64,000 nt of DNA from Eledone cirrhosa (lineage: Eukaryota): positions 46,748,001 through 46,812,000 of the forward strand of contig OZ024744.1 in the NCBI GenBank assembly GCA_964016885.1. The letters run 5' to 3'. A program made the translations under genes and the position numbers. Of the stretch, positions 1 through 64,000 are shown piece by piece. How positions within the stretch are numbered: position 1 is the stretch's first letter; each line of letters opens with the position of its first letter. The notes beneath the pieces were generated by a model. The model was not told where the DNA came from, made no database searches, and saw only the letters and a list, made by a program, of their open reading frames with translations.

Positions 1-66
1 CAAAACACGGATATAAAGACACATACACATACGCATACACATATACTTACACACACACATATATAT

Positions 67-97
<31 letters not shown>

Positions 98-506
98 TAC
101 ACGCACGCGCGCGCACATACGTAGTCGCTAATGTACATATATAGAAAGTATACACACATTAAGGCGTTCAACCATATTGATACAGGGTGTAAAAAACTTG
201 TGGATAAGTAAGTTCAAATATAAAATTGTAAGATTGGCTGCGCAAAAATAAAAAAATAAAAATAAGAATGAAAAATATATCTGGTTTGGAAAACACAAAT
301 GACATGTGTAATCAGTTAGTGAAGGAAGAAGGGGGAAGTAAAAAATGGAAAGTGAATCGGAGAATAAAGGGGGGGGGGTTATTGGTGGATGTGAAGTAAA
401 AATAAAAATAAATAAAAAAAATAAAAATAAAAATAAATGAAATTAATCACAAGGGTAAAAATGAAAGTAAGTCAGAAAGGGTAATTAAAAAGAGAATAAT
501 ATGAGT

Positions 507-965
507 TTATGGAGGATAAGTATCTGAAAGTGTGTTAAGTTTATATGAGCTGGAAAGCAAGTGTGATTTCATGTGTGGGCAACTGGTGAAAATTTCCGTC
601 TTTGTGTTCAGGCAGGTCTTTGGTGATTTTAGATTTTGCAATATCCAATATTTTTCATTTATGCAGAGCGTGCATTTTCTTGTTCCTCTAGCATATTCTT
701 TAGATTGGTTCAAAATTGACCAATCTAATTTATATTGGATGCCTTGGTCTTTCAAATCCCAAATTCTGCTAGCCAGAGCTGTTGTAAATCTTTTTTCTGG
801 ATGTCGAAAGGATGCGACATGTGAGTAATAACGCGTTTTGAATTTGTCTTGCGTCATACCCACATATCGTTCACTGGTGGCTGGATGGTTGTTGCTGATT
901 GTTGTCACTTTAGCCGCATATACAATGGCTTTGGTGTTGCATTTACCTTGTAATGGGCATTCATT
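507..965 (-). pseudogene. GIY-YIG endonuclease domain remnant of a PLE
   Basis: IVY...YVG...R..H GIY-YIG motif and terminal CxxC...CxH. The ORF 'start' lies in a microsatellite. Confidence 0.85.
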
Positions 966-972
966 TTTGATT

Positions 973-1260
973 TTATATATATATATTATATGCATATATA
1001 TTATATTATATATATATTATATATATTTATATATATTTTATATATATATATTATATGCATATATATTATATTATATATATATTATATATATTTATATATA
1101 TATTATATTATATATATATATTATATTTATATATATATTATATATATTTATATATATATTATATTATATATATATATTATATTATATATATATTATATAT
1201 ATTTATATATATATTATATTATATATATATATTATATTATATATATATTATATATATTTA
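973..1260. repeat. Degenerate (TA)n / TATTA low-complexity tract splitting the PLE coding sequence
   Basis: Almost pure A/T alternation between two colinear PLE coding blocks. Confidence 0.9.
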
Positions 1261-1434
1261 TTTCTCTAGGTGGTAATTTGTTGATGATATAGGACTTAAT
1301 AGGGGGACCGCAGGAATAGCTAATTTTGACACAGTTTCTGTTAAAGATCTTATAGTATCTATGTGTTCTATCTTAATGTGTGTATACTTTCTATATATGT
1401 ACATGAGCGACTACGTATGTGCGCGCGCGTGCGT

Positions 1435-1435
1435 G

Positions 1436-1467
<32 letters not shown>

Positions 1468-1550
1468 TATGTATATAGATAAACATATATATGTATATAG
1501 ATAAACATATATATGTATATAGATAAACATATATATGTATATAGATAAAC

Positions 1551-1605
<55 letters not shown>
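1435..1605. repeat. (TA)n microsatellite with ~22-bp ATATGTATATAGATAAACATAT units; 3' flank of the intact PLE
   Basis: Read directly from the sequence. Confidence 0.9.
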
Positions 1606-1608
<3 letters not shown>

Positions 1609-2315
1609 AATGAATAATAACAGGTAGACATCATAAAAAGGTAATTTATTCCGTGTGCTTACAAGTGTTTCCATGGTGGTACTGCAGCCTATTTCCGCTA
1701 CGTGCAAATTCACAAGTACTTGCAGAACTCGAATATAAATGGTAAATGTACAATGTAAATACCCTTAAGTGGGGTTGTTGGGGAAGATAGAGTAGAACAG
1801 GAAGAGGGAAAAGTAGGGAAGAGGGAGAGAGAAAGAAAGATATGCAGGGGTTGGCGAAGTAGGAGAGAGTGGCTTGTAGATATCTTAATCAAAATGTTAT
1901 GGTAGGGGTTTTATTATACTGGTTACTTTTGGAGAGATGCGTTGATAGTTAAGGTCGGAATTATTTATTGCCCCAGAGGGCAGGTTCATAGATGTTGAGA
2001 GGGAGGTAGGTCAAAGGTGAGAGAGAGAGAGTGTAATGGATGTAGAGAGAGATATAGGTAGAGAGGGGACAGATAAAGTATGTGTGGTGAGTGAACTTTT
2101 GGTTTTGTAGTAGTAATCTAGGAATTGCACTGAGTTACCATGTATAGTGATAAGCAGTGTATTGACTTGTAGTGTGGGGGGAAGAGAAGGTTGTTAGCTA
2201 GAAAGTGGTGTTATAGTTACGGGTTCGAATGTTAAGTTATTTTATAGTGAGAGAATTTAGCTTTTAGTTTGTGGTTGCAGTATAATGATCGTTCAATTCT
2301 ATCGTTAAGTAGTTT
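1606..2315 (-). repeat. 3' pseudo-LTR of the PLE (hammerhead 5' half deleted)
   Basis: Near-identical to 4749-5488, except that 35 nt (4877-4911) are replaced by TATA at 1734-1737. Confidence 0.92.
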
Positions 2316-4553
2316 GTTTTTGGATTTTAATATGTAAAATAGCTCAAGGTTACATAACCTGCAGTACTTCAATCCACTCCGATATGCACTTGCGCTGGAA
2401 AGTATGTCCCATTTTAAGGTGAACTGTTGGTTGTGTTCACGGAGTTGCCAGGTCTTGTTGGCGAGCGTGGTCACAAAACGGTGATTCGGATGTTTGATTG
2501 AGAATCGATGACGGTACCAGCGAGATTTAAACGATGTGGTGGTAGATCCGATATAATACCATTTCTGGTCGTTCGACTCAACCGTGCATTGGTAAACAAT
2601 GTTGGACTTTAGGCATTCATTCTGCAATGGACATCTTTCAGGTAGATGGCAGTTACATTCTTTGTTGTGGGTAGCGGGTATACCATGGATAGGTACAGGT
2701 GGGTTGTGTAATACCCGTCTCCCATTTAGTGGTTGGGAGGCAGATATCGCGTTCTGCCCATCTGTTACTAAAATGTTTTGTTTTGTAGAGTTGTTTAATT
2801 GCCTTAAGTTAAGTTTTTTTATGTATGCTTCAAGGTTTGGTGCCGTGGAGTATGATAGTCTAATAGTTTTAGAGTTCAGAATTTTGCTGTATTTATGGGA
2901 ACTAGGGAAGTGTTTGTTGATTAATTTAAAGAATGAAAGAGATAGTTTTGTACTAATCGAGGCATTAAAAATAGGATTGTACCAGATATACTTTCTACAA
3001 CGTGATTTATTTGGTGGTGATCTTCTATTATTAGTGTGTCTGGTAGTACTCTGTGTGTGTGTGTGTGCTTGTGTTTTAGTCCCCCGGTTACGTATACCTT
3101 GATTTCGTGTAGAGCTATGTGTGTTGTGGAAATTCCTATCGATGTATTCTATTGTATCCCGGTGGTCAGCATTCCTTAATGCATTATTGTAGTATTCAGC
3201 ATGTTCACTAAAAATATCAGAGTTAGACGATAGGCGAGAGATTCTAAGAGAGATACTCCGGGGAACTGATTTGATCATGGAGAGTGGGTGGTTAGAGTTA
3301 AAGTTAATATACGTAAGGTTCTCATTTACCTTGTGGAAGGGTCGTATCTGTCCTGTATTTAAATTAAGAGTTACGTCCAGAAAGTTTACTACTTTAAGAT
3401 TGTATTCGTATGTTATTTTTAAACCCAGTTCACTAAAAGATTTTCTAATATTTTTCCGTAGCCTTTCAAGATTTTGGTTATTCAAGTTATTAACTAATAA
3501 GAGCCCGTCATCTCTGTATATCCCCCCGTGTAGATTACTAAATTTACTATGTAATATGTGGGCTATGTAAATTCCCACGAGATCCGTGACCTCCGCCGAG
3601 TCGTTGGAACCCATGGTAATATCGAAATTTGTGGGTCTGTCCTTACGTTCCCAGTAGCAGTTATCGAACTTAATAATGGTTTTTCTAGCCTCGAGAATAA
3701 TATTAATTTCGTCCTCCGTTAGGTCGGAATTGGCCTTAGCAAACGATAGGGCCTTACGTAAAGTGCTTGGTGAGATGGAAGAGTAGTATTCGTCTATGTC
3801 AAATTGTATAAACTTAGATTTATTCTTATTCTTAACATTATTAAACCAGCGAATTGCTTCGCTAGTGTTGCCCCATAATTTAATTTCAATTTTCTTTTTC
3901 ACTTGAGTTATTACTCTGTCAAGTATATGTTTGCTAATTTTCCCTATGTCTGATTTAGAAGGGCATATAAGTCTGATCTTAGGGTTAGAGTCAAAATTTA
4001 CCTTATGGTCCTTCAGGTTGAAGGTGGGGGTAGCGGGTATAATCGGCTCGGTTCTATCGTCTATCTTGAGATTCTTCACCACTTTATATGCCTCGTTGTT
4101 AATATTTGCTAGCGTAGTTTCATTTGTTTTTCTATATTTTTTGTGTAGTTCGTTGCGTATGAAGTTATTGTACGTATCGATATCCATGGTATACACGTTA
4201 GAAGTCTTGTCAGCTTTCACAACAATTCCATTGGTATTTTGCAATCTTCGGAGTAGTGCTTTCATGTTGTTCTGCAGCTCATTATTACTATGTTTGTTGA
4301 ACTTAATGTTCATGGTCGTTTTCAATAAATCCTGTTCGAAAGCTTCGAGGTGAGGGTTTGTAGGTGGGTTTTTACATGATCTAAAACTATATGATTCAGA
4401 CGAGTGATTGGCGCGTCCTTTATCGAAATGGAAAGCTTTCCATCGTACACGCCGAATGAAGTCGTTACTGCGTTGAATCATACTAAGAATATATTCCCTT
4501 TTGTTAGGTATAGGTATGTTTTTAAGTGACATACCTATATGATGCCTTTCCAT
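2232..4553 (-). CDS. PLE polyprotein: reverse transcriptase + Cys-rich linker + GIY-YIG endonuclease (773 aa)
   Basis: Uninterrupted ORF. RT motifs ADKTS, QFDIDEYYSSI, MGSNDSAEVTDL, IYRDDGL, FLDVTL; linker CNCHLPERCPLQNEC; endonuclease NIVYQC...YYIGST..FKSRWYRH; C-terminal CRLC...CNH. Confidence 0.95.
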   Translation of the reverse strand: MERHHIGMSLKNIPIPNKREYILSMIQRSNDFIRRVRWKAFHFDKGRANHSSESYSFRSCKNPPTNPHLEAFEQDLLKTTMNIKFNKHSNNELQNNMKALLRRLQNTNGIVVKADKTSNVYTMDIDTYNNFIRNELHKKYRKTNETTLANINNEAYKVVKNLKIDDRTEPIIPATPTFNLKDHKVNFDSNPKIRLICPSKSDIGKISKHILDRVITQVKKKIEIKLWGNTSEAIRWFNNVKNKNKSKFIQFDIDEYYSSISPSTLRKALSFAKANSDLTEDEINIILEARKTIIKFDNCYWERKDRPTNFDITMGSNDSAEVTDLVGIYIAHILHSKFSNLHGGIYRDDGLLLVNNLNNQNLERLRKNIRKSFSELGLKITYEYNLKVVNFLDVTLNLNTGQIRPFHKVNENLTYINFNSNHPLSMIKSVPRSISLRISRLSSNSDIFSEHAEYYNNALRNADHRDTIEYIDRNFHNTHSSTRNQGIRNRGTKTQAHTHTQSTTRHTNNRRSPPNKSRCRKYIWYNPIFNASISTKLSLSFFKLINKHFPSSHKYSKILNSKTIRLSYSTAPNLEAYIKKLNLRQLNNSTKQNILVTDGQNAISASQPLNGRRVLHNPPVPIHGIPATHNKECNCHLPERCPLQNECLKSNIVYQCTVESNDQKWYYIGSTTTSFKSRWYRHRFSIKHPNHRFVTTLANKTWQLREHNQQFTLKWDILSSASAYRSGLKYCRLCNLELFYILKSKNKLLNDRIERSLYCNHKLKAKFSHYKIT

Positions 4554-4748
4554 ATTAATGCCGTGTGTCGGTGTGGTTGCTCAACTGTGTAGGAGGCGAT
4601 TATTAGGTATAGGATTATCCAAGATGTAGTAATGGTTAATTACTACACTGGATATGGTTGACGTACGGTAAGAGGGTACTCTACGAGTTATGGAAGAATT
4701 GTTCAAGAAACTTAGTTCCTGATCCTTCAGTATTCCGGAGTGTATATG

Positions 4749-5488
4749 AAGAATGAATAATAACAGGTAGACATCATAAAAAGGTAATTTATTCCGTGTG
4801 CTTACAAGTGTTTCCACGGTGGTACTGCAGCCTAGTTCCGCTACGTGCAAATTCACAAGTACTTGCAGAACTCGAAAATCCAATGCTGTGACCACTGTTT
4901 CCTCAGAGCAGAATGGTAAATGTACAATGTAAATACCCTTAAGTGGGGTTGTTGGGGAAGATAGAGTAGAACAGGAAGAGAGAAAAGTAGGGAAGAGGGA
5001 GAGAGAAAGAAAGATATGCAGGGGTTGGAGAAGTAGGAGAGAGTGGCTTGTAGATATCTAAATCAAAATGTTATGGTAGGGGTTTTATTATACTGGTTAC
5101 TTTTGGAGAGATGCGTTGATAGTTAAGGTCGGAATTATTTAATGCCCCAGAGGGCAGGTTCATAGATGTTGAGAGGGAGGTAGGTCAAAGGTGAGAGAGA
5201 GAGAGTGTAATGGATGTAGAGAGAGATATAGGTAGAGAGGGGACAGATAAAGTATGTGTGGTGAGTGAACTTTTGGTTTTGTAGTAGTAATCTAGGAATT
5301 GCACTGAGTTACCATGTGTAGTGATAAGCAGTGTATTGACTTGTAGTGTGGGGGAAGAGAAGGTTGTTAGCTAGAAAGTGGTGTTATAGTTACGGGTTCG
5401 AATGTTAAGTTATTTTATAGTGAGAGAATTTAGCTTTTAGTTTGTGGTTGCAGTATAATGATCGTTCAATTCTATCGTTAAGTAGTTT
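4749..5488 (-). repeat. 5' pseudo-LTR of the PLE (partial tandem copy of the 3' end)
   Basis: Direct repeat of 1606-2315; abuts the satellite at ~5488. Confidence 0.92.
4799..4910 (-). ncRNA. Type I hammerhead ribozyme with long branched helix II
   Basis: Minus strand reads UGCU-CUGAGGA-[~85 nt helix II]-GAAA-CACUUG-UA^-AGCA. Helix I is UGCU/AGCA, predicted cleavage is between 4803 and 4802, and AAUAAA follows at 4793-4788. Confidence 0.8.
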
Positions 5489-8400
5489 TTTCAAGCACTT
5501 TTTATTTATTTTTTTTTTATTAAAGCATATAGATGTAAGTGGAGGTACATAAATGAAATTTTTTATTGTTTTTCACGCGTTTGTTATTTTTTTATTAAAG
5601 CATATAGATGTAAGTGGAGTTACTTAAATGAAATTATTTTATTTTTTATTTATTAAAGCATATAGATGTAAGTGGAGTTACTTAAATGTAATTTTTTATT
5701 TTTTTTCTTATTTTATTAAAGCATATAGATGTAAGTGGAGTTACTTAAATGAAATTATTTTATTTTTTATTTATTAAATCATATAGATGTAAGTGGAGTT
5801 AATCAGATGAAATTATTTTTTTTTTCTCGCATTTTTTAATTCTTAATTTTTTTTATTAACGCACATAGATGTAGGTGGAGGTACTTAAATGAAATTTTTT
5901 ATTTTTTTTTTATTAAAGCATATAGATGTAAGTGGAGTTACTTAAAAGAATTTTTTTATTTATTTTTATTTTTTATTTTTTTTTTTTTTATTAAAGCATA
6001 TAGATGTAGGTGGAGTTACTAAAATGAAATTATTTTATTTTTTATCACACGTTTTCTATTTTTTTTAATTCTTTTTTTTAGATGTAAGTGGAGTTACTTA
6101 AATGAAATTATTTTATTTTTTTTATTAAAGCATATAGATGTAAGTGGTGTTACTTAAATGAAATTATTTTATTTTTTTATTTTATTTTTTTATTAAAGCA
6201 TATAGATGTAAGTGGTGTTACTTAAATGAAATTATTTTATTTTATGTGTTATTAAAGCATATAGATGTTTACTGGAGTTAATTAAATGAAATTTTTGTAT
6301 TTTTTCAAGCACTTATTTTTTTTTTTTTTTTATTAAAGCATATAGATGTAGGTGGAGTTACTAAAATGAAATTATTTTATTTTTTATCACGCGTTTTCTA
6401 TTTTTTTTAATTCTTTTTTTTAGATGTAAGTGGAGTTACTTAAATGAAATTATTTTTTTTTTTTTTATTAAAGCATATAGATGTAAGTGGTGTTACTTAA
6501 ATGAAATTATTTTATTTTTTTATTTTATTTTTTTATTAAAGCATATAGATGTAAGTGGTGTTACTTAAATGAAATTATTTTATTTTATGTGTTATTAAAG
6601 CATATAGATGTTTACTGGAGTTAATTAAATGAAATTTTTGTATTTTTTCAAGCACTTATTTTTTTTTTTTTTTATTAAAGCCTATAGATGTAAGTGGAGT
6701 TCCTTAGATAAAATTATTTTTTTTTCAAAATTTTTTATTTTTTAATTTTTTTATTAAAGCATATAGATGTAAATGGAGTTACATAAATGAAATTTTTTAT
6801 TTTTTTCACGCGTTTTTCATTTTTTCATTTTTTTTATTAATGCATGTAGATGTAAGTGGAGTTACTTAAATGAAATTATTATTTTTTTATTAAAGCATAT
6901 CGATGTAAGTGGAGTTACCTAAATGAAATTTGTTTTTTTCTCCCGTTTTTTAATTCTTAATTTTTTTATTAAAGCATATGGAGGTAAGTGGTGTTACTTC
7001 AATGAAATAATAATAATTTTTTTTAAAGCATATATATGTAAGTGGAGTTACTGAAATGAAATACTTTTTTTTCACGCGCTACTTATCTTTTAAATTTTTT
7101 CATTAAAGCATATATATGTAAGTGGAGTTAATTAAATTAAATTATTATTTGTTTTTATTAAATCATATAGATGTAAGTGGAGTTATTTTAATGAAATTAT
7201 AACTTTTTTTTTTCATGCGTTTTTTATTTTTTTATTAAAGCATGTAGATGTAATTGGAGTTACTTAAATGAAATTATTTTATTTTTTATTTATTAAAGCA
7301 TATAGATGTAAGTGGAGTTACTTAAATGAGATTATTTTATTTTTTATTTATTAAATCATATAGATGTAAGTGGAGTCAATTAAATGAAATTATTTTTTCT
7401 CGCATTATTTAATTCTTAATTTTTTTATAAACGCATATAGATGTAAGTGGAGTTACATAAATAGAATTTTTATTTTTTTTCACGCGTTTTTTATTTTTTT
7501 ATTTTTTTATTAAATATAGATGTAAGTGGACTTTAATGAAATTATTTTATTTTTTATTTATTAAAGCATATAGAAGTAGAGTTACTTAGATGAAATTATT
7601 TTATTTTATTTGTTATTAAAGCATATAGATGTAACTGGAGTTAATTAAATGAAATATTTTATTTTTTCATGCAATTTTTATTTTTTTATTTTTTTATTAA
7701 AGCATATAGATGTAAGTGGAGTTACTTAAATGAAATTATTATTTTTTTTTCACGCTTGTTTTATTATTTTATTTTTTTATTAACGCATATACATGTAGGT
7801 GGAGTTACTTAAAAGAAATTTTCTTTATTTTTTATTATTTTTTTTAATTAAAGCATATAGATGTAAGTGGAGTTACTTTAATTAAATTTTTATTTTTTTT
7901 CTCGCGTTTTTTAATTCTTAATTTTTTTATTAAAGCATATAGATGTAAGTAGAGTTTCTTAATTGAAATTATTCTATTTTTTATTTATTAAAGCATATAG
8001 ATGTAAGTGGAGTTACTTAAATGAAATTTTTTATTTTATTTGTTATTAAAGCATATAGATGTAACTGGAGTTAATTAAATGAATGTTTTTATTTTTTCAT
8101 GCACTTTTTATTTTTTATTTTTTTATTAAATCATATAGATGTAAGTGGAGTTACATAAATGAAATTTTTCTTTTTTTTTCACGCCTTTTTATTTTTTTTA
8201 TTTTTTTAGTAAAGCATATAGATGTATGTTTATGTATTATTATTTTCTTTTCACGCTTGTTTTATTATATTATTTTTTATTAACTCATATAGATGTAGGT
8301 GGAGTTACTCAAATTAAATTATTTACTTTTTCTTCAAGCGTATTTAATTTTTTTATTTTTTTGTTGACGCATATAGATGTAGTTGGAGTTACTTAAATGA

Positions 8401-11400
8401 ACTTTTTTTTTCTCGTGTTTTTTAATTCTTAATTTTTTTATTAAAGCATATAGATGTAAGTGGAGTTACATAAATGGAATTTTTTATTTTTTTTCACGCG
8501 TTTTTTATTTTTTAGTTTTTTTATTAAAGCATATAGATGTAAGTTGAGTTACTTAAATGAAATTATTATTTTATTTTCACGCTTCTTTTATTATTTTATT
8601 AAAGCATATAGATGTAAGTGGAGTTACTTAAATGAAATTATTTTTTATATATTAAAGCATATAGATGTAAGTGGAGTTATTTAAATGTAAATTTCTATTT
8701 TTTTGCTTATTTTATTAAAGCATATAGATGTAAGTGGAGTTACTTAATTGAAATTATTTTATTTTTTATTTATTAAATCAGATAGATGCAAGTGGAGTTA
8801 ATTAAATGAAATTATTATTTTTTTCTCCCATTTTTTAATTCTTAATTTTTTTTATTAATCTGTATTGATGTAGGTGGCGTTACTTAATAGAAATTTGTTT
8901 TATTTTTTATTATTTTTTTTGTAGATGTAAGTGGAGTTAGATAAATGAAATTTTTTTTTTTTTCACGCCTTTTTAATTTTTTTATTTTTTTATTAATGGA
9001 TATAGATGTAAGTTGAGTTACTTAAATCAAATTTTTTCTTTCTTTTCTTATTTTACTAAAGCATATATATGTAAGTGGAATTAATTAAATTAAATTATTT
9101 TTTTTTATTAAATCATATAGATGTAAGTGGAGTTTCTTTAATGAAATTATTTTTTTTTTCACGCGTTTTTTATTTTTTTGTTTTTTTACTAAAGCATATA
9201 GATGTAAGTGGAGTTACTTAAATGAAATTATTATTTTTTTTTTCTTATTTTATTAAAGCATATATATGTAAGTGGAGTTAATTAAATTAAATTATTTTTT
9301 TTCATTAAATCATATAGATGTAAGCCGAGTTAGTTTAATGAAATTATTTTTTTTTCACGCGTTTTTTATTTTTTTATTAAAGCATATAGATGTAAGTGGA
9401 GTTACTTAAAAGAAATTTTTTTTTTCACGCTTCTTTTATTATTTTATTTTTTTATTAAAGCATATAGACGTATGTGGAGTTACTTAAATGAAATTATTTT
9501 TTTTTTAAAGCATATATAAGTAAGTGGAGTTAATTAAATGAAATTATTTTTTTTTTATTAAATCATATAGATTTAAATGGAGTTACTTAAATGAAATTAT
9601 TTTTTTTTTTTTATTAAAGCATATAGATGTAAGTGGAGTTACTTAAATGAAATGTTTTCTTTTTTTCTTATTTTATATTAAAGCATATAGATGTAAGTGG
9701 AATTACTTAAATGAAATTATTTTATTTTTTATTTATTAAAACATATAGAATTTTTTTATTAAAGCATACAGATGTAAGTGCAGTTACTTAAATTAAATTT
9801 TCTTTTTTTTCTCGCGTTTTTTAATTCCTAATTTTTTTATTTAAGCATATAGATGTAAGTGGAGTTACTTAAATGAAATTATTTTATTTTTTGTCACGCG
9901 TTTTTTAATTTTTAATTCTTTAACAAGGAATATATACGTAAGTGGAGTTACTTAAATGAAATTTTTTATTTTTTCAAGCAATTTTTATATTTTATTTTTT
10001 TATTAAAGCATATAGATGTAAGTGAAGTTACTTAAATGAAATTTTTTTTAAAGCATATATATGTAAGTGGAGTTAATTAAATTAAATTATTATTTTTTTT
10101 TTATTAAATCATATAGATGTAAAGGGAGTTACTTTAATGAAATTATTACTTTTTTTTCACGAGTTTTTTATTTATTTATTAAAGCATATAGATGTACGTG
10201 GAGTTACTTAAATGAAATTATTTTATTTTTTATTTATTAAAGCATATAGATGTAAGTGGAGTTAATTAAATGAAAATTTTTCTTATTTTTCTTATTTTAT
10301 TAAAGCATATAGATGTAAGTGGAGTTACTTAAATGAAATTATTTTATTTTTTATTTATTAAATCATATAGATGTAAGTGGATTTAACTTAATGAAAAATT
10401 TTTTTTTCTCGCATTGTTTAATTAATTTTTTTATTAACGCATATAGATGTAAGTGGAGTTACATAAATGAAATTTCTTATCTCTTTTCAAGAGTTTTATA
10501 TTTTTTTGTTTTTTATTAAAGCATATAGATGTAAGTGGAGTTACTTAAATGAAATTATTTTATTTTTTATATATTAAAGCATATAGATGTAAGTGGAGTT
10601 ACTTAAATGACATTTTTTTTTCACGCTTCTTTTATTATTTTATTTTTTTATTAAAGCATATAGACGTATGTGGAGTTACTTAAATGAAATTATTTTTTTT
10701 TAAAGCATATATATGTAAGTGGAGTTAATTAAAGTAAATTATTTTTTTTTTATTAAATCATATAGATGTAAATGGAGTTACCTAAATGAAATTATTTTAT
10801 TTTTTATTTATTAAAGCATATAGATGTAAGTGGAGTTACTTAAATGAAATGTTTTCTTTTTTTTCTTATTTTATAAAAGCATATAGATGTAAGTGGAGTT
10901 ACTTAAATGAAATTATTTTATTTTTTATTTATTAAAACATATAGATGTAAGTGGAGTTAATTAAAGTAAATTATTTTTTTTTTATTAAATCATATAGATG
11001 TAAATGGAGTTAATTAAATGAAAATTTTTCTTTTATTTTTTATTTATTAAAGCATACAGATGTAAGTGCAGTTACTTAAATTAAATTTTCTTTTTTTTCT
11101 CGCGTTTTTTAATTCCTAATTTTTTTATTTAAGCATATAGATGTAAGTGGAGTTACTTAAATGAAATTATTTTATTTTTTGTCACGCGTTTTTTTATTTT
11201 TAATTCTTTAACAAGGAATATATACGTAAGTGGAGTTACTTAAATGAATTTTTTTATTTTTTCAAGCAATTTTTATATTTTATTTTTTTATTAAAGCATA
11301 TAGATGTAAGTGAAGGTACTTAAATGAAATTTTTTTTAAAGCATATATATGTAAGTGGAGTTAATTAAATTAAATTATTATTTTTTTTTATTAAATCATA

Positions 11401-14400
11401 TAGATGTAAAGGGAGTTACTTTAATGAAATTATTACTTTTTTTTTCACGTGTTTTTTATTTATTTATTAAAGCATATAGATGTAAGTGGAGTTACTTAAA
11501 TGAAATTATTTTATTTTTTATTTATTAAAGCATATAGATGTAAGTGGAGTTAATTAAATGAACATTTTTCTTTTTTTTCTTATTTTATTAAAGCATATAG
11601 ATGTAAGTGGAGTTACTTAAATGAAATTATTTTATTTTTTATTTATTAAATCATATAGATGTAAGTGGATTTAACTTAATGAAAAATTTTTTTTCTCGCA
11701 TTATTTAATTAATTTTTTTATTAACGCATATAGATGTAAGTGGAGTTACATAAATGAAATTTCTTATCTTTTTTCAAGAGTTTTATATTTTTTTGTTTTT
11801 TTATTAAAGCATATAGATGTAAGTGAAGTTACTTAAATGAAATTATTTTATTTTTTATATATTAAAGCATATAGATGTAAGTGAAGTTACTTAAATGAAA
11901 TGTTTTCTTTTTTTTCTTATTTTATATTAAAGCATATAGATGTAAGTGGAATTACTTAAATGAAATTATTTTATTTCTTATTTATTAAAACATATAGAAT
12001 TTTTTTATTAAAGCATACAGATGTAAGTGCAGTTACTTAAATTAAATTTTCTTTTTTTCTCGTGTTTTTTAATTCCTAATTTTTTTATTTAAGCATATAG
12101 ATGTAAGTGGAGTTACTTAAATGAAATTATTTTATTTTTTGTCACGCGTTTTTTAATTTTTAATTCTTTAACAAGGAATATATACGTAAGTGGAGTTACT
12201 TAAATGAAATTTTTTATTTTTTCAAGCAATTTTTATTTTTTTATTTTTTTATTAAAGCATATACATGTAAGTGAAGTTACTTAAATGAAATTTTTTTTAA
12301 AGCATATATATGTAAGTGGAGTTAATTAAATTAAATTATTATTTTTTTTTTATTAACTCATATAGATGTAAAGGGAGTTACTTTAATGAAATTATTACTT
12401 TTTTTTTCACGTGTTTATTATTTATTTATTAAAGCATATAGATGTAAGTGGAGTTACTTAAATGAAATTATTTTATTTTTTATTTATTAAAGCATATAGA
12501 TGTAAGTGGAGTTAATTAAATGAAAATTTTTCTTTTTTTTCTTATTTTATTAAAGCATATAGATGTAAGTGGAGTTACTTAAATGAAATTATTTTATTTT
12601 TTATTTATTAAATCATATAGATGTAAGTGGATTTAACTTAATGAAAAATTTTTTTTCTCGCATTATTTAATTAATTTTTTTTATTAACGCATATAGATGT
12701 AAGTGGAGTTACATAAATGAAATTTCTTATCTTTTTTCAAGAGTTTTATATTTTTTTGTTTTTTATTAAAGCATATAGATGTAAGTGGAGTTACTTAAAT
12801 GAAATTATTTTATTTTTTATATATTAAAGCATATAGATGTAAGTGGAGTTACTTAAATGAAATTATTTTATTTTTTATTTATTAAAGCATATAGATGTAA
12901 GTGGAGTTCCTTAGATGAAATTATTATTTTTTTATTAAAGCATGTCGATGGAAGTGGAGTTACTTAAATGAAATTTTTTTTTCTCGTGTTTTTTAATTCC
13001 TAATTTTCTTATTAAAGCATGTAGATGTAGTTGGAGTTACTTAAATGAAATTATTTTATTTTTTGTCACGCGTTTTTTAATTTTTAATTATTTAATAAAG
13101 AATAGAGATGTAAGTGTGGAGTTACTTAAATGAACATTTTTTTGTCACGCACTTTAAATTTTTTTAATTTTTTTTATTAAAGCCTATAGATGTAAGTGGA
13201 GTTACTTAAATGAAATTTTTTATTTGTCCAAGCACCTTTTATTTTTTTATTTTTTTTATTAAAGCATGTAGATGTAAGTGGGTTTCTTAAATGAAATTAT
13301 TTTATTTTTTATTTATTAAAGCATATTGATTAGGTGGAGTTACTTAAAATAATTTTTTTAATTTATTTATTTTATTATTTTTTTATTAAAGCATATAGGT
13401 GTAGGTGGAGGTACTTAAATGAAATTTTTATTTTTTTTATTAAAGCATATAGATGTAAGTGGAGTTACTCAAATTAAATTATTTACTTTTTTTTCGCGCG
13501 TATTTAATTTTTTATTTTTTTATTAAAACATATAGATGTAAGTGGAGTTACTTAAATGAAATTATTTTTTTTTTATATTAAAGCATATAGATGAAAGTGG
13601 AGTTACTTAAATGAAATTTTAATTTTTTTTATTAAAGCATATAGATGTAAGTGGAGTTACTTAAATGGAACAATTTTTTTTTCATGCGTTTTCTATTTAT
13701 TTAATTTTTTTAATTTTTCTATTAAAGCATATAGATGTAAGTGGAGTTACTTAAATTAAATTATTTACTTTTTTTTCGCGCGTATTTTATTTTTTTATTT
13801 TTTAATTAAGACATATAGATGTAAGTGGAGTTTCTTAAAGGAAATATTTTTTTTCTACGCGCTTCTTATTCTTTTTATTTTTTTATTAAAGCATATAGAT
13901 GTAAGTGGAGTTACTTAAATGAAATTATTTTATTTTTTATTTATTAAAGCATGTAGATGTAAGTGGAGTTACTTAAATGAAATTATTATTTTTTTTTTAT
14001 TAAAGCATATAGATGTAAGTGAATTCCTCAGATGAAATTATTTTTTTTTATTAAAGCATATCGATTTAAGTGGAGTTACTTAAAATAAATTTTTTTCTTC
14101 TCGCGTTTTTTAATTCCTAATTTTTTTTATTAAAGCATATAGATGTAAGGGAGTTACTTAAATGAAATTATTTTATTTTTTGTCACGCGTTTTTTAATTT
14201 TTAATTCTTTAATAAAGAATAGAGATGTAAGTGTGGAGTTACTTAAATGAACATTTTTTTGTCACGCATTTTTAATTTTTAATTTTTAATTTTTAATATT
14301 TATTTTTAATTTTAAATTTTTTTTTTTTTCATGCGTTTTTTATTTTTTTATGAAAGCATATAGATGTAAGTGGAGTTACTTAAATGAAATTATTTTATTT

Positions 14401-17400
14401 TATTTTATTTGTTATTAAAGCATAGAGAGGTAACTGGAGTTAATTAAATGAAATTTTTTAGTTTTCCAAGCACTTTTTATTTTTTTATTTTTTTTATTAA
14501 AGCATATAGATGTAAGTGGAGTTACATAAATGAAATTTTTTATTTTTTTTCACGCGTTTTTAAATTTTGTATTTATTTATTAAAGCATATAGATGTAAGT
14601 GGAGGAACTTAAATGAAATTATTTCTTTTTATATTAAAGCATATAGATGTAAGTGGAGTTACTTAAATGAAATTATCTTATTTTTAATTTATTAAAGCAT
14701 ATAGATGTAAGTGGAGTTACTTAAATGAAATTTTTTCTATTCTTTCTTATTTTATTAAAGCATATAGATGTAAGTGGAGTTACTTAAATGAAATTATTTC
14801 ATTTTTTATTTATTAAATCATATAGATGTAAGTGGAATTATTTAAATGAAATTTCTTTTTTTTCTCGCATTTTTTAATTCTTAATATTTTTATTAAAGCA
14901 TATAGATGAAAGTGGAGTTAATTAAATGAAATTTCTTTTTCCAAACGCTTTTTTTTTTTAACGCATATAGATGTAACTGAAATTATTTTATTTTTTGTCA
15001 CGCGTTTCTTAATTTTTAATTCTTTAATAAAGAATAGAGATGTAAGTGGAGTTACATAAATATAATTTCTTATTTTTTTTCATGCGTTTTTTATTTTTTT
15101 ATTAGGGCATATCGATGTAAGGGGAGTTACTTTAATGAAATTATTACTTTTTTTTCACGCGTTTTTTATTTATTTATTAAATGAAATTTCTCATCTTTTT
15201 TCACGAGTTTTATATTTTTTTGTTTTTTAATAAAGCATATAGATGTAAGTGGAGTTAAGTAATTGAAATTATTTTATGTTTTATATATTAAAGCATATAG
15301 ATGTAAGTGGAGTTACTTAAATGAAATTTTTTCTTTTCTTTCTTATTTTATTAAAGCATATAGATGTAAGTGGAGTTATTTAAATGAAATTATTTCATTT
15401 TTTATTTATTAAATTATATAGATGTAAGTGGAGATAATTAAATGAAATTTCTTTTTTTTCTCGCATTTTTTAATTCTTAATTTTTTTAATAAAGCATATA
15501 GATATAAGTGGAGTTACTTAATGAAATTTTTTCTTTTTTTTCTTATTTTATTAAAGCATATATATGTAAGTGGAGTTAATGAAATTAAATTATTTTTTTT
15601 CATTAAATCATATAGATGTAAGCCGAGTTAGTTTAATGAAATTATTTTTTTTTCACGCGTTTTTTATTTTTTTATTAAAGCATATAGATGTAAGTGGAGT
15701 TACATAAATGAAATTTTTTATTTTTTTACACGCGTTTTTTATTTTTTCGTTTTTTTATAACAGCATGTAGATGTAAGTGGAGTTACTTAAATGAAATTAT
15801 TTTTTTTTTATTAAAGCATATCGATGTAAGTGGAGTTACTTAAATGAAATTTTTTTTTTTTTTTGACTCGATTTTTATTTTTTTCTCGCGTTTTTTAATT
15901 CTTAGTTTTTTTATTAAAGCATATGGGGGTAAGTGGTGTTACTTCAATGAAATTATTATTATTTTTTTTAAAGCATATAGATGTAAGTGGAGTTACTTAA
16001 ATGAAATATTTTTTTTCCACGCGCTTATCTTTTTTATTTTTTTAATAAAGCATATAGATGTAAGTGGAGTTTCTTAAATGAAATTATTTTATTTTTTATT
16101 TATTAAAGCATATAGATGTAAGTGGAGTTAATTAAATGAAATTTTTTTTTTCTCGGGTTTTCAACTCCTTAATTTTTTTTATTAAAGCATTTAGATTACT
16201 TAAAAGAATTTTTTTAATATACTTATTTTTTTTTTATATTAAAGCATATAGATGTAAGTGGAGTTACTTAAATGAAATTTTTTTTTTTTTACTTATTAAA
16301 GCATATAGATGTAAGTGGTGTTACTTAAATGAAATTTTTTCTTTTCTTTCTTATTTTATTAAAGCATATAGATGTAAGTGGAGTTATTTAAATGAAATTA
16401 TTTCATTTTTTATTTATAAAATTATATAGATGTAAGTGGAGATAATTAAATGAAATTTCTTTTTTCTCTCGCATTTTTTAATTCTTAATTTTTTTAATAA
16501 AGCATATAGATATAAGTGGAGTTACTTAATGAAATTTTTTCTTTTTTTTTCTTATTTTATTAAAGCATATATATGTAAGTGGAGTTAATTAGATGAAATT
16601 ATTTTTTTTTATTTTATTTGTTATTAAAGCATAGAGAGGTAACTGGAGTTAATTAAATGAAATTTTTTATTTTTCCAAGCACTTTTTATTTTTTTATTTT
16701 TTTTATTAAAGCATATAGATGTAAGTGGAGTTAATTAAATGAAATTTCATTTTTTTCTCGCATTTTTTAATTTTTAATTTTTTTATTAAAGCATATAGAT
16801 ATAAGTGGAGTTACATAAATGAAATTATTTTATTTTTTATTTATTAAAGCATATAGATGTAAGTGGAGTTAATTAAATGAAATTATTATTTTTTTTATCG
16901 GGTTTTCAAGTTCTTAATTTTTTTTATTAAAGCATATAGATTACTTAAAAGAATTTTTTTAATTTATTTATTTTTTATTTTTTTATTAAAGCATATAGGT
17001 GTAGGTGGAGGTACTTAAATGAAATTATTTTTTTTTATATTAAAGCATATAGACGTAAGTGGTGTTACTTAAATGAAATTATTTTATTTTTTATTTAGTA
17101 AAGCATATAGATATAAGTGGACTTACTTAAATGAAATTTTTTCTTTTCTTTCTTATTTTATTAAAGAATATAGATGTATGTGAAGTTACTTAAATGAAAT
17201 TATTTCATTTTTTATTTATTAAATCATATAGATGCAAGTGGAGTTATTTAAATGAAATTTCTTTTTTTTCTCGCATTTTTTAATTCTTAATTTTTTTATT
17301 AAAGAATATAGATGTAAGTGGAGTTACTTAAATGAAATTCTTTCTTTTTTTCTTATTTTATTAAAGCATATAGATGTAATGGAGTTACTTAAATGAAATT

Positions 17401-20400
17401 CTTTCTTTTTTTCTTATTTTATTAAAGCATATCGATGAAAGTGGAGTTAATTAAATGAAATTTTTTTTTCACACGCTTTTTATTTTTTTTTTACGCATAT
17501 AGATGTAACTGGAGTTAATTAAATGAAATTGTTTTATTTTTTGTCACGCGTTTCTTAATTTTTAATTCTTTAATAAAGAATAGAGATGTAAGTGGAGTTA
17601 CATAAATAACATTTTTTATTTTTTTTCATGCGTTTTTTATTTTTTTATTTTTTTATTAAAGCATATAGATGTAAGTGGAGTTACTTAAATGACATTTTTT
17701 TTAACGCATATATATGTAAGTGGAGTTAATTAAATTAAATTGTTATTTTTTTTTTATTAAATCATATAGATGTAAGTGGAGTTACTTTAATGAAATTATT
17801 ACTTTTTTTTCACGCGTTTTTTATGTATTTATTAAAGCATATAGATGTTTGTGGAGTTACTTAAATGAAATTTTTTCTTATTTTTCTTATTTTATTAAAG
17901 CATATAGTGGAGTTACTTAAATGAAATTATTTTATTTTTTATTTATTAACTCATATAGATGTAAGTGGATTTATTAAATGAACATTTCTTTTTCTCGCAT
18001 TATTTAATTAATTTTTTTATTAACGCATATAGATGTAATTGGAGTTATATAAATGAAATTTGTCATCTTTTCTCACGAGTTTTATATTTTTTTGTTTTTT
18101 TATTAATGCATATAGATGTAAGTGGAGTTACTTAAATGAAATTTTCTCTTTTCTTTCTTATTTTATAAAAGCATATAGATGTAAGTGGAGTTACTTAAAT
18201 GAAATTTTTTCATTTTTTATTTATTAAATCATATAGATATAAGTGGAGTTAATTAAATGAAATTTCTTTTTTTTCTCCCATTTTTTAATTCTTAATTTTT
18301 TTATTAAAGCATATAGATGTAAGTTGAGTAACTTAAATGAAATTATTACTTTTTTTTATATTAAAGCATATCGATGTAAGTGGAGTTAATTAAATTAAAT
18401 TTTTTTTTTCTCGCGTTTTTTAATTCCCTATTTTTTTATTAAAGCATATAGATGTAATTGGAGTTACTTAAATGAAGTTATTTTTTTTCTTATTTATTAA
18501 AGCATACAGATGTAAGTGGAGTTACTTAAATGAAATTATTTCATTTTTTATTTATTAAATCATATAGATGTAAGTGGAGTTAATTAAATGAAATTTATTT
18601 TTTTTCTGGCATTTTTTAATTCTTAATTTTTTTATTAAATCATATAATTTAAGTGGAGTTACTTAAATGAAATATTTTCTTTTTTTCTTATATTATTAAA
18701 GCATATAGATGTAAGTGGATTTACTTAAATGAAATTATTATTTGTTTTTATTAAATCATATAGATGTAAGTGGAGTTATTTTAATGAAATTATAACTTTT
18801 TTTTTCACGCGTTTTTTATTTTTTTATTCAAGCATATAGATGTAATTGGAGTTACGTAAATGAAATTATTTTATTTTTTATTTATTAAAGCATATAGATG
18901 TAAGTAGAGTTACTTAAATGAAATTTATTCTTTTTTTTCGTACTTTATTAAAGCATATAAATGTAAGTGGAGTTACTTAAATGTAATTATTTTATTTTTT
19001 ACTTATTAAATCATATAGATGTAAGTGGAGTTAATTAAATAAGATTATTTTTTTTTCTCGCATTTTTTAATTCTTAATTTTTTTATTAAAGCATATAGAT
19101 GTAAGTGGAGTTACTTAAATGAAAAATTCTTTTTTGTCGCATTATTTAATTAATTTTTTTATTAACGCATATAGATGTAAGTGGAGTTACATAAATGAAA
19201 TTTCTTATCTTTTTCAAGAGTTTTATATTTTTTTGTTTTTTTATTAAAGCATATAGATGTGAGTGGAGTTACTTAAATGAAATATTTTTTAAAGCATATA
19301 CATGTGAGTGGAGTTAATTAAATTAAATTATTATTTTTCTTATTAAAACATATAGATGTAAATGGAGTTACTTAAATGAAATTTTTTATTTTTTTTCTAA
19401 TTTTATTAAAGCACATAGTTGTAAGTTGAGTTAAATAAATGAAATGTTTAATTTTTTTCACGCGTTTTTTATTTTTTTCTTATTTTATTAAAGCATATAG
19501 ATGTAAGTGGATTTACTTAAATGAAATTATTATTTTTTCTTCTATTAAAGCATATAGATGTAAGTGGAGTTCCTTAGATAAAATTATTTTTTTTATTAAA
19601 GCATATCGATGGAAGTGGAGATACGTAAATGAAATTTTTTTTTTGACACGCTTTTTATTTTTTTTAACGCATATATATGTAACTGGAGTTAATTAAATGA
19701 AATTTTTTATTTTTTCAAAAACTTTTTATTTTTTTTATTTATTTATTTTTTTTATTTATTTATTTTTTTTATTTTTTTATTTTTTTATTTTTTTATTTTT
19801 TTATTTTTTTATTTTTTTATTAAAGCATATAGATGTAAATGCAGTTACATAAACGAAATTTTTTATTTTTTTCACGCGTTTTTCATTTTTTCATTTTTTT
19901 ATTAATGCATATAGATGTAAGTGGAGTTAAATGAAATTATTTTTTTTTATTGAAGCATATCGATGTAAGTGGAGTTACCTAAATTAAATTTTTTTTTTCT
20001 CGCATTTTTTAATTCTTAATTTTTTTATTAAAGCATATGGAGGTAAGTGGTGTTACTTCAATGAAATAATAATAATTTTTTTTAAAGCATATAGATGTAA
20101 GTGGAGTTACTGAAATGAAATACTTTTTTTTTCACGCGCTTCTTATCTTTTTTATTTTTTCATTAAAGCATATATATGTAAGTGGAGTTAATTAAATTAA
20201 ATTATTATTTGTTTTTATTAAATCATATAGATGTAAGTGGAGTAATTTTAATGAAATTATAACTTTATTTTCACGCGTTTTTTATTTTTTTATTAAAGCA
20301 TATAGATGTAATTGGAGTTACTTAAATGAAATTATTTTTTTCTCGCATTATTTAATTCTTAATTTTTTTATAAACGCATATAGATGTAAGTGGAGTTACA

Positions 20401-23400
20401 TAAATAGAATTTTTTATTTTTTTTCACGCGTTTTGTATTTTTTTATTTTTTTATTAAAGCATATATATGTAAGTGGAGTTACCTAAATTACATTTTTTTT
20501 CTCGCGTTTTTTAATTCCTATTTTATTAATTAAAGCATATAGATGTAAGCGGAGTTACATAAATGAAATGTTTCTTTTTTTTCACGCGTTTTTTATTTTT
20601 TTATTTTTTTTATTAAAGCATATAGATGAAATTATTATTTTTTTTTATATTAAATCATATAGATGTAAGTTGAGTTAAATGAAATTATTTTATTTTTTAT
20701 TTATTAAAGCATATAGAAGTAGAGTTACTTAAATGAAATTATTTTATTTTATTTGTTATTAAAGCATATAGATGTAACTGGAGTTAATTAAATGAAATAT
20801 TTTATTTTTTCATGTACTTTTCATTTTTTTATTTTTTTTCACGCTTGTTTTATTATTTTATTTTTTTATTAACGCTTATAGATGTAGGTGGAGTTACTTT
20901 GATTAAATTTTTTTTTTTTTCGCGTTTTTTAATTCTTAATTTTCTTATTAAAGTACATAAATGTAAGTGGAGTTTATTAATTTAAATTATTCTATTTTTT
21001 ATTTATTAAAGCATATAGATGTAAGTGGAATTAATTAAATGAAATTATTTTTTTTTCTCGCGTTTTTTAATTCTTAATTTTTTTCATTAAAGCATATAGA
21101 TGTAGGTGGAGGTACTTAAGTGAAGTTTTTTATTTTTTTATATTAAAGCATATAGATGTTAGTGGAGTTACTCATATTAAATTATTTACTTTTTTTCACG
21201 CGTATTTTATTTTTTTATTTTTTTCTTGACGCACTTAGATGTAGGTGGAGTTACGTACATGAAATTTTTTATATTTTTATTTTGTTATTAAAACATATAG
21301 ATGTAAGTGGAGTTACATAAATTAAATTTTTCTTTGTTTTTCACGCGTTTTTTATTTTTTTATTTTTTTATTAAAGCATATAGGTGTATGTGGAGTTACT
21401 TAAATGAAATTAATTATTTTTTTTATATTAAAGCATATAGATGTAAGTGGAGTTACTTAAATGAAATTATTATTTTCTTTTCACGCTTGTTTTATTATTT
21501 TATTTTTTTATTAACTCATATAGATATAGGTGGAGTTACTCAAGTTAAATTATTTACTTTTTCTTCACGCGTATTTTATTTTTTAATTTTTTTGTTGACG
21601 CATATAGATGTAGTTGGAGTTACTTAAATGAAATCTTTTTTTCTCGTGTTTTTTAATTCTTAATTTTTTTATTAAAGCATATGGATATAAGTGGATTTAC
21701 TTAAATGAAATTATTTTATTTTTTATCACACGTTTTTTATTTTTTTATTTTTTTATTAAAGCATATGGATGTAAGTGGAGTTACATAAATGGAATTTTTT
21801 ATTTTTCTTCACGCGTTTTTTATTTTTTAGTTTTTTTATTAAAGCATATAGATGTAAGTTGAGTTACTTAAATGAAATTATTATTTTTTTTCACGCTTCT
21901 TTTATTATTTTATTAAAGCATATAGATGTAAGTGGAGTTACTTAATTGAAATTATTTTATTTTTTATTTATTAAATCAGATAGATGCAAGTGGAGTTAAT
22001 TAAATGAAATTATTATTTTTTCTCCCATTTTTTAATTCTTATTTTTTTTATTAATCTATATTGATGTAGGTGGTGTTAATTAATAGAAATTTTTTTTATT
22101 TTTTATTATTTTTTTTATCGATGTAAGTGGAGTTAGATAAATGAAATTTTTTATTTTGTTTCACGCGTTTTTAATTTTTTAATTTTTTTCTTAATGCATA
22201 TAGATGTAAGTGGAGTTAGTTAAATGAAATTATTATTTTTTTTATATTAAAGCATATCGATGTAAGTGGAGTTACTTAAATTAAATTTTTTTTTCTCGTG
22301 GTTTTTAATTCCTAATTTTTTTATAAAAGCATATAGATGTAAGTGGAGATACTTAAATGAAATTTTTTTTTCACACGCTTTTTTTTTCTTTAACGTATAT
22401 AGATATAATCTTAATTTTTTTATTAAAGCATATAGATGTAAGTGGAGTTACTGAAATGAAATACTTTTTTTTTTCACGCGCTTCTTATCTTTTTATTTTT
22501 TCATTAAAGCATATATATGTAAGTGGAGTTAATTAAATTAATTATTTTTTTTTTTATTAAATCATATACATGTAAGTGGAGTTACTTTAATGAGATTATT
22601 ATTTTTTTTTCCACGCGTTTTTTATTTATTTATTAAAGCATACAGATGTAAGTGGAGTTACTTAAATGAAATTATTTTATTTTTTATTTATTAAAGCATA
22701 TAGATGTAAGTGGAGTTACTTAAATGAAATTATTTTATTTTTTATTTATTAAAGCATATAGATGCAAGTGGAGTTAATTAAATGAAATTATTATTTTTTT
22801 CTCCCATTTTTTAATTCTTAATTTTTTTATTAATCTATATTGATGTAGGTGGTGTTACTTAATATAAATTTTTTTTATTCTTTATTATATTTTTTATAGA
22901 TGTAAGTGGAGTTAGATAAATGAAATTTTTTATTTTTTTCATGCGTTTTGAATTTTTTTATTTTTTTATTAATGCATATAGATGTAAGCGGATTTACTTA
23001 AATGAAATTATTATTTTTTTTATATTAAAGCATATAGATGTAAGTGGAGTTACATAAATGAAATTTTTTTTTCATGCGTTTTTTATTTTTTTGTTTTTTT
23101 ACTAAAGAATATAGATGTAAGTGGAGTTACTTAAATGAAATTATTTTTTTTTCCACGCTTCTTTTATTATTTTATTAAAGCTTATAGATGTAAGTGGAGT
23201 TACTTAAATAAAATTACTTTATTTTTTATTTATTGAAGCATATAAATGTAAGTGGAGTTACTTAAATGTAATTATTTTATTTTTTACTTATTAAATCATA
23301 TAGATGTAAGTGGAGTTAATTAAATAAGATTATTTTTTTTTCTCGCATTTTTTAATTCTTAATTTTTTTATTAAAGCATATAGATGTAAGTGGAGTTACT

Positions 23401-23438
23401 TAAATGAAAAATTCTTTTTTGTCGCATTATTTAATTAA

Positions 23439-23580
23439 ATTCCAGCATAGTTACGTCCCTTTACGATCTGAGTTCAAATCCCGCCGAGGTTGACTTTGCC
23501 TTTCATCCTAACGGGGTCGATAAAATAAAGTACCAGTAATGTACTGGGTAATTTCTGGCCTTGTGCCAATAGTAGAAACA
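23439..23580 (+). mobile_element. 5'-truncated tRNA-derived SINE with Deu/Nin-type central domain, inserted in the satellite
   Basis: B-box-like GAGTTCAAATCCC and GCCTTTCATCCT..GGGGTCGATAAAATAAGTACCAG. 13-bp target-site duplication ATTATTTAATTAA (23426-23438, 23581-23593). The empty site is seen in the paralogous block at ~19140. Confidence 0.85.
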
Positions 23581-26500
23581 ATTATTTAATTAATTTTTTT
23601 ATTAACGCATATAGATGTAAGTGGAGTTACATAAATGAAATTTCTTATCTTTTTTCAAGAGTTTTATATTTTTTTGTTTTTTTATTAAAGCATATAGATG
23701 TGAGTGGAGTTACTTAAATGAAATATTTTTTAAAGCATATACATGTGAGTGGAGTTAATTAAATTAAATTATTATTTTTCTTATTAAAACATATAGATGT
23801 AAATGGAGTTACTTAAATGAAATTTTTTATTTTTTTTCTAATTTTATTAAAGCACATAGATGTAAGTTGAGTTAAATAAATGAAATGTTTAATTTTTTTC
23901 ACGCGTTTTTTATTTTTTTCTTATTTTATTAAAGCATATAGATGTAAGTGGATTTACTTAAATGAAATTATTATTTTTTCTTCTATTAAAGCATATAGAT
24001 GTAAGTGGAGTTCCTTAGATAAAATTATTTTTTTTATTAAAGCATATCGATGGAAGTGGAGATACGTAAATGAAATTTTTTTTTTGACACGCTTTTTATT
24101 TTTTTTAACGCATATATATGTAACTGGAGTTAATTAAATGAAATTTTTTATTTTTTCAAAAACTTTTTATTTTTTTTATTTATTTATTTTTTTTATTTTT
24201 TTATTTTTTTATTAAAGCATATAGATGTAAATGCAGTTACATAAACGAAATTTTTTATTTTTTTCACGCGTCTTTCATTTTTTCATTTTTTTATTAATGC
24301 ATATAGATGTAAGTGGAGTTACTTAAATGAAATTATTTTTTTTTATTAAAGCATATCGATGTAAGTGGAGTTACCTAAATTAAATTTTTTTTTTCTCGCA
24401 TTTTTTAATTCTTAATTTTTTTATTAAAGCATATGGAGGTAAGTGGTGTTACTTCAATGAAATAATAATAATTTTTTTTAAAGCATATAGATGTAAGTGG
24501 AGTTACTGAAATGAAATACTTTTTTTTTCACGCGCTTCTTATCTTTTTTATTTTTTCATTAAAGCATATATATGTAAGTGGAGTTAATTAAATTAAATTA
24601 TTATTTGTTTTTATTAAATCATATAGATGTAAGTGGAGTAATTTTAATGAAATTATAACTTTATTTTCACGCGTTTTTTATTTTTTTATTAAAGCATATA
24701 GATGTAATTGGAGTTACTTAAATGAAATTATTTTATTTTTTATTTACTAAATCATATAGATGTAAGTGGAGTCAATTAAATGAAATTATTTTTTTCTCGC
24801 ATTATTTAATTCTTAATTTTTTTATAAACGCATATAGATGTAAGTGGAGTTACATAAATAGAATTTTTTTTTTTTTTCACGCGTTTTGTATTTTTTTATT
24901 TTTTTATTAAAGCATATATATGTAAGTGGAGTTACCTAAATTACATTTTTTTTCTTGCGTTTTTTAATTCCTATTTTATTAATTAAAGCATATAGATGTA
25001 AGCGGAGTTACATAAATGAAATGTTTCTTTTTTTTCACGCGTTTTTTATTTTTTTATTTTTTTATTAAAGCATATAGATGAAATTATTATTTTTTTTTAT
25101 ATTAAATCATATAGATGTAAGTTGAGTTAAATGAAATTATTTTATTTTTTATTTATTAAAGCATATAGAAGTAGAGTTACTTAAATGAAATTATTTTATT
25201 TTATTTGTTATTAAAGCATATAGATGTAACTGGAGTTAATTAAATGAAATATTTTATTTTTTCATGTACTTTTCATTTTTTTTTTTTTTTTTCACGCCTG
25301 TTTTATTATTTTATTTTTTTATTAAAGCATATAGATGTAAGTTGAGTTACTTAAATGAAATTATTTTTTTTTTTTCACGCTTCTTTTATTATTTTATTAA
25401 AGCATATAGATGTAAGTGGAGTTACTTAAATGTAAATTTCTATTTTTTTTCTTATTTTATTAAAGCATATAGATGTAAGTGGAGTTACTTAATTGAAATT
25501 ATTTTATTTTTTATTTATTAAATCAGATAGATGCAAGTGGAGTTAATTAAATGAAATTATTATTTTTTCTCCCATTTTTTAATTCTTAATTTTTTTATTA
25601 ATCTATATTGATGTAGGTGGTGTTAATTAATAGAAATTTTTTTTATTTTTTATTATTTTTTTTATCGATGTAAGTGGAGTTAGATAAATGAATTTTTTTA
25701 TTTTTTTCACGCGTTTTTAATTTTTTTATTTTTTTATTAATGCATATAGATGTAAGTGGAGTTACTTAAATGAAATTATTATTTTTTTTATATTAAAGCA
25801 TATCGATGTAAGTGGAGTTACTTAAATTAAATTTTTTTTTTCTCGTGGTTTTTAATTCCTAATTTTTTTATAAAAGTATATAGATGTAGGTGGAGTTACT
25901 TAAATTAAATTTTTTCTTTTTTTCTAATTTTATTAAAGCATATAGATGTAAGTTGAGTTACATAAATGAAATTTATAATTTTTTTCACGCGTTTTTTAAT
26001 TTTTTCTTAATTTATTAAAGCATATAGATGTAAGTGGAGTTACCTAAATGAAATTTTTTTTTTCTCGCGTTTTTTAATTCTTAATTTTTTTTATTAAAGC
26101 ATATGGAGGTAAGTGGTGTTTCTTCAATGAAATAATAATAATTTTTTTAAAAGCATATAGATGTAAGTGGAGTTAATTAAATTAAATTATTATTTGTTTT
26201 TATTAAATCATATAGATGTAAGTGGAGTTATTTTAATGAAATTATAACTTTATTTTCACGCGTTTTTTATTTTTTTATTAAAGCATATAGATTTAATTGG
26301 AGTTACTTAAATGAAATTATTTTATTTTTTATTTATTAAGCATATAGATGTAAGTGGAGTTACTTAAATGAGATTATTTTATTTTTTATTTATTAAATCA
26401 TATAGATGTAAGTGGAGTCAATTAAATGAAATTATTTTTTTCTCGCATTATTTAATTCTTAATTTTTTTATGAACGCATATAGATGTAAGTGCAGTTACA

Positions 26501-29500
26501 TAAATAGAATTTTTTTTTTCACGCGTTTTGTATTTTTTTATTTTTTTTATTAAAGCATATAGATGTAAGTGGTGTTACCTAAATTACATTTTTTTTCTCG
26601 CGTTTTTTAATTAAAGCATATAGATGTAAGCAGAGTTACATAAATGAAATGTTTCTTTTTTTTCACGCGTTTTTTATTTTTTTATTTTTTTATTAAAGCA
26701 TATATATGAAATTATTATTTTCTTTTTATATTAAATCATATAGATGTAAGTGGAGTTAAATGAAATTATTTTATTTTATTTGTTATTAAAGCATATAGAT
26801 GTAACTGGAGTTAATTAAATGAAATATTTTATTTTTTCATGCACTTTTTATTTTTTTATTTTTTTATTAAAGCATATAGATGTAAGTGGAGTTACGTAAA
26901 TGAAATTTTTTTTTTTTTTCACGCTTGTTTTATTATTTTATTTTTTTATTAACGCTTATAGATGTAGGTGGAGTTACTTAAAAGAAATTTTCTTTATTTT
27001 TTATTATTTTTTTTAATTAAAGCATATAGATGTAAGTGGAGTTACTTTAATAAATTTTTTTTTTTTTTTTCGCGTTTTTTAATTCTTAATTTTTTTATTA
27101 AAGCACATAAATATAAGTGGGGTTTCTTAATTGAAATTATTCTATTTTTTATTTATTAATGCATATAGATGTAAGTGGAATTAATTAAATGAAATTATTT
27201 TTTTTTTCTCGCGTTTTTTAATTCTTAATTTTTTTTATTAAAGCATATAGATGTAGGTGGAGGTACTCAAGTGAAGTTTTTTATTTTTTTATATTAAAGC
27301 ATATCGATGTTAGTGGAGTTACTCATATTAAATTATTTACTTTTTTTCACGCGTATTTTATTTTTTTATTTTTTTATTGACGCACATAGATGTTGGTGGA
27401 GTTACTTACATGAAATTTTTTTATATTTTTATTTTATTATTAAAACATATAGATGTAAGTGGAGTTACTTAAATGAAATTTTTTATTTTTTCATGCACTT
27501 TTTATTCTTTATTTTTTTTATTAAATCATATAGATGTAAGTGGAGTTACATAAATTAAATTTTTCTTTGTTTTTCACGTGTTTGTTTATTTTTTAATTTT
27601 TTTATTAAAGCATATCGATGTATGTGGAGTTACTTAAATGAAATTATTATTTTTTTTATATTAAAGCATATAGATGTAAGTGGAGTTACTTAAATGAAAT
27701 TATTATTTTCCTTTCAGGCTTGTTTTATTATTTTATTTTTTTATTAACTCATATAGATATAGGTGGAGTTACTCAAATTAAATTATTTACTTTTTCTTCA
27801 CACGTATTTTATTTTTTTATTTTTTTGTTGACGCATATATATATTGATCTATATTGATGTAGGTGGTGTTACTTAATAGAAATTTTTTCATTTTTTATTA
27901 TTTTTTTTTATAGATGTAAGTGGAGTTAGATAAATGAAATTTTTTATTTTTTTTCACGCGTTTTTAATTTTTTTATTTTTTTATTAATGCATATAGATGT
28001 AAGTGGAGTTACTTAAATGAAATTATTATTTTTTTTATATTAAAGCATATCGATGTAAGTGGAGTTACTTAAATTAAATTTTTTTTCTCGTGGTTTTTAA
28101 TTCCTAATTTTTTTATAAAAGCATATAGATGTAAGTGGAGATACTTAAATGAATTTTTTTTTTTCACACGTTTTTTTTTTTAACGCATATAGATGTACCG
28201 AGTTAATTAAATGAAATTATTTTATTTTTTGTCACGCGTTTCTTAATTTTTAATTCTTTAATAAAGAATAGAGATGTAAGTGTAGTTACTTAAATGAAAT
28301 TTTATATTTTTTCAAGCAATTGTTATTTTTTATTTCTTTATTCAAGCATATAGATGTAAGTAGAGTTACATAAAGGAAATTTTTTTTTTTTCATGCGTTT
28401 TTTATTTTTTTATTTTTTATTAAAGCATGTGGAGGTACGTGGTGTTACGTCAATGAAATTATTATTTTTTTTTAAAGCATATAGATGTAAGTGGAGTTAC
28501 TTAAATGAAATTATTTTTTAAAGCATATATATGTAAGTGGAGTTAATTAAATTAAATTATTATTTTTTTTTATTAAATCATACACATGTAAGTGGAGTCA
28601 CTTTAATGAAATTATTACTTTTATTTCCACGCGTTTTTTATTTATTTATTAAAGCATACATATGTAAGTGGAGTTACTTAAATGAAATTATTTCATTTTT
28701 TAGTTATTAAATCATACAGATGTATGTGGAGTTAATTAAATAAGATTTTTTTTTTCTCGCATTTCTTAATTCTTAATTTTTTTATTAAAAGTGGAGTTAC
28801 TTAAATGAAATTTTTTCTTTTTTTTATTATTTTATTAAGCATATAGATGTAAGTGGAGTTACTTAAATAAAATTACTTTACTTTTTATTTATTAAAGCTT
28901 ATAGATGTAAGGGGAGTTAATTAAATGAAATCATTTTTTTTCTCGCATTTTTTAATTCTTAATTTTTTTATTAACGCATATATATGTAAGTGGAGTTACA
29001 TAGATGAAATTTCTTATCTTTTTTCAAGAGTTTTATATTTTTTCTTTTTTTATTAAAGCATATAGATGTAAGCGGATTTACTTAAATGAATTTTTTTTAA
29101 AGCATATATATGTGAGTGGATTTAATTAAATTAAATTATTATTCTTCTTATTAAAACATATAGATGGAATGGAGTTAATTAAATGAAATTATTATTTTTT
29201 TGACGCGATTTTTATTTTTTTATTAAAGCATACAGATATAAGTGGAGTTACTTAAATGAAATTATTTTATTTTTTATTTATTAAAGCATATAGATGTAAG
29301 TGGAGTTACTTAAATAAAATTTTTTCTTTTTTTTCGTATTTTATTAAAGCATATAGATGTAAGTGGAGTTACTTAAATGAGATTATTTTATTTTTTATTT
29401 ATGAAATCAGATAGATGCAAGTGGAGTTAATTAAATGAAATTATTATTTTTTTCTCCCATTTTTTAATTCTTAATTTTATTATTAATCTATATTGATGTA

Positions 29501-32500
29501 GGTGGTGTTACTTAATAGAAATTTTATAGATGTAAGTGGAGTTAGATAAATGAAATTCTTTATTTTTTTTCACGCGTTTTTAATTTTTTTGTTTTTGAAC
29601 TAAAGCATGTAGATGTAAGTGGAGTTACTTAAATGAAATTTCTTTTTATTTCACTCTTCTTTTATTATTTTATTAAGCATATAGATGTAAGTGGAGTTAC
29701 TTAAATAAAATTACTTTACTTTTTATTTATTAAAGCTTATAGATGTAAGGGGAGTTAATTAAATGAAATCATTTTTTTTTCTCGCATTTTTTAATTCTTA
29801 ATTTTTTTATTAACGCATATAGATGTAGGTGGAGTTACTTAACACAAATTCTTTTTATTTTTTATTATTTTTGTATTAAAGCATATAGAAGTAAGTGGAG
29901 TTACATAAATGACATTTTTTATTTTTTTAGACGCGTTTTTTATTTTTTTTATTTTTTTATTAAAGCATATCGATATAAGTGGAGTTACTTAAATGAAATT
30001 ATTATTATTATTTTAAAGCATATAGATGTAAGTGGAGTTACTTAAATGAAATATTTTTTTTTTCACGCGCTTCTTATATTTTTTATTTTTTTATTAAAGC
30101 ATATAGATGTAAGTGAAGTTACTTAAATGAAATTTTTTTTAAAGCATATATATGTAAGTGGAATTAATTAAATTAAATTATTATTTTTTTTTTATTAAAT
30201 CATATAGATGAAAGGGGAGTTACTTTAATGAAATTATGACTTTTTTTTTCACGCGTTTTTTAATTATTTATTAAAGCGTATAGATGTAAGTGGAGTTACT
30301 TAAATGGAATTATTTTATTTTTTATTTACTTAAGCATATAGATGTAAGTGGAGTTAATTAAATGAAATTTTTTCTTTTTTTTCTTATTTTATTAAAGCAT
30401 ATAGATGTAAGTGGAGTTACTTAAATGAAATTATTTTATTTTTTATTTATTAAATCATATAGATGTCAGTGGATTTAACTTAATGAAAAATTTTTTTTTC
30501 TCGCATTATTTAATTAATCTTTTTATTAACGCATATAGATGTAAGTGGAGTTACATAAATGAATTTTCTTATCTTTTTTCAAGAGTTTTATATTTTTTTG
30601 TTTTTTTATTAAAGCATATAGATGAAAGTGGAGTTACTTAAATGAAATTATTTTATTTTTTATATATTAAAGCATATAGATGTAAGTGGAGTTACTTAAA
30701 TGAAATTTTTTTTTCACGCTTCTTTTATTATTTTATTTTTTTATTAAAGCATATAGACGTATGTGGAGTTAGTTAAATGAAATTATTTTTTTTAAAGCAT
30801 ATATATGTAAGTGGAGTTAATTAAAGTAAATTATTTTTTTTTTATTAAATCATATAGATGTAAATGGAGTTACCTAAATGAAATTATTTTATTTTTTATT
30901 TATTAAAGCGTATAGATGTAAGTGGAGTTACTTAAATGAAATGTTTTCTTTTTCTTATTTTATAAAAGCATATAGATGTAAGTGGAGTTACTTAAATGAA
31001 ATTATTTTATTTTTTATTTATTAAACATAGAATTTTTTATTAAACCATACAGATGTAAGTGCAGTTACTTAAATTAAATTTTCTTTTTTTTCTCGCGTTT
31101 TTTAATTCCTAATTTTTTTATTTAAGCATATAGATGTAAGTGGAGTTACTTAAATGAAATTATTTTATTTTTTGTCACGCGTATTTTAATTTTTAATTCT
31201 TTAACAAGGAATATATACGTAAGTGGAGTTACTTATATGAAATTTTTTATTTTTGCAAGCAATTTTTATTTTTTCATTTTTTTATTAACGCATATAGATG
31301 TAAGTGGAGTTAGATAAATGAAATTTTTTTTTTTTTTTCACGCGTTTTTTATTTTTTTGTTTTTTTATTAATGCATATAGATGTAAGTGGAGATACTTAA
31401 ATGAAATTTTTTTTCGCACGCTTTTTATTTTTTTATTTAAGCATATAGATGTAGGTGGAGTTACTTAAATGAATTTATTTTATTTTTTGTCACCCGTTTT
31501 TTAATTTTTAATTCTTTAATAAAGAATAGAGTTGTAAGTGGAGTTACTTAAATGAAATGTTTCATTTTTTCAAGCACTTTTAATTTTTTTATTTTTTTAT
31601 TAAAGCATATAGATGTAAGTGGAGTTACATAAATGAAATTTTTTATTTTTTTTCACGCGTTTTTTATTTTTTTGTTTTTTTAGTAATGCATATATATGTA
31701 AGTGGAGTTACTTAAATGAAAGTTTTTTTCACACGCTTTTTAATTTTTTATTTAAGCATATAGATGTAGGTGGAGTTACTTAAATGAAACTATTTTATTT
31801 TTTGTCACGCGTTTTTTAATTTTTAATTCTTTAATAAAGAATAGAGTTGTAAGTGGAGTTACTTAAATGAAATGTTTTATTTTTTCAAGCACTTTTTATT
31901 TTTTTATTTTTTTATTAAAGCATATAGATGAAAGTGGAGTTACATTAATTTTTTTTTTTTTCACGTGTTCTTTTTTTTTTTTTTATTAATGCATATAGAA
32001 GTATGTGGAGTTACTTAAATGAAATTATTATTTTTCTTTTAATGAAACATATAGATGTAATTGGAGTTACTTAAATGGAATTTTTTTTTTCTCGCATTAT
32101 TTAATTAATTTTTTTATTAACGCATATAGATGTAAGTGGAGTTACATAAATGAAATTTCTCATCTTTTTTCACGAGTTTTATATTTTTTTGTTTCTTTAT
32201 TAAAGCATATAGATGTAAGTAGAATTAATTAAATTAAATTATTATTTTTTTTTATTAAATCATATAGATGTAAGTGGAATTACTTACATCTATACAAAAT
32301 GAAATTTTTATTTCACACGCTTTTTATTTTTTTTATTAAAGCATATAGATGTAGTTGGAGTTACTTAAATGAAATTATTTTATTTTTTGTCACGCGTTTT
32401 TTAATTTTTAATTCTTTAATAAAGAATAGAGATGTAAGTGTGGAGTTACTTAAATGAACATTTTTTTGTCACGCATTTTTAATTTCTTTTATTTTTTTTA

Positions 32501-35500
32501 TTAAAGCATATAGATGTAAGTGGAGTTACTTAAATGATATTATTTTTTTTTTTATTTATTAAAACATGTAGATGTAAGTGGAGTTACTTAAATGAAATTA
32601 TTATTTTTTTTATATTAAAGCATATACATGTAAGTGGAGTTCCTTAGATGAAATTATTTTTTTTATTAAAGCATATCGATGTAAGTGGAGTTACTTAAAT
32701 TAAATTTTTTTTTTCTCGCGTTTTTTAATTCCTAATTTTTTTTATTAAAGCATATTGATGTAAGAGGAGTTACTTAAATGAAATTTTTTTTTCACACGCT
32801 TTTTAATTTTTTTTATTAAAGCATATAGATGTAGTTGGAGTTACTTAAATGAAATTCTTTTAATTTTTGTCACGCGTTTTTTAATTTTTAATTCTTTAAT
32901 AAAGAATAGAGATGTAAGTGTGGAGTTACTTAAATGAACATTTTTTTGTCAGGCATTTTTAATTTTTTTAATTTTTTTTATTAAAGCATATAGATGTAAG
33001 TGGAGTTACATAAATGAAATTTTTTATTTTTTTTCACGCGTTTTTTATTTTTTTATTTTTTTATTAAAGCATATAGATGTAAGTGGAGTTTCTTAAATGA
33101 AATTATTTTATTTTTTATTTATTAAAGCATATAGATGTAAGTGGAGTTAATTAAATAAAATTATTTTTTTTTTTCTCGGGTTTTCAAGTTCTTAATTTTT
33201 TTAATAAAGCATATAGATTACTTAAAAGAATTTTTTTAATTTATTTATTTTTTATATTTTTATTAAAGCATATAGGTGTAGGTACTTAAATGACATTTTT
33301 TATTTTTTTTTATTAAAGCATATAGATGTAAGTGGAGTTACTCAAATTAAATTATTTACTTTTTTTTCGCGCGTATTTTATTTTTTTATTTTTTTATTAA
33401 TACATATAGATGTAAGTGGAGTAACTTAAATGAAATTATTTTTTTTTATATTAAAGCATATAGATGTAAGTGGAGTGACTTAAATGGAATTTTTTATTTT
33501 TTTTATTTAAGCATATAGATGTAAGTGGAGTTACTTAAATGGAACATTTTTTTTTCATGCGTTTTCTATTTATTTAATTTTTTTAATTTTTTTATTACAG
33601 CATATAGATGTAAGTGGAGTTACTTAACTGAAAATTTTTTTTTTCATGCGTTTTCTATTTATTTAATTTTTTTAATTTTTTTTATTAAAGCATATCGATG
33701 TATGTGGAGTTACATAAATGAAATTTTTTTTTTTTTTCACCCGTTTTTTAATTTGTAATTCTTTAATAAAGAATAGAGATGTAAGTGGAGTTACTTAAAT
33801 GAAATTTTTTATTTTTTCAAGCACTTTTTATTTTTTTATTTTTTTATTAAAGCATATAGATGTAAGTGGAGTTACATAAATGAAATTACTATTTTTTTTT
33901 CATATTAAAGCATATAGATGTATGTGGAGTTACTTAAATGAAATTATTATTTTTTTTTTATTAAAGCATATAGAGTATGTGGAGTTACTTAAATGTATAT
34001 GTAAGTGGAATTACTTAAATGTATATGTAAGTATATGTAAGTGGAGTTACTTAAATGAAATTTTTTTCTCGCGTTTTTTAATTCTTAATTTTATTATTAA
34101 ATCATATGGAGGTACATTTATTTTCACGGGCTTTTTATTTATTTATTTTTTTTATTAAAGCATATAGATGTAAGTGGAGTTACTTAAATGAAATTTTTTT
34201 TTCACACGCTTTTTATTTTTTTTATTAAAATATATAGATGTAGTTGGAGTTACTTAAATGAAATTATTTATTTTTTGTCACGCGTTTTTTAATTATTAAT
34301 TCTTTAATAAAGAATAGAGATGTAAGTTTGGAGTTACTTAAATGAATATTTTTTTGTCACGCATTTTTATTTTTTTAAATTTTTTTTTTAAAGCATATAG
34401 ATGTAAGTGGAGTTACTTAAATGAAATTATTTTATTTGATTTTATTTGTTATTAAAGCATATAGATCTAACTGGAATTAATTAAATGAAATTTTTTATTT
34501 TTCCAAGCACTTTTTATCTTTTTATTTTTTTTATTAAAGCATATAGATGTAAGTGGAATTACATAAATGAAATTTTTTATTTTTTTCACACGCTTTTTAT
34601 TTTTTTTATTAAAGCATATAGATGTAAGTGGAGTTACTTAAATGAAATTATTTTATTTTATTTTATTTGTTATTAAAGCATATAGATCTAACTGGAATTA
34701 ATTAAATGAAATTTTTTATTTTTCCAAGCACTTTTTATTTTTTTATTTTTTTTATTAAAGCATATAGATGTAAGTGGAATTACATAAATGAAATTTTTTA
34801 TTTTTTTCACACGCTTTTTATTTTTTTATTAAAGCATATAGATGTAAGTGGAGTTTCTTAAATGAAATTATTTTATTTTTTATTTATTAAAACAGATAGA
34901 TGTAAGTGGAGTTAATTAAATGAAATTATTTTTTTTTTCTCGTGTTTTCAAGTTCTTAATTTTTTTTACTAAAGCATATAGATTAGGTGGAGTTACTTAA
35001 AAGAATATTTTTAATTTATTTATTTATTATTTTTTATTAAAGCATATAGGTGTAGGTGGAGGTACTTAAATGAAATTTTTTATTTTTTTTTTATTAAAGC
35101 ATATAGATGTAAGTGGAGTTACTTAAATGGAACATTTTTTTCACGGGCTTTTTATTTTTTTATTTTTTTATTAAAGCATATAGATGTAAGTGGAGTTACT
35201 CAAATTAAATTTACTTTTTTTTCGAGCGTATTTTATTTTTTATTTTTTCAATTGACGCATATAGATGTAGGTGGAGTTACTTAAATTAAATTTTTTTATT
35301 TTTTTATTTTTTATTTTTTATTTTTTTATTTTTTTTATTTTTTTATTTTTTTATTTTTTTATTAAAGCAGATAGATGTAGGTGGAAATTTTTTATTTTTT
35401 CTCGCGTTTTTTAATTAATTTTTTTATTAAAGCATATGGATGTAAGTGGTGTTACTTCAATGAAATTATTTTTTTTTGTTAACGCATATAGACATAAGTG

Positions 35501-36396
35501 GAGTTACTTAAATTAAATTTTTTTTTATTTTATTTTATTTTTTACATTTTTTTAACTTTTTTTAAACTTTTTTTTTATTAAAACATATAGATGTAAGTGG
35601 AGTTACTGAAATGAACATTTTTTTTCTCACGCGTTTTCTATTATTTTGTTTTTTTTATTAAACATATAGATGTAAGTGGAGTTACTTAAATTAAATTATT
35701 ATTTTATTTTTCATATTAAACCATATAGATATAAGTGGAGTTACTTAAATGAAATTATAATTTTTTATAAAGCCTATATATGTAAGTGGAGTTAATTAAA
35801 TTAAATTATTTTTTTTTTATTAAATCATATCGATGTAAGTGGAGTTACTTTAATGAAATTATTATTTTTTTATTTATTAAAGCATATAGATGTAAGTGGA
35901 GTTACTTAAATGAAATATTTTCTTTTTTTCTTATTTTATTAAAGCATATAGATGTAAGTGGCGTTACTTAAATGGAACATTTTTTTTCACGCGTTTTTTA
36001 ATTTTTAATTTTTTTATTAAAGCATATAGATTTAATTGGAGTTACTTAAATGAAATTTTTTCTTTTTTTCCTTATTTTATTAAAGCATATATATATAAGT
36101 GGAGTTACTTAAATGAAATTATAATTTTTTTTTATATTAAACCATATAGCTGCAAGTGGAGTTAATTAAACGAAATTATTATTTTTTCTTTATTAAATCA
36201 TATAGATGTTAGTGGAGTTACTTCAAACAAATTATTTTATTTTTTGATTATTAAACCTCATAGATGTAAGCGGAGGTACTTAAATTTTAATTTTTTTTCT
36301 TTTTCACGCGTTTTTTATTTTTTTATTAAATCATATAGATGTAATTGGAGTTACTTAAATGAAATTTTTTCTTTTTTTCCTTATTTTATTAAAGCA

Positions 36397-37350
36397 CTAG
36401 CAGTAAAGCCCGGCGTTGCTCGGGGTCGCTCAGTAGCTGTGTTAAAGTTACAACGTTAAGTTTCTTTCTGTAGTGTCTACTGTGCAGACTTGCATGTGGT
36501 GTTTTTGATTAATATTCCCTCAACCAACAATATGCCTTATGAAGTTAAGAAAACATAACGATAACCCGAATGTTATAACAAAAGAGGATGCTGGGGATAG
36601 AAACTGCACTGGTTATTTATTAACAAAGATCGAAAATGTAAACACTGCAACGCAGAGAAAAACATTAGCGTAACCAAATTATCAGTTATGTCTGTCTGCA
36701 CGCCTATATCACCTCTCTGCACGACTGTCTGTCTGCACGCCTATATCACCTCTCTGCACGACTGTCTGTCTGCACGCCTATATCACCTCTCTGCACGACT
36801 GTCTGTCTGCACGCCTATATCACCTCTCTGCACGACTGTCTGTCTGCACGCGTATATCACCTCTCTGCACGACTGTCTGTCTGCACGACTGTCTGTCTGC
36901 ACGACTGTCTGTCTGCACGCCTAACGACGAAATATTTGCTTGTTTTACGTAGTCTTTAAATAGACTTGTTTTCAAGTAAAAATATTGTTTTAAAATGCTT
37001 TTAAATGGAAATGAAGCAAAACGGAATCTTAGTGTTCGAACTGATGAATTTTGCAGGTCAATATTTTGCTGGCTCGACAACTGTTAAAGCCAGCGTAATT
37101 TTTTACGTAAGACGCTCAATGTAAACAGAACAAAGGGAAATAACTGATAACTTACGCTCAAAAATCGATACAATATATTCGATTTCGTCACATAGGGTGG
37201 GTCAATTTGAAATTTTTTTTTTCCGATGTCTTCGCTAGGGCTCAATGTACAAGTCTAGCAATTTCGGTGCAATTACGTGAGAGATTCTAAGAGGAGATGT
37301 GTTCCAAAAATCGATAGACAGACAGACAACCACAGTTTTATATATATAGA
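36397..37350 (-). mobile_element. Non-autonomous Helitron-like element inserted in the satellite
   Basis: Minus strand begins TC(TATATATATAAAA) and ends CTAG, with a GC hairpin CCCGGCGTTGCTCGGG (36409-36424) near the end. It sits between A and T of AAAGCA|TATAGG with no target-site duplication. Confidence 0.85.
36689..36921 (+). repeat. 37-bp minisatellite (TGTCTGTCTGCACGCCTATATCACCTCTCTGCACGAC) x5 plus 16-bp subunits, inside the Helitron
   Basis: Read directly from the sequence. Confidence 0.9.
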
Positions 37351-39665
37351 TATAGGTGTAGTTGTAGTTACTTAAATGACATTTTTTATTTTTTTTTATT
37401 AAATCATATAGATGCAAGTGGAGTTACTCAAATTAAATTATTTAATTTTTTTTCACGCGTATTTTATCTTTTAATGGACGCATATAGATGTAGGTGGAGT
37501 TACTTAAATGAAAATTTTTTATTTTTATATTTTTTTATTAAAGCATACCGATGCAAGTGGAGTTACTTAAATGAAATTTTTTATTTTTTTATTTTTTTTT
37601 TTATTAAAACATATAGATGTAAGTGGAGTTACTTAAATGAAATTATTTTATTTTTTATTTATTAAAGCATCTAGATGGAAGTGGAGTCACTGAAATTAAA
37701 TTATTTACTTTTTTTTCGAGCGTATTTTATTTTTTTATTTTTTAATTTTTTAATTTTTTAATTTTTTATTAAAGCAGATTGATGTACGTGGAGTTATTTA
37801 AATGAAATTTTTTAATTTTTCTCGCGTTTTTTAATTAATTTTTTTATTAAAGCATATGGATGTAAGTGGTGTTACTTCAATGAAATTATTTTTTTTTGTT
37901 AACGCATATAGACGTAAGTGGAGTTACTTAAATGAAATTTTTTTTTTCACGCGTTTTCTATTTATTTAATTTTTTTTATTTTTTTATTAAAGCATATAGA
38001 TGTAAGTGGAGTTACATAAATGAAATTCTTTTTTTTTTCACGCGTTTTTTATTTTTTTGTTTTTTTATTAAAGCATATAGATGTAAGTGGAGTTACTTAA
38101 ATGAAATTATTATTTTTTTTTATATTAAAGCATGTAGATGTAAGTGGAGTTAACTAAATGAAATTATTTTTTTTTTTCACGCTTCTTTTATTATTTTAGT
38201 TTTTTATTAAAGCATATAGACGTATGTGGAGTTACTTAAATGAAATTATTATTTTATTTTTCATATTAAACCATATAGATGTAAGTGGAGTTACTTAAAT
38301 GAAATTATAATTTTTTATAAAGCCTATATATGTAAGTGGAGTTAATTAAATTAAATTATTTTTTTTTATTAAATCATATAGATTTTATTTTTATTAAATC
38401 ATATAGATTTTATTTTTATTAAATCATATAGATTTTATTAAATCATATAGATTAAATCATATAATGAAATTATTATTTTTTTTTCTTATTTTATTAAAGC
38501 ATATAGATGTAAGTGGAGTTACTTAAATGAAATTATTTTATTTTTTATTTATTCAATCATATAGATGTAAGTGGAGTTACTTAAATTAAATTATTATTTT
38601 TTTTTTATATTAAACCATATAGATGTAAGTGGAGTTACTTAAACGAAATTATTATTATTTTTTTAAAGCATATATATGTAAGTGGAGTTAATTAAACGAA
38701 ATTATTATTTTTTTTTTATTAAATCATATAGATGTAAGTGGAGTTACTTCAAAGAAATTATTTTATTTTTTATTTATTAAACCTTATAGATGTAAGCGGA
38801 GCTACTTAAATGAAATTTTTTTTCTTTTTCACGCGTTTTTTATTTTTTTATTATAGCATATAGATGTAATTGGAGTTACTTAAATGAAATTTTTTCTTTT
38901 TTTTCTTATTTTATTAAAGCATATAGGTGTAGTTGGTGTTACTTAAATGAAATTTTTTATTTTTTTTATTAAAGCATATAGATGCAAGTGGAGTTACTTA
39001 AATGGATTTTTTCTTTCACGCGCTTTTTATTTAAGCATATAGATCTAAGTGGAGTTACTCAAATTAAATTATTTAATTTTTTTTCACGCGTGTTCTATTT
39101 TTTAATTGACGCATATAGATGTAGGTGGAGTTACTTAAATGAAATATTTTTATTTTTTTATTTTTATATTTTTTTATTAATGCATATAGATGTAAGTGGA
39201 GTTATTTAAATGAAATTATTTTTTTTTATTAAAGCATACCGATGTGAGTGGAGTTACTTAAATGAAATTTTTTTTTTTATATACTTTTTTTTATTAAAAC
39301 ATAAGTGGAGTTACTTAAATGAAATTATTTTATTTTTTGTCACGCGTTTTTTAATTTTTAATTCTTTTTATAAAGAATATAGATGTAACTGGAGTTACTT
39401 AAATGAACATTTTTTTTTACGCGTTATTTATTTTTTTCATTTTTTTTATTAAAGCATATAGATGTAATTGGAGTTACTTAAATTAAATTATTTTATTTTT
39501 TTTCACGCGTATTTTATTATTTTTAATAAAGCATATATATGTAGGTGGAGATACTTAAATTAAATTTTTATTTATTTTTTATTTTTTTATTAAAGCATAT
39601 AGATATAAGTGGAGTTACTTAAATTAAATTATTATTATTTTTTTTAATTAAACCATATAGATCTA

Positions 39666-40528
39666 AGTGGAGTTACTTAAATGAAAATATAGGTGGCCCT
39701 GAAAAGGGCCAAATTACAAAACAAATTTAAGTTAATTAGAAAACAAGTCATGGTTATCAAATATATTTGATTTAATCATTTATATTTTCATAATCATGGT
39801 TATCAATGTAGAAAACAACTCATTTTCACCAACAGTGGAGTTACTTCTGACTGCTAATACCATGAACTATATTTTCATTGTCATGGTTATCAATGTAGAA
39901 AACAAATCATTTTTACCAACAGTGGAATTAACTTAAAGTAAAATATAGGTTGCTTTTAAAAGAGCCATATTAGAAAACAAATTTATGGTTATCAAATTTT
40001 TTTCACCAACCCTTTATGAAGAAATGTTTAGAAAACAAATTTTTTTCACCAACCTGATTCAAAAGTATGGATACAGTCCACATGGAAACAAGAGACAATC
40101 ACCATGGAGATTGATGGTATCTGCTGTAGTAGCGGTAGCGATGGAAAGATTGTGATGGTTAATTCCATTAACAATTTGGCCCTTTTAAGGGCCAACTATA
40201 TTTTCATTTAAGTTAACTCCACTGTTGGTGAAAATGACTTGTTTTCTACATTGATAACCATGACTATGAAAATATAAATGATTAAATCCAATTTATTTGA
40301 TAACCATGACTTTCTAATTAACTTAAACTTGTTTTCTAATTTGGCCCTTTTAAGGGCCACCTATATTTTCATTTAAGTAACTCCACTTACATCTATATGC
40401 TTTAATTAAAAAAAAAAAATAGTTTCATTTAAGTAACTTCACTTACATCGATATGCTCAAATAAAAAAAATAAATAAATAAAAAACGCGTGAAAAATTTA
40501 AAAAAAAATTTAAGTAACTCCACTTACG
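39666..40528. repeat. Inversion centre of the satellite: inverted arms (39666-~39990 vs ~40174-40390), short unique core, then ~3 reverse-oriented satellite units
   Basis: GTGGAGTTACTTAAATGAAAATATAGGTGGCCCT..AAAGGGCCAAATTA..CATGGTTATCAA..CACCAACAGTGG on the left; its reverse complement on the right. Confidence 0.85.
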
Positions 40529-40764
40529 TGTGGTAGTCATACGGAAATAAACGATGTTTTGCTTTCATCGGCTGCTTCGACTGACAGCTAATACCGTTGT
40601 AGTGCCACTATTTTTACTGTATTCTAATTTTTTCATTTTTCGTATATATATATTTTTTTTTATTCTTTATTTTTATTATTATATATGTATTATATATGTA
40701 TCCATACCTTTGACATTGTGTCTCACTATATCACACACCCCTTACCCAAGCTTTCAAATGTTCA

Positions 40765-42195
40765 TGTATGTATGTGTGTATATGTATATATATGTATGTA
40801 TGTATGTGTGTATATGTATATTTGTGTACGTCGCCATATATGCATGTATGTGTGTATGTACTTGTATATTTGTGTACGTCGCCATATATGCATGTATGTA
40901 TGTGTGTATGTGTATATTTGTGTACGACGCCATATATGTATGTATGTGTGTATATGTATATTTGTGTACATCGTCATGTATGTATGTATGTATGTATGTA
41001 TGTATGTATGTATGTATATTTGTGAACGTCGCCATATATGCATGTATGTATGTGTGTATATGTATATTTGTGTACATCGCCATATATGTATGCATGTGTG
41101 TATATGTATATTTGTGAACGTCGCCATATATGCATGTATGTATGTGTGTATATGTATATATATGTATGTATGTATGTGTGTATATGTATATTTGTGTACG
41201 TCGCCATATATGCATGTATGTATGTTTGTGTGTATATGTATATTTGTGTACGTCACTATATATGTATGTATGTTTGTGTGTATATGTATATTTGTGTACG
41301 TCGCCATATACGTATGTATGTTTGTGTGTATATGTATATTTGTGTACGTCGCCATATATGCATGTATGTGTGTATGTATATGTATATTTGTGTACGTCGC
41401 CATATATGCTTATATGTGTATATGTATATTTGTGTACGACGTCATATCTGTATGTATGTGTGTATATATTTGTGTACGTCGCCATATATGTATGTCTGTA
41501 TGTGTGTATATGTATATTTGTGTACGTCGCCATATATGAATGTATGTATGTGTGTATATGTATATTTGTGTATGTCGTCATATATGTATGTATGTATATG
41601 TATATTTGTGTACGTTACCATATATGTATGTCTGTATGTGTGTATATGTATATATGTATATTTGTGTGTATATGTATATATGTCGCCATATATGTATGTA
41701 TGTGTGTATATGTATAGTTGTGTACGTCGCCATATATGTATGTATGTGTGTGTATATATATGTGTGTACGTCGCCATATATGTATGTATATTTGTGTACG
41801 TCGCCATATATGTATGTATGTATGTGTGTATATGTATATTTGTGTACGTCGCCATATATGTATGTGTGTATATGTATATTTGTGTACGTCACCATATATG
41901 TATGTCTGTATGTGTGTATATGTATATTTGTGTACGTCGCCTTCTATGTATGTCTGTATGTGTGTATATGTTTATTTGTGTACGTCGCCATATATGTATG
42001 TATGTGTGTATATGTATATTTGTGTATGTCGCCATATATGCATGTATGTATGTGTGTATATGTATATTTGTATACGTCGCCATATATATATGTATGAATA
42101 TGTCATACATACATATATGTATATGTATGTATGTATGTATGTATGTATATGTATATAGGTATGTATGTATGTATATGTATGTATATGCCATATAT
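40765..42195 (+). repeat. Minisatellite, ~40-46 bp unit TATATTTGTGTACGTCGCCATATATG(TATG)n(TG)n
   Basis: Recurrent GTACGTCGCCAT core in a TA/TG background. Confidence 0.92.
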
Positions 42196-42209
42196 GTATG
42201 TATATCTAT

Positions 42210-42816
42210 GTCAGGTCACCATTTGGTGCCACTGGTAACATGTATCCCAGTACAACCTGTCCCATGGTCGAGTCGTTGGCGACTAAACTGGCAACCCCAC
42301 CAAAGTGTCTTGGTGAGGAGGGTGACTTTGGACATCCTGCAGGACTAAAAACAAAACCTCTCAAAGGGCAAAGAGGTCTTAAGAGTCAATGGCCATCCAA
42401 AGTCACCGGGAGAGATGACCCCTTAGCCTTTGTCAAGGCAGAATTCTAGAAGGAAAACTCTGATAAAACACCTGCAACCCTGATGGTATCCAATGATGTT
42501 GACTTGTTCTTCTTTTTGGTAAATATCATCTTGGTTAAGCGAGTGGGACTGGCTTTGTGCAGTGCCTTTGCTCACTATTAAAGCCTCACGGCACAGGCAT
42601 TGCCTTATATCTAGAGATCTCTCTGCACTTGTCGTCACATGGTACCATGGGCCCAGCATAATGTGTCAATAATTGTCGCAAGTGTAGTGTTTGTACCAGA
42701 GTTTTCAAGTCACTGGCTGGACTAAAAAATCACACTCGTTCAACGCATCGGTAAGGGTTCTCCTACATGGATATAAAGTAGTGGCCATACTCGAAAACGA
42801 GTTGGCAGCCACCACC
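42210..42816. other. ~600 bp higher-GC island interrupting the minisatellite; probable retroelement UTR fragment(s)
   Basis: Abrupt composition change with the same minisatellite on both sides; no recognisable protein. Confidence 0.4.
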
Positions 42817-43935
42817 ATGTGTGTATATGTATATTTGTGTACGTCGCCATATATATATGTATGTGTGTGTATATATGTATATTTGTGTACGTCGCCATAT
42901 ACGTATGTGTGTATATGTATATGTATATTCGTGTACGTCGCCATATATGCATGTATGTATGTGTATGTATATTTGTGTACGTCGCCATATATATATGTAT
43001 GTATGTGTGTATATGTATATTTGTGTACGTCGCCATATATGTATGTATGTATATGTATATTTGTGAACGTCGCCATATATGTATGTATGTGTGTATATGT
43101 ATATTTGTGTACGTCGCCATATATGCATGTATGTATGTGTGTATATGTGTGTATATGTATATTTGTGTACGTCGCCATATATTTATGTATGTATGTGTGT
43201 ATATGTATATTTGTGTACGTCACCATATATATATATGTATGTATGTGTGTGTATATTTGTGTACGTCGCCATATATATATGTATGTATATGTGTATATGT
43301 ATATTTGTGTACGTCGCCATATATGTATGTATGTATATGTATATTTGTGAACGTCGCCATATATGTATGTATGTGTGTATATGTATATTTGTGTACGTCG
43401 CCATATATGCATGTATGAATGTGTATGTATATTTGTGTACGTCGCCATATATATATGTATGTATGTGTGTATATGTATATTTGTCTACGTCGCCATATAT
43501 GTATGTATGTATATGTATATTTGTGAACGTCGCCATATATGTATGTATGTGTGTATATGTATATTTGTGTACGTCGCCATATATGCATGTATGCATGTGT
43601 GTATATGTATATTTGTGTACGTCACCATATATATATATGTATGTATGTGTGTGTATATTTGTGTACGTCGCCATATATATATGTATGTATATGTGTATAT
43701 GTATACTTGTGAACGTCGCCATATATGTATGTATGTGTGTATATGTATATTTGTGTACGTCGCCATATATGCATGTATGTATGTGTGTATATGTGTGTAT
43801 ATGTATATTTGTGTACGTCGCCATATATGTATGTATGTATGTATGTGTGTATATGTATATTTGTGTACGTCGCCATATATGTATGTATGTATGTGTGTAT
43901 ATGTATATTTGTGTACGTCGCCATATATGTATGTG
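42817..43935 (+). repeat. Same GTACGTCGCCAT minisatellite, second block
   Basis: Read directly from the sequence. Confidence 0.92.
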
Positions 43936-44558
43936 TTTGTACTGTGTGTGTTTAGCCCTAACTTTTTATGTATATGTATATCATGCTTTTCTATGTGTTT
44001 TTGTGTTTCAGTTATAGTTTTTTTGTTTCCTTGCCTTTTGTTGTTTGTCTTTACCCCCGTGGCTGTGCATGTTTGTTTTTTGTTTTTATTTCATTTTTAT
44101 TTTTATTCTTATTTTATATTTATTTTTGATCATTTTGTTTGTTTTTATATATATTTTTTTTTGTATAAGGTTATTTATTTTTATTTTTATTTTTAATTTT
44201 TATTATATTATTTTACCATTTCATTTTTATATTTTAATTTATGTATATATTCTTATTTATATGTGCGTATATAGTCCTCCATCAACTACTATATACCTAT
44301 TTTTCTTCTACCTTCATTTATGTATACGTGTTTTCAAATGCGTACATACACATATATTTTATACTATACACATGCAATTGTATATGTAGATTTATCTATG
44401 CATGTATGTATATATAACATATATATGTAGAAGTTATATTTAATTTGTTGGGATACAACAAGCAAATATTTTTAAAACTGGTATAAAGCACTCAACAAAT
44501 TTTTGGAGTAAAAATACAATATATTAACAAATGGAAACTATATTTATAAAACCATATT

Positions 44559-44623
44559 TATTTCATTATACATATTTCAAGGACACCAAAGCAAATTATG
44601 GTGCGCTTTCATCAGATAAAATA
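44559..44623 (-). ncRNA. Type I hammerhead ribozyme (left arm of palindrome)
   Basis: UAUUUUAU-CUGAUGA-AAGCGCACCA..UGGUGUCCUU-GAAA-UAUGUA-UA^-AUGAAAUA; one helix II mismatch. Confidence 0.85.
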
Positions 44624-44790
44624 TAATATAGATCAGTTTTATAAACAAATATTGACATACCCTTAAAGATTAAAGAATGCGACCATGCCGGTTGGAAGCT
44701 CCCGGATAGAGCTATTCTGGAGCTTCCAACCGACATGGTCGCATTCTTTAAGGGTATGTCAATATTTGTTCATAAAACTGATCTATATTA

Positions 44791-44855
44791 TATTTTATCT
44801 GATGAAAGGGCACCATAATTTGCTTTGGTGTCCTTGAAATATGTATAATGAAATA
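44791..44855 (+). ncRNA. Type I hammerhead ribozyme (right arm of palindrome)
   Basis: Helix I UAUUUUAU/AUGAAAUA; CUGAUGA 44799-44805; 10-bp helix II AAGGGCACCA/UGGUGUCCUU; GAAA 44836-44839; quasi-palindromic helix III; cleavage after A44847; AATAAA 44852-44857. Confidence 0.9.
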
Positions 44856-45513
44856 AATATGGTTTTATAAATATAGTTTCCATTTGTTAATATATATATA
44901 TGTATTCCCCTCTTCCGACCAACCCAACCACGGATTACACATATTGGACATCGCTCCCAAGAATCAACCACATCCCAAGGATATTACCCAGCATTCCACC
45001 ACATCCTCTACGGACTCACCCACGGACATACACTCAAATAGTTTTTTTATTTCCCACACGCCACCTACATCCACAACACGCATAACCACCACACACACGT
45101 GCGTACCACCACATATTTACACACTCAGCCTCTGGAATCCTCTTCCCCACCCTCTAACCCCTCCCCATCCACACACGCACACACACACACCGACCTACAC
45201 CCCACCCACACACGCACACACACACACCGACCTACACCCCACCCACACACGCACACACACACACCGACCTACACCCCACCCACACACACCTTTTCCTGAA
45301 CATGCAACCCCGTTCTTCCCCCAACTCTTACTTTCACATACACACACACCACCCTCTCCCCACTCCACCCTCCACCACCCCTACACGCCCCACACCCTTC
45401 CACCACCTGTTTTCTTCATGTTTATTTTTATTTTTATTATGCTTTTATATTTAATTTCATTTGTACCGTTTCCTCTCACCCTTTTTCTATATGGAACTCT
45501 CTTCCCACACACT

Positions 45514-45586
45514 TTTCACCTGAAGAAGGGCTTATGTCCGAAACGTCGTTCCCCACCACCACCACCCCACTCCCAAGAGCGTGAAA
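45514..45586 (+). ncRNA. Minimal hammerhead motif (GAAACGUC type) with displaced helix I
   Basis: UUUCAC-CUGAAGA-A-GGGC UUAU GUCC-GAAA-CGUC^. The complement GUGAAA lies 33 nt downstream (45581-45586), followed by AATAAA. Confidence 0.7.
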
Positions 45587-45641
45587 CTAATAAACCTTTG
45601 TTCGTACTGCCTCTCTGTTTTGTTCCCGTTCAATTTTTTAC

Positions 45642-45672
<31 letters not shown>

Positions 45673-45755
45673 GTATGTATATATATATATATATGTATAT
45701 ATATATAATGTAAGTATGTATACGTACATACATATATGTATACAGACGTACAGTA

Positions 45756-45758
<3 letters not shown>

Positions 45759-45844
<86 letters not shown>
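45759..45844. repeat. Perfect (TA)n microsatellite
   Basis: Read directly from the sequence. Confidence 0.95.
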
Positions 45845-45848
<4 letters not shown>

Positions 45849-46167
45849 CATACATACAGGTACACATACATATATGTACGTATCAGTTTAGCGGACGCTT
45901 ATTATAACGCCCGCTTTGTTCGTTTGGAAACAAACTGAACAGCCTGAATTTATGCCGTACGGTGTTAAGGCAACCACGTCACCTTTTTGTTCAACACTGA
46001 CACAGCAACGATGTACTAGTTTCAAGCTTGTTAGCTATATTCAGCACCGTATACCCTTCTGCCAGATGGTTGAACGTTCGAAAGTATATACTTTCCTTAT
46101 GAAAATTAACGGCTGAGAGCAGCCTAATTTGCATATCGAGTGAGTTCGGCCAGGCGTACCGAGAACG

Positions 46168-46395
46168 ATAAGTTGTAATAAAATGAAAACGAAATTTCAT
46201 TTCTCACTCTTAGTACGGCACTTACTTAAATGTAAGTATGTATGTATACGTACATACATATATGTATACAGACGTACAGTAGCATGTACGTCTGTATACA
46301 TATATGTATGTACGTATACATACATACTTACATTTAAGTAAGTGCCGTACTAAGAGTGAGAAATGAAATTTCGATTTCATTTTATTACAACTTAT
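46168..46395. repeat. ~228 bp hairpin/palindrome
   Basis: ATAAGTTGTAATAAAATGAAA..CAGACGTACA / TGTACGTCTG..TTTCATTTTATTACAACTTAT with a short GTAGCA loop. Confidence 0.9.
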
Positions 46396-46453
46396 ATATA
46401 TATATATATATACGATATTAAATAAATGGAAACTATATTTATAAAACCATATT

Positions 46454-46519
46454 TATTTCATTATATATATTTCAGGGATATCATATTAAAAATATGTTAT
46501 GCCTTCTTCAGACAAAATA
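46454..46519 (-). ncRNA. Type I hammerhead ribozyme at the PLE 3' end
   Basis: UAUUUUGU-CUGAAGA-AGGCAUAACAUAUU uuu AAUAUGAUAUCCCU-GAAA-UAUAUA-UA^-AUGAAAUA; palindromic helix III; overlapping AAUAAA. Confidence 0.85.
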
Positions 46520-46669
46520 CAATATAAACAGTCTTATAAATAGATAGATTCGACATACCTTTCAACTTCGACTTCTATTTGAAAAGTTGATTTGGTAGTG
46601 AAAAAATATTAGGGACAGTTATAAAAAGAAAGAAAGAAAAACGAAGAAAAAGAATAAATGCATGCAACT

Positions 46670-46766
46670 AAATAGAGAGAGATAGATATAGAGAGATAGA
46701 TAGAGAGAAGAAATTCATGTAAAGAAACAGAGAGAGATATATAGAGAGAGGAAAAAACACAGAGGG

Positions 46767-46797
<31 letters not shown>

Positions 46798-46862
46798 AGA
46801 GAGGAGAGAGAGAGAGAGAGAAAATATAGAGAGATAGATATAGATAGAGATAGAGAGAAAGA
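46670..46862. repeat. (GA)n/(GATA)n microsatellite region
   Basis: Read directly from the sequence. Confidence 0.85.
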
Positions 46863-47881
46863 AAATAGGTAGTTGGGCACCAGTTGAATGACGTATCAAT
46901 GATATATTTATTTATTTATTTATTTATTTAGCTCTAGTATTAATGTAGAGGGAGATATATGTGGTTAAGAGAGAAAACAGCCGTTACATATAGAGAAAAG
47001 AAAAATATCCAGACATAAACGAGGCAGATTTAAAACACTATGTTTCATCAATGTAAAAAATATCAATTCGTATAAAACAGGCATTATAATGTAAATATCA
47101 GTATTCATGAATGAGACACGTATCAATAATGTGTGAAAAATAATGATCATATGTCTAGTTTAAAATTCCTAGGTTTATATTAGAGTTGAGATAAAATAGA
47201 AGGTTATCCCAGATTTTATACTATATACATCAATGTGAATTTACGTGATCAGCTCTGCAAATTCCTATTTCACACGAAAACATTCTCATTGTGCTATAAA
47301 AATTCTAGTATACATATATGTGTACATACACACAAATATATATAGAGTCTACATTAATTTTAACAATACTATTCATGTCTTTACTCTACATGATTATCGT
47401 TCAAGCATAAATAGAGAACAGATATCAATATATCAATAAAAATATCAGAAACAAAAAATAAATAAAAAACAAAAAAATCAAAAAAATATTAAAGATAAAA
47501 ATATTAAAAATATTAAAAATATTAAAATAAAAATAAAACATATATGCCCCGCAAATCAACCACAGAGATGAACCCTTCAAAGTTAATTGACAATATATTG
47601 CCAAGTTCGTTATAAGCATCAGAATCAAAAGCAAACAAAACCAAAAATTATTTACCAAATCCTGTCTAGCAGAAAACATTCCAAAAGTTTAGGATACCCA
47701 TTTGATCTACAGATGGTCTTATATTTAATATAGAAGTTTATCTAGTGTAAAATTTATTCGATATATTTGGAGCATCAGCTTTTAGGGTAGTTTAATTATT
47801 CATGAAGAATGTTTAAAATAAAAAGGAATCGAAAGATTTATCGGCGAGTTTCATAAATAATTATAAATCAAATTAAATATA

Positions 47882-48767
47882 CTACATTTTAAATTTATAT
47901 TTATATTTAAAAGTTGAGTTCAATCTATGTCTGCAGCAACTGAATAAATTTGTCCGTAAATTAAGGGAATTTTTAGATTTTAGTATAAAGAATATCTCCT
48001 CCGCGCAGAGGTCACATGTCTCAGAGGATGAATTAAAAGGAATCCCTCTTGAGACTATATTCCAAGCCGTTGAATATCCAACGATATCATGCCTAAGTTG
48101 CCAGAGTAAGCCTGATAGTGATGTTGAGGATTTTTTGCTTGGATCTGTGAAAGAATTCTTGTGGTTATTATAGCGAAGTTTAAATTCTGTCGAGGTGGAA
48201 CCAACATAGTTAAAAGAATTTAAGTCCGTTTTAACATTACAGTTGTATATTATATTTTTAACTAAGCAATTGTTATTTAACGGACATTTAGATCTATCTC
48301 TACAGTTACATTTGTTAACTTGGATATTATTTATGCTATTATCGGTATTTTGGCTAGGTTTTAAATTCCTATTATTTATTCTATTAATATTTTGTGCTAA
48401 ATTTTTGGTGGATGAGTAGGTTAATTTTATAGTATGTCTATTGAAAATTGAGTGATACCTATGTGTTCTAGGGAAGCGATTATCAAGAGCATTAAAAAAT
48501 AGTTTAGCGATGTGGGTTTTAATGTTTAGTGAGAAAGGGGGGCCAAACCATATTATATTCCTAGTTCTATTTCTTTTTTGGCTTTTGGAATTATTGTAAT
48601 GCTTTCTATTATAGTTGTTAAAGTTGTTGCCGTAATTAAAATTGTTGTTATTTTGGTTAGTTTGTCTATTATTATCTATGTACATAATTTTATCACTATA
48701 TCCTGCTCTAGCTAACGCTTCATTGTAATACTGGGCTTTTTCGTCGAAAATCTTTTTATTAGATGAG
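47882..48767 (-). pseudogene. C-terminal third of a PLE polyprotein (linker + GIY-YIG)
   Basis: Homologous to the last ~330 aa of the 2232..4553 protein; RT core missing. Confidence 0.88.
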
Positions 48768-48973
48768 ATATATATATATATGCTACTGAGATATATATAT
48801 ATATGCTACTGTACGTCTGTATACATATATGTATGTACGTATACATACTTACATTATATATATATACATATATATATATATATACATACATATATATATA
48901 TATACATATATATATATAGTAAAAAATTGAACGGGAACAAAACAGAGAGGCAGTACGAACAAAGGTTTATTAG

Positions 48974-49046
48974 TTTCACGCTCTTGGGAGTGGGGTGGTG
49001 GTGGTGGGGAACGACGTTTCGGACATAAGCCCTTCTTCAGGTGAAA
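48974..49046 (-). ncRNA. Mirror copy of the minimal hammerhead motif at 45514-45586
   Basis: Plus strand GACGTTTCGGACATAAGCCCTTCTTCAGGTGAAA. Confidence 0.7.
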
Positions 49047-49671
49047 AGTGTGTGGGAAGAGAGTTCCATATAGAAAAAGGGTGAGAGGAAACGGTACAAA
49101 TGAAATTAAATATAAAAGCATAATAAAAATAAAAATAAACATGAAGAAAACAGGTGGTGGAAGGGTGTGGGGCGTGTAGGGGTGGTGGAGGGTGGAGTGG
49201 GGAGAGGGTGGTGTGTGTGTGTGTATGTGAAAGTAAGAGTTGGGGGAAGAACGGGGTTGCATGTTCAGGAAAAGGTGTGTGTGGGTGGGGTGTAGGTCGG
49301 TGTGTGTGTGTGCGTGTGTGGGTGGGGTGTAGGTCGGTGTGTGTGTGTGCGTGTGTGGATGGGGAGGGGTTAGAGGGTGGGGAAGAGGATTCCGGAGGCT
49401 GAGTGTGTAAATATGTGGTGGTACGCACGTGTGTGTGGTGGTTATGCGTGTTGTGGATGTAGGTGGCGTGTGGGAAATAAAAAAAGTATTTGAGTGTATG
49501 TCCGTGGGTGAGTCCGTAGAGGATGTGGTGGAATGCTGGGTAATATCCTTGGGATGTGGTTGATTCTTGGGAGCGATGTCCAATATGTGTAATCCGTGGT
49601 TGGGTTGGTCGGAAGAGGGGAATACATATATATATATTAACAAATGGAAACTATATTTATAAAACCATATT

Positions 49672-49736
49672 TATTTCATTATACATATTTCAAGGACACC
49701 AAAGCAAATTATGGTGCCCTTTCATCAGATAAAATA
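49672..49736 (-). ncRNA. Type I hammerhead ribozyme (palindrome copy 2)
   Basis: Reverse complement of 44791-44855. Confidence 0.88.
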
Positions 49737-49903
49737 TAATATAGATCAGTTTTATGAACAAATATTGACATACCCTTAAAGAATGCGACCATGTCGGTTG
49801 GAAGCTCCAGAATAGCTCTATCCGGGAGCTTCCAACCGGCATGGTCGCATTCTTTAATCTTTAAGGGTATGTCAATATTTGTTTATAAAACTGATCTATA
49901 TTA

Positions 49904-49968
49904 TATTTTATCTGATGAAAGCGCACCATAATTTGCTTTGGTGTCCTTGAAATATGTATAATGAAATA
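49904..49968 (+). ncRNA. Type I hammerhead ribozyme (palindrome copy 2)
   Basis: CTGATGA 49912-49918, helix II, GAAATATGTATA^ATGAAATA. Confidence 0.85.
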
Positions 49969-50591
49969 AATATGGTTTTATAAATATAGTTTCCATTTGT
50001 TAATATATTGTATTTTTACTCCAAAAATTTGTTGAGTGCTTTATACCAGTTATAAAAATATTTGCTTGTTGTATCCCAACAAATTAAATATAACTTCTAC
50101 ATATATATGTTATATATACATACATGCATAGATAAATCTACATATACAATTGCATGTGTATAGTATAAAATATATGTGTATGTACGCATTTGAAAACACG
50201 TATACATAAATGAAGGTAGAAGAAAAATAGGTATATAGTAGTTGATGGAGGACTATATACGCACATATAAATAAGAATATATACATAAATTAAAATATAA
50301 AAATGAAATGGTAAAATAATATAATAAAAATTAAAAATAAAAATAAAAATAAATAACCTTATACAAAAAAAAATATATATAAAAACAAACAAAATGATCA
50401 AAAATAAATATAAAATAAGAATAAAAATAAAAATGAAATAAAAACAAAAAACAAACATGCACAGCCACGGGGGTAAAGACAAACAACAAAAGGCAAGGAA
50501 ACAAAAAAACTATAACTGAAACACAAAAACACATAGAAAAGCATGATATACATATACATAAAAAGTTAGGGCTAAACACACACAGTACAAA

Positions 50592-51452
50592 CACATACAT
50601 ATATGGCGACGTACACAAATATACACGCACATACATACATTTATATATATGGTGACGTACACAAATATACATATACACACATGCATACATGCATATATGG
50701 CGACGTACACAAATATACATATACACACATACATACATATATGGCGACGTTCACAAATATACATATACATACATACATATATGGCGACGTACACAAATAT
50801 ACATATACACAGATACATATATATATGGCGACGTACACAAATATACATACACATACATACATGCATATATGGCGACGTACACAAATATACATATACACAC
50901 ATACATACATATATGGCGACGTTCACAAATATACATATACATGCATACATATATGGCGACGTACACAAATATACATATACACATATACATACATATATAT
51001 ATGGCGACGTACACAAATATACACACACATACATACATATATATATATGGTGACGTACACAAATATACATATACACACATACATACATAAATATATGGCG
51101 ACGTACACAAATATACATATACACACATATACACACATACATACATGCATATATGGCGACGTACACAAATATACATATACACACATACATACATATATGG
51201 CGACGTTCACAAATATACATATACATACATATATGGCGACGTACACAAATATACATATACACACATACATACATATATATATGGCGACGTACACAAATAT
51301 ACATACACATACATACATGCATATATGGCGACGTACACAAATATACATATACATATACACACATACGTATATGGCGACGTACACAAATATACATATATAC
51401 ACACACATACATATATATATGGCGACGTACACAAATATACATATACACACAT
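50592..51452 (-). repeat. GTACGTCGCCAT minisatellite, inverted copy
   Basis: ATGGCGACGTACACAAATATAC units. Confidence 0.92.
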
Positions 51453-51929
51453 GGTGGTGGCTGCCAACTCGTTTTCGAGTATGGCCACTACTTTATATCC
51501 ATGTAGGAGAACCCTTACCGATGCGTTGAACGAGTGTGACTTTTTAGTCCAGCCAGTGACTTGAAAACTCTGGTACAAACACTACACTTGCGACAATTAT
51601 TGACACATAATGCTGGGCCCATGGTACCATGTGACGACAATAAATGGGTTTATAAAGAACAGAATGAGATAAACAAGACAAAGTTAGATAAAATAAATCA
51701 GCTGTAAGGATATTATACGATATATTTATAATATTTTAATATATTTTTACTGGTCGTCTGCTCCCATTGATAGAGAGAGGAGTGGTGGGAGGTAGCCATA
51801 ACAACCGTGGTAGCAGCACTGAGGTTTGTTTTTAAAGAAGTGAATACAAGAAAAACAAGCAACAAATTTAATTGACTAAAATTAGTTTAAACATCTAAAT
51901 CTTAAGAATATTAAATCTCTTTAGCCCTT

Positions 51930-54029
51930 CAAGATGTGTATGAAGAGAAAGAAGACGTTTTAGTGTCGTATGACATAGAGGATAACTGGAATTTCTTACG
52001 TGACAACTTACTGCAGGCTACTGAAGAAACTTGTGGCTGGAGCAGAGCTCCGACCAGACAGAGAATGACCTGGTGGTGGAACAACACGGTAGATAAGGCC
52101 ATCTGAGACAAAAGACTAGCATGGAACGCTTGGGAAAATGGTGGGAGTAGAGATCGATACACAGGTGCTAAGAAAGAAACTAGACGTTAGGTGTACTTAG
52201 CACGCACGGAGGCTGAGAGTATGAGGTTTGCCAATGTTCTGCGACGGGAAGATCAGAGGCGTGCGGTGTTCCACATTGCAAGGCAGTGTGTCAGTGTAAA
52301 TCAGGATGTTGTTGGAGATAAATGTGTCCAAAATGATGCCGGTGTGCTTAGTGTCACGACTGATCAAAAAAAGGAGGCCTGGAAATGTCATTATGAGAGG
52401 CTGATGAATGTGGAGAATGAATGGGAGAGAGAGAAATTACCCTCAGTAGATCCGACAGAGGGACCAGCTATTGAGTTTGGCGAATATAGTGTACAAGAGG
52501 CAATTAAGGAAATGAAGAATGGCAAGGCTACTGGACTCTCGGGGATAGTTGCTGAGATGCTGAAGGCATCAGAAGTAGGCACTAAACTGGTTGCACGCAT
52601 CATCAATCAAGCTATATATGGTGCTGTCATACCCAAAGACTGTTGCAGCAGTATTCTCATAAATGGGTACAAAGGTAAAGGGGATGCTCTGGAGAGGAGC
52701 AATTATATGGGCATAAAACTGATGGATCAGGTTATGAAAGTGGCAGAAAGGATATTAGCACAACTAATTAGAGAAAGGGTCAAACTAGATGAGATGCAGT
52801 TTGGTTTTGTGTCTGGGAAGAGTACAACAGATGCCCTCTTCTTGATGAGACAATTATAAGACAGGTTCTTAGAGAAGAATAAGCCACTATACTTAGCTTT
52901 TGTTGAGTTAGAGAAGGCCTTTGATAGGGTACCTCGATCTGTCATCTGGTGGTCCCTAAGGAAACTAGGTGTAGAGGAATGGGTGTGAGGACAGTGCAAA
53001 CTTTGTACAGAGGTGCTGTCAGTAAAGTGAGGGTAGGAATGGAGTTTAGTGAGGAATTCCAGATACAAGTAGAAGTACATCAGGGTTTGGTCCTCAGCCC
53101 TCTTGTTCATTATAGTCCTCCAAGCCATAACAGAGCAGTTTAAGACTGCTGTTCATGGGAATTGCTCTATGCTGACGATCTGATTCTTATAGCAGAATCA
53201 GTAGAGGAGCTAGAGAATAAATTCTGGCTATGGAAACAGCAGTTGGAAGCAAGAGGACTGAGAGTGAACCTAGCTAAGACAAAAGTGTTGATGAGTAGAA
53301 AAGAGGACAAAACTCTGATTCCGCCAGGGAAATGGCCATGTTCGATATGCAGAAAAGGAACTGGCATAAATTCTATAAAATGCACACAATGCAGATCCTG
53401 GGTACACAAGAGATGTAGCAGGCAAACTAACAGGTAAGGAGAAATATTTATGCAGTAGATGTACAGGGAAATTAGACAGTAGAAGTCGCATTGATAAACA
53501 CATTTTTCAAATGCAGGCTATAGAAGTGGTGGATAGCTTCCGGTACCTAGGAGATCAGATTAGCATGGGAGGGGGGGGGGGGTGTTCCGAGGCCATAGTA
53601 TCTAGAATAAGGACGGGTTGGAAGAAGTTTAGGGAGCTGCTTCCTCTGCTGACGAAGAAGGGTTTTTCCCTGCGTACGAAAGGCCGGTTATATGATGCCT
53701 GTGTGAGGAGCGCGATGCTGCATGGTAGTGAGACATGAGCAGAAACTGCAGAGGATATGCGAGGGCTGGAGAGAAATGAGGTAAGCATGCTCCGTTGGAT
53801 GTTCAGTGTTAATGTGCGTAAATGACCCAGCATGAATGTGTTGAGAGAGAAACTGTGTCTGAGAGGGATAGAATGTAATGTGTGAGAGAGGAGACTGAGG
53901 TGGTATGGACATGTGATGCGCATGGAGGATGACCGATGGGTGAAGAAGTGCCAGGAAAAGCCAGTTGAAGGAAGACGTGGTAGAGATAGACCACAAAAAA
54001 CAAGGGCGGGGGTGGTGAGAACAGACCTC
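51930..54029 (+). mobile_element. Degenerate RTE-clade LINE, copy A
   Basis: Fragments KGKGDALERSNY, QFGF..STTDA, LYADDL, MLHGSET, RLRWYGHV; several stops and frameshifts. Confidence 0.9.
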
Positions 54030-55974
54030 AGATTTGCCAATGTTCAGCGACGGGAAGATCAGAGGCGTGCGGTGTTCCACATCGCAAGGCAGTGTGTCAA
54101 TGCAAATCAGGATGTTGTTGGAGATAAATGTGTCCGGAATGATGCCGGTGTACTTAGTGTCACGAATGATCGGAAAAAGGAGGCCTGGAAATGTCATTAT
54201 GAGAGACTGATGAATGTGGAAAACGAATGGGAGAGAGAGAAATTACCCTCAGTAGATCTGACAGAGGGACCAGCTGTTGAGATTGACGAATATAGGGTCC
54301 AAGAGGCGATTAAGGAAATGAAGAATGGTAAGGCTGCTGGACCATCGGGAATAATTGCTGAGATGCTGAAGGCATCAGGGGACGTAGGCACTAAACTGGT
54401 TGCACGCATCATCAATAAGGCTATATATGCTGGTGTCATACCCAAAGCCTGGTGCAGCAGTATTCTAATAAATTGCTACAAAGGTAAAGGGGATGCTCTG
54501 GAGAGGAGCAATTATAGGGGTATAAAACTGATGGATAAGGTTATGAAAGTGGCAGAAAGGATATTAGCACAACTAATTAGATAAAGGGTCAAACTAGATG
54601 AGATGCAGTTTGGTTTTGTGCCTGGGAAGAGTACAACAGATGCCCTCTTCTTGATGAGACAATTGCAAGAGAGGTTCTTAGAGAAAAATAAGCCACTATA
54701 CTTAGCCTTTGTTGACCTAGAGAAGGCCTTTGATAGGTACCCCGATCTGTCATCTGGTGTTCCCTAAGGAAACTAGGTGTAGAGGAATGGTTTGTGAAGA
54801 CAGTGCAAGATTTGTACAGGGGGGCTGTCAGTAACGTCATGGTAGGAATGGAGTTTAGTGAGGAATTCCAGATGCAAGTAGGAGTACATCAAGGTTCGGT
54901 CCTCAGCCCGCTCTTGTTCATTATAGTCCTCCAAGCCATAACAGAGGAGTTTAAGACTGGCTGTCCATGGGAACTTCTCTATGCTGACGATCTGGTTCTT
55001 ATAGCAGAATCAGTAGAGGAGCTAGAGAATAAATTCTGGCTATGGAAACAGCAGTTGGAAGCAAGAGGACTGAGAGTGAACCTAGCTAAAACAAAAGTGT
55101 TGATGAGTAGAAAAGAGGACAAAACTCTGATTCCATCAGGGAAATGGCCATGTTCGATATGCAGAAAAGGAACTGGCATACATTCTACAAAATGTATACA
55201 ATGCAGATCTTGGGTACACAAGAGATGTAGTGGAATAGCAGGCAAACTAACAGGTAGGGAGAAATACGTATACAGTAGATGTACAGGGAAATTAGACAGT
55301 AGAAGTCGCATTGATAGACACATTTTTCAAATGCTGGTGGGTGCTATAGAAGTGGTTGATAGCTTCCAGTACCTAAGAGATCAGATTAGCATGGGAGGGG
55401 GTGTTCTGAGGCCATAGTATCTAGAATAAGGACGGGTTGGAAGAAGTTTAGGGAGCTGCTGACGAAGAACGGTTTCTCCCTGCGTACGAAAGGCTGGTTA
55501 TATGATGCATGTGTGAGGAGCGCGATGCTGCATGGTAGTGAGACATGGGCAGCAACTGCAGAGGATATGCGACGGCTGGAGAGAAATGAGGCAAGCATGC
55601 TCTGTTGGATGTGCAATGTCAATGTGCGTACACGACCCAGCATGGATGTGTTGAGAGATAAACTGTGTCTGAGAGGGATAGAATGTAGTGTGCGAGAGAG
55701 TAGACTGCGGTGGTATGGACATGTGATCCCCATGGAGGATGACCGATGGGTGAAGAAGTGCCAGGAAATGCCAGTTGAAGGAAGACGTGATAGAGGTAGA
55801 CCACGAAAAACATGGGCGGAGGTGGTGAGAACAGACCTCAAATCGCTGAAGCTCACGGTGGAGATGACGAAGGACCGTGACAAGTGGAGAGATGCTGGGC
55901 TGAATAAGAGCCGTCCCACCCTTGCAAACAGGGAAAAGTAGACGTAAAATGATGATGATAATGATGATGATGAT
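54030..55974 (+). mobile_element. Degenerate RTE-clade LINE, copy B, with (GAT)n tail
   Basis: GVHQGSVLSPLLF, LLYADDL, RGRPRKTW; ends GACGTAAAATGATGATGAT. Confidence 0.92.
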
Positions 55975-56015
55975 ATATATATACATATATATATTTATAC
56001 ATATATATACATATA

Positions 56016-57714
56016 TCAGGTCATGAAAGTAACAGAAAGAGTTATAGCACAGTTGATTAGGGACCGGGTGAAACTAGATGAGATGCAAATTGGGTTTGTG
56101 CTAGGAAGAGGCACCACTGTGAGGCAGTTACAGGAAAAGTACCTAGCTAAAAGTAAGCCACTCTACCTGGCATTCGTCGATCTTGAGAAAGCTTTTGACA
56201 GAGTTCCTCGTGCTATAATCTGGTAGGCTCTTAGAAAACTAGGAGTAGATGAATGGCTTGTGAAAGCTGTACAAGCCATGTATAGGGGAGCAGTCAGCAA
56301 AGTTAGGATTAGTAATGAGTATAGCGAGGAATTTAGCGTACAGGTCAGTGTCCACCAGAGCTCTGTTCTTATCCCTCTCCTGTTCATCATAGTCCTGCAG
56401 GTAATAACAGAGGAGTTTAAGACCGGATGCCCATGGCAACTCCTGTATGCAGATTACCTCGCACTTATAGCTGAATCTATGGTAGAACTAGAGAAGAAAT
56501 TCCAAACTTGGAAGAAGGGACTAGAAAGAAAGGGTCCAAAAGCCAACCTAACAAAGACTAAGTTCCTTGTAAGTAGAGGAGAAAACAGAACCCAGATCCC
56601 CTCAGGGAAATGGCCTTGCTCAGTATGTAGGAAAGGTGAAGGTAGGAACTCCATTCTCTGCCCCAAATGCAAACAATGGGTACACAAGCGATGTAGTGGG
56701 ATCTCAGGAAGCTTAACTAAGAATGTAGGCTTCACATGTAGCAGCTGTGCTGGGATAGCAAGCAGCAAACAGCCGCAGGAAACTAGTACCACCAAACTCT
56801 GGGAGGGCTCTGTAGAAACAGTAGACAGCTTCTGCTACCTAGGTGACCGAATTAGCAGCGGAGGTGGGTGTTCAGAAAGTACAATAACTAGGGTAGGAAT
56901 GGGATGGAAGAAGTTCAGGGAGCTACTGCCACTGCTAGCTGCAAAGGGCTTTTCCCTCAAAATGAACGGCAGACTGTATGATGCGTGTATCCGAACGGCA
57001 ATGTTACATGGTAGTGAGACCTGAGCGCTGAAGGTAGAAGACTTGCGTAGATTAGAAAGTAACGAATCCTACATGTTCCGATGGATGTGTAATAGTAATA
57101 TACGCGAACGGCAAAGCATAAATGAATTGAGAGAGAGACTGAGCATAAGAGGAAACAAATGCTGTGTGCAGGAGAGGCGGTTGCGTTGGTATGGACATGT
57201 GATGCGTATGAAGGATGACAGCTGCATAAAAAGGTGCAGAGCACTAGAAGTCGATGGAAACTGCGGGGTTGGGAGACCCAAGAAGACCTGGGATGAGGTG
57301 ATAAAAGCTGACCTTACCCAATTACACCTCTCAAAGGCGATAACACACGACCGTGACCTCTGGCGTCACGCAGTAATACAGAAAACCCGACCCCCACGGG
57401 TACAAGCTGAAGCTGAAGCATATAGACAATATGCCCCCACACCCTCCCACTGCAAAGTGGTTATGGAGGTGCTACGGCAAAAAAGCACGCAGCCCACACT
57501 GTAAAGTGGACGTGTAGGTGCTACGGAAAAAAGCACCCACCACTCACTGTAAATGAGGTTGGTGTTAGGAAGGGCATCCGGCTGTAGAAAAAAAGCCAGA
57601 ATCAGTTCCCGTATGAGCAAGACAAGGTCAGCCGACTGGACACTGCCCACAACAGGACAACCCGCCTAACCCATGATAGCGTGAAAGGACGGACGTAAAA
57701 CGGTGATGATGATG

Positions 57715-57716
<2 letters not shown>
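56016..57716 (+). mobile_element. 5'-truncated RTE-clade LINE of a second subfamily, copy C, with 3' UTR and (GAT)n tail
   Basis: FVDLEKAFDRV, LLYADY (mutated YADD), PHD-like CSVC..CPKC..H..C..CSSC, GRPKKTW; in-frame stops; tail GACGTAAAACGGTGATGATGAT. Confidence 0.9.
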
Positions 57717-57746
<30 letters not shown>

Positions 57747-58059
57747 ATATATATATATATATAGATATAGATATTCTTTGCTTAAACTTTAATCTGTTTT
57801 TCTTTTTTATATTTGCACTATGGTTTTTATGTATTTGATATATATTTATCCTTATCGAACGTTCTTCGGCTTTTAGTCTTCACATTTATTATTATTACTA
57901 TAAATACATATATATAGTGTTTGTAAATTCTGTACCATACAGTTTTGTCAGCACAAGTCTTGGTTACAACTTCTACAAATAAAATTAAGGGAGAATAATT
58001 TCAGAATAAACAAGTTTTATTCAAAACATTAACAACATAGGTGTCACTATTTTGGGTGA

Positions 58060-60023
<1,964 letters not shown>

Positions 60024-60391
60024 TTACAGATTGGCAGAATTTACAGATGTTATTCTTGTCTTATTTTATATGTTATATTCCTGAAGATAGTACTTCTGCT
60101 ATATTTCCAACAACTGTGACCTCAGTCAAGATCTGAAGATGATGCAATCTTCTTTCTGATCCAAGTATAGTTAAGATTCAAAATTATCTTGTAAATATTT
60201 CAGATGGTGACAAAACAATATTTTTCCAAGAAACACGTTCTGAGGAAATATTTCACAGTAATTCTGCCACAGATTTATATAAACAGTGTTATATGAGTTC
60301 TGTATCGAAAGCTTTAGTCTTGAAATGATGATAAATAGAGGGGATGTATTCAAGATTAAAAAGTAAATATATTCCAATGTCATCTGATATT

Positions 60392-60412
60392 CTGAAATAA
60401 GAAAGAAACAGT
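60392..60412 (-). promoter_or_regulatory. Candidate splice acceptor of the zinc-finger exon
   Basis: Minus strand CTGTTTCTTTCTTATTTCAG| with a polypyrimidine tract, ~390 nt upstream of the ATG. Confidence 0.5.
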
Positions 60413-60839
60413 ATGAGATAATAGAGAATACTTTAGAAGCAGAGATAGATTTAACATTGGAAATGTATATTTCTATATTGATAATCTGTAGATATCAACA
60501 TTCATGTCCAGAGTTATTCTCTCCAATGTAATCAGTTGTATTCCAGCATGCTCTATAAATTTTATATTTCAAACTCATGGGAGGTCTGCCCTATAGCCTT
60601 TACCCAGGAACTTCATTCTTATATGACATTCTAACATGGTAATTGTCTGAGACCTGAGATGTGTAACTTGACAGTTCCTTGAGTAACAGTTCTTTCTACA
60701 TGGAAGGGAAACATGCTGTGCAATTGCTTGAAAACAGTCAAAGGATTCTCACACATGGCTACCCTAGGCACCCCAATAACATGACTTGTAGACACAATTA
60801 GTGGGAATTTTATTTGCAGGGCTTTCCATAATTTTGGCG

Positions 60840-60925
60840 TTTTTTTTCTATTCTGGTTGGATGCCCTTCCTCTCATCAACCCCTTTACAGCAAGGACTGG
60901 GTGTATTGTACGTGGCACTAGAGAG
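60840..60925 (-). mobile_element. SINE / RTE-3'UTR-related fragment
   Basis: The reverse complement CTGTAAAGGGGTTGATGAGAGGAAGGGCATCCAACC resembles 57548-57590 (GTTGGTGTTAGGAAGGGCATCCGGC). Confidence 0.55.
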
Positions 60926-61064
60926 GTTATTTTACTGGACTTAAGAGCTCTCTACCCGGTATCAGTTTCTATTTCGAGTGTCTACAATGATGATGATATA
61001 TACATATATATATATGTACAAATATATATATATATATACACATATATATATACATATATATATA

Positions 61065-61308
61065 CTAGCAGATGTACCCAGCATTGCTCGGGAAATGAAT
61101 GACAACCTGAATTGTTTAAGGTCGTTTATGGCTTAGCTAGCAATTTCCGAGTGCATGTCAGCTAATTGGCTAGCCAATGAGAGGTCGCCTCAATAGCACG
61201 TGCCAAATCGGCCTAGTACTTCAAAAGTTAAAAGGAGCCTAGTATTTGTACATAGACAGACAGACAGACACACACACACACAGACCGACTTGCTTTTATA
61301 TATATAGA
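61065..61308 (-). mobile_element. Short non-autonomous Helitron-like element
   Basis: Minus strand 5' TCTATATATATAAAA..(GTCT)n, and 3' hairpin CCCGAGCAATGCTGGG then CTAG. Inserted at A|T; same terminal design as 36397-37350. Confidence 0.8.
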
Positions 61309-61351
61309 TGTACAAATATATATATATATACACTTAGAAGAAGACGATTTA

Positions 61352-63584
61352 GATATACACAAAAAGAAGACGTTTTAGAGTCGTATGGCATAGATAATAA
61401 CTGGAATTTCTTCCGTGACAACTTACTGCAGGCTACTGAAGAAACTTGTGGCTGGAGCAGAGCTCCGACCAGACAGAGAGTGACCTGGTGGTGGAACAGC
61501 AAAGTAGATAAGGCCATTAGAGACAAAAGACTAGCATGGAAGGCTTGGAAAAAGGGTGGGAGTAGAGACCGATACACAGCAGCTAAGAGAGAAGCTAGAC
61601 GTCAGGTGTACTTAGCACGCAGGGAGGCTGAGAGTAGGAGGTTTGCCAATGTTCAGCGACGGGAAGATCAGAGGCGTGCGGTGTTCCACATTGCAAGGCA
61701 GTGTGTCAATGCAAATCAGGATGTTGTTGGAGATAAATGTGTCCGGAATGATGCCGGTGTACTTAGTGTCACGAATGATCGGAAAAAGGAGGCCTGGAAA
61801 TGTCATTATGAGAGACTGATGAATGTGGAAAACGAATGGGAGAGAGAGAAATTACCCTCAGTAGATCTGACAGAGGGACCAGCTGTTGAGATTGACGAAT
61901 ATAGGGTCCAAGAGGCGATTAAGGAAATGAAGAATGGTAAGGCTGCTGGACCATCGGGAATAATTGCTGAGATGCTGAAGGCATCAGGGGACGTAGGCAC
62001 TAAACTGGTTGCACGCATCATCAATAAGGCTATATATGCTGGTGTCATACCCAAAGCCTGGTGCAGCAGTATTCTAATAAATTGCTACAAAGGTAAAGGG
62101 GATGCTCTGGAGAGGAGCAATTATAGGGGTATAAAACTGATGGATAAGGTTATGAAAGTGGCAGAAAGGATATTAGCACAACTAGTTAGATAAAGGGTCA
62201 AACTAGATGAGATGCAGTTTGGTTTTGTGCCTGGGAAGAGTACAACAGATGCCCTCTTCTTGATGAGACAATTGCAAGAGAGGTTCTTAGAGAAAAATAA
62301 GCCACTATACTTAGCCTTTGTTGACCTAGAGAAGGCCTTTGATAGGTACCCCGATCTGTCATCTGGTGTTCCCTAAGGAAACTAGGTGTAGAGGAATGGT
62401 TTGTGAAGACAGTGCAAGATTTGTACAGGGGGGCTGTCAGTAACGTCATGGTAGGAATGGAGTTTAGTGAGGAATTCCAGATGCAAGTAGGAGTACATCA
62501 AGGTTCGGTCCTCAGCCCGCTCTTGTTCATTATAGTCCTCCAAGCCATAACAGAGGAGTTTAAGACTGGCTGTCCATGGGAACTTCTCTATGCTGACGAT
62601 CTGGTTCTTATAGCAGAATCAGTAGAGGAGCTAGAGAATAAATTCTGGCTATGGAAACAGCAGTTGGAAGCAAGAGGACTGAGAGTGAACCTAGCTAAAA
62701 CAAAAGTGTTGATGAGTAGAAAAGAGGACAAAACTCTGATTCCATCAGGGAAATGGCCATGTTCGATATGCAGAAAAGGAACTGGCATACATTCTACAAA
62801 ATGTATACAATGCAGATCTTGGGTACACAAGAGATGTAGTGGAATAGCAGGCAAACTAACAGGTAGGGAGAAATACGTATACAGTAGATGTACAGGGAAA
62901 TTAGACAGTAGAAGTCGCATTGATAGACACATTTTTCAAATGCTGGTGGGTGCTATAGAAGTGGTTGATAGCTTCCAGTACCTAAGAGATCAGATTAGCA
63001 TGGGAGGGGGGTGTTCCGAGGCCATAGTATCTAGAATAAGGACGGGTTGGAAGAAGTTTAGGGAGCTGCTGACGAAGAACGGTTTCTCCCTGCGTACGAA
63101 AGGCTGGTTATATGATGCATGTGTGAGGAGCGCGATGCTGCATGGTAGTGAGACATGGGCAGCAACTGCAGAGGATATGCGACGGCTGGAGAGAAATGAG
63201 GCAAGCATGCTCTGTTGGATGTGCAATGTCAATGTGCGTAAACGACCCAGCATGGATGTGTTGAGAGATAAACTGTGTCTGAGAGGGATAGAATGTAGTG
63301 TGCGAGAGAGTAGACTGCGGTGGTATGGACATGTGATCCCCATGGAGGATGACCGATGGGTGAAGAAGTGCCAGGAAATGCCAGTTGAAGGAAGACGTGA
63401 TAGAGGTAGACCACGAAAAACATGGGCGGAGGTGGTGAGAACAGACCTCAAATCGCTGAAGCTCACGGTGGAGATGACGAAGGACCGTGACAAGTGGAGA
63501 GATGCTGGGCTGAATAAGAGCCGTCCCACCCTTGCAAACAGGGAAAAGTAGACGTAAAATGATGATGATGATGATGATGATGAT
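61352..63584 (+). mobile_element. RTE-clade LINE copy D (near-identical to copy B, longer at the 5' end)
   Basis: Same TAA (62191-62193 vs 54582-54584) and same frameshift as B; (GAT)n tail. Confidence 0.92.
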
Positions 63585-63625
63585 ATATATATACATATAT
63601 ATATTTATACATATATATACATATA

Positions 63626-64000
63626 TCAGGTCATGAAAGTAACAGAAAGAGTTATAGCACAGTTGATTAGGGACCGGGTGAAACTAGATGAGATGCAAAT
63701 TGGGTTTGTGCTAGGAAGAGGCACCACTGTGAGGCAGTTACAGGAAAAGTACCTAGCTAAAAGTAAGCCACTCTACCTGGCATTCGTCGATCTTGAGAAA
63801 GCTTTTGACAGAGTTCCTCGTGCTATAATCTGGTAGGCTCTTAGAAAACTAGGAGTAGATCAGTAGAAAAGAGGACAAAACTCTGATTCCATCAGGGAAA
63901 TGGCCATGTTCGATATGCAGAAAGGAACTGGCATAAATTCTATAAAATGCACACAATGCAGATCCTGGGTACACAAGAGATGTAGCAGGCAAACTAACAG
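63626..64000 (+). mobile_element. Duplicated start of RTE copy C (to 63860) joined to a copy-A-like fragment
   Basis: ORF 63633..63836 is identical to 56023..56226; 63862-64000 matches ~53293-53432, including copy A's 8-nt deletion. Confidence 0.85.

Follow-up and report, generated by a model that had tools for sequence, protein, structure and literature searches.

The locus and its parent family

The window, the whole stretch of 64,000 nucleotides of Eledone cirrhosa DNA analysed here (contig OZ024744.1, positions 46,748,001 to 46,812,000), contains a 469-bp palindromic insertion with a hammerhead motif in each arm, a duplicate of this insertion and, between them, a truncated Penelope-like element (PLE). 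Positions are those of the window, and numbers with a plus or minus sign (+1, S1 at ~+190) are counted along the pseudo-LTR (pLTR).

42629..45791, + strand: left arm of a ~3-kb inverted duplication (partner 48768-51640, ~98%)
44427..44895, no strand: whole insertion, an inverted short arm plus a long arm with tail, in TA-rich flanks; the same layout occurs in 34/37 genomic palindromes
44427..44518, - strand: 92-nt tail, bounded by the fixed end sites S1 (~+190) and S2 (~+283)
44519..44709, - strand: arm 1, pLTR from +2 to S1, with a 7-nt duplication; 93-95% to the pLTRs of coding copies
44559..44623, - strand: type I hammerhead motif of arm 1
44710..44711, no strand: head-to-head junction, two filler bases, at the putative transcription start
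44712..44895, + strand: arm 2, pLTR from +2 to S1, ending in a TA repeat
44753..44759, + strand (mirror 44655-44661, - strand): predicted 5' splice-donor-like GGTATGT at +43
44791..44855, + strand: type I hammerhead motif with a short self-complementary stem III (AUAUGUAU); predicted cut after A44847
44852..44857, + strand (mirror 44557-44562, - strand): AATAAA in the 3' strand of stem I
46404..48805, - strand: 5'-truncated copy of the sister family Fam-A, with ORF end, 1.4-kb 3' UTR and a pLTR ending at S1 in (TA)n
46454-46519: hammerhead of the Fam-A copy
48768..51640, - strand: right arm of the ~3-kb inverted duplication, starting at the 5' truncation point of the Fam-A PLE
49632..50100, no strand: exact reverse-complement duplicate of the insertion, within the large inverted duplication

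The preliminary description of this locus, made from the letters alone, had reported a near-perfect palindrome with a 2-nt loop, and this is what we found: arms of 191 nt (44519-44709) and 184 nt (44712-44895) flank the 2-nt centre AG (44710-44711) and differ by 5 substitutions and one 7-nt duplication. The extent given there (44519-44895) was right for the palindrome but missed the 92-nt tail that prolongs one arm, the true insertion being 469 bp long (44427-44895). In coding copies, the tail sequence continues into the ORF start ~45 nt later. The second copy announced at 49632-50008 is present and exact (reverse complement of 44519-44895, 0 differences), but it sits in the ~98% inverted duplication and thus provides no independent evidence of recurrence; as a separate insertion it was rejected, being carried by the duplication. 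The inner end of the ~3-kb inverted duplication is the 5' truncation point of the Fam-A copy, and the duplication itself may derive from a template switch onto flanking DNA during the Fam-A insertion or from an assembly join.

Arm and tail together are the pLTR of a coding Hydra-type Penelope-like family (Fam-P), in agreement with the earlier reading of the palindrome as a non-coding PLE derivative with hammerhead motifs. One Fam-P locus (G000:C11:16836000-16845000) shows the order pLTR (93%), ORF pieces, long 3' UTR and second pLTR. The Fam-P ORF start is present in 40 scored of 2004 candidates, and a whole pLTR (+1..+280) lies directly before it, clearly so in 10 of 20 fetched loci. No intact Fam-P ORF was detected in the best 20 of the 2004 candidates; the longest frame from the start codon measures 324 aa of at least 577 possible (17/20 loci with a recognisable start). 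The sister family Fam-A, which has 76% amino-acid identity to Fam-P in the protein and 80% identity in the pLTR, encodes an intact 742-aa protein, with frames of 745-779 codons stop to stop in 11/12 fetched loci and the same layout of pLTR and tail. The match that had been noticed between the tail end of the palindrome and the 3' end of the PLE was recovered at 80-81% over 152 nt (46415-46565).

The RT motifs MGS and YRDD plus IVY..YVG (GIY-YIG) were recognised by eye in the PLE ORFs, while Pfam gave no match in three PLE proteins. The Fam-A ORF contains DKT, CxCX5C and CxxC/CxH motifs and a C-terminal EN (GIY-YIG variant); CxCX5C is also present in a Fam-P copy, and in the single long Fam-P frame, HKT stands in place of DKT. 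Among named homologues, the best is a protein of Argonauta hians (39%). These motifs, the TA target and the hammerhead fit the Hydra clade as presented in the available part of PMC8557442, and a Neptune or Naiad assignment was dropped for that reason. Shared with members such as Hydra-1_Obim are an RT followed by a C-terminal GIY-YIG, the DKT, CxCX5C, CxxC and CxH-like motifs, the (TA)n target typical of the clade and the hammerhead. In contrast, both families have RWR instead of the RWK of the Hydra clade, and the element measures ~4 kb versus <3 kb in the same account. Since the protein and hammerhead of Hydra-1_Obim as printed there differ by eye, the present element belongs to another family. 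A different PLE at 2232-4580 (- strand) has an open 782-codon frame with the Hydra-type motifs RWK, DKT and CxCX5C and a partial tandem repeat at both ends.

Genomic recurrence and the hammerhead motif

The preliminary description had proposed searching for the palindromic form at independent loci, and there it is found. Of 1385 candidates 40 were scored; each of them is a near-full-length palindrome, and together they are spread over 20 contigs. An exact pattern for the head-to-head junction matches at least 128 loci, with 0 matches in the opposite orientation. A 30-nt hammerhead motif has 913 genomic matches (control 0). From the 40 scored palindromes 38 were fetched and 37 analysed, the window's own twin being left out. 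The tail is on one side in 34/37, on both sides in 2 and on neither side in 1, and a TA run lies within 30 nt of 34/37 and 35/37 outer ends.

An unselected sample was drawn from the first 100 of the 913 hammerhead-motif matches; it comprises 89 loci on two contigs, all with an intact motif as required by the search. An inverted partner was identified in 48 of these loci and none was seen in 41, strict short palindromes account for 9/89, and a tandem (head-to-tail) pair was found once (1/89). The strict palindrome is therefore part of a continuum of solo, tandem and inverted stumps. Newer stumps are often inserted where an older stump ends, in its terminal TA run (L003, L019, L081, L015 and L229), and such re-insertions give tandem or tail-to-tail stacks of related families.

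The outward-facing type I hammerhead motifs, each overlapping AATAAA, are at the positions first described (44791-44855, + strand, and 44559-44623, - strand). CTGATGA is found at 44799 (+) and 44615 (-), GAAA at 44836, and the triplet is AUA; stem I has 8 bp and stem II 9-10 bp. The arm motif thus has the CUGANGA and GAAA core, the NUH triplet and the three stems that define a hammerhead. When 15 variants from two related families are compared, both partners vary at 5 of 19 base pairs; the covariation score is reached by 0/500 shuffles but is inflated by the relatedness of the variants. Pair 10.1-11.1 is A-U where G-C is usual, and in a monomer stem III is limited to 2 bp (self-duplex -2.2 kcal/mol). 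The core is intact on both arms in 30/37 genomic palindromes. Rfam hammerhead models, suggested earlier as a check, gave no match at E<=1 over the whole window nor at E<=10 over 44760-44900; the Rfam scans returned only hairpin and microsatellite matches below gathering scores. PLE hammerheads are described in the accessible portion of PMC4209133 as working poorly and as dimers, with a stem III pattern as here. The hammerhead is probably a passenger, whose predicted cleavage would need an RNA dimer or the protein of the element.

A read-through transcript of the full palindrome is predicted to form a duplex (MFE -275.7 kcal/mol) that would mask the ribozyme, as had been anticipated, while a single arm folds no better than shuffles (z -1.1). 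The poly(A) signal that had been assigned to both strands did not hold up: AATAAA turns up in 21% of 5000 base-shuffled versions of the arm, so the motif is not above chance, and none of the copies examined ends in poly(A), their ends being two fixed sites 50 and 140 nt beyond AATAAA, into (TA)n. AATAAA was accordingly rejected as a demonstrated poly(A) signal. The donor-like GGTATGT is conserved in both families, with position +41 in Fam-A. Another repeat, at 45520-45545 (mirror 49040), has a minimal hammerhead-like core (CTGAAGA, a 4-bp hairpin and GAAA) whose stem I partner is not adjacent.

Centres, arm variants and outer ends

The 37 palindromes fall into 30 junction classes, of which 5 recur in 2-3 copies, and an identical junction was found in both orientations relative to the tail. 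Overlaps of at least 2 nt are present at 16 junctions, 8 are blunt or have a 1-nt overlap, and 13 contain filler. Arms within a locus diverge by 2.2%; between loci the figure is 3.7%, and 1000 permutations gave nothing below 3.2%. In addition, 20 locus-private variants are present on both arms, while 300 permutations gave 0.23 on average and never more than 3. We found no fixed arm-specific difference, that is, no alignment column separates tailed from untailed arms. Among copies with a common junction, no more than one arm-specific variant is shared, and the sites concerned are seen again in unrelated copies. Variants on one arm only number 132, versus 50 on two arms, and the 12 commoner variable columns give 33 discordant versus 32 concordant cases (6 expected by chance). 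Discordant variants can be explained by later mutation, and for some loci two RNAs from related sources may have been used.

Because the centres vary and the arms share private variants, the palindrome does not replicate as a unit. The suggestion of a replicating non-autonomous ambisense element is not supported, given the same observations and the lack of any arm-specific difference; the same arm is also found on its own, in tandem arrangement, in asymmetrically inverted pairs and as pLTR in coding copies.

In the 89-locus sample, 5' arm starts lie at -1..+10 of ACTATCC in 31 cases and more than 20 nt further upstream in 23. Upstream of +1 are ATTTGCAT at -37 and CCAAT at -23. The base before +1 is G where the genome has C in 11/27 junction arms (8 of 35 rows were dropped by eye as read-through or unrelated), and a by-eye count in the first 50 of the at least 128 junction loci gave 19 G, 9 T, 9 C and 3 A. 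This G excess would fit a capped transcription start, as a weak signal partly explained by microhomology. For Fam-A, the start was predicted beforehand from the spacing to the donor motif, and 26 head-to-head loci centre there, with 0 beyond -1. The 5' ends show no pile-up at the hammerhead cut (3/52 inverted pieces within 6 nt of +137, versus 15 at -1..+10). The cut site is intact in the arms. Hammerhead-cut RNA was rejected as the main template.

At their outer ends, arms stop at two fixed sites, S1 (~+190) and S2 (~+283), followed by TA runs. In the 89-locus sample, 38 pairs have a fixed site at both outer ends: 37 of them are S1+S2, one is S1+S1 and none is S2+S2 (p=2.8e-10 versus 50%). 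The other 10/48 pairs have an end at neither site. All 10 fetched Fam-A head-to-head loci are likewise S1+S2, one of them ending ~10 nt short of S1. In 19/37 S1+S2 pairs the S1 arm exceeds the S2 arm by at least 15 nt on the 5' side, and in 18/37 it is contained in the S2 arm or equal to it. In 6 pairs the S2 arm stops at +187..+232, at or before S1, and two coding copies switch strand at +189.

Proposed two-ended priming and its alternatives

We consider it likely that the palindrome is the shortest insertion type of a coding Hydra-type PLE, namely two pLTR copies head to head, made at each insertion by RT from both ends of a cut TA repeat and primed at two fixed sites on one uncleaved RNA. 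This reading builds on the observed pLTR parentage, variable centres, same-template arms, S1 versus S2 outer ends and the intact cut site and donor motif. The pLTR promoter, with its motifs at -37 and -23, would start a capped RNA at +1, and the RT-endonuclease would cut both strands of (TA)n. Priming would take place at S1 from one end and at S2 from the other, on the same RNA, both sites being ATATAT-like. With internal priming so close to the 5' end, only 190- and 283-nt cDNAs would be obtained from an RNA starting at +1, and stumps would be common because pLTR-started RNA can give only such short products. The S2 cDNA would usually displace the S1 cDNA and sometimes stall at it, and the two cDNA ends would be joined through microhomology or short fillers. 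Exceptions to this clean picture are the palindrome without a tail (1/37), those with a tail on both sides (2/37) and the loci with no inverted partner (41/89). A comparable process is the twin priming of L1, in which a second primer from the other target end yields a 5' inversion on one RNA, with joining by microhomology; in L1 the position of the second priming varies, with hardly any overlap between the pieces. The stumps would follow the same two-ended, one-RNA scheme, but with two fixed sites and with pieces that usually overlap.

Against this reading stands that overlapping arms from one RNA need strand displacement, which is supposed here for the PLE RT. No displacement would be needed if two RNA molecules from the same source locus were copied, one per subunit of an asymmetric dimer. 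Such copying would account for the discordant variants, and the self-complementary hammerhead stem III favours RNA dimers (in the accessible portion of PMC4209133); we nevertheless hold it to be unlikely, as it offers no simple reason for the 37/38 and 10/10 S1+S2 pairs or for the stalling of S2 arms at S1 or shortly before it. Private variants common to both arms would equally be expected if one cDNA or antisense template snapped back at a small palindrome and copied itself, a route proposed for rotifer Penelope elements and as self-priming for head-to-head junctions (available text of PMC3846280). The centre has the self-complementary words CCGG and AGCT, 16/37 junctions have microhomology, and this route is compatible with the 18/37 pairs whose S1 arm lies entirely within the S2 arm or matches its extent. 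In the 19/37 non-nested pairs, however, each arm holds sequence that the other lacks, so neither is a fold-back copy of the other; these pairs are impossible for self-priming and exclude it as a general route, and with filler in 13/37 junctions we judge it improbable.

The abundance of the form (at least 128 loci), the 5 junction classes in 2-3 of 37 copies and the core intact on both arms in 30/37 could also suggest a self-propagating palindromic non-autonomous element, with centres diversified later by cruciform breakage and arms homogenised by gene conversion. Same-junction copies sharing at most one arm-specific variant (at sites recurring in unrelated copies), one junction in both orientations relative to the tail, the rarity of the strict form within the continuum (9/89 loci) and the palindromes that Fam-A makes at its own start all speak against this, and we find it highly improbable. 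Finally, fold-back reads might have produced an assembly artefact, as the window copy lies within a large inverted duplication with an identical twin. An artefact is barely credible in view of the 5 differing sites and one indel between the arms, the tail on a single arm, the fixed biological sites of the ends and the recurrence of the form on 20 contigs.

Beyond two-ended priming as such, we give about even chances to a wider proposal: the stumps would record the second half of Penelope integration, in which the RT-endonuclease, acting as a dimer, starts a cDNA at either end of a double-strand cut, using two fixed sites of a single RNA that is capped, uncut and unspliced. Tail, inverted pLTR and palindrome would then stem from one event, without an RT-made second strand or fold-back. 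Ordinary mRNAs would be dead ends that give only pLTR stumps, and promoter-bearing stumps would supply diverged templates mobilised in trans by the intact sister family.

The comparisons that follow draw on the available portions of the cited papers. Inverted pLTRs and one-sided tails are established Penelope features (PMC8557442; PMC8969392). EN+ PLE insertions (PMC8557442; PMC3846280) resemble the stumps in the hammerhead pLTR, the 5'-truncated copy head to head with an inverted copy, the one-ended tail and the microsatellite target. They differ in that here only the pLTR is present, in >100 copies, with a tail of 92 nt versus 30-40; the stumps go beyond them in the pairing of S1 with S2 ends and in a template common to both arms. 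For the Poseidon PLE of the anole in vitro, both strands are cut and extended and RT starts at two internal sites bounding the tail, with a dimer as the model and uncleaved RNA as template (PMC11167929). The two internal starts bounding the tail, an AT-rich target, the use of both strands and the uncleaved RNA are thus common to both systems. Poseidon belongs to a different clade, its start sites show no strand difference and no target homology, and its two sites are not tied, in that portion of the paper, to inverted copies or to opposite ends of a single insertion. Animal non-LTR retrozymes (PMC7229834; bioRxiv 10.64898/2026.07.22.740005), treated as PLE derivatives in the preprint, are likewise short non-coding type I hammerhead sequences related to PLE pLTRs. 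They form head-to-tail tandems with circular RNAs, whereas the palindromes here are head to head, with hammerheads outward on opposite strands, so that no strand has two in tandem.

The palindrome is therefore a minimal form of a known Penelope structure and not a new ribozyme replicon. Our literature search, with thin coverage of subscription papers, returned no description of pLTR-only palindromes with paired start sites, and the origin of inverted pLTRs and tails is stated as open in the parts available of PMC3846280, PMC8557442 and PMC11167929. The S1+S2 pairing, the common template and the non-nested arms link the two in vitro RT starts to the two insertion ends and argue against self-priming as a general route. 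The statistics of an ordinary Penelope by-product thus make an open mechanistic question testable. Such palindromes can also be mis-annotated as MITEs, miRNA hairpins or retrozymes.

Several other features were observed in the window. An unrelated non-coding repeat of ~470 nt with a ~100-nt internal 5' hairpin and an inverted partial partner occupies 45860-46395. It has 2116 genomic candidates, in TA-flanked tandem arrays and head-to-head pairs, no hammerhead core was found in it, and this repeat is the more promising candidate for a genuine non-autonomous PLE-like family. Several broken LINE-type reverse transcriptase copies are present at 52191-57504 and 61243-63551 (+ strand), and a C2H2 zinc-finger array at 58662-60023 (- strand). 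Three matches to the histone 3' stem-loop, near the Rfam gathering score (32.5-34 bits), lie at 39671-39715, 40173-40218 and 40338-40382.
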